Shown: in pieces, positions 1-64,000 of the stretch
Numbering within the stretch: position 1 is the stretch's first letter
Layout of the letters: every line of letters starts with the position of its first letter
Origin: Zygnema circumcarinatum SAG 698-1b
Lineage: Eukaryota > Plantae > Zygnematophyceae
Length of the DNA stretch: 64,000 bases
Assembly: GCA_037447605.1 (NCBI GenBank)
Contig: CM074811.1
Coordinates: forward strand, 2,790,001-2,854,000
Reading direction: 5' to 3'
The notes under the pieces: generated by a model
The model's input: only the letters and a program-made list of their open reading frames with translations
The model's database searches: none
What the model was told of the DNA's origin: nothing
Program-made: the position numbers and the translations under genes

Positions 1-3000
1 AACACAGGCACACTCCACTGCATTGAATTCCTTTTTTTTGCCACTCTCTCAGCAGCACTGTCAGAAAGGAGGTGCAGTAACTTTGATACCAGCTGCACTG
101 TTTAGCAAGCTATTACTCTCGGGATTAGGTGGAACTGAGGCGTTGGAATCATACCATTGTGCTTCTCACTCGCCCAGTGTATGCAAGGTGTCCGTCGTCA
201 TGATCAACATCGATTGCAGTGTCGGTGTTATCCTGTCAGAATGAATCCTCCATACAGTTAGCAAGGCTGCCTCATTTGTTTCGCGTTATTTTGCGTTTAG
301 GTCGACACTTTCACGTGAATATGTACAGCATTGCGAGGGAAACAAGGGTCAACGATTTAGAGGCGAGGTGGTATTACATGTTTCTCAGCTCCTGTCCCAT
401 CTGGACTTGTGTCTCCAAACTTAGCCTGCATAGAAGATGGCAAAATATTTGCAGCGTCATGAGAAGCAAATTACTTACATGAGGTTGTTATTGTTATAAT
501 AAGAATTGTGCAGTATGATAGTCTTGAGGACAATTTACAAAAACGAGTACACAACTTCACCTGAATGAGTTCCCTTTGCACATCATAACTGAAGCGTCGA
601 AGAGTAGCTTCATGGCGTAGCTTTTCCTTAGCGAGCTTTCCATTGTAATCCTGTATCTTTTTCTCGTAATCAATCTTCATCCTGCTCAATGCCTCCTCAT
701 GCTTCACCTGTTCTGCAAGAGATATTGATTTAGCTTGTTCCAATGCCGCTTCACTCTGTCCAAGACATACACCGCAGTTGCCTTCATCAGCTTGGAGATT
801 TACTGGCATGCGTAGAAGCAAAATAAACTGCGTTTCTTGCTTTTTTAGTTATCTTACTGGCCTTCACACCTGTTTCCCCCTATCCCAGAATCACCTGTGG
901 CAACTTACCGTCCGCAGGTGTTCCTCACTATGCTGTAACTTTGTGGTAACTTCGTCGTTGATGAACATCAGCTCATCCTTATGGTTCTCAATATGCTCCA
1001 AATCTCCTTGCTTCTGTGACATAGTAGAAAACATAGATGACATAAAAACCTCTGCCTTGCACTGCCTAGAGGGTTTGTTCTAAACGCATTGAGAAACTGC
1101 AGCATTACTGCGTAGAGCATTCAACAAAGGCAACGGTAAATGAGCACAATACTTTCATGTATTTAAAGAGTAAAACATGAGAGTGTAGCCTAATCTGCAA
1201 CATCACACTTCAGAAGAAGTGATGATTTACCTGCTGCAGCTCCAACTCCCGTTGAACCTTACGTTCCGTCAACCTCTCCACTTTTGATTTCCATTCCGTT
1301 ACAAAAGTCTCTTGAGCCTGAACGGAGAATGAGCTAAATCAGAAAGTATTTATATTTTGGCTATTTTGTATACATTGTTGTACATTCATTTCAACTTCGA
1401 TTGCGCTGACTTATTGTCATTCATTACCTGTCTAGATTTTTCTTCGTTGCTGAGATTTATTTGTAGCAATTCAGATTCGAGCTTGTGCTCTAGGGTGACA
1501 TTTTCTGCGCGAAGATTTTCCACGTGCTCCTTTTCCTGAACACAAACATAAGCTGTCAGGCTCGAGTAACATCCTCTGATGATATACTGGTGTGCATGTA
1601 ATGAGCCAGTCTGATCACGTCTCTTAAAAAATAGATATGGTTAGCTGCCTCTGTTTTGAAAGGTCTAGTGTAATCACCTTTTCCAATGCTGCACAGAGTG
1701 CCATTCTCTCCCGACATAGCTCCATCCGAAGTTCTTCAAGTATTTTGTTCGTTTCGTCGTGATACTGTTTAGCAAGTTCGGTCATCTGGACATGTCAACG
1801 CAGAAACGATCCAGGACAAGTCAGTCGTAGAATGTGAGTTTCTCTGTTCAACGATTTAAATGACTTAGATGCATCCTGGACACGTTACTGGCGACTGAAA
1901 ATGTTTATATTTATACAAGCGGTGAATCTATCAATCATTGACTGATAGGCTTACCTCTTTGTTACTCTGCTCCTCCAGGTTGTTGATGTTCGTTCTGGCT
2001 GTTTCCCGCTGACACGACAGGGCCTTTTCGTATTCGTATTTTGTGCTTTCCACCAATTCACTTGCCTGCAAAGAACCGCAATTGATTGAACTAAACAATT
2101 TTATTCTTTTCCTGTAATCAGTGCTTCCCTTAGTGTTAACTTCGGCAATTGCAAAGCAGGATAATATGTACAAGTGGTGCATAATGATCTCGAAGGGAAT
2201 GGCAGTGAACTGACCTTCTGCGTCTCATTTTTAATGGCCTTGTGTGTTTCGGCTTCGTAATGTTTCCGAATTTCAGCTACGGCCTGCAAACAACGTGTTA
2301 AAAAATCAAGTGCCATGTCGTCTTCTCCAAAAAGTACCTATACTGAAAAGCAAGAGTAGATTTCCTGTGTGTTCGATAATACCTGGTTGTTTTGCATTGA
2401 TATCTCCCGCAGGTGCCTTTGAAGCTCCAGCTGTTTTGTTTCAAGCTCTGCTTGTCCCTCTCGTTTGCTTGCTTCACTTGCCTTCTGTGCGCATATCATT
2501 TGCTCATTCGTCTGTCACAATCAATATCTCATTAAAACGTCAGTCCAATAACAATCGCATTCAAACTCTCCGCCAGGCCAGATACTATGAACTGGCTGGA
2601 TAAGGTTTTTGAGCAAGTAAAATCTTTGGTATGCCGGCTGCATTCTGTTTACAAGACTGCGTTCTATCGAACGGTAATTTTGCTGTGGAGCATTCACGAG
2701 ATAGAAACCGAACAAGTTGATAAGATCTTTTTTGCTGGCTTTGAGAAACGGCAACCTCTTTAAGCTTCTGCTCCACTTGCTGGTGCTGCTCTTGAAGCCG
2801 GTTAAGTTCAGTTGTGTTTCTTTCGTATGCCTCCTGAGTGTTCTTTAGCTCCTCGGTGGTTGCATTGAGCAGCGCATTCTGCTCATGACGCTCATTTTGC
2901 AGCGCCTTTAAATCAGCCTGTCCCTTTTCAACTGCTCGCTCTAGTGCCTTAACAGCATTAGCGTCCTCTTCCTTTATCTTTGAAATGTCGCCGAGGAGTT

Positions 3001-6000
3001 TCCCCTGTGTCACAAAATCCTGCTCTTAGAAAAAGTGGTGCTTTATCGAATCGTTATGATTTGTACGGTGATTGAGTTATACTGAACGGAAACGGTGGTA
3101 TTTTTTTTTCAAGTGGGTGAGGTTTCACTCATGTTCAGAGCAAAATAGAGAAAGTACCTTCTCCTCCTCCAGTTCGTTAACCAGAGTTGCAAGAGCAGCT
3201 AACTCTTCTCGGTAACTCGTGCTTTCTCGTGTTCTATCGTCAAGCTGATTACGTAGTAGAGTCATACATTCCTGCGCTGACTTTTGTGCTTCCGCAGCAG
3301 CAGTAACAGTCTCCGATTGGCTGCATCGCAGCTGCTCTAAGGCTTCCCTGCAGGCTGCGGGCAGAAATGTTTGACAAACAGCCAGACCAAGTTAAACTCG
3401 TTTCGTGCCAGATAGCACGCCAAAAACTTTGAAAGCTAACAACTTATGCAGACGATTGATCACTAGCTATTCACTGTGTGAATTTGTCTCAACTTTCGGT
3501 ATATAGTCATGCAACAAACTTGTTATCCAAGGCAATTTTTTTTGACAAACTGCTGCAGCGTGTCGATAGCACCGGTGCATGCAATACTGCACTTACTCTT
3601 CAAGTCATCCCGAAGGACTTTGACCTTTGTTTGTAGTTCGTGGTTCCGCACGTCAGCTTCCCTCATTGTTTGTAAAATCCGCTCCTTTTCGCTATGTTCT
3701 TTTGCATGTTTTGAGCTGCTCTTGGCAAGTTCCTGGAGCAGTGCTTCCATGTTCCGCGCTGTGTGGCCGTTCATACTTGCAAGCGCTGATGCTTTGGCTG
3801 ATAACATCTCTACCTGCTGCTTCAAGGTCGTAACTTCATTGAGCTTGACCTCGAGCTGTTTTTCAAGGTCATTTCGTGTAGATTCAACGTCAGTCTTCGC
3901 ATCACCCTGCTCGTGCAAATGACACACGCACGATCAGTGATGCACTTGTCTTCCTTCGCCTCGAATAACGGAGACTGCACAAAATCGACGAATTGCTGTG
4001 CAAAGTTGGGCATTCAATTCATTCCGGATCGCATTTTGAAGCTCAGGAAACAATTCTCGTCCTGGTTTTCAAAGTACATGCGCATTGCGGGATAGACATT
4101 CAAGGCAGGCAAAAGGCTTCGACAGCACCAACTCCTTGTTTCTGTTTTGCAGGCGTTCCAATACAACTCGCTCTTTTGCAATCCCATTTTGCAATGCAGC
4201 AATCTGCTGCTGACTGCCTTCTGCTTCCGCCGTTTTCATTGTTGCCTCCATTTCTGCTGTCTGCAGCCGTCTCAATAACGATCCTGTAAAACAGTATCCA
4301 GCAGCAAGTTAATCGGAAGTGAACAACAAAAAGAAGCTGTCTGCTTCGACAATTCCAGAGGATGGCAGTCCTTGTTGAAGATCACCAAGCTGCAAAAATT
4401 CTGAATGCATGCAAATTTATAGCTCCGACAATCGCGTTTTTCTCATGCAAACCTTGAAGACGACCATGACGTTTTTGCAAAGTTCGAGGGCAACATATAT
4501 GACCTTTTCCCAACCAAAAAGGACAAAGCAAAATGAAGATGGTGCAGGTGTCCATATAATCTCAGACGTGCAATGGATGGCACATTGCACGGACAGTGGC
4601 GCGTCGACTCTTTTTCCAGCAGCCTGACTATAGTCCCTCATGCAATTTTTTGAAAAGGAAACGAAACATACCTTTTTCCGAGGCTGTCTTCTTGTGATGG
4701 GAGAGCTCGTTGGATATCTGTAGGTTCAGCTGAGAAAATTCACGTCGTAAGTCGCTGACTTCTGCTCCCCCTGGCGAAGCAGAAGACGATGCAACTCAGT
4801 GAGAGAACCGAGATGGGAACCACGCACAAGTGGCAAAGAGACGTTGACTTAACAGTCAGCACTCAATGTTGCTCAAAAAATATGCAAAAAATGTTCTACA
4901 TTACCACGCATTCAGCAGCTTAGGACGAGCATTTTCACAATGCTACAGATCAGGATCCTTACAAGCTTTCGCTCTCGCCTCTGCATCGTTTTTTTGAGCA
5001 TCAAACTTCTCGAGTTTCTGTATCAGATCTTCATAATTCTTTTGCCTCCCAAGGATTTTCGATTCTAGAAATTGTCGCATTCGTTCAGCTGTCAGGTGAA
5101 AAGGACATCAAACAGAAAACTGTTAATGCTGATATTGCCAGAGGTCGGAATATTTCCAGGGAAAACCTTAGGCATGTTGTGAACTAAATAATTGTTGCTC
5201 TTTCATAAATTGGTTAACCAGCAAATATTGCTATCTTAATAGATGCTAGAGCTCTACTTTGTCGATACCGTGAACTACATAGGATTATTAAAAGGTTCTG
5301 CGTCCATAAAGGTTAGTACGTGGCTAACAACTTTAAAAGGGTACAATGCAGGGAAGCGTCCTCAGCAGATGCGGGATTTGCAGTGGGAGTGGAATGACGT
5401 AATATTATGTCACCTTCTTCAAATTTACTCTTGGCCTCGCATAATGCTTCTATTGTCTGTTGATGTAGAGCATTTACAGGAAGCACCGGGTCGTTTTCGC
5501 CTCGAGTCCATTCTTGATTGTCTACACGGTCGTTCTTCTGATGGTGGGATCTCTGCAAAAAGGCATTGTGACATCTGAATGTCAATCCACCACCCAGCGT
5601 CGAAATTCTTGGATAAACACTATGTCTCGATTCCTTGGGATCGCGTCTGCAGTAGCATATCCGAGTTCAGGAAGCAGTGATTTAGGGAATAACATCCGAC
5701 GGTACCATTATCGCAGGGTCCAACGGCAGAGAAGCGCGTGCTAGTAATGAATTCAGACCTGCAACCGTCACAAAGGAAAGTTACATGCGTTAATGTACCT
5801 TCATCAACTATCTGCTTCCCAAACGAGCCTCCCTATCCTAAACTTGAACCACATACGGGCTGCAATCCTAGGCCTCGACTCACTGAAACGTGGTATCGAA
5901 TATCAATAACCTTGACAAATGCAAGCTTTCCAGAATTACGAAGCCTACCTGTCGGCTGTTGTTTGCTCAAAAGACTCGTTTGCTGAATCTTGGATAATCC

Positions 6001-6060
6001 AAGGGCACAAGACGGCTGTAAATGCAAACGCTCGCCCTTGGTCGCGGCGGCGGACGCCAT
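1..6060 (-). CDS. ZYP1: Multi-exon long coiled-coil protein, synaptonemal complex transverse filament protein ZYP1-like (3' end off window; start codon tentative)
   Basis: Many short GT-AG exons encode heptad-rich sequence. Exons 2383-2511 and 2215-2283 splice in frame to ...AELETKQLELQRHLREISMQNNQ|AVAEIRKHYEAETHKAIKNETQK. This closely resembles the conserved plant ZYP1 segment as I recall it ([44 protein letters not shown]). Exons near 5410-5550 and 4960-5090 give QQTIEALCEAKSKFEE-AERMRQFLESKI, similar to the ZYP1 N-terminal region. The ATG at 6060 is a candidate only. Confidence 0.65.
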
Positions 6061-7099
6061 GTCCGCGCCGGCGGCAGTGCTGGCAGTCTCCGCGGCAAGA
6101 GCGCCGGCGGACCTGCAGCTGCAGAAGCTGCAAGACGGCCGACCGCAGCTTTTAAAAAGTTCGATGGCGGGATTTGGCGCCAACAGGGCTTGTCAATAAT
6201 TTGAAAAAAGTTCGAAACAAGTACATTTTTCATGGAAATGTGTTTGCGTTAAACGTACTGTTTTCGAAAACGGAAATTGAAGGGGAACCCTCACAACTTT
6301 TTTTTCAAGAATTTGACAAGGCAGGGGGGGGGGCGCAGACGGAGCATGTCGCCATACAGTAACTTGTTTGGAAAGCAGGACTCCTTATGTTTCTTTTACT
6401 ACTAAGTTTGGTGGAAATCTTTATCTTGTCCCCCCGTTTCGAATTCGATGATGTATGGTGCTAGTTCTCCACTCTCCTCGCGTGAAAGTCCCTTTTAGGA
6501 CGGAATTTCGCTTGAGGCATTGAGCTAGGGATCAAGTTCACACTGTTGCATACCTGGCAATCTGCAGTTGGTGGTTCTCACATCGTGATGTGATATCTTT
6601 GATGCATGTCCATGGTGCAACGTTTTACATCTTGCAAAACGAAATGCAGAAAGTTTGCAGCATCGTGATTTCAACAGAACTTTTACATTGCGCGATATGT
6701 CGAGGACCCGCGTACTTGAATCCGTAATTCTTAAAATATGATGATGCAGTGATGTGTGTGGTGCAACATGGATTGATGTAAGACTAGCACTCGAGCATCG
6801 AGCAGTGCATTCCAGCACCAGGGAGAGGGGTCTACAGTACTTGCTTTTCCTGATCAGCCGGGAAACACATCGAACTCTCCCTAGTCGTGCCGTACACATA
6901 CCGTACGAAAAAATATACCGTACGGTACGGCACCCTCCATAGCCGGACCGTTTCCATGCCAAGCCGGAAAGGATTAGCTCGCAGTCATCAACTAACTGTA
7001 CGGAGAGAGACAGGCATGGAACGGTGATTGGGAAGAGGGCGCGCATTGCTGGTGTGAGCCACTGAGCCGGCCATGGTGTCCTAGTTGTTGCAAGAAGCC

Positions 7100-10000
7100 A
7101 TGGCTGCGACGATGTTGCAAGACGCCATGGCCGGCTATCTGCTGCAGTTGGCTGCCGACGTGGAAGCTTGTCAGAGCGTGGAGCAGGTTGACGAGTTGCT
7201 GCGCTGCACGGCGCAACTTTTAGGCCTCTTGGAGCCCTGCAACGCGGAGGGTCAGAAGCTTTGCCTGCACCAAGCCAATCGATCAGGCGCGTCCTTGTTT
7301 TCTGCTAATCGGTTTTTTGATAGATCATATTGATCATGTTGACCATATTTCATTACGTTGCTTATCACATGCTCGCACTCTTCAAGGGCTCCTTTTTTTT
7401 CGAATTTGCGTAGGCATGACGTTTGATTTGAGTGCAGGTGCATTCTTGCCTTAATATGGTTCGGAAAATTAATAGAAAGTACAATTTATATGTAACATAT
7501 CACATGTTTAGGTGGCCAAGTTACATTCACCGTTTTTCATAGCTAAAAAAAAATGAAGGAATGAAGGAGTGGAGGAATGAGTGAAGGAAGCGGATTAAAG
7601 CCTGCACTACGCTACTGTTGAAGGAGCTTCGGCAATTATAAAATTTTCACGTAAGAGGTTTTAGAACTCCAAAGCACTCGTTGTTCTTGTTTTCAATACT
7701 GACACATCTGTTGCCGAGGTGTCTCACTTGCAGAAACTGAAATAGGGATCCCCAGCGGAAAGCTCTTGAAGGTAATTCCGGACATCATTTCACAACTACG
7801 CCATGGTTTGCTAACATCGAAGAGGTGCTGTTGGTTAATGCGTTGAACTCCATTTTATTTACGTCCTAGTTTCACTTCTGCTTCAGAACACTGTACTTGT
7901 GTCCTATTTCATATTGAAGGTAGATCCTTTGTTTACGGCTGGGACGACTCCTCTTTCTTCCAGCTGGCTGCAGATTGCAGATTAGCAGCGGAAGCAACAG
8001 CAATCACGGCGTCTTCCTCAGAAACGCTTCAAAAGGCATTTTACGACAACGGACATTTTACTGCTCTGGCTGAATTGCTACTGCACCGTATGCTCCGACG
8101 TACCCGTCCTCTTTCAGTAGTCACATAAGTAACTTCTTGTCTTTTGTTTCCAAACAAGTGAAGAATGTGTTTGAATTACATTAAACAAATCAATTCGAGC
8201 GAAGCAGAGGCGCTGACCTTTGCTGAGTTCAATAAGTTACGAAAATTAACTAATAGAATCTCTTCTGATTAAGTCCTCTGCCGTTGCAGAAGTAGCACCC
8301 GACTGGCTCTCTTGCTTCACGCACTCTACCAGGGCATCACTTCTCTATCCCTTTTTCCAGAAGGCGCCACCTGGCGCCCTCCTGCTGGCCGTGGTGCCAG
8401 CTCTAAGCTCCCCCATCTCTCCCCACGATTCTGATGATCTGAGAGACACAGCATCCACTCAACGGCTTGCTCAAAGGTGTGCTAAAAATGCTCGTTTCAT
8501 GGTTATTAGCAAGTTTCATTTCCTTTGTCCTTCAGATACGAAATGGCCCAGTTTTGTGAACATAAACCTGCTCAATTTCTACTCATTTTGAAATTTGAGG
8601 GCTTGTCTTGTCGTGTGTGGCAGTAACTCCAACAATTTCTCGCTTCTGCAGGCTTTTAGTGCTTTGTCTTTTGGAGGAGCAGCCAGAGCACCGCTCAGGA
8701 TTGTACCGACTTGCCTTGCAGTGCGGAAAATCTAGCACGAAAGATTGTGCCCCTTTGCTGCAAATGAATTTCTCAGATAGTCCAACGATTTGGACCAATG
8801 TATGGAAGCAGGATGTCTTGCAACTGGCTGCTGTCCTCGCATCTATTCCCGACCGCGTGGAGCCATCTGCACCGAATGTTCTAAGAGCACCGTATCCTTT
8901 CCATGGAAATGACGGAGGAAGCCTATTTCTCTGTGCATGGAAGAAACTAATAATTTAGTATCAGCTTGAGGGATTAGGCGTTGACGAGTCGGCTTTGGAT
9001 TTTTCTTTTTTCCATATGCTCCAAGCCACTGGTAGAACTCTCTTTGTAGGAGCAAAAGTCGACATTTTGAAAAAATGACTTCTCCATTGACTTGAATTAC
9101 TGTCAGAAAGTTCTTCCAAGAAGCACTGAAGCATCTTCTTCAAGCAGTCACAGATCGCTGGGAGATGTGCTATGGGGTAACCCCGCAGAAGAAAGTTGAA
9201 GTAGTGATGACTCTCTCAGAGGGAGAAAGAGGCTCCTTGCATGGAAGTGGAGGGGTGGAGAAGAAAAACAGTCTTTCTGCTGCACATGAAGGTCATGGAG
9301 GACTTCAAGATTTGGCCGCTTGGGAGACAGATGGCACGTTCTTACTGGTGGGAGAGTTTATGATTCGGCTATGTCGCAGAGGCCATGCGGGTAGGCTCAT
9401 ATGCAACTTCAGGCCCATGAGGAGGAGGCTTACAAAGTTTTTATGGCTTGTTTGGCAAGGATAGCGTGGAGGGTGAGCTTACCTATTTTTCATGCTTGCG
9501 TAAGGAATGACTGTGAGCCATTAAGGGTTGGACCCATCTTCATGAGAGATCATGAAATTATTATTCTGCAGATGTCGCTGCAAGCGAACTACTTTCTGCT
9601 CTTCTGTCACATACCCAACAAATGGTGCAGCACGATTCAGAAAACGGGAAGAGTTCCATGCAAGAGACACGCTGTAATGAGGATCTTAGAAGGGAAGGGG
9701 TCTGGAGTGCTTTGATGGCCTCAATGCAAGACAAGAATGCAGTGGAGCGATTGGGAGAAGGATTGTTGAGGAATATGGCCCGAAAATCAGTACCAAAGGA
9801 CGCAGGGAGGAGCATGTTAACAGTTCTTTATGGCCCATTGCTCAGCACACACTTCATAGAGATGCGGTGCGTTTTGTGCCCAAGTTACTGTGTGTCTTTT
9901 GTCACTTTGTTCCTTTGATCAAGGAAGGTGGAAGGTGGGAGGCACTATGGATGGGCTTTTTCTCCATTTTTTTCTCATTGCGTCGTTCTCCGCTGTGATT

Positions 10001-13000
10001 GTTTGCATTCCTGGTAGAAAGATTCTACCACTCTAGAAGGAAACATTGTCGAACTGGAGAGGGGGAGGGGTGTTGGATGTGATAGGCAACTTTTTGTAGA
10101 GCATCTTTTGCTCCGCCGAGTGCTGCCGCGCGTATGTCTGCAGTATATACTACCGTTCCTGTTCCACGATACTTCTGAACCGCCCAGACCACTCCCCCAA
10201 CCCGCTACTTCCCTTTGGGGTGGAAGTATTCGTGGAGAGGTTGTTAAGCAGCTGGCGGATTATTGGGCCTCTGGAGACTGTATTCGATCGACTCCACTTG
10301 CTCAGCAAGCGTGTGAGTGCCATTTGTCAAGCCAGTGTGCAATGTCTCTTGCTCTGAAGGGGAGGGACAGGAGGCTTTGAGATAGTTGGAGGGGTTCAGT
10401 TGTGCTCAAGATGCACATCTAAAGATGTGGAGTAATCGTGCTTTGCATGACGGACATTCTCAGACTGACCTACTGCTGAGGAGGGAGGGGCTGGAATGGG
10501 AGGGAGGGATAGAGAAGTAAACGGAGATGCAACATTCTAGAAAGTGAGGAGAGATTGTTTAAACGAAAGTTCAGCTTACAGGGAAGTAGGGCCACAGAGA
10601 AGTGCAGAAGCGTGGAGGGGGAAGGAGAGAGAGAGAAGGAGGAGGATGGGGTGGGGGGAGGGGAAGGACAGAGGTGACCGTCGGTAACCTGTTTTGAGGG
10701 GATTGCAGATGTTACCGCTGCCCTCTCGCTCAGCCTTAAGGGAATGACTCGACAACAACTTGAAGCCACATCGGGCCTTCTGGCGGCTCTTCTGCAAGGG
10801 GTGAGCGGTGGGTATAGGCTTCCTCTACTGAATTTAACTTGCATTATTACTTCCTTTCATGCCTTGGAGTATCAGCGACTCTCCAACCTGCTAGCAGCAT
10901 AAAGGTTGAAACTTCCAAACATCGAAAATTTACTATGTTGAACAAGGGCGTCAGGACTCGTCCCTGTTTGTCTATTTGGGTGTTGTACAAACCCTTCCCA
11001 GTTTTGGAGACCATAGAATACAAACAATTTCGCCTACACGGGCGAAGCTTAATGCTGAAGATGGTGTGAGGATCTAAACAGATTGTTGCCAAATTAGCAT
11101 TTTTTGTAGGAGAGAGCTAGAAACCATATACCTGTATCTCTTGCGGGGCTGGTGTCTGTGAACTCAACATGTCGAAGGCGCATGCAGGAAGACTGGAGAG
11201 CCCCCTTCTTCCTATTCGAACGATGGCCCAAAAGGTGGCCTTTACCTTCTCCACTGTTATCGATCCTAAGAACCCACTCACTTTTGATGAAGACTTCAGG
11301 CCGAGTGAAGCATCTGATGAGGAGTGTGAGAGAGTAATAGTAGAGATTACTGCAGGAACTGGTAAAGCTGACTGTGAGAGGAATGGGGCTGAAGAACAAA
11401 GAGGGAAACTGGAGGTGTCAGAAGACAAGGTGAAGAATGAGAGAAGGCGGAGTAGAAAGGTGAACAGAGGGCGAGCAAAGCAGGGAGAAAAAGATCCTGA
11501 TGCTGTGGTTCGGCTGAGTGGTGAAGGGGAGGATGGAGATGTGGAGGATGGGAGTGAAAGGGAGGGGCAAAGCTCTGGGAGTGGGGAATCGAGCGATGGT
11601 AGTGACTACTCATTGGAGGCATATGATTTAGCAGACGATGCAGAGGATCTGGAAGAAAAAGTTCCTAAGCAGTTAAGAGACTGTGCAGCAGCTTTGAGGA
11701 AGAAGGATGATCCTGATGCGGTTAGTATTCTAAGTCTTTTTTTGGTTTGCGAGGGGAAGGAAGGGAGGGAGAAGGAAGGGAAGTGGAAAGAGGTATGAGG
11801 GAGGAGGGATGGGGGAGAGGGGATGAGCGACGAGGGCCGGAGGATGCGCGAGAGGGGGAAAGAGTTAAGGGGGCAGGGAGGAACAGAAGGAGAGCGGAGA
11901 GAAGGAGAGGAGTATAGGAGGAAGGATGGATTACACGGGGATTATGAAAGTTAATTGCAAGACATGTCATGCGTGCATCGAAGAATGTGCACTTAGTATC
12001 TTAACCAGTTTACTTGTCCAACCAAAAATCTTTTCTGACAGGATGAACTGTGTATTCAACTTAGCATGGTAGTTTTTTTTTTAGGACTTCACAATTAAGT
12101 GTTTTCTATATTTGTGCTGCCTGAAATCGAGCCTGGTCTCTCCCACTGCAGTGACTGACAAATACGGACAGAATTCAGTTGAGAAGAATGGCTTGGAAAT
12201 GAAGTTCACTTCTTCCTTAAACATCAACTTACTCTATGCTTTTTCTCGTTGACGACAATCTCAGGTAGAGAAGGCTTTGAGAGCGGCTGAAGAACTGGTT
12301 CGAGCCCGCCCCGATGAACTCGCTGATGTGGCCCCCGAGCTCGCCTCAGCCCTCGTGCATGTTCAGAGCAGTGCTGTTGCGGTAGAGGGAGAGGAAGAGC
12401 AGTTAGAAGATGTGCAGCAGAAAGCTCTGCAGGCCTTGCTGGAGGAGGCCCCAGGGCCGACATTGGGAGTGTTACAACGAGCCATATATTCTCCACATGT
12501 GGACATAAGCCAACGTCTATTCATTCTTGATGTTATGGCAGGTGTGAGTCTCCCCTCCTCTCTCCTTCTCCCTCCCCCCCCTCTCTCTCTCCCGTCTCTC
12601 TCTCTGTGTCTGTGTGCCTGCGTTGGAGGAGGAATGGAGCTGTCTCTCGTAGCTGCTGCATTCTCGGTTGGTTAAGCAAGAAATCTTAGAGCCAAGAGTG
12701 GAGCAATTGAAAAATAAGAAAATTAACATCAATCACGGCAATCGTGCTTTGCCGCTAACAATGAACTTTTCTCATTCTCATTTGCGGCAGATGGTGCCAG
12801 GGCTCTCGCATCCTTGCCCTCTCCTACCCTTTCTCACGTCTCGGGCTCTCCCGTTCCCAGAAATCGTTTAATTGTGGAAGTTTCCTCAACTTCTGGGGCA
12901 AAGTCGTGGTTGGGTCCTGGGGCATCTGTGGGTCCTCCTGGGGGGGGTCCCTGGATTGAAGTGAACTCTCATCTACCTCGTCTGTGGGGGGACGAGAGCC

Positions 13001-14241
13001 TTCTCTCATGGGCTCATCGGTATGAGAGAGAGCTTCCATTGCAAGCAGGAGTCCGACGACTTGGCAGAACTCGGAGAGGTGGGAGGGAACGGGGGACTGT
13101 CCCAACTGTTACTAACGGGGCTGGAGAAGGTGGAGAGAAAGAAAGGAGAATTGTTGTGGAGCCGAGAGAGAACCGGTTTGCGGGGCTCGCGGCTGCCTTC
13201 ATGCTTCCTTTGATGAGAGATTTTGATAAAGTGCGGCAAGGAGTGGACTGGGTTGGGAGGGACTTTGTAGTATTGGGACGCTTGCTTTCCTTTCTCGGTA
13301 CTTGCATGGAGGCCGTGGCCCTGCAACCTCAAGCCTCTTCACTTGCCGGAGCTTTGCTGGACATGCTGCAAGCAAGGTAAGGCCATGGCTTCCATCGGGA
13401 CACTCCTGGGAATCCCGAAGGTGTTACGGTGTTAGGAAGTTCGGATCATAAAGATTATCGATTTTCTGTCCTCTCCATCCGTTGTCTATGTACCGATACA
13501 GTCCTCAAAAGCTCGCAGCAGGGAGATAAAACTTCAAAAAGGAACCCTAGCTTAGGCCAGGTTGCTGAGCCCCAGAGTGTGGGGAGGAGGGGGGTAAATA
13601 CAGGGCAGTGGCGTCCCATTCGGAGGCCTATGTCAGAAGAGCTGCTCTCTATGCTGCAGTGCAGCTCCTGCGGGCTGTTCCTTCCCCCTCTGTTGTGGGA
13701 GCGTTAGCTGGGGAAGATTCGAGCCTCGCAAGGGGACTGGAGTGGTTGCGGGAATGGGCTTTCCGTCTCAGTACCGAAGACCCTGATGACGACTGCTGCA
13801 TGGTGAGATTATTCAATAGTAGGCGCGCTGGCACTGGCGCTCTTTACTACGTACTACACTCAGAAAAACATTAACTTCTTCATACAATTAGCTTCTGGTG
13901 TAGGACTTGTATCCATTGAGGGCAACCTATTAAACATAACACGCAATCCCAGCTTGCAGCATGAGTTAAGGGCGCGTGTGGCATGCCGCAATTGGCCTAT
14001 ACCTGGTCAGACGCTATTGCGTGTTACGTGCTTTAGGAATGGCCTTGTATTCTGACTTTTATTATTGACACCTATGCGCTTGTGGTGATTCTGGCTGTGT
14101 GGGTGTCTGCAGCTCGCTTCTGTGTGCCTTGAAGTGCACAGAGACACAGCACAAAGGGCGATCCAGAGCATGGCGGGCATACCACCACCCTCCATGGCAG
14201 CCGCGCCGAAGGATCGGAGGGTTCTAATTACACCTTTTTAG
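7100..14241 (+). CDS. TELO2: Telomere length regulation protein TEL2/TELO2 (TTT complex, PIKK co-chaperone), multi-exon
   Basis: Exon translations carry TEL2-family motifs: LEAYDLADDAEDLEEKVPKQLRDCAAALRKKDDPD, ALRAAEELVRARPDELADVAPELASALVH, SQRLFILDVM, NRFAGLAAAFMLPLMRDFD, DFVVLGRLLSFLGTCM, HSEAYVRRAALYA and DPDDDC. The last exon 14113-14241 ends ...VLITPF-TAG. ATG at 7100 (MAATMLQDAM). Confidence 0.9.
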
Positions 14242-14810
14242 CTGTGCGAGGCGACGACGACGGTGGTATTCCGGTGGGTTCGTAGAGCATATATATAAGG
14301 CTACAGAGGAAACCAAGCCGACGTATGTCAAATTTTGGCATGGGAAGCTGTTTAAATGCGCGTGTGCTTCTGCAAAGGGGCGTATTGCTTACTATAAATT
14401 TTCATAGAATACATATTTGCAAAAGCATTGCACCTTTCCTGGAAAATGCTCTTTGTTTGGTGTTCACATTGGCTCCATCCGTTCTCTCGCTTAAAGCTCA
14501 TTTGAGAAAAAGGAGAGGACGAGCGCAATCCTCGCTAGGCCGGGGCTCCATCAGCGGTTTCAACGGCGAATCTGCCGTGGTAGAGACAAGTTAGAGTTTT
14601 ACAGAACGCCCAAAAACAAGGCCGGTCCAAAAAACGCTGATTGCATTGTCCAGTCGTGCGCCACCACCTTTTTCCTCGGCCGCTTCTTCCCACACTCCCT
14701 TGTAGGAAAAATGGAGGACAATACAATACAGCATCATGTTCTTTATGGCGCACTTCAAAATAACATATATGACAATCTCAGAAGTCCTTCCCATCAAATG
14801 TATTAATATT

Positions 14811-15411
14811 CTTCAAAACCATATATTTTACACAATTTGCTGTCAACGTTCACATAACGCTACATTATCTACATTATCATTTTCAAAATCTTTATCTTTA
14901 CGGTCATTCAATCTACCATCGTTTTCATGCAGCATTCATTTCACGATGGCGACACACCCCTCACGATGGGAACGCCCTAAAATGCATCAATCATAAAAAC
15001 AAAAGCTCAAACGCGAAAAAAACCACCCCCGAAGTACTCACAAATTACCCTTCTTTTTTCTTCTCTTGTTTATTGTTCCTTCTGTTGAAGGAAAGGAAAA
15101 TGGCATTGATCTCACGATGGCGAGGCCATCAAATGTACATGGACAAAATCAGCATGGGGAAGGAACCACGAGGAACTGGTCGCAAAGGACCTATTGAAGG
15201 ACCTGTTGAAGGCCTACCATTCAGCAAGAAAGAGCAGGGCCTGTTGAACGAACGGACACATCCGTCCGACCGACCGTTGGGTTGGTAACGCTCGGTTGTA
15301 CGGTATCATGAAGACCGTACTGTACGGACTACGAGCTCATAGAGCTGCCATGGCTTTTGGGCTTCATTTTCCCCAACGTCCGCATACTGTACAACTCAAA
15401 AGGTGCACTCA
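14811..15411. repeat. Dispersed ~600-bp repeat, copy 1 (direct copy at 25444-26122); probable non-autonomous TE relic
   Basis: Aligns by eye with 25444-26122 over its whole length at roughly 80-85% identity. Shared strings include taacgctacattatctacattatcattttc, ggcattgatctcacgatggcgaggccatcaaatgta and catttccccaacgtccgcat-like sequence. Confidence 0.85.
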
Positions 15412-15937
15412 TGTAGTGTACAATAGGGGTATAGGATAACGTAGTACACTTGATGGTCCTTAGCTTGTGTCGGCGGTCCTTGGTAGATTCGGTCACAGTC
15501 TGAACAGTGCACTAGAGCGCTGTTCTCAGTGGGAAGACGATCGGGTTTGAATAGGACACGTGGAGGGCGGCGATAGGCCGAGTCACCAGTGGAGTCCGCT
15601 TAGTATGATAAGTGTTGGTCATTCACGTGGCGCGCGACGATAGGTCGCGCGGCTGCGAGTTAGCTTAGTACGGATTATTCGAGGCGCGAAGGAGCGCGGA
15701 AGGCTCGGAGCGACGGAGGAGGTTTCGATCCGAGGTTTCGGTACGGACACTCCCATCTCCATGGCGGCCTTTCGAGCTGAGCTCCCGTGCGGTGCGGAGC
15801 GAACTCCAGAAGGCGCGGAGCGACCTTGGCGACATGGAGGTGGCACACGGTGGCACGCGGTGGAACGTGGAGTTGCTTCAGTAGCTAGTATTTAGTTTTC
15901 TTTGTGCATATTTTTAGTTAACCCTTAGAACCTTACA
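15412..15937. mobile_element. Possible solo-LTR-like insertion
   Basis: Begins TGTAG exactly where homology between repeat copies 1 and 2 stops, and ends CCTTACA (TG...CA, 4-bp terminal inverted match). It is GC-rich and non-coding. No target-site duplication or PBS was found. Confidence 0.25.
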
Positions 15938-16057
15938 CCTTGCTCGTGGTGCTGAGTGTAGAGGTCTGCTGTATGGGCAGCAGTAGATAGGCGTGCTGGG
16001 CAGAGAATTAGGAATCAGCTGCGGGCTGAGTTTCATTGTAAAACCCTTCCTATTTAT

Positions 16058-16853
16058 TTCCGCTTCTTTGATTGTCCCGGAGAAAGGTCATGTGAGGATT
16101 CCTGGGTGGGTGGAAAGGTGATGTTTGACGATTGTCTTGCTGGCGGTTGATGGTTTGTTGCTTTTTCGGAAAGCACTGCGGCTCAGAGTACAATACTGAT
16201 TGGTTCGTGTTTCGTTTATGGGTTCCGTGGCCCGTTCTGGTATCGCTTTTGTCTGGGATCAGTTCATGTTTAAGCTGTTGCTGAAAAACTGCTTTGATTG
16301 TTGATGTTTATGGACCAGTTCTTTCTCTCTCTCTCCCTCTCGCTCTGTCTCTCTCTCTCTAACTCAGCAGTTGTGGGGGATGTCCTTGCCAGGGGGTTGT
16401 CTGCAGAAGTTAGCGGAGGTATTGATAGCCATAAGGGATGAAAGAGCATGTCAGGATGTTGCAAGGCAGACGCTTGCTCTGTGCCCGGCACACCCACGTG
16501 CAGCACAAATCAAGTCCACCATTGATTTACATTTGACATGTGGTGCATCAGATGAACATAGTACGAGAGAGCAACCGAATGAGTACGGTTCCTTAACTTC
16601 AAAAGTGAAGGGGAGGGATAATGCATCTCATTCAGATAGGAAGTTGAAGATGCATGTTGGTAAGAACGAAAGAGGGATAAGAAATGGAGAGGAAAAATCT
16701 GCTAATGCTTCAGTCAGAGCTGGACAGCAGAGCAATAATGAACGCAGCATTGGCGATGTAGGAGGAGACAGGGTTGAGCATAGAAACGAGTACAGGGAAA
16801 CCGTGGTCAAGGTGAGGCAGCCGACGCTGACACATAGAGGTTTGGATGGTTAG
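16058..16853 (+). pseudogene. Partial duplicate of CABIN1 (3' part of intron 5 plus first 456 nt of exon 6), truncated by TAG
   Basis: 16058-16848 matches 28269-29078. The exon part 16393-16848 differs from 28623-29078 at about 11 positions by hand count. Homology ends abruptly at tttggatg, followed by an in-frame TAG (16851-16853). No upstream CABIN1 exons are copied. Confidence 0.9.
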
Positions 16854-17873
16854 CGTGGTTGGTCGCTGGCTTAGTCGACCAACGCTGGTGACGTGACATG
16901 ACGTGACATGACGTGACTTGACTGACTCTCCCTTTCTCGCATTCTGCTCCGAACAGATCGACCCGCCGGGCTGCAGACCAAAATGAAGATGACAATGTTC
17001 CGACTTCTGACCAAACACAGCTCACAACATCTCTTGGCATCATTTTCAACTCATCACATATCCTCGATAGAGGCGATCATGGTCTGCTACCCAACCAAAG
17101 AGAGCGATCGACTGTTTGCATAACACCGCAATGCCAACAAGAACCGAAAGCCGAAGACGAACTATCCATCCATCCCCAAAGCGTGTCTTTATGCATCCCT
17201 TGTGCATGCCACTGCCATGGTGCGTCCGCTCCCTCATCTGCCGTGCCTGTGCAGGTACGCGCACTACTGGAAAGCCATGATAAGTTTGACCGCCTCGTCC
17301 TCTGAGAGTGCAAAGGAGGGAGGAGAGGCGTCACGCGCCCCATGAGCCGCTCTCGCATGCGACAAAAGTCGCATGCCTATTCGCACTCGCTAAGGCCGCG
17401 GTCAGTCGGGTGTTGTGTCGTCGCGCAGACCCCGATCCATCGCTTCAAGGCATGCCTGCACGCAGAGGAAACCGTCAGGACCAGGCCGGTGAAGGAAGGT
17501 GAATCTTGAAAGAGTGGGGGAAAACAACTGGAGGAGCATGAAAAGAATCCGTATTTGAATGCAACGAATGGCCTACGTAGGAATTTGATGCAATAAGATA
17601 ACTCTTAGTGTCTTGTGAAGAGGATCATAACGGATCTCTCGTAAGAAAAAAACTAACTTCCATCAGATAGCCTCATGATAACAAAGCAAGTAGTTCAAGT
17701 TGAACGATTGTGCAGAGTCGAATCCAAACATTCCAAAATGATCAGAAGAAAGACAGGAAATAGACTGCAACAGTAAGCAGCAGCAGCCATAGGAGGTGTC
17801 AAGGGACAAGGCGAAGAGTACCAGCATCGGTAACGGGAGGAGGGGCTCAAGGAGAACGGCTCGGAGGGGGACG

Positions 17874-20800
17874 TCAAGGAGGGGGTCGACGGCTGGGAGG
17901 AGGCTTACGTGGAGGGGGACTTTTCGAAGGGGGCCGAGGACGGGGAGGAGGGGATCGTGAAGCTGCAAGAATGCAGGGCATTGTGTGAGTTCCCGTTCAT
18001 AATTAAAAGTGAACTCATGTCTTCCATAGCTAACATATTCTAATCAAAACACGTCCTTATAAACGTTCTGGGAGGATGCAGAACGAAATGAAAACCCATT
18101 CAAACCGCATTCAGTGTGCTCTAACAGCAACGACAGTGTAAAGTCGATAGTTTCCACAGCTTATGCCACACTTTACTTTTCCTTTCCTGCGAGAATCTAA
18201 AAGCAGCAGGTTGCAACTCACCACACGTGCCCGACGTCAGTGCATATCCCTTGTCGCATGTACACGTGGCCGTGTCGTACCCGCACGTGCCGCGGCCCCC
18301 GCACGCTCCCTCGGGAGACCCGCTCTGGCAGAAGGCCGCGCACTTTTGCGGAGATTTCTGCTTCTTAGGGGTTTTAGGGGCGCCACATCCTGTGATATTA
18401 CGAAAAATGCAGTTGCTGTTGAGATTGAGTGGGCAATACGATTTCCCAGACGCTGTAAGTTTGATTGGCCCGGAGAAGTAGTTGTATTGGATCTCCAGGT
18501 CCACTTCGTTATCGGTCGCAAGAGTTATGGAGCCAGTCAACTTGTTGTTGTTTAACTGCCTGTTGACATCAACGGTGGCGCGTTAGAGAGAGTGGGAGGA
18601 GGCTTCCCTAAGATCTAAAACCTTAAAACCTAAGCCCTTACCCTAATCCGTAAAATCGAAACACTACATTCTGGAAAATGACGTCCAATCTCTCGCATGC
18701 ATGACTGAGCATTATTTTGCGTCAAAAAAACCAGCACCGTGACAGAAGTGAACAAAGCGAAACCACGATTGATAAAACCATGAGATAATTTCTCATGCAA
18801 ACGCGAAATTAATGTAATAGTGTGCGAGGTAAAAGTGCTTTTCGCCAAGAACCAAAAAAATTCAAACTGCAAATACAACGTTATCATTGCAGCGGTGCTT
18901 ACAGGTACTCCAGTCGGGTGAGTTTAGAGATGAAGCCGGACACTCTCCCCTCCAGTTTGTTATTGCCCAGGTACCTACAGACATAGATAACGACAAAAAA
19001 CTCAACGAGAAGGATTAGGTTGGTTTTGATCTGAACAAAATTTCGAACCAAATAAGCCATGCAACTCCACGTTTAAAGTCCGTGGAAACATGCGGCCTTT
19101 AGCATGCATGCGTAAGGCCGCATGTGGGCATGCACGCACGCATGCATGCATGCGCGACCTATGGCGGATAAACTAGCATTCACTATCACTGGCATTCCTC
19201 TGTCTGGAATTTCTATCGCTTTCATGTCAGATTTATTGAGAAAAATGATGAAAAAACAATGATGTCAGCTTCACAAGGTTGCCGATAGAATCCGGGATAG
19301 ACCCCATCAGGGAATTACCAGATAAGCGTCTGCCAAAAATAAAAAAAAAAGGCACTGAATAAACATGCTTCCGCGACTGGCATTTCTGTCACTGGCATTC
19401 CCCTGTCTGGAATTTCTATCACTATCATTTCAGATTTGAAAGGAAAAATACTTACAATGTTTGCAGATTCGCAAAGTTGCCGATAGCATCCGGGATCGAC
19501 CCAGTTAAGGAATTATTAGACAAGTCTCTGCCAGAAAATAGAAAGAAAGGCATCACGAATCTGGCCCATGTTTGCAGCAAAAGCAATAGTGATATGGGAA
19601 GAATGCTCAAGTGAATGCGGCGGATTTTTAGGTTTTCAGATTTATGGGGAAAAATACTTACAAGTAGAACAGATTCGCAAGGCTGCCGATAGTATGCGGA
19701 ATGGACCCCGAGAGAAAATTACCAGAGCAGCTTCTGCCAAAATTAAAAAAAATAGGAACTGAATAAACATGCTGCCATGACTAGCATTTTTGTCACAGGG
19801 CTTCCTCTGTCTGAAATTACTATCACTTTCATTCCAGATTTATGGGGAAAAATACTTACAATGCGAACAGAGTCGAAACGTTGCCGATAGAATCGGGGAT
19901 AGACCCCGTTAGTGAATTAGAATCCAAATACCTGCCACAAATATACAAAGACACTGAATAAAGTTGCTGCCGCGACTGCCATTTCTATCACTAGCATTCC
20001 TCAGTCTGGCATATCTATCAATTCCATTTCAAATTTAAGTGGGAAAACACTTACAAGTAGTTCAGATTTGCAAGGTTGCCGATAGAATCCGGGATAGACC
20101 CCGTCAGGGAATTATTAACCAAGTCTCTGCAAAAAAATACAAGAAAGGCATCACGAATCTGGCCCATGTTTGCAACAAAAGTGAAAGTGACGTGGGAAAA
20201 ATGGTCAAGTGAATGCGGCGGATTTTTAGGTTTTCAGATTTATAGGGCAAAATACTTACAATGCTTGCAGATTCGCAAGGTTGCCGATAGCATGCGGGAT
20301 AGATCCCAAGAGGAAATTACCAGAGCAGCTTCTGCCAAAATTAAAAAAAATAGGAACTGAATAAACATGCTGCCATGACTAACATTTCTGTCACAGGCAT
20401 TCCTGTCTGAAATTTCGATCACTTTCATACCAGATTTATGGGGGAAAATAATTACAATATGGACAGAGTCGAAAGGTTGCCGATAGAATCGGGGATAGAC
20501 CCCGTTAGTGAATTATCCACAAAGTATCTGCCAAAAAACAAAAAGAAAGGGCACTGAATAAACATGCTGCCACGACTAGCATTTCTATAACTGACATTCA
20601 TCTGTCTGACAATTTTATCCTTTAATTTCAGATTTCTGCGAAAAAATACTTACATTTCTTTCAGATTCGCAAGGTTGCCGATAGAATGCGGGATAGACCC
20701 CGAGAGGGGGTTATGACTCAAGTATCTGCCAAAAAAAAAAAAAGTGACATTGATTAAACATGCTGCTCCGACTAACATTTCTATCACTGACATTCCTCTG

Positions 20801-22256
20801 TCGGCCATTTCTATACCTTTCATTTCAGATTTATTGAGGAAAAAACTTACATGTATTGCATATTCAAAAGCTTGACGATAGAATCCGGGATAGACCCCGT
20901 TAGGGCATTATCCACCAAGTCTCTGCCCAAAAATAAAAAAAAAGGGCACTGAATAAACATCCTGCCAAGAATACCATTCCTAACATTGGCATTCCTCTGT
21001 CTGGCATTTCATATCACTTTCATTTCAGATTTAAGGGGAAAAATACTTACAATTCTTGCAGATTAGCAAGGTTGCCGATAGAATCGGGGATAGACCCCGT
21101 CAGGGAATTGCCATACAAGTTTCTGCAAAAAAAAAAAAAAATTAGGCACTGCATAAACATGCTGTCCTGACTAGCATTTCTATCACTGGCATTCCTGTCT
21201 GGAATTTCTAATCACTTCACTTCAGATTTACGGGTAAACATACTTACAATGATTGCAGATTCGCAAGGCCGCCGATAGAATCCGGGATAGACCCAGCGAG
21301 GGAATTATCACCCAAGTCTCTGCCAAAAAATAGACAAGAAAGGTATCACAAATCTGGCCCATGTTTGCACCAAAAGCAAAAGTGACGTGGAAAGAATGCT
21401 CAAGTGAATGCGGCGAATTCGAGCAGCGACAACACGTCCATGCGCGTGACGTGACACGTGACCAGGACGCGAGCACACACGCACTGGCAGCTCCGCTTCT
21501 CCGGAAGTTGCAGTGCTTCAGTGCTTCTACAAATTTTGCATGTCCCAACATCTGAGCCCTCCCTACCACAGTGTACACACAAACATGCATCGAAAGCATC
21601 ATTATGGAACTTTATGGAAGAGAACCCCTTACAAGGATGTCAGCTTTGCCAGGTTGCCGATGGCAGGTGAAATGCTTCCTCCTACGTTGCGGGCCCTTAA
21701 AAATCTGCATAAGGCAGGTTAGCAGCGAGAGCGTTAGAAGAAGAAAGGTCCGCGGGAAGTAGGACTGCTCCGGGCAGCCCTTTTCAGTCCCGTTCCGTGG
21801 GGTCATCTTCCCGTAGACCCTCCTCGTAGCTTCGGGCTGCAGTTCAGGAATCACAAGCGGTGTTCAGTCAAAGTGTAGCTCACAGCTCAATAACGCGCCC
21901 GCTTGCGTCGCATCTGATGTCACTCCATTTGCTGCAGAGGCGGTTACTCGACTTCCAGGAGGTGAGCTGCTGTCCGTTGTTGAATGCCGCTTTGACAGCG
22001 AGAAGAGTGTTCCCTGCGCCCAAGCGCGAGCAGATGCAGGATTGGATTGAGGCCGCGGTCCGCTTCAAAAAGCACAAACAGAGGCCCCGCCGCGGGCAGG
22101 CCGCCTCTCCCCTTCTTCCATAGAGGGCGGGCGGGCGGGCCGCGGCGGCTCACTGTCTCGCGGGTCGATGGCCTGAGCGGCGGCTTCGCGCGGGGCGGCG
22201 GCGGCGGCAAAGAGGAGGAGCGCCGCCGCGAGAGAGAGAGACCGCGCGCGCGCCAT
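17874..22256 (-). CDS. Secreted leucine-rich-repeat protein (signal peptide, LRRNT, ~14-15 plant-type LRRs, Cys-rich EGF-like module, Pro-rich tail); 17 exons, ~531 aa
   Basis: All exons are phase-compatible. E1 22154-22256 MARARSLSLAAALLLFAAAAAPREAAAQAIDPRD. E2 21884-22013 (R)NTLLAVKAAFNNGQQLTSWKSSNRLCSKWSDIRCDASGRVIEL. 72-nt LRR exons: E3 21633-21704, E4 21248-21319, E5 21051-21122, E6 20851-20922, E7 20654-20725, E8 20456-20527, E9 20260-20331, E10 20055-20126, E11 19860-19931, E12 19662-19733, E13 19456-19527, E14 19258-19329, E15 18903-18974. E16 18222-18559 QLNNNKLTGSI...QYNYFSGPI...CAAFCQSGSPEGACGGRGTCGYDTATCTCDKGYALTSGTC. E17 17874-17962 SRSPPPRPRPPSKSPPPRKPPPSRRPPP-TGA. All splice sites are AG/GT. 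Total 1596 nt. Confidence 0.9.
18617..18646. repeat. Short degenerate telomere-like (CCCTAA/CCTAAAA) tract in intron 15 of the LRR gene
   Basis: aaaaccttaaaacctaagcccttaccctaa. Confidence 0.35.
19170..21415 (-). repeat. Tandem array of 11 ~200-bp units, each one intron (~123-134 nt) plus one 72-nt LRR exon
   Basis: The motif gttgccgatagaatccgggatagacccc (reverse complement encodes GSIPDSIGN) recurs about every 196-206 nt from ~19280 to ~21270. It is flanked each time by cttac (donor GTAAG on the - strand, with two exceptions) and ctgc plus an A-run (acceptor plus polypyrimidine tract on the - strand). Confidence 0.95.
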
Positions 22257-23434
22257 CGCGGCCAAGCGCCCGCCGGAGACAGGAGGGGACGTGACGCGGG
22301 GGCGCCCAGAGGCGAGGAGAGGGCGGGGAGGGGCGGGAGGGAGGGGCCTGCGGGGAGGGAGGGCGCCTTCCTCCGCCGTGGCTTGGGAGAGGGATCGACC
22401 GCGGCTTAGCTGGCGTGGGGATATTATATACTATGGGACCGCCATGCTTTGTACGGATGGCGGTCTCGATGCACCGACACATATACGGTCAGGATGCTTC
22501 CACCGACATTATTAATAAGGCACGGACATCACAAGAGGAGGCCGCGAGCCAAATGCGCGTTGTGGATCAATCAGCGTCGGTCAATTTCTTTCGCGCCAGC
22601 TCGCAAACAGGGCTGCGGCTTCCGCCATGGCTTGCGGGGACCGCGGGCGGATCACGACAAAGCTGCCCACCCAGGATTCAGACCACCGGCATACGGACGG
22701 GCAACTGGAGTCATGCCACGACACATGTCAACTGAGCGCACTGATTGGCTGCGGTGAGATTTGCGGTGTGCATGCAGAGGGCCAATGATGAATGGGCTCA
22801 AGAAGACAAAATATTTTCCGGCACTGGCTCCAAATTCTGCGCGATCCGCCGCGAGAGATTTGCGGCGCCGCCAGGACGACCGAAGGATTTGTCCGCTGGC
22901 GGCCGGTTTCAGTTACGTCATCAATGCCAGGCTCGTGTGTCACGATCTCATCCCGTATCGACTATTTTGGAAGGGAAATGGTACAGGCTACTCACGTAAG
23001 TCACGTTATAGTGACCGTGTCGGTTCCCACATATTTGTGTCACTATATCCGTAACGACCCGTTTGTCATTTCACATGTATAGTGACAATGTTATTACATA
23101 GGTTTTACGATTTTATTCGTACACTTTGGATACCGTACATTGTACTTTTTGGGCAGTCGTCACGTGGGTAGGTGTGTACGAACCTAGTGAGCATGTGTAC
23201 GGTCAAGTTGATTTGTACGGTCACCTCGATATCTGACGGTATTTATCGATAATGTGTACGACCGAAATATATTTGTAGCGCATATTCCGATACGTGGGTG
23301 GATAATATCGAGAATTTGAATATATAAGTAACAATTAGGGTTTGCAATCTCCACACAAATGATTGAGTATAAGACTCGCGATGAGATAACCGCCGATTCT
23401 ACCTGCAATGCTTTAGTGGGGGGACCTACGAGGA

Positions 23435-23612
23435 TAAAGGTCTCTCTCTCCTCTACTCTTTATCCTCTGGTCTCTCACTCTCTCTCCTCTACTCTCACTC
23501 TATTACTCTCTTTCTCTTTCTCCTTTACTCTCTCTACTCTCTCTCCTTTACTCTCACTTTGCTCTCTCCTCTGCTCTCCTTTAGTCTTCTCTCCTTTGCT
23601 TTCACTCTACTC

Positions 23613-23653
<41 letters not shown>

Positions 23654-23670
23654 TGCTTTGCTCTCTTTTT
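23435..23670. repeat. CT-rich low-complexity tract with (CT)n microsatellite (~23606-23650)
   Basis: Directly visible pyrimidine-rich run. Confidence 0.9.
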
Positions 23671-25443
23671 GCGAATGTGTCTTCACAAACGTTGCGCTTA
23701 TGTGTGAGAAGGAGAAAACAAAGGGGTGAATATCCAAAATAGAAGGGGGTCTGGGATAAATAGCCGAAATGGGAGGGTGGGATTTCAAAAAAACAAGGGT
23801 GGGATAACCAAAAGGGCATTCTCCTTTTTTAAAACTGACTTTTGTTAGTCTAATAGTCCTTTTTTTATTATGAAATCAGGCGATTCCAACATTTCATAAT
23901 CGCTTATTTAATTTTCTTTCTTAAATTATTTATTTCTTTCTTGAACATAAACGAGAAAACATACTGTTCGCCTCCTCCGTCATTGACTAGACTTCACTTT
24001 GTCTCCATGGGGGAGCGGACATGTAGAAGTACTTTGGGAAGAATTTTGCTTCTTGCTGCTGGGGCGGAGGAGATGGGGAGCTGTGAGAGAGAAATATTAC
24101 ATCGCAGATCACGAGTGAAAGTTTCAGCGGCGAAACTGTGTTTTTTCTTAGCCAGGCAACGGTCCACACGGTCGGTGGAAGCAGCAATAGGGTTTGAAAG
24201 ATTTTGCTCTCCGTCACAGTGCCGGATGAACTCTATCTGAGAGTAAGTAAATGATTTGACTGGCTTTTTGAAAGATCGGGAAGAAAACTTTTTAATTTTA
24301 GGATTCAGATGAAAGGACTGTCAGCTTTTGAGTATGGTTCAATGACCTCCCCCCCTCATCTCGATACTGCCCCCTTAAACTCCTTTTTAAGGTGTTCCAT
24401 ATGCCCCCACATCCCAGTAGATAAGGTCATCCAAAAAAGGAAATGGGCTGCGTATTAGAGACAGTGAATTTTTCGTACCTCAACCACGCCCTCGTGAAGC
24501 CATCTTTCTATCGTGTTCTCGAAGCGTTTGCTCTCATTTGGTCGCTCCATTGGCGCCGTCTCCCTCACCGCCACCCCTCTCTCGGCAAGCAACCTGTCAA
24601 CTGCTCTTGCCTGCCAACTGTACTAAAAGCAACTTCCGCAGCGTCCTGCACTACAGTGGATTGCCAAAGAAGGCGTCAGATGAAGATGAAAATAAAACAA
24701 AATGCTTCTGAACTGAATCTAGGGTCTTCACCAAAATAAGCAAGAACGGAGGGGCATACATTCATGAATTTTTTAACTGCATGTCATGTACTGAATCACC
24801 TGATTTGGATGCTGATATGCGCTGACATTCACTGAGACTGTTCCCTGGAGGAGGCCGTGCTGGCTCCAGTCTGCAAAACACATGCTCCGCAAAACAAGTT
24901 TCAAAAACCCCCCTTCAGGGCAGTCTGCTGCAGAACCCTAATCTGTCAACAGCCATCCACAATAGAAAAATCGACATCGCGAGAGTCCTCCGACTTTTCG
25001 ACGAAGCTCTACCGCCCTTTGCCTTGAAAGCAACACCGACCTGACAACGAAGCATCAACGAACAAAACTTGACCCTGAAGAGGGTCTGCGAAAGCGAGTG
25101 CCAGATTTAGGACAGACCATCCAAACATACACAACCTTCCCACTCACAGCAGCAGCAACAGCATGCGGTCCTCACCTGCAAAAGCATGGCGTCTGGCAGA
25201 CCCTACTCGCGAGATTCTCTCCAAATGAAGCGAACGCGGACGCAGACGGGCAATCCCACACAGGGAAAGACCCCAACCCTAACGTGCGAGACGCATCCAT
25301 GGCTGCCGCCATTCCTTCCTGCTCTTCCTCTCCCTTACCTCTCCCTCATCTTCTGCTATACCTCTCCCACTTCTCCTCTTCTCCCTATCCTTCTGCTCTC
25401 CCTCTCTCTCTCTCTCCTCTCTATCTCTCAATTTCTACTCTCC

Positions 25444-26122
25444 CTTCAAAACCATATATATTTTAATCAATTTTGCTCTCAAACTTCACGTAACGCTACA
25501 TTATCTACATTATCATTTTCAAGATCTTTATCTTTACGGTCATTCATCTTTTTCATGTTTAAGGGCTAGAGATTAGGGTTCAGGGGTTAGGGTTCAGGGT
25601 CAGGGGTTAGCACTCATTTCACGATGGCGACGCACCTCACGAGGAACGCCATGAAATGCATCAATCATAAAAACAGAATCTAAAACGTGAAAAAAACCAC
25701 CCCCGAAGAACCCATAAATAACCCCTTCTTTTTTCTTCTCTTGTTTCTTGTTCCTCCTGTTGAAGGAAAGGAAAATGGCATTGATCTCACGATGGCGAGG
25801 CCATCAAATGTATATGGGCAGAATCAGTATGGGAAAGGAACCACGAGGAACTGGTCGCAAAGGACCTATTGGACCTGCTGAAGCAACGGGGAAACTTTCA
25901 TTGAACTCGCGATTCAGCATTCAGCATTCAGCCCACCATTCAGCAAGCATGAGCAGGCCCTGCTGCACGGACGGACACATCCGTCCGACCGTTGGGTCTG
26001 TAACGGTCGGTTGTACGGTACCTATAGACCGTACCGTACGGCATACGAGCCCATAGAAAGCTGCCATGGCTTTGGCCATCATTTTCCCCAACGTCCGCAT
26101 GCAACACAAAAGGTGCAGTCAT
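25444..26122. repeat. Dispersed ~600-bp repeat, copy 2 (direct copy of 14811-15411), upstream of CABIN1
   Basis: See copy 1. This copy also carries a telomere-like tract at 25561-25611. Confidence 0.85.
25561..25611. repeat. Degenerate telomere-like (TTAGGG/TTCAGGG) tract inside repeat copy 2
   Basis: gattagggttcaggggttagggttcagggtcaggggttag; absent from the aligned position in copy 1. Confidence 0.55.
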
Positions 26123-26461
26123 ACAAGCAGGCTGAGGGAGAAGCAAAGCAAGGCGTAAGGACATGCATACAGGACTGTGTTTTACAGCGCCTACTACAGT
26201 ATTTTGAAGTAGGAAATTTGAGGCATAGTATTGTTCTCCCAGTCTTTGTGGAGCTTTCCTGCTCTCTCAGGTTGGATGTTGTTTTTTCTCTGTTTTTGGT
26301 GTTGTATCAGATAGTTAGTTCGACAGCAGGTGCTTGCTGGAGTTCATGGTGCCAGCTGGTACTTGAAAGTTGAAGCCTTGCTCTCCACGGCTATGCTCTG
26401 GACACTGAAGGGAACAAGTTATCGATTTTGAGCGCTTGCAACGCACCACATCGCAATCAGC

Positions 26462-29400
26462 ATGGTAAGTGAAGCAAGCGCTTGATATGTGAATCCCTGA
26501 TTGCTGCTGCTCTAGTTCCAGCATGCCACATGAGGAGGGCATTAAAGCTTTGTTATTGGTGAGGCTAATCTACGACTGTTGAAGCAAGGGTATACAAACA
26601 AGCAAGGGTCTTGGGAAGCCTTATGCCAAAGCCATTGAAGTTTTTGACACTTCAATCATTATAGTGCCGGTGGTTCAAGCATTGCACAATTCAATTCATA
26701 TTAAAGTTCTGAACATTGTTCATTCTTCGCTTGATGACAGTTGTCCATTGCGGCAATAAATGATGAAGCTGTTGCCAATCGCTGGGAACCTTTGGCTCCG
26801 ACAAAGGAGGCTCAGGTGAGGAAACTTGTGTTCTTAACTCTCGGTTTGAAGCCACTAGGTTGTCTGCTTAAAAAAAGAAAACGGTCTATTCAACTCGAAT
26901 GGTGGAGAAAGTGGAAGAGAGGATGTGCATCCTTTTATTGTCTTTGAATTTTCATGATATTCATATACTCAGGCTTACGCGAATAGCAGAAGGAGAAGAT
27001 ATTCTTACATTTTATGTCGTCTGTCTGGTATTCGACTACCGGCACCAGGAGACAATGCTTCTTACCATGTATCAAGAGGCCCTACGCCAAATGCAAGAAG
27101 GAAAGCTGCACGAAGCGCAAGCATCTTTGGAGTCCGTTTTGTCCAACCCACTTTGTCAAGAAGCAAAGGCAAGTACAGAGTATCGTTCTTTTATTTTGAA
27201 ATTCACTTTTTGGTTGGTAAATTTAAAGCCTCAAACGGTTCATGCTGTTCTCGTTGGCCTTCAATAATGCGAGATATTTCAGGCCTCTCCGAGTTGTTAT
27301 TATGGATATAATCGCAGGTCAATATTTGGCTGGAACAATTCGTTATATAGTGAGCATAAGTTAATTTTAGTGTCTACTTTTCTGGTGCAGGGAGACCAAC
27401 TTGGTTCAGCAAATAGTCTATTACAACTAAGGTGCCTGATGCTACTCTCCCTTAGATTCCCATGTTTTCCCCAAGTAGGTGCAATTGTCGGAAAAAGGAT
27501 GCTTAGAAATGTTTGAATCAGTGAATAGGATAGTTCATCGTCGACAGGAACTTATGACAACGGGGGAGGAGTTTGAGTCAAACTCTCCTGTGGCAGGTTC
27601 AGACGATCAATTTGCTCGTTACCCCGTAGATCCTAACGTTTTTTTTTTTCCCTCTCATCAATATTGATGATCTATGCAATCTTTAAAACACTTTCTTCAG
27701 AATCATCCGAGTTTTCGTTACCTTAGGTCACCTCTTTTTATCGCTGCCTGAATCATCGGGTTGGTCTGTGCTGGAGTAGGTTCTTGGCACTGAAGAATCT
27801 GGGAGAGATCTTCAGGCAAAGAGGGGCAGTACATTCAGATGACTCGATCCGCTGCTACCTTGAGGCAGCGTCCATTGATGGCAGCGACGTCGTTCTCTGG
27901 CATCGGCTGGGGATCCAAGCATGCCAAGCTGGCCGACTAAGCATTGCAAGGAGCGCATTTGAACAGGGTGTGAGGTGTAGCCCGAAACATTGTAAGAGTT
28001 AAATCCACCTTCACTATAGGTTTATGGTTCACGGTATTTTGCTCTCTTCATCATTTCTGGTGTGTGCATTCATGCATGCACTGGATGAACGGGACCAGGT
28101 GTATGACGCCTTTTTGGCGGTAAAGTTATGGAGGGATGTCCTAGTGGATAGCTATAGCAACTCGACAGGAAGGTTAGGATGTTTCAGCCTGAAATTTCTG
28201 CCATTTTGCTACATGTATTTCACCCTTGAAAGTTTGAACGCGACTGGTAAATATATCCATGGTTGACATTCCGCTTCTTTGATTGTCCCAGAGAAAGGTC
28301 ATGTGAGGATTTCTGGGTGGGTGGAAAGGAGAGGTTTGGAGCTTGTCATGCTGGCGGTTGATGGGTTTGCTGTTTTTTCGGAAAGCACTGCGGCTCATGA
28401 GTACAATATTGGTTGGTTTGTGTTTCATTAATGAGCTCCGTCGCCCCGTTCTGGTATCGCTTTTGTCTGGGATCAATTCATGTTTAAGCTGTCGCTGAAA
28501 AACTGGTCGTTAGCTTTGTTTGTTGATGTTTATGGTCCAGTTTTCTCTCCATCTCTCCCTCTGTCTCTCTGTCTCTCTCTCTCTCTCCCTAACTCAGCAG
28601 TTGCGGGGGATGTCCTTGCCAGGGGGTTGTCTGCAGAAGTTAGCGGAGGTATTGATAGCCATAAGGGATGAAAGAGCATGTCAGGATATTGCAAGGCAGA
28701 CGCTTGCTCTGTGCCCGGCTCACCCACGTGCAGCACAAATCAAGTCCACCATTGATTTACATTTGACATGTGGTGCATCAGACGAACATACTATGAGTGA
28801 GCAACAGAATGAGTACGGTTCCTTAACTTCAAAAGTGAAGGGGAGGGATAATGAATCTCATTCAGACAGGAAGTTGAAGATGCATGCTGGTAAGAACGAA
28901 AGAGGGATAAGAAATGGAGAGGAAAAATCTGCTAATGCTTCAGTCAGAGCTGGACAGCAGAGCAATAATGAACGCAGCATTGGCGATGTAGGAGGAGACA
29001 GGGTTGAGCATAGAAACGAGTACAGGGAAACCGTGGTCAAGGTGAGGCAGCCGACGCTGACACCTAGAGGTTTGGATGTACTTGAAGCACAACTGATTGT
29101 CTCTTCAAGGGAAACTGGGGTGGAGGGAGTCCAAATAACAGGAGCAGAGAACGTAGAACAGTTTAGCCACAATGCCCATTTAGCTGAGTTGCAACTGGAC
29201 AATGCGTCATGGCCCGCTATAGTGACTGCAGTTTACCAATATCTGGAGGATGGAGTGGAGAGAGGAGCTGGAAAAAGGGGATTGAATGACGATCTGGAAG
29301 CAACTGTAAAGTTCGGAAGTTTTTGTAAAAAAAGTGAGCATGTAGGAGATCGCTTGATCAGCGGTATTTGTCAACCGACGAACGCTCCTGGTGATAGAAA

Positions 29401-32400
29401 AGGAGCGAGTGTAGAGAAGGAGAAAGTGAATGAAGTCGGGTCGATACTCGCCAGAAGTCATTTTGCTTCAGAAGTGGTAGGAGGCAAAACAATTAGGGAA
29501 TGTGAACCCGGCCATAGTGTTTGTGAGGGTGACTTAGTGCCTCAGCTCCGCCAGAACGGATTTGAAGTAGACCCGGAGAGAAGGAGACTAGATTTTTTTG
29601 ACGAAAAGGACGTGAACGAGGGAACCGTTGAACATACATTAAGTGAAGGGCCTGCAGCGGACAGAGAAAAGGTGGAAGTGGATGCTGTCTTAATAAGTGA
29701 AGGAAAGAACGTGGTGGACGTGCAAGAGGTCCGAAGTCAGCAGCCGGGGTTTGAATCCATTAGTGAAGGACATACTACCGTAAACCTACAGTCTAATGAA
29801 CTTGTTAAAGTGACAGTAGTGCCGGGTAAACATCATGAGGAGGTAGGTATGGATATCCAGCAGACTCTTGAATCAAAAAACATAGACAGCATTGACATCC
29901 AGGGAGCCTGCTCATTAGGGACTCCAGCGAGAGTCCATTCCATCGAAGTGGGTGTGGCAGAAGATTGGCATTACATGAGGGAAGGAACAAATGATGGAGT
30001 ATTGGATTCTGAGCGACGGAGGGCCAGAGGTGTGAGGAGTGTTAGTTGGGGAGGGATAGAGGGGAGTGCAAGAAGAACACGACGACAGGTGAGAAACAAG
30101 GAATTGGAAAAGGAAAGGGAGAGAGAGGAAGCTCAAAGGAGGGAGAATGAGCTGAAAACTTCTGTTGGAAGGGTACAAAAGGTACTCCAACCATTCATAA
30201 CACGAAGTGATGGGGTAGAGAACAGGCTGGAGATAGAGGCGAAAGAGATGAAACAGTATCCGTCAGGCACCACTCCCGCAGCTGTGCTTGAGCTGAATGG
30301 GATAGATGCAGCTAGTAATCAGCAGAGGACTGAAAATGTGGACACTGAAGAGGCTGGCTTTAGATCTTCAACAGATCCTGGAGGATCTAGGGATATAATG
30401 AGCTTTAAGGTACAACATGATGAACGGAGCAGTCTAATGGGAGTTGCAGGATCTTTACTCGAAGCTTTTGCTGCTCAATCTGAAGTAGTTATCAGCAGAA
30501 AGACTGCAACAGAAATCGCCAGTATTGACAAAAGGATCAGATATTCTGCGGACGAGAGGAGTCTCACTTGCACCGTGTACTTGGCAGAAATTTATATAAG
30601 CTTAGCTGCAACTGCTCATTCTGGAGAGCAAGACTCATTTCTAGAGAATGCTGCCTTTTGGTTAAATAAGTCAGTACAAGCTTTCGCGTCGCTAACTGCT
30701 TCGGCAGGAAGTGGTGCTTCGGAACAAGGAGGCGAAACAAATACCACTGATGAGCAGAGTTGCCCCTCAGTAATCAGCAAACCAGCAGTTGAAAATGACA
30801 AAAAACGGAAGTTCTCCGTTTCAGCAAGCGATGGGATCGACAAAAGTCAATCCGTAAAAAGGACAAGAGCAGCAATTGGAAATTTCGAGGCCTTGAGAGA
30901 GGAGCTTGGGCCTTGTACTGAACTTTTGTTTGGCAACTTCTGGCAAAGACAGGATTTAGATAGCACAAGGGCAACGGCGTGTCGAAATTCAATAGAGACA
31001 AGTAGGGAGATGCTACATGACTGGGAGATTTGGGCACGCTTTTACTGGGCTTATGGGTGCTGGAGCATTCTGATGGGAGAGAGGAAAACAGCAAAAAACC
31101 ATTTTCAGCACTGCCTTGCAGTTCTTGAAAATGCGGATGCTAATTTTATGGCACTTCAGGCCACTTTTGCGACTTGTAACAAAGCAAAGCCTGACAAAGA
31201 TGAGGTAGAGGCGATGGAAGGTGTCTCTGTTCCTGCCAAACAGTTGGATCGTTCAGAGGAGCAGAGTATCAACAATGGGAGTGAAGATCATGATGTGGCT
31301 CATGTGGAAGGCCCATGGACAAGGACTGGTTTTTTGAACATGCATGAGGGGGGACTGGATTCTTTAGATTGTAGACCTAAACGGCTCTCAGTAATCCGCC
31401 TTGGAGCATGCCAGGTGGACAATGTCATCTCATATACTGCTGTACAGGGACAGCTGCTCTGCTTAGACATAGAGGAGTTAGTGGCCATAAAAGCTCCAGT
31501 TATGCTGAATGAAGGAAAGCATCAGGAAATTGTGTCTTTGCTGACACCGGTGTTCTTTCCGGGAAGAGCAAGTAAGTTGCCAGCTTCCAGTCAAGCCCTG
31601 TTCACAAGGGCTTCCGGACAGATGAGAAGACATCCCACGGGAAGAAAGCAGCTCTTGCAGGGATTGAAGCTGCTTGCCAAGGCATGCCTTCAACTGCAGA
31701 TTCCAGATTGGCTGCTTGCCCTCGAATGCCATGAGCAGATTCTTTCGCAGCTTGTTACTCCTATGAAGGAGGAAGAGAGGGCAGAGGGAATAGAGAGCGA
31801 GACGGCTAGGAGATGGACGCTTTGGACAGAAGCGCTGGGGAGAGAGAATGGTGGGTTTGCAGGACTGGCAAGATTTCAATCACGCAGGGAGGATGAGCGT
31901 AAAGTGGAGTTCAATGTAAAGAAGAGGATGGAAGTGGCACGTGCGGTCAATAGATTATGCTGTTGCACTCATAGTTTTTTCCAAAAGGTATGTTCCTTAA
32001 TGAATTTTGCACATTGTAAAGCCTAGCAATATGTTTAGGCATTTCAGTGGTTTATGGAGTGACATTTCTGTTCTGGTATTTTTATTCTCTTGTACTGATG
32101 AGTTACTTGCAGATGCATTACTTTAGTCTCTTCAGCCAAGGCAAATTGAGAAGTAGCCTCTTTTAAGTTTTTCTTCGTCCTTGAAAGGATGTCAATGATG
32201 AATTGACAATTCCTACAACTTGACTGATTGGTCAAGCATAGCATGCTACTTATCTCAATAGGACGCCCACAGGTATGTAGCCTAGTATCGACACGTGTTT
32301 AGCCTAATGTATTCGAGTATATTAAGCATGTAAGGAGATTGATGATGCATACATACTGAGAAGGTGAATTCTTTTCCTGTGCAGGTTCATTCGGACGGTG

Positions 32401-35400
32401 ACCAACACCTTTCTGTTTCGTTGATCAAAAGGTTGCAGGAGCTTTTGATGATTTCTATGGAAGTTGTGTCTGGAGAGCTAGAAAATCCTGACATTGGCAG
32501 AGAAGGTTCTTGCGGTAGTGAAAAGAGAGCAACGGCGATTTCTACACTGACGGATGCGGCTGTGACTTTCTGCCAACTGGAGCAGGCCAATGCCTCAGTT
32601 TCAGTAAAGGAGCAGGTGTGTGCATGAAACGTCCACGTTGACTTCCTGACCATTTCGAGGGGAGGGGGAGAGGGCGAGAGGGGGAGAGGGCGAGAGGGGG
32701 AGAGGGGAGAAGGAGAGTTGTGAGAGAGGGAGAAGGAGATATCTGAGAGAGGGAGAAGGAGAGATGTGAGAGGGGGAGAGTACCTAAGTAACCCTTGGGT
32801 TTGAGCAGGTTATGTCTTTTATTAGCCTGTCCTTTTTTAAACAGTGTTGAGGTTTTATCATCACGTATGGATGATTCCAAGTTGTTCAGTTGTACGAACA
32901 AGGAAAATTCTATGCCCATAAACTCTAAAAAGCTAACTCTAAAATTTAACGATTTTTTGCTTTCCACCAGGTGGACCTTTTGGAATCAATGCATTCTTTG
33001 CTGGCCCAGTGGGGGCTCTGCTGCTCTGCTCGCGGAAGCATGGTGGGACCGGGGGGTTTTCTTAAGAGCTGTGTCCGCTTTTTATCTTCTCTCAAGTGGA
33101 ACATGAAGGTGGAGAATATAGGAGCGAGTAATTTAGGAAGCGAGGTAGAGCAGCTGGAAACCAAGACACGGCCAAGGGGTAATGTGAATGTCGGTGAACC
33201 CACTAGAGAGAGTTTCGCAACCGTAGAAGGGAATGTCGAGAATATGGATGATAGGGGGCCAGCAGGAGAGAAACTGCTGGAGAAAACAACAAATGTTGTG
33301 GAGGTAGAGGTTTTGGAAGGCTTCTGCCAGACAAGAACTGGAGCAGGTATAGAGATTGTGGAAGGCAGGAAGTGGGCACAGGATGATAGGGAAATGGTGC
33401 TTGAGGATCAGTTGGAAGAATGTGATAGAAAGAAACATAACCAAGGCAATCAAAATCTTGAAAGCTGGTGGGGTGAAGGCGTGGACAGAGATAATGTAGG
33501 CAGGGAAGGCAGAGAAGATAGTGAGGGAGTCAAAGCATCTTATAGACATAATATGATGAGCATGAGTGAAGAAAAGAAAAAGGGAAGGAGAAGGCGATCG
33601 GGGGGAAATGAAGCGGTGGATGAGGATCCTGAAGAAAGGCTGCAGGCTTTAATCTCGCAGAATTTAGGCCAGTGCTTTTATTGCCTCTATAAAATGAATC
33701 TGACAGGCTCTGGGGAACTCACTAGTCCCGACGGATTAGAGGTGCATGATAATACCGGTGATCTCATCTGCAATACGAAAAAAGAAGCAGCTGAACTGCT
33801 CCATTTTTTGTTACCATATACGCGGATGTGTTCGGTGAGTGTTACATTCGATCCGCCCGTACAGCTCGTAGCCGTAATATGTCATATCCGTCATTTGTAA
33901 GATATTGGGATGCTATTATGGATGTTCTACCTTGCTGTCTTTGCACTATCTCAACCTCCGTTGTACAGAATGATAGTTTTCGACCCCAATTTCGTGCCGT
34001 GGAAGTACTATTGAACCAAGCGAACTGGACTTACTTTTATTGGCAGTCTTCTTTGTGTCCTGTACGTATTAACGAAAGGTTGTTAATTCCCGAGCCTCCT
34101 CTAAGAAGCTCACTCAATGAGTAGTTTATGAGAAGCTTACCCCATTATGAGATTTCGTGTTTGGGCAGGAATATCACTTGAAGCGTCTTTCTCCCGTTTT
34201 CCGTAATATATATGCGTTTTTTTCCAATCCTCCATTCAAAGAGTCGTTGAATTTTATAGACTCGTATCTCAATGATGCTGATGTGGATGAAGAAGCCATG
34301 GCCATTGGAGAATGTGATGTGTCTGAGCGGCCGAGAGGCCTTCAAGGGAAAGTTGGAAATTCAAATCATCCTTTGGATGGGCATGTTAGAGGATCGGATA
34401 ATGGGGGCATAGCGACGACCATGAGAGAGGTGAATTTGAAGGAAATACCAGGCATGCATCTTGAAAGGCAAAGTGAGTTAAATCCAACGCAGGAAAATAA
34501 CCAAATTCAAGAAGGCGAGGAGAGGAGGGCGCCGATTGTGGCGATTCCCGTCGCAGGTAGAGAGAGTGATGTGGGCGTAAGCCCGAGGGAGGAGACAGTT
34601 GATATGGCATCGGGTGGTAGAGGGCAACAATTAAACGGGGGGGTAGGAGAAAGAGAGGAAGGGATGACAGATGGTCCTATTGGCAGAGTCAAGGAGAGCA
34701 TAGCTAGCGGTGAAACGTCGGCGTATAAGGAAGTGCATGAGAATCTCTACGATCTCGTTGCTCGTGTTGAGAATCTGAGCGTGTCAAGTGAACCTCCGGG
34801 CTTCATTCTGACAAAAGAAGGGGCTGCACGTGTGCAACACAATGCGGGCATATGCAAGTGGGTGCTATGTTGCCACCCGGAGAGATATGACATGTGGCGC
34901 AGCTTAGGACGAATTTACGACGAGGTATGTATTTTCTTCTCCTTCTTAAAGCCCCCGATTGTGTTGTGCTTTCATCTGTTTTGCAGCAACGGAAGGATCA
35001 TGCACCTAGGGGTGTGTATTTCCTTACAAATGTTTTGTTCTACATTTTCTACAATCTGGAAGGTCCAGCTTCTACCAGCTGAAGTTTTGCACGCTCGAGT
35101 TTTGCACTTCCCATCCTCTGCCTGCCGAAAACATTGGAGAGCAACACCTCATTATGTAAAGAGTCAATGCACAAGGGTTTCTGGCATGAATAATCTCTTG
35201 CTAAAGGACCACAAAGGTGGACTAAAATGAAATACCTTCACTGTCGGCGTTGTAGGAGGTGAATTTCCTATTGAACGATGGGAGCAAACAGATGAGTTGT
35301 GAGGATTGGCACATGGACAACTCCCTTTCAGCGCGCATTGTCAGCAGTCGCCGACGATCGCTACGAGCTTTTTTGCAAAGTCTGAAGTTAGCCCAAAACG

Positions 35401-38400
35401 ACGAAGAAAAGGTAAGTCCTTTGCCTTTGGAAAGTGAAGGCCCAGAAGATTAGATGAAGCGATTGTGCATTCAATGCGAGAAGTGGGCTTCTTGTAGTGA
35501 GCAGAGACTTGTTGAAACTCTACTAGCGAGTTCGTGATGTTTTGGAAGATAATTGTGGTATGACGAATTTCTCTGATTTTTAGAAGCAGCTTCGTATGTG
35601 AAGACGCTGAAGATGCTCTTTATGGCCCTTCTTGGCTACTGTATCAGCTCTCTTGTGAAAGTTTGAGCTCTTTTTTCATGTATGAGGACCTCACAATTCG
35701 ACCTGCTACATTGTGCTTCCAGGGGGAGATCCACAACCTTCTCGCGTTTGTGTACTATGGTGCGATTCAAAATGTGGCCCCTATTTACAATCAACGGCAT
35801 CTCTCTCCCTCTCGCGATGCAACTTGGCAGAGGATGTGCACGGAAGCTTTCCGTCATTTTACTGCTGCATGTGCTCTCAAGTAAGACAGCCTCTATTTAG
35901 AGGCCAAAAACTGCTGCAGCATTCTTCCCACGGGCATTGCATGCTACTTTCATGCTTACTTTACACAAACAAACAGCTCGTTTGGAAAGAGCCCATATGT
36001 TAAACTTGCCGTTGATTCTTTTTTTTCAATTTTGGTTACTTAGTGAAGCAGTTTTCTTGCACGATAGTTGATAGTTTGGTTTTTTAGTTTGATTGACATC
36101 TGGCATGGTCTGATTGGTCTGCAGGCCTGATTGGATACAGCAGCTGTACTTGGGCAAGTTGTGTGAGAAAATGGGCCGCCCTCCAGCAGCAGCTTTTGAG
36201 CATTATCGAATGTCAATAGAGCTCTATCCATTGGGAGTGGACAATCTTTATCGCCTTCATGCATCGCGCTTGAAGCTGCTTTGCCGGAAAAAGTCAAAAA
36301 TGCCTCTGGAAGACATTCAGGTGGGCAGTAGTGGGCTTAGATGGTTTTCTGGTCGTATGAAATTTTGTGCCAGTCTGTTATGTCTACTTCGCTCAATATC
36401 TTTAGCTATTAAAGCACTTTGTTTTAGAATAAAGATCGTAGCTCTGCTTTTTTGCTTTGAGAGTGATAGACTCTCAAACGAGAGAGTGGCCTGCTTTTCC
36501 TGAGCTTCAAGTTGGAGCTAGATGGCCTTACCTTTCTGCAGCTCTATATGATCATATGGTATCAACTGTGATCAACACTCAGACATATTGAGGTTGAAAA
36601 TGATTTTATGTTTGGGTGGAACTTTTGGAGTATGTGTTGTTTCAGATATTGGCAAGACACTCGTTCTTTCCTGAGACAGCACGCAGAGTGGAAAATCTTC
36701 TTCATGCGTCGATTCAGGACAAACTTCGACATCGTACAACTCTACAAGCAGATGCAGTGGGAATTGATGACAGACAAACAATCATGAGAGAGGTGAACGA
36801 AGGAGTAATGCATAAGGAAAGTTCAGACCTTCAAGTGGAGCACATTGGAGAGCAAGAACATCGAGTGAGAGAAAGTGAATTACAAGCAGAAAATAACCAT
36901 GTAATGAGGGAATCCATGGAGAAACAAAGAGAAAACCGTCAAACTGAAAGGAACGAAACGGAGAGGAAGGACATCCCAATGGAGCCAGAAATGCAGGAAA
37001 ACACTGAAAGTGATCAAGGCCATTATTCACAGATGCAGAGAGATAGGGATGCGGGAGAGTGGAGGGAGGAGATCGGTACGGATGAATCTACGGTGCAGGA
37101 GGCTTGGTCTCTCCTCTTTGGTGACTGTTTTTCTGCAATAAGGTCCTGCTTTGAGGGAGAACTTAAACACTTTCATAAAGCTCGATACTGTTTGGCTCGA
37201 GCACTCGTGGCTCGAGGAGGAGCAGGAGATTTGGAGCAGGCAAAAGAGGAGCTTGGGTTTTGCTTCAAGATGGCTAAGTCTGGTTTTGGTATCAACATGT
37301 GGGAGATTGATCACTTCAGAGGAAAGAGCAGGTGAGCCTGGGATACTAATAGACAGTAATCTCCATATGTCTAGATTATGGAATGGAGGGGCTTTTTGCT
37401 CTACTCCATTTCCAGCTTGACAGCTACGGAACTTCAGATTCTCCTTCTCCTCCTCCTGATAGCCCTCCCGCTCTCCCTCTATATCTCCCTTCACTGATGC
37501 ACTACCTTCACCTAAAAAGATACAAAATCCGCTGCAAGCTTTGATGCCCATGTGTGCTGTATGGAATCAGGGAAACTGTTAAGGCGTGTTGCTTGCCCAA
37601 AATTGAAACCAAATCAAACCACACCAAACCAAACCAAACCAAACCAAATCAAAAGCTTCAATTCTGACAGATGATTCCATCTCTATGTGGCTGTTGCAGA
37701 CGCAAGATTGAGGTTGCCATGCGACAGGGTTCCGGAACTGGCCAAAAGCGCGTGTATGAAGTTGGAATGCGAGAAATATCGCGTAAGTTTGTGAGCTGTT
37801 TGCGGAAGTATTTACTATTCTACATCGAGCTTTGCGAGAAAAATAGAGATCTCGTCACACTAGAACGAGCTTGTACTGTCATTCACAACGACCGAAAGGT
37901 GCCTCCCTCTTTTCTTCAGATGTTAAGTTGTGCTAGTTAGCCCCTCAGCTCCAATGAATCTCACCTTTGCTCATGTTTGTATTCATTTCGACTTATGTTA
38001 GTGCTGCTCAACAGGATTTTCACGTTTCTGCATCGCGGCTTTGACGTTGGTTTCTAACACTTTTGTTGGTAGGTATACCACAGAGTCTCATTTGTCTGCT
38101 AATTTAGGAGTTAGGTGAACCCTTCATAGTGACACCTTTTTTTTGGCTTTCTTTGCAGTTTTCACGTTTCTTGCGAGATGTGGCTGTCCTTTCTTTGGGT
38201 CGCTACATTTGGGCACTCGTTTCTGGTATCAACAGAACGGTCAGATTCAAAAAAGGGCAGCAAATACACAAATCGATTGCAAGCAGGCCAACGGAAGAGA
38301 GGCCGGTTACAGGAGAAGGAGAAAGCAAAGAAAATTCGGAGTTTTTGGATGAGGAGACTGCTAAGGCTCGCATGGCTTCCTTGAATGCTTTGTTTGAAGT

Positions 38401-41400
38401 GGTGGTGGAGCATATTGTGACGTGGAATGAGACAGTTAAGAAAGGGCTAAAGGAGGCTCAAGTGGCAGACCAACCCGAAGTTTCACCTGAATACATTCAG
38501 AGGTGAGGATGATTTTGTCATTTTGTTTGAATTGCAAATCTCTATGAAGAGAGATTTTTTTAAATGAGGTGCTATGTTTGGGGCAGGCTGTTCATTCGGA
38601 TAACGAGTAGGTTTGCTACACTAGACGAAGGCAGATTTGGTTTATCGTCTACCATAAATTGCTCTGTCATTCAATTTTAGCGAAATCAAGGTTTTCAGAC
38701 TGGATTTGAAGGAGCGCCGAATGCTATGCACATAATGCATTGAATATGTCCTTTATGTCATGTTCAGTTTTGCCATCACTGCTGTCTGCTTATCGAAGGC
38801 CTGTGTTTATGTGAGGTGAAGTGAATTTCCAACTTCATAGTAGTTCTTTAAGCTGGTTTGGCGATGTCAAGGCACACTTTTGCCAGAAGGACGAAGGTCG
38901 GTCTTGCAGATCATAAACTTTTGACGATAAACCACTGTACTAAACGTTGTCCAAATGGGCTTACTTTCTGCCTCCCGTGGATTTGTATGCAGCTATATTT
39001 TGGCTTATCTTGAATCTCTCACAGCAGCAACAGATTTGGCAGGTCTAGCACGGGCAATGGCTGTGGTTCGTCGACGAATTTCGCGTTCCTCAAAGTATGC
39101 CGGACACCATATGAGTGCTCTCATTCGTGTACTGCTTTCAAGTTGGAGCCGCGCTCTTGCTGATGCCATTGCTGTTATATCCGAAAACAACACTGCGGAA
39201 GAAAGAATGAGTACACATCTACCGACTTTGGAGAGGCCTGACATCACAAAAGAGCTTGAGCAGCCGAACGCGAGCACTGTTCAAAACATTGTTTCTTGTT
39301 TGGGACCAAGCAGTGCCTCAAATGTGATAAAGTTGATTCCTCCTGTTCTACACCCCCCACCGGAAAGAGAAGGGATGAAACTTAGTAGGTGTAGTTATGA
39401 ACCCGTTACAAGCGCGAACTTGCCCTTGAAAGTCCTTGTTGAGGACCCTCCAATCTCAACTTCACCTTCACCTTCACCTGCAGCCCCCTTCACTGGAGAG
39501 GGGTACAGTCAGCCTGAAGGTCCCTTGCTACGATTGGAGTTGGAGCTCGATGATGAACCAGAAATCTCACCTCTGCCAAGTCTTGATCTCGAGAACGCAG
39601 AGGTAACGAAGCTTCAATCTACAACTATGGAGCCAAATATTCAACAAGTTTTCGACCAAGAGAAGATCAGCACACTATCAGAGAATGCTGTTCCTTGCCC
39701 TTCCTCTACAGAAGAGGTTGATCGCTCGTCCCCTCTCCTGTCCTCTGCCACAGCTAGTGACTTGCATCCAATAGAACAAGAAGCATCGACGCAGAATCCA
39801 ACCATGTCGATAGGAGAAGTCACAAGAACACTTGGAGCTGTAGTCGGAAGCTCGGCTAAAAATACGACAGATGACCAGCCTAGTCATGCAGTCTCAGGAC
39901 TTGTTTCAGTTCATCACGAAGAAGCAAGAGTGCTGCTGAATTTCGCAGAAGAACTTTATAGGGAGAGTGCAACTGGACTTGGGAGTGGATTTGGGTCCTC
40001 AGAAGCGAGGAGTGGGCCTCTGAACTTCATTCCTGGCGTAGATGTGCAGCCGTTAAGATCTGGGATTTTGGGACGTGCTTTAAATAAGGAACCATGTGCG
40101 GAAAGTACTGGTCTTCTTGAAAAGGAGAAGGAAGAACGGGGAAAGGAGGGGACAGGGGATGCTTTGGGGGTAGGAGATGCAGTGCCTGATCCAGAAAAGC
40201 TGCTTGTATTAGCCTTTAGACTTGTGCATGGCAGAGACCCGTCGCAGGCTGATCTGGAAAAGATACAAGGAGAGCAGCCAAAGGTAACTTCTCTCATTTG
40301 TATCTTCGTGTTTCTATCCACACTTGTGAGCACTGAAGATGAACCTTGTCCCAACAGAAAGTAAAACAGCATCCTGAACCTGTTTTTTTCCTTTTTTTGT
40401 TCTTGCTTCTCTATCTATCTTCCAAGAGACCACAAATTAGAGGAAATTGTATGACTTTGGTTGGTTATACCTGTTCTGCCTTACGGTATGTAGTTGCTGA
40501 TGAACTCTTTTGTGTGCAGAAACCGAAACGAGGACGACCGCGTGGGAGTTGTATTGCTCCGGGACTGGCCTCCACCAAATCAGCTCCTTTGAAAAAGGTG
40601 ATTTCTGGGAGCAAAGAGACAAATCTACTGGAAGTAGAGATTCCATGTGCAGTCATTGATGAGTTACAAGGTCAGCAAAAAATCCCAAAAGTTCGAAAGG
40701 TCAGTAAACTGCCAAGAAAGCGAAAGGCAGAAGGGCCAGAGAAAGAAAAGAAGTTGAGAGCAACCAAAAAAAGCAACTGGGTTGAGGTTTGGAGACGGAC
40801 AGAAAGCGATGTTGGGGGGGCTCACCCTCTTGCACCCGACAACTCACAGGCTATTCAGAAAGAAAAGATTAACGAAGTCCCAAGTGTTGGGGCTGCTAAT
40901 GCCACTGAATCTGCAAGCAGAGATGGAACTGTCCTAGAGCATGGGGAAGAAGGAAAAGGCTTGGATGTACCGACCCACAAAGGGAACAAAGAATCTGAGC
41001 TCCTTTGTCTGCTAGCTTTGCCAAGCACTGCAGCCGCTTCTCGGCATCCTTCTTCTACACAGGGTGAAATTTTGGAGACCTTGGGAATGTCGACTCCTGC
41101 ATGCGAAGTCCCGAACGGCCAATCCTTGGAAGTTGGTTTACCCGCTGTCAGGCAAACAGCAACTTCTCTGGTAATTGATGAAGAAAGCAATGACCAAAGC
41201 CCTGCAACTCCCTTCCATGAATCTCTTGTTCAAGAGGTACGAGTTCAAGTCCTTTCGAATCAAGACATCGCCGTATCTGCTGCCAGAGAAGCCGATCTTG
41301 CTTTGGTATCCAGTGACAATGCTCAGCTGCAGGGAGGGAAAACTGTGGAACCTGGGGCTGAATCGAAATTTTCAGACTTTCGTGAGGAGAATGTAAAATC

Positions 41401-42139
41401 TGAAGTGGTGGAGGCGGGCTTGGGAGCATCTCCGTCAGAGATTCGGAAAGTCAAAGTGACTCGGAGAAGGCGTGGAAAGGGGGAACTTCCTTTGAAGAGA
41501 ATAAGAGTCAGTAAGTCGAAAACCCATGCTTTCGATTGGGAGGCTGTCCCTGTCGTACAACAACTTGCCGCTCCTGTTGTGAAGGAGAGTGGGAGTGACT
41601 GTATGAAGTCTATTGCAGGTGAAGGGGTGGGCAATGAAGAAGGACGAAGGCAGGCATTTCATTCGTCAGAAGAATTCATATCTTCTCACTCAACAAATGT
41701 AGGACGGGCTTGTGATTCAGAAATGGCAGTTGAGATAGAGGATGGATTGGCACAGGCTGAAGATGGGGGAAAGACGAACTATTCAGGAAAAAGAGCTGTC
41801 AGGCTTGCAGCAGAGGCAGAATGCCTACTAAGACCGAGCAGTTCAGGGTTGATCAGGGCTTTGCCCTCTATTGGAGAAAATGCGAAGGAGAAGCTTCCAT
41901 TGAGAGCACATGTTCTCACCACAGGGGAGACAAATATTGCAGTTAACAGCATCATTATCTCACGCCCTTTAACAACGAGCGGTGCATCGGAGACTGTTGG
42001 GAGAGAGCAGCCGAGACTCCGTGATGAGCAAGCACTCGGAAAGCAAGGAGCAGCGGTAGTCAAGGAACCTACACTCCCATCTTCTGTGGGCATTGCAGCG
42101 CGAAATGATGTCATCATTATGTTGCCAGACTCCGATTAA
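26462..42139 (+). CDS. CABIN1: Calcineurin-binding protein 1 / HIRA-complex subunit CABIN1 homolog (TPR protein), multi-exon
   Basis: ATG|gtaagt at 26462-26464 splices to LSIAAINDEAVANRWEPLAPTKEAQ (26741-26815), matching the plant CABIN1 N-terminus (MFSIAAIND...WEPLAPxKEAQ). It continues RFLALKNL...CYLEAASIDGSDVVLWHRLG...[25 protein letters not shown]. Further conserved blocks are LGQCFYCLY, PPFKESL, RRRSLRAFLQS, YLGKLCEK, YRLHASRLK and HFHKARYCLAR. The final ORF ends at 42139. Confidence 0.9.
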
Positions 42140-42754
42140 CTGAGCGATTGGTTCGATTCGCTTATCAAGAAGTGAAAAACTTTGTTTAAAGGTGAGGGGT
42201 AGGCGTGAACCAAATTCGACTCTTTGGGGTGCGTACTCACTCTGGAGGGCTCAACTTGTTCCTGACTTGCCTATGATATGTTGTTGATGTGAGCAGGACT
42301 AGGACGGTCTGCACGTTGTGAATAATAAGAGCTAGAGAGGTAGAGGCGAATAAGAAACACCTGCTGAAATACCACTACCAACGTCAAGCGGGACTCGTGA
42401 AAATGTGCCCTTGCCAGAGAGTGAAAAAGGGAGGGCTGGGGGTTGGGACTGTGTTTTGGGTAGGGGGGGGGGGGGCTGTGGCACTGTTTTTGCTGAGTTA
42501 ATTAGAGTGCGATTAGTGTAAATTTGCTTTGGTTGGGTACACCTGTGCAGGATATTGTTAAGTACCCAACCTGTGCAGGATATTGTTAAAAGGCCTCGTA
42601 ACCTGGTTGTTCATTGTGTATAAGCGATTCTTTCCTTTGAACTTGAGAACCGGAAGAGTGAATGAAATCAGATGTGCAGTTGCATGGCGTCGGGTGTGGC
42701 TGTGAGTAATCACCTAAATGCTTTCCGCTCTCAGCTTTTTTCTTTTTGTGCTTA

Positions 42755-42845
42755 GGTCCTTTTGCGATCAGTTCCTCGTGGTTCCCCATGCTGATTTTGT
42801 CCATGTACATTTGATGGCATCATCGCCATCCTGAGATCAATGCCA
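42755..42845 (-). repeat. Short dispersed repeat core, copy 3 (inverted)
   Basis: The reverse complement reads tggcattgatctcaggatggcgatgatgccatcaaatgtacatggacaaaatcagcatggggaaccacgaggaactgatcgcaaaaggacc, matching 15101-15191 and 25776-25866. Confidence 0.85.
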
Positions 42846-43116
42846 CAACCTTTTCCCTGAATGCTGATATGAACAACACAATTCATCCCAGTCGTATCAC
42901 ACCTGATTCAGGCCCACATAAGGGACCGACGTCCAGCCTCAGTCTAGTCTAGCCTAGTCTAGCCCAGTCTAGCCTGATTCGGGGAGGGGGTCAGGGAGAA
43001 GTCCTCGGTCACGTCACAACTACGCATGGAACACTTTAGTTCATAGTCCAGTTCCGTTTCCAGTCGTCCAAAGCTAAAACTATGCCATCGCTTGCTCACA
43101 TAGGAAACCCAGATCA

Positions 43117-43545
43117 CCGTCCGTACAGAAATTCGTACACCACTACATCCGTGGATTCGTACGCCCTGCCGCCCTGCCTGGCCCTTCCGCTCTACCTGGC
43201 CCTGCCGCCCTGGCTGGCCCTGCCGTCCTGTCGCGTTCGCAGTTGCAACCGTACGTCTTCCACGCCGCTGTCCCTTTCTGCGCGCACGATGACCGTTCGT
43301 ACAGATTCGTACGGACACCCCTGGCCTCGATTTCCTGCCGTCCATTTCACCGCCCTTGCCGCCGGCCGCCGCCCTTTGTCGGCGCCGGCCGGGTCTCTGC
43401 TATCCGTACGGTACCGTACCGTAAAAATTACCGTTTTCGTACGATCTGGTCCCGACTCCTGACTCTTGACTGCCGGCGTTCTTTGTCCGTACGATTCTTC
43501 GTATGATTGTTTGCGATTTGTTCGTACGATTCTTTGTACGATTTT
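43117..43545. promoter_or_regulatory. Dense cluster of (C)GTAC(G) motifs upstream of GMD
   Basis: About 12-13 GTAC cores, mostly CGTAC or GTACG, in ~430 bp. The enrichment is seen directly; a regulatory function is not shown. Confidence 0.3.
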
Positions 43546-43882
43546 AAAACACAAATTGGCACATGGAGTTTCGGGCCTCCATTTTTAAGTTGGTAATGCT
43601 AAGCGATAGTTCCGTTCGCAGTAGAACTGTCTGGTCCTTCTGTTCCGTCAGGGAGGGAGGGAAGTCCCTCTGGATGTTCCCTTTGCCGTCCTGCCCGTAA
43701 ATTTCGCGTTCAGGGCAGAAAAAAATGATGGCAGCCAATGGGATTCGAGTCTCGGACCGGGCAGGCGTATAAACGGTCCAAGGCTCCGTCGCTTTCCTTT
43801 CGTCGTCTCCTCTCTCACTCTCCTTCCTCTACCAAACTCTTCCTCCCTCGCCCTCTCTCTTACCGAACTCCTGGCAGCAGCC

Positions 43883-46050
43883 ATGGCGGAAGCTCCCTTG
43901 AAGAAGGCCCTGATCAGCGGCGTGACCGGGCAGGACGGGTCCTACCTGACGGAGCTCCTGCTCAGCAAGGGCTACGAGGTGCACGGCATCATCCGGCGGT
44001 CGTCCAACTTCAACACGCAGCGCCTGGACCACATCTACAAGGACCCGCACGTCTCCACCGCCAAGCTCAAGCTCCACTATGGCGATCTGCTCGACTCCTC
44101 CGCCCTCCGCAAGTGGATCGACAAGATTGAGCCAGACGAAGTGTACAACTTAGGCGCGCAGTCTCACGTCGGAGTCTCCTTTGAGAACCCTGAGTTCACT
44201 GCAGATGTGGTGGGCACAGGCGCCCTCCGCCTGCTTGAAGCGGTGCGCACGCATATTGACCACACAGGGCGCAAGGTGAGGTATTACCAGGCCGGCTCCT
44301 CGGAGATGTATGGCGCCACGCCGCCCCCTCAGGACGAGAACACGCTCTTCCACCCGCGCTCGCCCTACGCAGTGGCGAAGGTGGCGGCGCATTGGTACAC
44401 TGTGAACTACCGCGAGGCCTACGGCATGTTCTGCTGCAACGGGATCCTCTTCAACCACGAGTCGCCAAGGCGAGGAGAGAATTTTGTGACCAGGAAGATC
44501 ACACGCGCGCTTGGAAGGATTAAAGTTGGGCTGCAAAAGAAGCTGTATCTCGGGAACTTAAAGGCTTCTCGTGATTGGGGTTTCGCAGGCGACTATGTCG
44601 AGGTGAGGCGCTTTCACTGGATTTGTACTATGCTACCGGCTAATAATAGCTGTGGTTTCTTAGCAATGGTGTTTCTTAATTGAGGCCTGCTGGATCCGAA
44701 TTGACTTGCCATGCAGATCCCTTTCTTTGCTTAATTTCTGTCTCGGCTGGTAAGTTGTGATTTCTGAAGAATTCAGCTTCTAGCTTGAGATCAGCTGGAT
44801 CTGCTTGCAATGGACGAAGGCGGCCTTAGATCTGCTGTCAATGTCGAAAGATTGCGATATTCTTTTCAATTGGGTTTGCTTAAGCGTCGATTCCTCGATT
44901 TAGTGTGGCTGCATTAGATCTGATCTGATTTCTATCATACAGGCTTTGTCGCAGTTAATTGATCTTTTGTTTTCTCTTGTTTGCTTGCTTCTGTTGTATT
45001 TCGCCTATGTTCAATTGGTACAATGTGGCTGCAGTAACTAACACTAACAGTCAATTTGTCAGAATTCAGTACTTGCCTAACATTTACAAAAAAATATTTT
45101 TTAGTAACTTACAAGTTCTCATGGTGTGTCTAATATGTCAGGGCTGTCTTATTTTTTTTTGGTCGGTGTTGGATCTGATGCAGACACCTGCATTCGTACA
45201 CTGCACTAGCTTGAGGTCCCTGGATTTGTTGTTTCTGTTTTGCGCTTTTTTCTTGCTGAAAGTTTCTGGCTCTCACTTATGTTCAGTGTGCTTCAAGTGT
45301 CTGATTGGTATTCTTACTCTCGGTGTTTGATCTTGACAAGGTGTACTGTTTACATTTTAATCTGACTTAGGCTAGGTTTTCGCTTTACAGAAGGAAAAAA
45401 TGCTTTCTTGATTGAGTAACCAGTAATTGAGAGTGCGTTTATCAGTTTTGTTTCAATACGTCATAAGTTCTAAATTATTTTTTATTGTTCGATTGGATGA
45501 TCATGTGGCTATAACTCGCCAAGGTTGATGAGGTTTGCTTCAGCATCAACTTGCAATGTGTGCTTTTCAAGTTTGAGCATGGTGTGGCTGTTTCTTAGCC
45601 AATATTCGAAATTCCTCTTGACCTAACCTGTGAGAATGCGATGAAAAGAATGGTCCGGAACGGCTGCAGATGAATAGAATGGGCTCTGAGTGGTCCCTTG
45701 TGCATGTGCGTGTACAGGGCATGTGGATGATGCTGCAGCAGGATGAGCCCGACGACTATGTGCTCGCCACAGAGGACTCACATACAGTGGAGGAGTTCTT
45801 GATCGAGTCTTTTGGCTATCTTGGCCTTGACTGGAAGGAGCATGTGGAAGTGGACCCGCGCTACTTCAGGCCTTCCGAGGTCGACAACCTCCGGGGCTCC
45901 GCTGCCAAGGCCAAGGCTAAGCTGGGCTGGGAGCCCAAAGTGAGCTTCAAGCAGCTGGTGGCTATGATGGTGGACTCGGATCTGGAGAGGGCCAAGAGGG
46001 AGAAGACCCTGGTGGATGCAGGATACCTTGACCACAACGCCCAACCCTAG
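43883..46050 (+). CDS. GMD: GDP-mannose 4,6-dehydratase (GDP-L-fucose synthesis); exons 43883-44602 and 45718-46050
   Basis: [95 protein letters not shown]|GMWMMLQQ and [11 protein letters not shown] form the complete MUR1/GMD motif set. Confidence 0.97.
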
Positions 46051-48865
46051 ATGTGTGGGGCATTTATGTGATTTTATTTTTTCGGAGGGGGGGGGAGGGG
46101 CGGGGAGCCTCTTGAAAATTTGTAAAAACCGGCCTGTTGTTTATTTGCTGCCTGGCATATCGCTATTTATAGGTAGTCCTGCGCGTTAACAGTGCACTTC
46201 TGTGGGGCCCAGGTGAAGTGTCACAGTCGCAAGTGCAGAATGCGTTGAGGTTCTGGTTTTTTTAGTAGAAGGGGGTCGACCATGATTTGGAGTCCATGTC
46301 TGCAGACTGTCACCGTAAGCAGTGATCTGTACCGTTTTGGGATTCAGGAATTCATTTTAACTAGTATGTGTACCTTGGAAGTCAATAGCATTGCTTTCCA
46401 CTCTGTTCAGAGTCTCGTTTTACGTGGAGGAAACCTACGGGGAATTGATTTACCTGCTTCCTTGTGCGTGGATCTGCATAGGAGTTGTCTACTGTATCTG
46501 TTTATCAATGAAGAGGTGGAATGTGTGGAGAAATCGAGCCACAGTGGAGGAGAGGTCGAGTAAGAGGCAGTGAAAGTGGGAGGGGGCGAGAGGATGCAAT
46601 TGACCGGAGAGTGGGAAGTGGGGGGTGGGGGGGAGGGAGGGGAGGGGAGGGAGGGGGGAGATTCCAGTTGATGGATAAGTGGGGAGTGGGAGAGAAGAAT
46701 TGGAGAGAGTGATAGAGGGAGGAACGTAGATGGAGTTCCTAGTAATATCGGATAGGATTGCCTCAAGGAGCAGAAGGGACAGGACGTGAGAGAAAACATT
46801 GAGGGAGCGATTGGCATTGAGGAGGCGGGAAGAGATGAGAGAGTAAAGTGAGAGAGTGAGGGTACTAGCCTGCTGTAGTGAGAGAAAGAACCGAGTATTG
46901 GGATTCGAGATTGCAGTGAGAGAGTAAGCTGAGGCTGAGAAGGTTGATTGTAGGAGGGAAGGAAATGCAAAGGTAAAGTAGAGCGAGGGGGCGAGGATGT
47001 GGTCCAATAGGAGACAGTGCGGGAGAGGGGGACGGAGAGCGAGAGGGGAAGGCGAGGGAGAGGCAGAGAAAGAGGGAGTGGAAACATAGCAGTAGCGGTG
47101 ACGGTCGTACAGCAAGTAGGAGTTTGAGAAATTGAGAGTGAGAGAAGTGGGAGAGCGGTAGTGGAGTGAGAGAAATCGGGAGTGGGGCGGGAGGGGCTGA
47201 GGAGTTGAGGAGGGCGAGAATCGAAGTGAACGAAATTGTCTGACGGTAGTGATTGTATTGGAGAGAGTGCGAGCTGGCGTTGAGGCTTCTGGGAAGCGTG
47301 CTTGGAGGTTTATGGCTTGATGGTAGACTGACTGAGACGGATATTTGCTAGTTCAACCAACAATAATATTAACATTAAAGAAGAAAGTACTTCCAAAATT
47401 GTGCAGAAATTAACGCTCTGCTGCCCTTCTGATCAAATATCCCTTTCATGCAAAGGGAAAAGTCTGAAACTCTAATCTCAAAATGCCTGGAAAGAACACG
47501 TTCTTCACAATAGGGCAGGTCAGACTTAAAACATGGTAAAATCGATCTCGTAGGCCTGCCGCTCATGAGAAAAAAATTGAATTTCATTTGGTTGTGATGG
47601 GAACGATAATTTAATTTTCGCCTTTGACAATCAAGTTTCCTCGCTGCTCGCAAATCTCCTGTTGCAGTTGTCCTGCCCATCACTTCAAAATCACACCTTG
47701 TTATCATGGTGTTGCCGCATTAACGTTTCTTAAAATTTGAAGGGGGAATTTTCTGCATGGCTTTCACTCCACTCCTATTTCTGACAGAGGTGGCAAATAA
47801 AGCTCTGAAAGGTCGACCAAACGATGACAAACGATGATTGCCAGACGTTTGGTAATTTCCAAACCTGCAGATGCCCCACACACTAGGCAGCTGCAGGCAT
47901 TGAAACCCTGTGCTTGACGCGGAGCAGGGGAAGGGGGCTGCTGCAGGAGGTTTTTAGGTTTTCTCCTCTTTCTTTGTACGGACAGGAGATTATCTCCCCA
48001 TAGATGTGCGCCTCTTCACAATATCAAAAAAAAGTACGATGCAGACTATGACAATGCAGACTATGACAATCCTCTTCATCAACGAAGATCATGAAGTGCA
48101 GTTATTATCACTCCTTCCAGGTGAGGGAGGGGGAGGTGGGGACGGCTGAGGAGAGGGAGAGGGGAAGGGGAGAGGGGGGGCAGCAAAACTTCACGAGCAT
48201 GGCAAAGACCGCTTTGAGGGCAATAAACAGAAGCAAAACCATGCAAGCGTGGGAGAGTCAACCATACACCACAACACGACAAACCTTTATTGAAAATACT
48301 CGCCATCAGAGTTCAAAAAGGCGAACAGAGAACAATACAGGAACAAGGGAAAACAGTACAAAGGAGGAACAAAACTTAAGGTAACGAAATGAGACCAAGC
48401 CACGCTACACCGCATAAAACAAAACACACCAAACAACACTACAACGCAAGACTGGAGGGGGAGGGGGGAGGGGGGGAGGGGGAGAGGGGGAGAGAGGGAG
48501 GGGGAGGGGGAGGGGGCAGGAGGGAGTCGTTGAGGAAATTAAGGATGCATGATTATTCCCAGCGACCACATTGCACAGGCATATTGAAAAGTGTCTTTTC
48601 CGGAACACCCGGAAGTCTCTAATCTACAATAAACAATAAAAACATAACAGACTGAAAGACTCTGTACCTGTCCATATGATTCGTCCGCCTGCGCCTCATT
48701 AAGCTGGATGCCACCGCCCTTCCGTCTAATTGCATTAAACTATACAAAATAGATTGTCCCAAAGTGCCAAAGGGCCATCTCGAAAGACCCTTGTGCATGA
48801 GAAAGAGTGAAACCAACAACTACTTACGTGCAGATCAGCCAGAAACCGAATCTCCCTCTGCAGCC

Positions 48866-50035
48866 CTACACGGGGGGAGGTGGGCCCGGGGGAGGCATGC
48901 CGGTGGGGACGTTGGAGCCTGGAGGGTAAGCGTAAACAGGACGCTGGCTCCTCTGCAGATTAGGGCAAAAACATTAAAAAAAACAAGACAAAGTAAAGTT
49001 AAGTTAATGAAGAGCTTTTCATAGTTTCACGATGGGACGTTCTGCATGCGTTGGGTAAAGAACTCCCTGCTCTATGCTCCGCGATGCTGCCCCTGCATAC
49101 CAACTCTTGATCGACAACCACACTGAAAAATACTTGAAAACCAAACATGGGGAGGGGCAAGGAGGGTGGGTGGGCGCAGGGAGGGAAGGTCCTACATCGT
49201 GAAATTCCGGAATGCAGCAGATGACGAAAGCGAGGGGCCAAAAGAAGAGGATGGCGAGAATGACAAGCAGCCAGCCTGTTATGTTAAGGGTATCGCACAT
49301 GCAGCATCCCGCCTGCATTGCCGCAACCCTCACACCACGTGATAAGAAACAGCGCTCTGACGCTAGGGGTGCAGAGAAGGAGGAAGATAGAGGGAAAAGG
49401 GGAGGGAGAGAGAGGAGATTATAAATAGGCAAGGAGGACGACAAATTCATTCCACGCGACCCCTATGACCCTGAGACTCCATCGACCATTACAAACGTGA
49501 CTGAAACTGCAACATAACTGTAGCGGGACCCACACGGAACGCAGGGCTTCAAAACGACGAACAGACCTGCGGCTCCTCCAGTTGATACGCCACAATGACC
49601 TGTCCAGGCATGGGAGGGATGAGGGGAGGCTTCATTTCGATCCCCGGGATCGCACTGGCTACAGGGTGGGGGGGTCCATAGCCAGGCGGCGGGGGAGGGG
49701 GGTAGCCAGCACCAGGGGGGGGGTAGCCGACACCAGGGGGCGGGGGATAGCCAGGGGGCGGGGGATAGCCAGGGGGGGGGGGGGGAGGGTAGCCAGCACC
49801 AGGGGGAGGGGGATAGCCGGCACCAGGAGGAGGGTAGCCAGCACCGGGGGGAGGGGGATACGGATAGGGAGCAGCGCTGCTTCCCATCTCCACGTCTGCA
49901 AGGAATAAGGACACGAAGCGGCGCAATGTGAGGCAGACTCAAGGCGAAACAAGCGCAGAAGAGAGAGGGAGAGGGAGAGGGATAGGGAGAGGGAGAAGGA
50001 GAGGGCTCACCCTTGTGGACCCCATCTTCTCCCAT
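48866..50035 (-). CDS. Small Pro/Gly/Tyr-rich membrane protein with Cys-flanked hydrophobic segment (~185 aa, 4 exons)
   Basis: Exons 50011-50035, 49567-49895, 49196-49312 and 48866-48952 splice in frame: MGEDGVHKDVEMGSSAAPYPYPPPPGAGYPPP...GQVIVAYQLEEPQ|AGCCMCDTLNITGWLLVILAILFFWPLAFVICCIPEFHD|RSQRPVYAYPPGSNVPTGMPPPGPPPPV*. Confidence 0.75.
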
Positions 50036-51677
50036 GGCGGCGTCCTTACGAGGGGGGAGAGGGAGGGGGAGAGGGCGAGGGAGGCGGAGGCTCTGTGAGA
50101 GGCTAAGGGCGGGAGGGGAGGAAGTGACCCCTCTCCCCGCTGGGAGGTCCGTACGGCTTGGGCGGGAAGCTTCATATGGACGCAGCTTAACGGCCTGTTA
50201 TCCTGTCAGGGACGAGGGATACATGTTGGCTTCCAGTTAAACTGGCTGTAAAACTGTGAGAAAGGATGTGAATTGAACAGGAAAGTTATTTGTTCGAGGA
50301 TCGACAGGTACTATCAGCGAGGTGAAACTTTTTTTGCACGTGTGGAGGACTACGGGCAGCTGCTGAAAATGACGACGGTACTGAAAGAAGGGCAGCTTTT
50401 TTGGAATACAGTAAAACGTTTTCAGGTTTCAAGATAAAAAAAAAAGGTTGACTACGAAAAGGGAAAAGTTTGGTCAAGCACCGCCTGCCCTTAAAAAAAT
50501 TCCAAGTCAAACTCGGTCAGACCACCGACGGCTGAGATGCCTCTACATACTGTGAGCGCATCGTGGCCGTCCGTACACCCTAGTCGAGACGGCCTTTCAC
50601 TAGCCAGAGTCCTAGAAAGTGATATTATCGTTTTTAATTTTCTGCCCGCTGCCCGCTTCCCGCCCCCGAGGATATTCTTCTCCGTACAGTACCAATTGGC
50701 TTGACTTTTTTTCTGGTACGAATATCGGATTCCACCGTGGCAAGAAGAAGACCGCTTAGTGACACACGGAATTTGTTAAGGAACACGTGCCAAATGTAAT
50801 TCCGGTCAATCAGATGTCGCCAGTTGGCACTGTTCACGTTGACCTGGAAGGGCAGCTGACAGAGCCGTACAGAATGCCAACTGCTCCACCGTGCGGTCTC
50901 GTTTGTCGTACTGTATGGGGAAAGTCGGTAGATCCTGTACGGACATCTGTCTTGAATTGTTCAATTCAGTTGAATTGTTCAATTCAGTGGAATTGGTTTG
51001 ACCAGAGCATTGGTCAACACAACGTTGTTTTCATGTCCACCATGAAGCAAGCATGCCGTGTTCACATTAATAAATGTGCCACGTGGCACTACACATGCCT
51101 AGACATCCCCATGCGTAGTTTTGTGGCGCCATGTTCCCAAAGTTTCTAGACCTTTCTTGTGGCAGGTTTTGGGTGACCGCTGAACCCTGAACCCATGCAG
51201 CCGCCTCCTTCCTCCCTCCCGTTCAGGGCGAGGCCCCGCCGCTTCGAAAGGACCGGTCGACAGTGACTGCATGGCCGCCGGCAATTGCTATCGTGACGTG
51301 GCCCTCTTTACCGCCGCTGACCGCCCCCCTTCAGCCCCTCTCTCCGCTGTGGCTCACTTCCTTCTCCCTCCTCCCTCCTCCCTCCTGTCTCTCGACGACT
51401 TATCATCTCGTTTCCTCTGCCCCGCTGAGCGGGCTTCAATTGCAATTCCAGGTCTTATCGCTGTGTTCTGCATCTCTATATGTTCAATACCTCTAAGCCT
51501 GTCCACATGCTTCTATTGAGCGAGTTCGATGTCTGAGTGAAATGAGAAGATGTACATTTGCATTTGGTTTTGGCTGGATGGGTTAAAGTGACTTCGCCAT
51601 AAAACAGAATGATTCCCGTCTTCTTGACGTATCGCATAATGTGCTTTTTTTCGAGGAAGAAACAGACATATCAAGCT

Positions 51678-54553
51678 ATGCTCGCAGCACTCATCAGCGC
51701 AATTCTTTTAAGCAGCTACCAGAGTTTGGCATTGGCTGCATTTTTACCTTTCCAAAACAATATCTTTCACAAGCAATTCGTGAGGCGTACTCTACAGGAG
51801 TCGATCGCTTCTTTAACTGCTACAACTGGCACAATTGGAGTTAACTGGGGCTCATATTATATCACGGATCCACCTTCTCCTCAGCTGGTTTGAAATCTTT
51901 TCAGACTATTGTTTTCTTTAGACCTTAACCTCTAACTTTAACCTTTAAACTTGTACCAATGCTGAATTGCTGATAAAATGTTTCAGTGAAACTAAGGATC
52001 CACTCCGTTTTGTTGAACGTTTCGTTGACCCTAAAGGCTCCGAATCCCCCTTGATCCGTCCGTTTTGTGCCTTTACATTTTGCAGGTTGTAGAAGCAATC
52101 TTGGCATATGGGTTCACAAGTGTGAAGCTCTTCCAAACAATGGATGAAGAGGTGTCTGCAGCACTGGCGAACACCGGCCTTCAAGCAAGTGACACTTCCA
52201 ACCCCTCCCATTGAGATCTTTCCACTCTTTTTGGTTTCCAATGCAAGTACTTAAGCAATGTAATCGAACGCTTCACAGTTTGCAAATGAAGAAGTAAATG
52301 AACTAGTCCCGACAATTCCGCAACGGCATACAGTACGCTCATTCCAGATGAACATACCATGCACAGACACACCAATACAGCACCCTGTAAGACTTTGAAT
52401 TCAATAAAGAAGGTGCCGAATACAGCTCCTCCCATTGTAAAAGTCCCTCTCTTTCACACAGGTAACGGTGTATTTTGATCCGAGTGAATTCACTTCGGTG
52501 GCTGGAACTGCTTCCGTAGACGATGCCGTTGGGCTGTTTTCGACTCCGGACGGATTAGCTGCCGCCTCTGAATGGGTTCAGACCTATGTACAGAGTCCCC
52601 GGAATGAAGGGGTAGATGTGCGGATAGTGTGTGTGGGGAATGAGCCGGACTGGGCGAATGGGTGAGTCTATCTCATTCATCAAACGTATATTCAAAGTTT
52701 CAAGCGCATCGTGTCATGAAAATGTCAAATGAATGAGCTTACACTGATGGGTGCATTGTGTAAAGAAGTTAGTCTGCTGGATCAGGATAAGATATTTGCA
52801 TGTGAACTGTCGGAGTATGGAATAAGAATGGGCGATAACCGAAAAGTCATTTGAAGGTCCTTAGCTTTCTTGTTTGCAGGAATGACGCCGACTGGCTATT
52901 GATGCTGGCGAATGTACAGGGGGCTCTAAAAGCTCTTAACCTTGACAGCATTGTAAAGGCTACCATCCCTGTGAGAACTGAGATTTTAAGCACCAGCTTT
53001 CCACCTTCGGCAGGGACTTTCGATTCTACGATCTCTGAAATTCCTTCGCTTTTGCAGTTACTGAACGATACGGGCACACCATTCGCGGTAAGTGCACCTT
53101 ACCTTTTTATTTTAAAAGACCCTAAGAAACTCAAGAGTTTTGCTGTAGTGTCAGCCAAAGTATGCCTGCACTCTAGCGGGATACAATGACCCAATATTCA
53201 ATGATTCATTTATGAGAATACGGTTGCTATGGGCACAACACACTGTGCAGGTAAATCTGTACCCTTTCTTTGTGGGCTTTGATATATTGGCGGCTGGAGG
53301 AACCCTAAGCAGCTCCCAAATAAGGCTGTACACCTTTCAAGGAACCGCAGACGACTATCTCACAGACCCTTTGACGGGTTATATGTAAGCCTTTTCGGTC
53401 AATTGAAGTGAGCCAATGTTGCACTCTGAACGTAGCGCAGGTCAAGGCCCTTTAGGGCTTCAATCCCCATCGTCTTTCTTCTATGAGGATTGTGTATAGG
53501 TTAGAATGTGACTGCAAAAGAACAACAGGAATGTAATGTCACTATTGTCTAGTTGATCTCTTCCTCGCTCTCCCCCTCCCCCTCCCCCTACCTCTCCCTC
53601 TTCCTCTTCCTCTCCCGTTTCCTCCTCTCTCTTCTCTCCCGCCTGCATTTTCTTAGGTGACTGTCAGTCTGAAAATCTATCTGTTTGTATGGTTGTTTGG
53701 GGGGAGCAGCTACACGAACATGTTTGACTGCCAATACGACGCCGTGATAGCCGCCCTCAAGCAGGCAGGATTCCCCGCAATGGAAGTGATCGTGACAGAG
53801 AGCGGCTGGCCATCATCCGGATCGAGTCTCGCCACCCCTGAGTAGGCTTAGACTCGCCAATCAGCCTCTCACATCGTTGAATCAAAACCGGGCAAAGCAA
53901 TTGCACAGCTTTAGGGTTCTCGTTTTCTATGTTACATATCCCTATTCTAGAAAGCATCATCTCCTTTAGCTCGCGCATTCGTCTCAGAAAAAAGGGAACG
54001 GGAGCTTACTGGTTAAGGTTTTCGCCGTCAATGGTGTTTGGAAGCTGCCCTAGCTTTTTAAAAACTGTACCCTCATTTAAAGACTTATGAAATCACGCAC
54101 ATGCTGCATATCATTCTGCGTTTTATACCATATAATGACACACAGAAAACTCAATCCTGAGACCTCTACTCTCCTTTTCTTTCTCTGAATGGCGACTGCC
54201 TCTGCAGGCTCGCGCAAGCATACAACCGCAACCTCGTATTGCATCTATGGGAAGGAAACGGAACGCCGCTCCGCCCCAATAACGGCTCTGCTCCGACATA
54301 CATATTTGAGCTTTTTGATGAGCCCCTGAAGCCGGTCACAGACGGAGCCGTGGAACCCTTTTGGGGCATCGCCACCTTCAGCGAGGGCGAGCTCACCGCC
54401 AAATACAATTTCAGCGCAGAAGCGGACGGGTATTTGGAGGAGAGCGGGCAGTGGTCGGCCCCTGCTTCAGAGGGCCATCACTCCATCCAGCAAATGGATA
54501 TGATTCTTTTGTGTTTTCTTTGCGTTTTTATATTCTATTGTACGTGGTTGTGA
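51678..54553 (+). CDS. Glycoside hydrolase family 17 glucan endo-1,3-beta-glucosidase with hydrophobic C-terminus (start codon tentative)
   Basis: IGVNWG, VRIVCVGNEP (acid/base Glu), VNLYPFF, YTNMFDCQYDAVIAAL, VIVTESGWPSSG (nucleophile Glu), AQAYNRNL and TYIFELFDEPLKP...EPFWG. Signal-like MLAALISAILLSSYQSLALA. An extra upstream exon (51271-51451) is possible. Confidence 0.9.
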
Positions 54554-54706
54554 TAAAGCAAAGCCGGCTTAAGGTTTGGGGTTCTTTCTCTATGATTGAC
54601 GATTCAGTATGCTGGTGGCTGTTCTGGAAAAGGCTTCCTGCAAAGCCTCCCGAGCTGCTGTCAACCATAACAGTATGCATGGCATGGCATGGCATGGGAA
54701 GTTATG

Positions 54707-54769
54707 TGGCATTGATCTCATGATGGCGATGATGCCATCAAATGTACATGGACAAAATCAACATGGGGA
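54707..54769 (+). repeat. Short dispersed repeat core, copy 4
   Basis: tggcattgatctcatgatggcgatgatgccatcaaatgtacatggacaaaatcaacatgggga matches copies 1-3. Confidence 0.85.
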
Positions 54770-54860
54770 CAACAACAACGCAGCCCTCTCTAGAAGCAGC
54801 CGCCCATGGCATGGATGGCATGGCATGGCATATGATGTATGGCTATAACATGCATGCATG

Positions 54861-54940
54861 TATGTATGTATGTATGTATGTATGTATGTATGTATGTATG
54901 TATGTATGTATGTATGTATGTATGTATGTATGTATGTATG
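54861..54940. repeat. (TATG)20 microsatellite
   Basis: Perfect 80-bp run. Confidence 0.98.
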
Positions 54941-55830
54941 ACTTTTTGGAAGGCGAGAAAGCTAGGTTGGCCAAAGCTCCCATCAATGGTGACTAAAGGG
55001 TGAGACTTGACTCAAGGATGAAATGAGTGTTCAACAATCGCCATTGCTATCAAGTTCCATTCGAACTAGTCAAAAGCAAAACAACATCTCACGATATGTG
55101 GCGGAAGCCACGTTGTTTGATATCTCCTTCGCTTAAAAAAAAAAAAATCCTGATGCAGGAGGGAACTCCCGGCCACAAAATGCAGAAAGCCTTGTCATGT
55201 GCTTTTGGTTTGCCTTGGGACAAAGAAATAACGCGTTAGCGAGAACCACTCTAGCGAGAAGCGTTAAGAGGGGCGGTTTTGAGACTTAAACTCGAGACCT
55301 CTCGCCACCTACGCGAGAACCACACCACCAGACCCAACACCCTCCAGAACGCTGCAAGTTCTTGCAATTCAAAGTTTATTAATGTAGCAATTCTGAGCCC
55401 AATGGTCCTTTTCTCCCTTTCGTGCCTCAAAGCATGGTGCAGTAACAACCCAACGTATCCCATGCATAGTCCTGCTCTTGTTGGGGACGTGCTCTCTCAT
55501 GCGTTGAAATTGGACTTGGACTTTGCTCTTGCCATGTCTCACAGACGCCTTCACTTACACGGAGCAAATGGATTTCTCTCCACCTTAAAGCATGAACCTG
55601 ACCACAAGCTTTATCAAATATCTGGCCATGGGCAACTTCTGAGCTTTCACTTCACCATGTTTCGTCTAGGCAAACATGCGTCCAACATCGGAATATCGAG
55701 ATATCGGAATATTAAATATCGGAATGTATACTAATAGCGATACAAACGTACTGGATATTGGGGTCTCTCCCGATACGCGTCCGTTCGCTCCCTCTGGTCC
55801 CCTCCGCCCGTTCCCGCGGAGCTTGCAGCC

Positions 55831-60875
<5,045 letters not shown>

Positions 60876-62074
60876 CATGAGGGCACATGAAGGAAGAAGG
60901 TCCCACGACTGTTTCATCAAAGGAAAGTGGTAACGCGTTCTTGCTCTCACTCTGTGTATAGCTTCTTCGTCTGCGGCTTTAGGGTCTGCGTTTGCGCTTA
61001 GGATTGTAGGAGCGTCGCCTTTCATTCGTTGGAGTGCTCCTGCTGAGAATTAATATGTACATGTGAGACTGCGTAGCTCTTCTATGGACACGCGAAAAAG
61101 AGCATCGTCGTAGTATATAGCCTATCAACATTGTTCAGACATATTTGAGCTTTATATTGCCTTTTTACAAAAGTTGTTTACGATTTTAAGTTGTTAAACC
61201 CACTTGCTGAAGACATTACTGTGATATTATCGGTAATGATGTTGATGTTGTGAGTGGTTTACCTTCTGCACACTCACATTTTCTCAATATATGTCCCAGC
61301 TAACTACGTACAAGCAGGCATGCATATGGCTATTTCCATTCATACATCCATCTTCATATCTTATCTGGATGCAGATGGTTATACATCATCGGGCCCTTAA
61401 AAAATCAACCATTCTGTGGGTCCTTACTCAGACATTGTCATTTACGGTTACGCCCCCTGCACACGTGGCAGTAGCGCTCGTTTTGCACTTCTCTCACCAA
61501 TTTTCACAACAATTCCGTGCATGAATTTCTATTACATCAAATTTTAAAACGGAAAAATAAATGTAGGTATTATCTATTAAGCCGATCTACCCCACCCCGA
61601 CTGCTATTCCGTTGATTTCTGATTAAAGCCGCGCTAATCCCCCTAAACATTTTTTTACAATTAATTGACATAAGTTCCGCATTTGCACTTGTACGCTACC
61701 GCCTCACCACACATCCTTCCGTGCCCCCTCACTGCCTCCTCTCTCCATCCCCTCTCCCTCTCCTTCTCCTTTTCTTTCCACTCCAACCGCTTTCACTATC
61801 TCCAAACCAATCCCCTGAAAAAGCACTCGGCGAATTCCGACTTTCCCCTGCCAGACTAGGTCTTGCGATTTTGGCCAGTAAGTCCATTAAGCCTAATGGA
61901 CAGCGTACCCTTCTCTCTCCTTCGTCTCCCTATCTCCTCACCCTCTCCTCTCACTCCTCCCTTCCACTTCATAGCTAGTGCGAGGAGAAACCGATATTAT
62001 CATCCGACGACGTATTTGCCCTTCCAGCAGTGAAGGGCCCCGCTCCCTTCAAGAGATTCTGCCCAACAGCTCCC

Positions 62075-64000
62075 TTAGGCAGCGACCTCCTCAGGCCGCT
62101 CAACGGGAGGATTGGTGCAGACCAAGTTTCGATCTCCAAACACGTTGTCCACGCGCCCTGCACCAACCAAACGTTGACTTCGGTCAAATTCAAGCTTCGG
62201 CACAACCCCAATGAGCTCCTCTCCCCCTCTCCCTCCCTCGTTCCCCCCCCCCCCCTTCCCCCTCCTCTTCCCTCCCCCTGTTTCCCAAAACAAAAAAAGA
62301 GAAGGTGAGGAGGGGGATGGGAAAACATCCTGACGAACTTTGAGTGGTTATGGAGCTTTCCACTCATCTTAAGGTCAAGTCTACTTGATTTCACGGGCAT
62401 CGTGATCCACGTTAATACATTCGGGAAAGAGTACTGTCACATCATCCCCCTCCGTCACAACCCCTACAAGCCTCCTTTCTCTCTCCCTCTTCGCTCCCAC
62501 TACCACTACCGCGGGCAGTCCCAGCAAAAGCTCACCAGTAGTAGGCCAGAACTTTGATGCGCGGACCCAAGAGGCAGGGAAGGCAGCCTGCTCCCTCGAG
62601 TACGGCTTGCTCCACTCATCCGACAACACCAACGATGCGGTGTGGGGGGCGCCCTGCAGAGCACAAACTTACAAGTTTACTCTCATGCCCTCCAAAGATT
62701 CGCATTCTGCTTTAGTTATCATCTCAAGCACGATAACCAGTCTCTCCAAAGTAGCAAATGTGACTGTAAGAAATGGGCTTAGGGGTATTCCAGCAGTCTT
62801 ACCTTCAAAACGTTGTCCCACTTGCTGGCCTCTCCTGACTCGATAGCGCGAATCTCCTCCCGAATTGCAATCAAGGCATTGCAGAAGCGGTCAAGCTCCG
62901 CCTGCACAAAGTAGCATCATCTCCCTCTTAACCATGATAGACATACCCCCCACCTTACAAAGAAGCTGCATGCTGTTTCATTCTCATCATGCAAATATGT
63001 GCCTAGCTTTTTAACCCAACCCAATTACTGGGGAAAACAGGAGTGTGTTTGATAACCTAGAAAGGCAGAGTTACTTCAATTGATGTCTATGCATCGAGGG
63101 AGTTAGAAGCCCCTCTCACCTTGCTCTCTGACTCAGTGGGCTCGATCATGAGAGTGCCGGGAACAGGCCATGACATGGTAGGTGCGTGGTATCCATAGTC
63201 CATCAACCGTTTAGCCACATCCTCTGCCTCTACACCAGCCGTATTCTGCACAAAGCAATTTTCCAAGGTTAGGAAAACGGCTCTCAAGTTGCTGCGGGAG
63301 TCAACACAATGCTGTAAACACTATAAGCTAAGCTCAGAGAATGAAGGAGGCAAAGTGCGAGAGCAACTTCCCTAAGAGGTCGCTCGCTTCACTAGCGAGA
63401 GGGTATGGAACCCATTGCCAAGTCGAGCCAGCTATATGGAGTTTATAGCGTTCTATTACGCAGTATTGTGAGGGAAAAACATAATTACCTTGAATTCACG
63501 TAAGTCAATGATGAACTCGTGCGCACAAGTGCCATTAACACCACGGAAGAGCACAGGAAAGTGGTCCTGAATGCCCCCAAAACAAAGCTTTGAATTAGCA
63601 GCCAACTCAGCAAACTCGATTCCCATTCACTCGGTACCTCCAGCAACATAAAAAAAAGAGCATAGCATTGGAAATGCACGTTTCAGCTGAATGACAATAT
63701 GGGAACCAAAACCATTGGAAACTTCAGACATAAAGAGGCTTCTTGCTAGGGATATCCCCTTACCGAACAAACTAGCCACCACAAACATATGCAACATGAT
63801 GGAACCTCACCTCCAGTCGCTTCGCCATGTAGTTGGCACTGAGAATGGCCAATTTTGAGGCCTGCGTGAGGCCTTCAGAGCCCATCATAGCAATGTACAT
63901 AAACGAGATGGGGAGAATGAGAGCTGAACCGAAGGGAGCTGCAGAGATAGTTCCAAGCGGCTTCAGGGTCTCAGCAGGGGCAGGGAATCCTCCGGTGGGC
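62075..64000 (-). CDS. GLDP: Glycine dehydrogenase (decarboxylating), glycine cleavage P protein, 3' exons (5' part off window)
   Basis: [25 protein letters not shown]...[13 protein letters not shown]|[58 protein letters not shown]|[38 protein letters not shown]|[13 protein letters not shown]; TAA at 62075-62077. Confidence 0.96.

Follow-up and report, generated by a model that had tools for sequence, protein, structure and literature searches.

The minus strand of the 64-kb window (the whole stretch of DNA analysed here) contains, between positions 22256 and 17874, what is supported by sequence analysis as a multi-exon LRR gene concealed within an apparent 198-bp satellite, with one LRR per symmetric 72-nt exon. 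The whole gene model is a computational prediction. Rebuilt by scripts, the 17 exons listed in a preliminary description of this locus join into a single open frame of 531 amino acids, the stop of which ends at 17874. A regular-expression and translation scan of the minus strand recovered exactly 13 exons of 72 nt bordered by AG and GT, each stop-free in frame from nucleotide 2 and all of phase 2-2, and their translation reproduced the peptides quoted earlier. We think it probable that this is a streptophyte nuclear gene for a secreted, kinase-less LRR protein, with an array that grew by tandem copying and a ligand face under diversifying selection.

The 531-aa product would comprise a signal peptide, an LRRNT_2 cap, ~15 plant-type 24-residue LRRs (thirteen of which would each derive from one 72-nt phase-2/phase-2 exon), a Cys-rich cap/EGF-like module, and a short Pro-rich (extensin-like) tail. 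It would be exported, perhaps held in the wall via this tail, and, like secreted LRR proteins of the PGIP or LRX type, would bind a partner (microbial or mating-related) that is itself changing quickly.

Exon 1 (22154–22256) opens with an ATG at 22256, ends at the donor GTGAGC, and encodes a signal-peptide-like N-terminus with a basic n-region, a 16-residue Ala/Leu core, and A-Q-A ahead of the likely cut or polar mature end. We infer that it is a signal peptide; it holds the sole hydrophobic window of the model (KD19 1.59). Exon 2 (21884–22013) encodes an LRR N-terminal cap with a Cys pair and matches Pfam LRRNT_2 (PF08263; E 1.4e-6; 28.9 bits, above the 20.7-bit threshold), so the earlier placement of signal-peptide-like and LRRNT exons upstream of the array, in frame, is supported. 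Introns are GT-AG with pyrimidine tracts throughout the predicted model, and one poly-T tract of intron 4, taken together with the first 7 nt of exon 5, occupies 21116–21153.

The 72-nt exons begin with exon 3 (21633–21704) and end with exon 15 (18903–18974), both phase 2-2, and between them lies a young tandem array, E4–E14 (19258–21319), of 11 exons that each encode one plant-type LRR and are separated by introns of 123–134 nt. On the minus strand, the array exons are E4 (21319–21248), E5 (21122–21051), E6 (20922–20851), E7 (20725–20654), E8 (20527–20456), E9 (20331–20260), E10 (20126–20055), E11 (19931–19860), E12 (19733–19662), E13 (19527–19456), and E14 (19329–19258). The statement that all cassettes are followed by GT stands, and the donors of 12 of the 13 are GTAAG/GTAAT-like; that of exon 14 (19252–19257) is non-consensus and appears decayed, reading GTTTTT in place of GTAAGT, and no other GT precedes the in-frame TAA that lies 27 nt inside intron 14.

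A consensus of 12 of these exons, xLxxNSLxGSIPDSIGNLANLxx plus a split Leu, fits the 24-residue plant-specific repeat LxxLxxLxLxxNxLxGxIPxxLxx, and 9 of the 12 match Pfam LRR_1. The corresponding 12-exon profile matched 54 sequences in the PDB, every one a plant LRR protein ectodomain. These are chiefly LRR receptor kinases (GSO1, at 4e-41, MIK2, FLS2, ERL1, and BRI1, and also SERK1 and ERL2); beyond the kinases, they include the receptor-like or secreted LRR proteins PGIP (E 1.6e-7), TMM, LRX2 (1.8e-4), and an LRR antifreeze protein.

The array would represent a lineage-specific expansion of E4–E14 through unequal crossing-over of whole exon+intron units. Growth by duplication of such units had been proposed in the preliminary description, and intron identities, exon identities, and the unit tree agree on it. 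Array exons are 62–84% identical to one another at the nucleotide level; eight introns form a type A (73–91% identical), two form a type B (89% identical to each other), the 5' half of intron 14 is 80–87% identical to type-A introns, which makes that intron half type A, and intron 15 is unrelated. The 13 exons are not, as had been supposed, one repeat family: exons 3 and 15 share 33–54% nucleotide identity with array exons (44–54% for exon 3), and on this comparison both are old unique LRR exons, with the repeat family limited to E4–E14. Nor are the introns near-identical, given the range within type A and a mean divergence of ~20% (JC 0.23). The youngest duplication (19528–20527) relates the block E8-I8-E9-I9 (20527–20127) to E11-I11-E12-I12 (19931–19528), with 88.5% identity over 401 nt, and the tree pairs U8/U11 and U9/U12 each have 100% support; both copies contain an unusual S-C-S-G-N-F strand. 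Copying of this 2-unit block would be the final event in the array, and since it is already 11.5% diverged, the term ‘ongoing growth’ overstated the case.

Coding constraint is evident across the array. The 11 array exons contain no stop, an outcome with a simulated P of 0.03–0.08 at the observed divergence, and no indel in 792 nt, whereas the introns accumulated 9 such events across 999 nt (P of zero events, 8e-4). Variation is concentrated at the HV codons, defined as the five solvent-exposed beta-strand codons x5, x6, x8, x10, and x11: in pairwise repeat comparisons, which are non-independent and leave gene conversion outside the model, pi at HV codon positions 1+2 is 0.59–0.65 versus 0.21 in introns (Mann–Whitney p 2e-5 to 5e-7), 0.13–0.15 in the framework, and 0.24–0.25 at third positions. 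By the same kind of comparison, dN at HV codons is 1.14 versus an overall dS of 0.32 and the intron JC distance. Exon 5 was left out of alignment A1. The framework dN/dS among repeats is 0.6, which we count against our preferred explanation. The beta-strand HV codons thus vary ~3x more than introns, a pattern that fits diversifying selection after tandem exon+intron duplication. Following duplication, HV codons would diverge ~3x faster than introns and third positions while the framework stays constrained, and selection would act on the concave ligand-binding face. The introns interrupt the first Leu codon of LxLxxN; each beta-strand face is therefore encoded jointly by two successive exons, the 3' end of the first and the 5' end of the second, and the HV residues straddle splice junctions.

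The design of the gene is inherited, because in the gene for P0019, an annotated Closterium homologue, the exons are again 72 nt long and of phase 2, with the Leu codon split at the same boundary. Residues 38–498 of the spliced model align with residues 80–566 of P0019 (E 2e-65), and residues 27–500 align with a second annotated Closterium protein, P0003 (E 6e-64). Mesotaenium ME000014S01168 and ME000369S06458, Closterium GJP44996.1, CAI5478338.1, and CAI5521716.1, and the transcript-derived P0023, P0024, and P0010 all have the same order of LRRNT, LRRs, and Cys-rich cap/EGF-like motifs, followed by a Pro-rich stretch, and the gene for CAI5521716.1 has 72-nt phase-2 LRR exons as well. These zygnematophycean relatives are only 30–44% identical to the model, however, and some are built differently: several (P0001 and P0010) have a Pro-rich linker and then a TM segment and kinase, and two Closterium relatives are intronless. 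None of those examined has a homogeneous exon+intron array like E4–E14.

Exon 16 (18222–18559) encodes the last LRR turns, a Cys-rich C-terminal cap, and an EGF-like module with the motif series N-Y-F-x-G ... C-P ... N-C ... Q-R/K-S ... C-x-x-F-C ... C-G-G-x-G-x-C ... C-x-C-x-x-G-Y ... C. The C-terminal cap described earlier as following the array is borne out by 22 relatives at E ≤ 1e-3 (phmmer; best 1.7e-8). In an 18-sequence alignment, nine columns, five of them Cys, are invariant (N26, N49, C50, C73, C77, C86, G88, G90, and C92), and Q67, C99, and C101 are conserved at 90% or more. Pfam EGF models give sub-threshold matches only (E 0.009–0.04), and a PDB fold search with the AF2 model of exon 16 (pLDDT 75) returned no clear match. 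In a library of 1.8 billion representatives, protein identity to exon 16 nowhere exceeded 42%; the gene is therefore apparently unannotated, or the proteins of its genome are absent from that library.

The coding part of exon 17 (17874–17962) is a 28-codon Pro/Arg/Ser-rich tail with S-P-P-P motifs that ends at a TGA (17876–17874). Past this stop, 17700–17873 is a candidate relic of a longer C-terminus, in which the frame continues with Pro-rich codons through three more TGA codons and then enters a 17-residue hydrophobic stretch; a second frame behind the stop encodes another hydrophobic 19-mer and a short polar tail (KD19 2.14 and 2.34 for the two stretches). The 3' end may thus be a lost membrane anchor, and, by reason of these codons, TGAs, and TM-like stretch, the gene may be a truncated former receptor or at the onset of decay, or may contain an assembly error. 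Within the 531-aa model there is no TM segment, and no window exceeds KD19 1.6 outside the N-terminus. It accordingly lacks the TM helix followed by a kinase of an LRR-RLK, and it stops ahead of the TM-like stretches that could have supplied the one TM helix and short cytoplasmic tail of an LRR-RLP. When the kinase halves of P0001 and P0010 were used as tblastn queries, the 64-kb window showed no kinase relic (best E 0.58).

This 3' end is the starting point for a less favourable reading, according to which the locus is a former membrane-anchored LRR receptor-like protein gene that lost its anchor by nonsense mutations, is losing the exon 14 donor, and has ceased to be expressed or to function. 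The GTTTTT donor with its downstream TAA and the Pro-rich, TGA-interrupted frame leading to a TM-like stretch would both be expected of such a gene, and a near-identical protein is absent from large libraries. We nevertheless regard decay as unlikely: all 17 exons are open, the array exons have escaped the indels that their introns took, and the start codon, signal-peptide-like N-terminus, both caps, and 15 of the 16 donors are intact. Moreover, the SP-cap-LRR-Cys-rich-Pro-tail build of the model recurs in P0023, a natural relative from a transcript-like contig of 1.5 kb; this protein likewise ends Pro-rich and lacks a TM segment, and a truncated build can therefore be a functional form. None of the runs recorded as RNA contains the stretch, as decay would have it, but two runs from the same organism contain 12% and 22% of the words sampled from it, which fits spliced RNA; these shares are roughly the spliced mRNA expectation (exons make up ~30% of the stretch) and are not proof. 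The further idea that the locus is a non-coding 198-bp satellite, with accidental open frames and AG/GT borders, has a negligible probability. A 198/397-bp tandem repeat is indeed detected at 19183–21332 (TRF; 69% matches), and one open-frame founder would hand its frame to every copy. Copies that differ at 16–37% of their nucleotides have nonetheless retained length, frame, and splice sites where the introns took 9 indels; variation is concentrated exactly at the solvent-exposed LRR positions; and the start codon, LRRNT_2, and conserved C-terminal module all come from unique flanking exons that share the reading frame. The end-to-end alignment with real Closterium proteins, the LRRNT_2 match, the PDB profile matches, and the coding constraint refute the satellite in practice.

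A combinatorial role for the cassettes, modelled on Dscam-like splicing and the brown-algal ROCO proposals, would have many variants arise from one locus by regulated exon skipping or choice, or by frequent germ-line or somatic cassette gain, loss, or swap. All 13 cassettes are symmetric, and any skip is frame-neutral, including that of exon 14, the donor of which is weak; since HV residues straddle the junctions, bringing different exons together would create new beta-strand faces. Precedents exist in the in-frame loss of an LRR exon from MtSERK3, a land-plant SERK gene (PMC3061892), and in the alternative combinations of LRR exons reported for Ectocarpus (PMC11378527). Retention of the frame upon gain, loss, swap, or skipping is arithmetic, however, and not evidence of a working system. 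The age of the copies, judged from the divergence of the introns and the youngest block, argues that turnover is not rapid; strong consensus donors and pyrimidine-rich acceptors at 12 of the 13 cassettes favour constitutive splicing; and exon skipping accounts for only a small share of alternative splicing in plants (PMC3061892). The introns, unlike those of Ectocarpus, yielded no LRR exon that was spare, inactivated, or antisense: when introns were compared with exons on both strands, none clearly beat its shuffles (intron 13 alone edged above its null on the plus strand, scoring 25 where the null peaked at 23), and translation of introns 12 and 13 showed no LRR-like frame. Nor did tblastn of the model reveal extra LRR pieces or a paralogous store of cassettes within the 64-kb window. 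We consider such a system quite improbable. The data instead show diversification by ordinary evolution, in which the putative ligand face is positively selected; under this preferred explanation, diversity would build up in the germ line over evolutionary time, with no part for programmed rearrangements or a regulated choice of exons.

The idea of LRR-exon diversification is not new. In brown algae (Ectocarpus and Saccharina), ROCO and other LRR genes encode one LRR per 72-bp exon, undergo exon shuffling, and have diversifying selection at concave beta-sheet sites, and shuffling with alternative splicing has already been proposed to diversify candidate immune receptors (PMC3341825; PMC11378527). 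The brown-algal ‘type I’ arrays resemble the present one in symmetric 72-nt LRR exons, exon(+intron) duplication, and concave-face selection. They belong, however, to stramenopiles and cytosolic LRR-ROC-COR GTPases, whereas the present gene is from a streptophyte and is predicted to encode a secreted LRRNT_2 protein; brown-algal introns also contain inactivated and antisense LRR exons. A brown-algal exon reads GxxPxxLxxxxxLxxLxLxxNxLx, with nt 3–71 as its in-frame part, whereas the present exon opens inside the Leu of LxLxxN (in-frame part nt 2–70). Because the boundary falls at a different point of the repeat, the 72-nt design is independent of that of brown algae. The locus neatly illustrates an established route of receptor evolution and does not represent a novel mechanism for generating diversity.

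Land-plant SERK and ERECTA-family genes, like the present gene, encode plant-specific 24-residue LRRs, one per exon. Their LRR exons are 72 bp, of phase 2, and begin at the same x-L-x-x-N point. They differ in having a TM segment and kinase, both absent here, old non-repetitive introns, and (in SERK) few LRR exons, whereas the 11 exon+intron units of the present gene are still recognisable as tandem copies. In these land-plant genes (SERK/LRR-RLK II and the ERECTA family), an LRRNT_2 cap exon follows a signal-peptide exon, and the LRRs lie on separate size-conserved exons (PMC7496461).

PGIP and LRX proteins share with the model an N-cap, a plant-type LRR solenoid, a Cys-rich C-cap, and the lack of a membrane anchor, and their signal peptide has a putative counterpart in exon 1; this is a likeness of architecture. 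Unlike the present gene, the PGIP and LRX genes are not built of one-LRR exons. The concave face of PGIP is a classic target of diversifying selection. LRX proteins have a Pro-rich wall-anchoring tail, and the tail of the model is Pro-rich as well, but the former is a long extensin domain with many S-P(3-5) repeats, whereas the latter has 28 residues with 2–3 S-P-P-P motifs.

On the minus strand, positions 22256-17874 hold what is probably a live gene for a secreted plant-type leucine-rich-repeat (LRR) protein, as judged from its sequence. The middle eleven repeats of this gene (exons 4-14, the array) are tandem exon-plus-intron duplicates that later diversified on their ligand face. Scanning the minus strand from 22700 to 17500 for AG, 72 nt and GT with a pyrimidine-rich tract upstream returned 13 exons (exons 3-15, here called cassettes), the same set that a preliminary description had listed as stop-free and of phase 2-2. 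Each is indeed without a stop in the frame opening at its second base, and phase 2 holds at both ends in all 13. The acceptors are all (Y)n-CAG or TAG, and the donors are GTAAG- or GTAAT-like in 12 of the 13 cassettes, exon 14 being the exception. Four further minus-strand exons share the frame of the cassettes: one with the ATG (22256-22154), one of 130 nt (22013-21884), one of 338 nt (18559-18222), and the last, which starts at 17962. Joined, the 17 exons form a single open frame, 531 codons long, with its end at 17874, as had been described. Tandem Repeats Finder reports a 198/397-bp repeat at 19183-21332, and the six-frame list of open reading frames offers nothing useful across the repeat region; to speak of a gene hidden inside an apparent satellite, as the preliminary description did, is therefore fair wording.

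There are five sequencing runs of the organism, none recorded as RNA. The share of sampled 31-mers present is 12% in one of them and 22% in another, and words wholly within exons make up about 30% of the stretch. Contigs from spliced mRNA, 39-51 million letters in all, would be expected to give such shares, and DNA that matches in part or has diverged would give the same picture.

Thirteen open exons by themselves are weak proof of a gene, because the copies are not independent. The array exons (n = 11) differ from one another by 16-37%, and in neutral simulations at that divergence all 11 were stop-free in just 3-8% of cases. Nine indel events occur in 999 nt of the eight alignable introns versus none in 792 nt of exon (P = 8e-4). 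Variation among the exons is also uneven, with five hypervariable codons per repeat and with Asn, Gly, Ser-Ile-Pro, and Ile invariant across the 11 array exons. The repeat exons are coding sequence under selection.

In the repeat register LxxLxxLxLxxNxLxGxIPxxLxx, the seventh residue (Leu or Ile) has its codon split by the intron. Two hypervariable codons, x5 and x6, close an exon, and the other three, x8, x10, and x11, come early in the exon that follows; in plant LRRs of solved structure, the residues at these five positions lie exposed to solvent on the concave beta-sheet. At positions 1 and 2 of the hypervariable codons, pi is 0.59-0.65, compared with 0.13-0.15 at positions 1 and 2 of framework codons, 0.24-0.25 at third codon positions, and 0.21 in intron cores (the ranges run from the eight units with type A introns to all 11 array exons). 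The hypervariable codons differ from the introns (Mann-Whitney p = 2e-5 to 5e-7), and third positions and introns are indistinguishable. Nei-Gojobori sums give dN of 1.14 for hypervariable and 0.17 for framework codons with dS of 0.32 overall; all these statistics involve few sites and non-independent repeat pairs, and they were computed without gene conversion. Because change at the hypervariable codons exceeds two neutral yardsticks, the pattern points to diversifying selection rather than mere relaxation.

The repeat family is limited to exons 4-14, with which exons 3 and 15 share 33-54% identity. Eight introns (numbered after the exon that they follow: introns 4-8, 10, 11, and 13) are of one type, A, 123-128 nt long. 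Introns 9 and 12, 89% identical to each other, form a type B that has only its first 28 nt in common with type A. The final 100 nt of intron 3 (313 nt) are likewise type B (88-90%), and intron 15 is unrelated. Intron 14 is type A in its 5' half, with the donor destroyed, and foreign in its 3' half; this foreign half holds a GCATGC-rich near-palindrome (19088-19170) with an inverted 38-nt match at 89%, which delimits the duplicated array on its 3' side. Whole exon-plus-intron units were thus copied in tandem. The youngest event is a two-unit block, in which exon 8-intron 8-exon 9-intron 9 matches exon 11-intron 11-exon 12-intron 12 at 88.5% identity over 401 nt, and a maximum-likelihood tree gives 100% support to both unit pairs of this block and leaves the remaining branches unresolved. 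In exons 9 (20260-20331) and 12 (19662-19733), both part of this youngest block copy, S-C-S-G-N-F replaces the usual x-L-x-x-N-S strand, which places a Cys at a core Leu position.

The observation in the preliminary description is thus confirmed, and its interpretation is supported in part. The shared intron types and the block copy bear out growth by duplication of whole intron-plus-exon units. 'Near-identical introns' was an overstatement, given that type A introns are 73-91% identical with a mean p-distance of 0.197 (JC 0.23), and so was 'ongoing growth', since even the youngest block copy has diverged to the extent just given; the array copies are old.

The encoded protein has a plant-type build. 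Exon 2 matches Pfam LRRNT_2, the N-terminal cap, above the curated cut-off (E 1.4e-6), and Pfam LRR_1 is matched singly by nine of 12 cassette exons. A profile of 12 exon peptides (alignment A1, without exon 5) matched 54 PDB sequences, all of them ectodomains of plant LRR proteins: GSO1 (4e-41), MIK2, FLS2, ERL1/2, BRI1/BRL2, HSL1, SERK1/2, TMM, PGIP, and LRX2. Exon 16 encodes the final LRR turns and a Cys-rich module, the C-terminal cap. Among 1.84 billion representatives, phmmer found 22 relatives of this exon, the best at 42% identity (E 1.7e-8) and nothing above that; those with names come from Mesotaenium endlicherianum and three Closterium strains, and the remainder are transcript-like Logan contigs. 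An 18-sequence alignment of the module has nine invariant columns, including five Cys, with Q67, C99, and C101 conserved at >=90%, and the motifs N-Y/F-F, C-P, N-C, Q-R-S, C-x-x-F-C, C-G-G-x-G-x-C, and C-x-C-x-x-G-Y. We call the module 'EGF-like' from its Cys pattern and its Pfam EGF matches, as a description and not as a claim of membership, because those matches are sub-threshold and no clear PDB fold emerged: the AlphaFold (AF2) model of exon 16 (pLDDT 75) had no Foldseek match in PDB, and VIA-align wide reached Z <= 3.2 at best, to LRR ends.

In script-based alignments, the spliced model runs end to end with annotated Closterium proteins, residues 38-498 against P0019 (CAI5521716.1; E 2e-65) and residues 27-500 against P0003 (E 6e-64). 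P0023, a transcript-derived relative (302 aa, from a 1.5-kb contig), shows its parts in the same order, with the Pro-rich tail among them, and is without a membrane anchor. The only hydrophobic window in the 531-aa model is N-terminal, and no kinase relic was found within the window. We read the product as a secreted LRR protein, whose 28-residue Pro-rich tail might serve as a wall tether.

The gene for P0019 in Closterium spans 7.5 kb and carries its LRRs on 72-nt exons with the matching phase-2 split Leu codon; at its junctions, C-T closes the exon, the intron extends from GT to CAG, and G opens the exon that follows. Its introns are long and have minisatellites of their own, one of which repeats an exon end plus donor three times. 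The exon design was thus inherited and did not originate at this locus. In SERK and ERECTA genes of land plants, the LRR exons are of 72 bp and phase 2, with the same starting point as in the array, a statement for which a literature search gave partial support. Land-plant genes of the SERK type likewise begin with exons for the signal peptide and the cap, followed by LRR exons whose size is conserved (PMC7496461). The locus indicates that one-LRR exons of 72 nt and phase 2, as in plant receptor genes, predate land plants, or are at least shared by members of Zygnematophyceae.

Intron content varies widely within this one family. Two other Closterium relatives, at genomic loci L001 and L006 (Closterium sp. 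NIES-68 and Yama58-4), are single-exon, intronless genes of the same LRRNT-LRR-cap build; a third has one LRR per 72-nt exon. The homologue of Closterium sp. Naga37s-1 (locus L005) contains at 5990-6336 a 101-bp minisatellite (3.4 copies, 99% matches) that consists of the 3' end of an LRR exon and its donor, copied inside the next intron; neighbouring introns also contain partial copies of two other exons.

A similar exon is known from brown algae. Ectocarpus ROCO genes and 46 other LRR genes have one 72-nucleotide exon per LRR, with exon shuffling, inactivated or antisense LRR exons in introns, and positive selection, and the question has been posed whether this is a case of adaptive immunity (Zambounis et al. 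2012, PMC3341825). Teng et al. (2024, PMC11378527) extended the case to four brown algae, with alternative transcripts that differ in their sets of LRR exons and with selected sites mapped to the concave face. Additionally, MtSERK3 is a documented case in which an LRR exon was lost in frame (PMC3061892). Because shuffling and alternative transcripts of 72-nt LRR exons had been published for brown algae, the concept of the preliminary description is already in print for another lineage. The locus itself brings no new mechanism to light. The brown-algal exon opens at the G of GxxP (in-frame part nt 3-71), whereas the Zygnema exon opens inside LxL (nt 2-70); the same size with a different boundary indicates that the two lineages came to the 72-nt cassette independently. 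The locus is, rather, a clean, datable case in which a plant-type LRR binding surface was lengthened by tandem exon-plus-intron copies and diversified after copying at five codons per repeat, in an alga from the group closest to land plants. Genes of this kind resemble satellites and are without a long open reading frame; because they may be masked or missed in annotation, LRR receptor counts in algal genomes may be underestimates.

The donor of exon 14 (19252-19257, minus strand) is GTTTTT, whereas GTAAGT or GTAATT stands in its ten sister units; intron 14 runs into an in-frame TAA after 27 nt, with no alternative GT. Either the weak donor is used, or the exon is skipped, which would preserve the frame and give 507 aa, or the message is truncated. 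Skipping of exon 14, and perhaps of other cassettes, could conceivably be regulated. New exon neighbours would then create new binding faces, since the codons of each beta-strand face lie on both sides of a splice junction, and the sister lineage of land plants would have a splice-based repertoire of secreted recognition proteins. We regard such a repertoire as very unlikely, and the combinatorial diversification from the array that the preliminary description proposed as unlikely too. The frame-keeping arithmetic of 72-nt cassettes favours it, and nothing further does; against it stand the age of the array copies, splice sites that match the consensus strongly in 12 of 13 cassettes, and the absence of spare cassettes both from the introns and from elsewhere in the window, where neither paralogous arrays nor copies of the intron family were found. 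Unlike the introns of Ectocarpus, those of the Zygnema array contain no relic or antisense LRR exons.

Beyond the stop codon (17876-17874), the frame continues over 17700-17873 (minus strand) with Pro-rich codons and a TGA twice over, then 15 codons and a third TGA, and a 17-residue hydrophobic stretch (KD19 2.14), each of the three TGA codons being preceded by CCT. A second frame in the same interval encodes a run rich in S/P, then a hydrophobic 19-mer (KD19 2.34) and a short tail of polar residues. The corresponding place in relatives is taken by a Pro-rich linker, a transmembrane segment, and a kinase, and no convincing kinase or transmembrane exon was found downstream. We think that a membrane anchor was lost here, which would have given a secreted derivative; an assembly error in the C-runs or early pseudogenisation might also account for this 3' end. 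With a 144-nt intron assumed instead (donor 17908, acceptor 17764), the three TGA codons would be spliced out, yet the tail would then have only seven residues; this variant was not adopted. TC-rich microsatellites flank the gene, with about 105 copies of TC/CT-rich units at 23441-23654, upstream of the promoter side, and, downstream, (TC)20 at 16320-16360.

Follow-up and report, generated by a model that had tools for sequence, protein, structure and literature searches.

Strand-facing codons of a 72-nt LRR exon array in Zygnema circumcarinatum differ more than the introns duplicated with them

Do the exons of a tandemly duplicated LRR gene diverge faster than the introns that were copied along with them, and if so, at which codons and by what process? 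The question is raised by a locus in a 64,000-nt stretch of the Zygnema circumcarinatum SAG 698-1b assembly (GCA_037447605.1, contig CM074811.1, positions 2,790,001 to 2,854,000; hereafter the window, whose own numbering is used throughout), for which an earlier sequence-only reading had proposed that exons outpace their own introns at ligand-facing positions, as a result of diversifying selection and/or micro gene-conversion. Here, we describe the gene and the history of its array, compare the rates of change at the different classes of sites, and weigh selection against the other processes that might produce the same pattern.

Anatomy of the gene and its exon array

The anatomy of the array can be read directly. 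Eleven 72-nt exons (U1-U11; E4-E14 of the sequence-only reading), each encoding one LRR, form a tandem repeat with a period of 198 nt at 19258..21319 on the minus strand, as do all features described below on that strand: U1-U4 at 21319-21248, 21122-21051, 20922-20851, and 20725-20654; U5-U8 at 20527-20456, 20331-20260, 20126-20055, and 19931-19860; and U9-U11 at 19733-19662, 19527-19456, and 19329-19258. Every unit has AG/GT bounds and a single open frame laid out as 1 base, 23 codons, and 2 bases, and thus the ten introns between them (123-134 nt) are all in phase 2 and split a Leu/Ile codon. All 11 units fit the 24-residue consensus LxxLxLxxNxLxGxIPxxIGxL, the background identity between units is ~75-83%, and one array exon aligns in register with ~29 repeats in each of the solved ectodomains of GSO1 and FLS2. 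The split codon is the central Leu or Ile of the xxLxLxx beta-strand, and each strand is therefore a joint product of neighbouring exons, with two x codons contributed by the 3' end of one exon and three by the 5' end of the exon that follows; the five x codons of a repeat are exon positions 1, 3, and 4 (5' end) and 22 and 23 (3' end). With a first, irregular 72-nt LRR exon upstream (U0, the former E3; 21633..21704; open frame, AG/GT bounds) and a diverged one 3' of the array (U12, the former E15; 18903..18974), the gene holds 13 consecutive 72-nt exons of one repeat each, with every intron in phase 2.

The array is flanked by exons of other kinds. Exon 1 (22154..22256), as read from the sequence, comprises an ATG and a hydrophobic start in 34 codons plus 1 base, directly followed by a GTGAG donor; its beginning is basic and then Ala/Leu-rich and hydrophobic, a likeness to signal peptides that was judged by eye. 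Exon 2 (21884..22013) encodes a plant LRR N-terminal cap (Pfam LRRNT_2, PF08263; 28.9 bits vs a curated cut-off of 20.7). On the 3' side, the translation of E16 (18222..18559) gives the final LRRs and a Cys-rich EGF-like module, on which Pfam EGF models matched only below their cut-offs, and E17 (17874..17962) reads as a short proline-rich tail of 28 residues with two SPPP-type motifs and the stop codon. The Pfam scan returned no match for exon 1 or E17. Pfam and the translations gave no kinase, transmembrane part, or ROC-COR GTPase in the modelled exons, and no kinase-like ORF was present on the minus strand at 10-18 kb of the window; where an LRR receptor kinase (LRR-RLK) would carry its kinase, the downstream exons supply an EGF-like knot, a proline-rich tail, and a stop.

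Overall, the locus is probably a real multi-exon gene for a plant-type LRR protein that is predicted to be secreted, and the protein would run from a signal-like start through the LRRNT_2 cap and ~14 LRRs to the Cys-rich EGF-like knot and the short proline-rich tail; its splicing and expression are likewise predictions from the sequence. An exhaustive search of 1.84 billion representatives found 22 distant relatives of E16, none of which exceeds 42% identity. Among these, P0003 is an LRR gene of 556 residues that lacks introns and is present in GCA_027943415.1 and GCA_027943385.1; it is too distant to serve in an orthologue test. A length-filtered homologue search with the Cys-rich exon returned no protein.

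A duplicated three-cassette block marked by hybrid introns

The proposal that exons outpace introns was built on three exon pairs, U5/U8 (E8/E11), U6/U9 (E9/E12), and U7/U10 (E10/E13), and our alignments reproduced its counts: there are 11, 13, and 14 differences per 72 nt, respectively, the longest identical run in U5/U8 is a core of 40 nt, and the paired introns are 92% (I5/I8) and 90% (I6/I9) identical. A change-point fit to the non-x sites resolved a young tract of ~470 nt with 91.4% identity inside vs 77% outside, of which copy 1 occupies 20049..20514 (from nt 14 of U5 through U6, I6, and U7 to nt 6 of I7) and copy 2 occupies 19450..19918 (from nt 14 of U8 through U9, I9, and U10 to nt 6 of I10). 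The 5' x codons of U5/U8, which carry 7 of the 11 differences of that pair, sit at or beyond the edge of this tract. A fit with the x sites included picked only a perfectly identical stretch of 68 nt that spans the boundary between I5 and U6, and was not used.

The history of the block is directly visible in its introns. I6 (20127..20259) is a hybrid, with a head of ~35 nt of the ordinary array type and a tail of ~97 nt copied from I0, the source being the 3' tail of that intron at 21320..21416; I9 (19528..19661) is its hybrid counterpart at the equivalent location in copy 2, and the two align with 118 matches, 15 mismatches, and 1 gap. As a derived feature common to both copies, the hybrid introns mark the block duplication. 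Other parts of the block follow a different pattern: the identity of I7/I10 drops to the background level (81%), U7 is nearer to U1 and U2 (12 differences) than to U10 (14), I10 matches I1 at 92%, and the first 25 nt of I9 are the same as in I8 and unlike those of I6. Mechanistically, the array probably grew as its cassettes, each comprising a 72-nt exon and an intron of ~125 nt, underwent unequal exchange with one another, with one such event making the hybrid intron; the three-cassette block containing it was then duplicated, ~8-9% of neutral divergence ago, and a later conversion probably gave I10 its likeness to I1.

Rates of change and the processes that may underlie them

Within the three pairs, exons indeed differ more than the paired introns (38/216 vs 22/257 differences; Fisher p = 0.0036). 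Array-wide, the contrast between whole exons and introns is not significant (diversity 0.25 vs 0.20; p = 0.18). The excess belongs to the x codons only: of the 38 exon differences in the three pairs, 21 occur among the 45 bases of x codons, and the 17 others are spread over 171 bases, a non-x mismatch of 9.9% that is the same as in introns. The contrast at the x codons themselves is seen directly and at both scales. In the young tract, mismatch reaches 44% at x codons (16/36) vs 9.0% at non-x exon sites (15/167) and 8.4% in introns (22/263; Fisher p = 2.6e-7), and over the whole array the diversity is 0.54 at x codons, 0.175 in the rest of the exon, and 0.20 in introns (x codons vs introns, p = 6e-7). 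The changes are also of a different kind: in the young tract, 7 x codons differ, 6 of them at more than one base, vs 1/53 non-x codons and 3/85 intron triplets, which bears out the earlier observation that multi-base codon changes cluster at these positions. Counting triplet states, a measure robust to multi-base events, gave 5.4 distinct states at x codons vs 3.0 in intron triplets (p = 0.001-0.004).

Codon-based estimates agree that the excess lies in amino acid replacements. By the Nei-Gojobori method, dN/dS reached 2.3 for the x codons of the beta-strand and 1.3 for the remaining x positions, compared with 0.23 for the scaffold. Our maximum-likelihood codon models indicated omega above 1 at x codons (omega_X of 5-8, with a scaffold omega of 0.2), values that may be inflated, as the 11 units (55 codon cells at five x codons each) are related and recombining repeats of one gene and break the single-tree assumption of such models. 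In these models, omega_X = 1 was rejected with shared rates (LRT 27-45; p = 2e-7 to 2e-11), with a free x-codon rate (LRT 7-13; p = 0.008 to 0.0003), where the synonymous rate multiplier at x codons was ~1.0, and with multi-nucleotide hits allowed (LRT 5.8-11; p = 0.016 to 0.0009). A minimum-event count by hand, which set distinct amino acids against distinct synonymous codons, was less favorable and put the ratio of nonsynonymous to synonymous events at x codons at only ~1.4 times the neutral expectation. The proposal of diversifying selection at the x positions of xxLxLxx is supported by the nonsynonymous excess in the Nei-Gojobori estimates and the codon models. The sequence-only reading had also named two outcomes that would speak against it, namely dN/dS of 1 or less at x positions, and intron similarity owed to intron-restricted conversion or splicing constraint while exon synonymous divergence is equally high. 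Across the array, dN/dS at x positions lies above 1, and scaffold codons have a silent divergence (0.24) close to the diversity of introns (0.20), and thus intron conservation is nothing out of the ordinary; within the young tract, the silent differences of the exons (~9/43 sites, ~0.21, by hand tally) exceed the intron value of 8.4%, which narrows the contrast there and leans slightly toward the second outcome.

This silent divergence in the young tract is also what a reading that makes the introns the odd partner would predict, in which the introns are kept similar by the demands of splicing, by an RNA embedded in them, or by homogenisation biased to introns, while the x codons hold old diversity under purifying selection. 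Short introns do have constrained ends of low diversity, here the first ~11 and last ~20 columns. However, silent sites and introns keep the same pace array-wide as noted above, the introns returned nothing at E below 0.3 in an Rfam scan, and their consensus fold is weak (-5.4 kcal/mol) with covariation absent. Furthermore, a duplicated tract that is continuous cannot pass over 6 bases with identical sequence on either side. Old diversity, too, was considered and rejected: the same amino acid at an x codon is nearly always written with the same codon (GAC in 4/4 cases at x1, GAT in 3/3 at x4, CAA in 5/5 at x22), which marks the variants as young rather than ancient and retained, in line with the synonymous multiplier of 1.0. 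We regard this account as very unlikely, and hold it slightly more improbable still that the signal is an artefact or the product of a dead locus, be it small-sample noise, a mis-assembled repeat, a decaying satellite, or a pseudogene without protein-level selection. U11 has a poor donor (GTTTTT), and the array-wide comparison of whole exons and introns is not significant, both of which would fit such a locus. Yet a single open frame with consistent phases runs through all 13 LRR exons and the exon sets on either side of them, in-frame stops follow directly after the exons in all array introns but I11 (where the stop comes nine codons after U11), and the scaffold omega is 0.2; moreover, the units are at least 8% different, making repeat collapse unlikely, and 60-84% of the words sampled from the stretch occur in six DNA runs from three studies.

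Neutral shuffling of cassettes is a more serious contender. Here, short conversion tracts from x-variable donor cassettes, in this gene or in similar arrays elsewhere in the genome, would overwrite parts of the copies and replace whole codons, and no recent selection is needed for the young pair to become most diverged at its x codons, because the donors differ mainly there. The 6 multi-base x codons of the young tract differ at 2-3 bases each, both states of each of the two 3-base differences in U6/U9 occur in other units, and the terminal codon pairs that had been taken as recombined are present, with all four combinations of CAA or TTC with GCA or TAC among them. The closer match of I10 to I1 than to its positional partner I7, the I8-like start of I9, and the incompatibility of about one third of the informative site pairs point the same way, and an upper-bound neutral prediction of 29% x-codon mismatch comes fairly near the observed 44% (p ~0.03, with adjacent bases non-independent). 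On the other hand, among the 14 states seen where x codons differ, 5 occur nowhere else in the gene, and in U6/U9 the exchange would have left x1, x3, and x4 untouched (0/9 bases) while changing the 3' x pair completely (6/6). A PHI-type test found incompatibility without distance dependence (p = 0.12-0.71), and so the micro gene-conversion put forward earlier has circumstantial support from the codon combinations, the I10/I1 likeness, and the multi-base changes, and none from this test. Above all, shuffling moves diversity and cannot create it, whereas the nonsynonymous excess is array-wide and occurs at a normal synonymous rate. In the young pair taken by itself, a large part of the excess could be due to neutral exchange, and selection and shuffling are inseparable there; on balance, we consider neutral shuffling rather unlikely.

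We therefore favor, with a probability of roughly 65% for the explanation as a whole, a plant-type LRR cassette gene in which the x codons are under diversifying selection and everything else drifts or is constrained. After the block duplication, introns, silent sites, and other non-binding bases would have drifted at one pace, and purifying selection would have kept the scaffold amino acids. The five strand-facing x codons of each repeat would meanwhile have taken up amino-acid-changing, mostly multi-base replacements 2-5 times faster than introns and silent sites, through diversifying selection on the concave binding face that was probably fed in part by short templated exchange between cassettes. 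The ligand-binding role of the x codons is predicted, and a contribution of micro-conversion is plausible; the arms race and immune receptor role that had been read into the pattern are analogies only.

Comparison with other LRR gene systems

A close parallel in gene structure is found in the LRR-ROCO genes of brown algae (Ectocarpus, Saccharina), which encode one LRR per 72-nt exon and undergo shuffling and diversifying selection, with site-model positive selection at concave-face residues and a proposed role as a source of varied binders; alternative splicing and antisense intronic LRR remnants have also been reported for them (PMC3341825; PMC11378527). Our gene shares the 72-nt exons of one 24-residue LRR, the phase-2 introns, and the tandem exon duplication. 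In contrast to the cytosolic stramenopile proteins, which combine LRRs with a ROC-COR GTPase, it is of secreted type, with an LRRNT_2 cap and an EGF-like end, and belongs to the green lineage; it works like the ROCO arrays but is outside the ROCO family, as the ROC-COR module is absent. Furthermore, the LxxLxLxxN strand lies inside one exon in ROCO genes, whereas here it is split by the intron and built from two exons. Because of this split, any new exon junction would create a new strand, and the cassettes might conceivably act as a combinatorial binder system, in which exon skipping, alternative cassette choice, or micro-exchange with a sister array makes new junction strands. We consider this highly doubtful; if true, the alga would generate its secreted LRR binders combinatorially, in the germline or even in somatic cells, and would provide a green-lineage counterpart of the proposal, itself unproven, for brown-alga ROCO genes.

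Similarly, the LRR genes of the ciliate Tetrahymena consist of uniform exon-plus-intron units, expanded clonally by unequal crossing-over in a fast-evolving family, and have the same extreme phase-2 bias, and thus in both systems the junction codon is shared between neighbouring exons. They differ from the array described here in their 90-bp exons, introns of ~250 nt, and 30-residue repeat, in their association with a retrotransposon, and in a repeat class that is not of plant type.

In land plants, our gene shares its 24-residue plant-specific repeat and its LRRNT_2 cap with LRR genes such as Cf-4/Cf-9, Xa21, and PGIP, whose solvent-exposed xxLxLxx residues are hypervariable with dN > dS, and exchange between repeats and paralogues contributes to their diversity. 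The LRR domains of these genes lie mostly in one large exon, and selection on them was shown between alleles or paralogues and with known pathogen ligands, unlike our comparison of repeats within one gene. The predicted domain order of our protein, with its signal-like start, also resembles that of the land-plant LRR-extensins (LRX), which have a signal peptide, an LRR domain, a Cys-rich hinge, and a proline-rich end, and from which it differs in having the 28-residue tail with two SPPP motifs in place of a long extensin domain. The diversification at x codons, in its pattern, positions, and interpretation, is textbook for plant LRR receptors and alone opens no new question. Our literature search for the same pattern in streptophyte algae found no paper. 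What the locus offers is a clean, internally dated example of the diversification of an LRR binding surface, in which the hybrid intron marks the three-cassette duplication and the introns and silent sites serve as a built-in neutral clock. To the one-repeat-per-exon arrays of brown algae and ciliates it adds a green-lineage case of plant type and predicted secreted type, distinguished from them by an intron that cuts the binding strand itself.

Anatomy of the gene and its exon array

The eleven 72-nt exons that each encode one leucine-rich repeat (LRR; U1 to U11, 19258-21319, minus strand) lie inside a modelled minus-strand gene that opens with an ATG at 22256 and closes with a stop codon at 17876-17874. 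The model was predicted from sequence, and continuity of the frame was verified for every exon and every junction codon. Tandem Repeats Finder gave an array period of 198, and a frame-aware scan found each unit to be one 72-nt exon with AG/GT borders and a single open frame, built of 1 base, 23 codons and 2 bases. This build makes all array introns phase 2, cutting a Leu or Ile codon, and the junction codons are split as TT-A, TT-G or AT-A. On the same strand, exon 1 (22256-22154) encodes a hydrophobic, signal-like N-terminal peptide, exon 2 (22013-21884) a plant LRR N-terminal cap (Pfam LRRNT_2, 28.9 bits vs a cut-off of 20.7), and U0 (21704-21633) a first, irregular LRR. The array is followed by a diverged LRR exon (U12, 18974-18903), by an exon with the final LRRs and a Cys-rich module (E16, 18559-18222), which EGF models of Pfam match, all below their cut-offs, and by a proline-rich tail of 28 residues (E17, 17962-17874). 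No kinase or membrane span was found downstream in the modelled gene. One 23-residue exon aligns in register with all repeats of solved plant LRR ectodomains (e.g., GSO1 and FLS2), which places the repeats in the plant-specific 24-residue LRR class.

Several details of the gene are irregular. In U6 (20260-20331) and U9 (19662-19733), both on the minus strand, a Cys (TGC) replaces the usual second Leu of the LxL core (strand ...L-S-C-S-G-N), which is odd for a buried scaffold position and is retained in both exons. U11, the last array exon, has the weak donor GTTTTT vs GTAAGT, and the intron that follows it begins like a damaged array intron (19250-19258, minus strand); U11 may be skipped, as a join from U10 to U12 would keep the frame. 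Beyond the modelled stop, proline-rich coding runs on in other frames (17800-17910, minus strand), and a strong donor-like GTAAGC lies within the last exon at ~17908 (minus strand); the 3' end modelled here may not be the true one. Degenerate short telomere-like repeats of the TTAGGG/TTTAGGG type occur at 18600-18650 (minus strand) and 25573-25599, one of them in the intron that separates the last LRR exon from the Cys-rich exon.

A word search with E16 gave no match, and an exhaustive representative search recovered 22 distant relatives, at most 42% identical. One of these is an LRR gene of 556 residues without introns (L001:3001-4671 in GCA_027943415.1; also L003 in GCA_027943385.1), at whose end lies a distant relative, 36% identical, of the Cys-rich C-terminal module, and thus the combination of LRRs with a Cys-knot exists also without the exon-cassette layout. 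Six DNA runs from three studies contained 60-84% of the stretch's sampled words, while ~13 runs of unknown kind contained 13-20%, which would fit spliced RNA. On either side of the gene stand the copies of a direct segmental duplication, split into three pieces of 83-93% identity (14931-16848 vs 25609-29078); a 1168-residue ORF (28520-32026, plus strand) begins with the duplicate at 28.3-29.1 kb, and the one at 16.1-16.8 kb resembles a truncated copy. A 266-residue ORF (43883-44683, plus strand) resembles the large first exon of a GDP-mannose 4,6-dehydratase, a likeness judged by eye from an NAD-binding GxxGxxG start and conserved motifs. The window also holds two 10-N assembly gaps (56049-56058 and 58505-58514) and long CT-rich microsatellites (59399-59743 and 23441-23666), which translate as (SL)n.

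The duplicated triplet and its history

The sequence-only reading had described a duplicated triplet of cassettes, U5-U7 and U8-U10, and its measurements were reproduced: U5/U8, U6/U9 and U7/U10 differ at exactly 11, 13 and 14 of 72 nt, the paired introns I5/I8 and I6/I9 (each numbered after the exon it follows) are 92% and 90% identical, and U5 and U8 have an identical run of 40 nt in common. The six terminal codon pairs also match its list, with CAA/TTC x GCA/TAC present in all four combinations. The duplication itself is borne out by the introns, of which the array holds two kinds. I6 (20127-20259) and I9 (19528-19661), both on the minus strand, are hybrids, resembling an ordinary array intron over their first ~35 nt and, over their final ~97 nt, duplicating the tail of I0 (21320-21416, minus strand), which precedes U1; the exons downstream of I0, I6 and I9 (U1, U7 and U10) are mutually related. 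Since both triplets carry the same hybrid intron in equivalent positions, it is a shared derived marker and the duplication is real. We read the hybrid introns as the footprint of an unequal exchange, which would date the duplication of the three-cassette block.

The two copies are no longer co-linear throughout. I7 and I10 match at no more than the background level (81% identity), and I10 is 92% identical to I1, a match that indicates a putative later conversion spanning 1.8 kb. To set the limits of the high-identity tract, a two-change-point likelihood was fitted to sites outside the x codons, i.e., outside codon positions 1, 3, 4, 22 and 23 of each exon, which encode the x residues of the xxLxLxx beta-strand. 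The tract starts at U5 nt 14 and ends at I7 nt 6, with 91.4% identity inside vs 77% outside, and the support interval of its left edge is bounded by I4 nt 111 and U5 nt 26. Because the tract begins at U5 nt 14, 7 of the 11 differences between U5 and U8 lie at or outside its edge and are not safely post-duplication change.

Divergence, probable selection and possible exchange at the x codons

The earlier claim that exons diverge faster than their own introns stood in the triplet (38/216 exon vs 22/257 intron differences, p = 0.0036) and within the young tract (whole exons vs introns, p = 0.027), but not for whole exons array-wide (p = 0.18). Within the tract, x codons mismatched at 16 of 36 bases (44%), other exon bases at 15 of 167 (9.0%) and introns at 22 of 263 (8.4%), x codons differing from introns (p = 2.6e-7) and other exon bases not (p = 0.86). 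When all 11 units were compared pairwise, mean diversity per base came to 0.54 for x codons, 0.175 for the remainder of the exon and 0.25 for the exon as a whole, compared to 0.20 for the eight ordinary introns, and x codons again exceeded introns (p = 6e-7). Introns are outrun by five codons per exon, not by exons as such. The clustering of multi-nucleotide changes at x positions was likewise recovered: the two copies disagree at 7 of 12 x codons of the tract, at six of them by two or three bases, against multi-base differences in 1/53 other codons and 3/85 intron triplets (p = 7e-5), and the amino acid is replaced in all seven.

Over all 55 unit pairs, Nei-Gojobori dN/dS reached 2.3 for the x codons of the beta-strand, against 0.23 for scaffold codons; the remaining x positions stood between, at 1.3. 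Silent divergence at the scaffold (0.24) is near intron diversity (0.20), and the introns are therefore not specially conserved array-wide, which speaks against the refuting possibility that intron similarity was exceptional; no Rfam family matches the introns (best E-value 0.32), and the consensus fold of seven introns (-5.4 kcal/mol) contains no covariation. In our own GY94-type maximum-likelihood codon model, with fixed site partitions and two trees, shared rates gave an omega_X of 5.0-8.1 (likelihood-ratio statistic for omega_X = 1, 27-45; p 2e-7 to 2e-11), with omega ~1.0 for the remaining x positions and 0.2 for the scaffold. A free x-codon rate multiplier, included to take up any local excess of mutation or conversion, was estimated at 1.0 and left omega_X at 4.9-8.0 (7.0-13.0; p 0.008 to 0.0003), and adding double and triple hits gave an unstable 6.6-38 (5.8-11.0; p 0.016 to 0.0009). 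These values rest on 11 paralogous, recombining repeats x 5 codons, for which a single tree is incorrect and omega is possibly inflated; our tally of minimum events put the replacement-to-silent ratio at x codons at only ~1.4x the neutral expectation. With each multi-base event counted once, eight units held 5.4 distinct states at x codons vs 3.0 at intron triplets (p = 0.001-0.004).

The same amino acid at x codons is almost always encoded by the same codon, and the codon for one residue varies by position (GAC at x1, GAT at x4 and position 13), so that the variants are young and shared by descent; these position-specific identical codons rule out ancient retained diversity or codon bias as their source.

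Selection has to be weighed against neutral shuffling, in whose extreme form the young pair owes all its divergence to other cassettes having overwritten it. Donor differences are concentrated at x codons, and this model accordingly predicts high mismatch there, up to 29% vs the 44% observed (p about 0.03, with adjoining bases not independent), and the young pair alone cannot separate the two processes. Exchange is pointed to by mosaic introns, with the first 25 nt of I9 equal to I8 and not to I6, by the 3' end of U6/U9, changed as a block at 6/6 bases with identical sequence on either side, by the I1/I10 match and by the four codon combinations. Against this, a PHI-type test found no significant recombination signal (p = 0.12-0.71), and incompatible site pairs, although frequent (32-36%), had no distance dependence. 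The micro-conversion between cassettes proposed by the sequence-only reading is no more than plausible. Among the 14 states found where x codons of the tract differ, five are unique within the gene, and their source is either mutation or donors beyond the window. What favors selection over shuffling is the array-wide excess of replacements at a normal silent rate, and with omega_X = 1 rejected in three model variants, diversifying selection on the ligand-facing codons is likely. The sequence-only reading thus holds as an observation and in part as an interpretation, its arms race being conjecture.

Comparison with known exon-cassette LRR genes

Three described systems come closest to this gene. 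The xxLxLxx residues of land-plant resistance genes have long been known to be hypervariable and under diversifying selection. The Zygnema gene is not a receptor kinase and, having no GTPase module, not a ROCO. LRR-ROCO genes of brown algae consist of 72-nt one-LRR exons with phase-2 introns and shuffled exons, site models detect positive selection at their concave face, and they are alternatively spliced (PMC3341825; PMC11378527), while LRR genes of Tetrahymena carry arrays of 90-bp exons, also with phase-2 introns (PMC6564038). The Zygnema gene works in a similar way to these arrays; it differs from the brown-algal ROCO genes in that the intron cuts the binding strand, and every strand is thus a composite of two exons.
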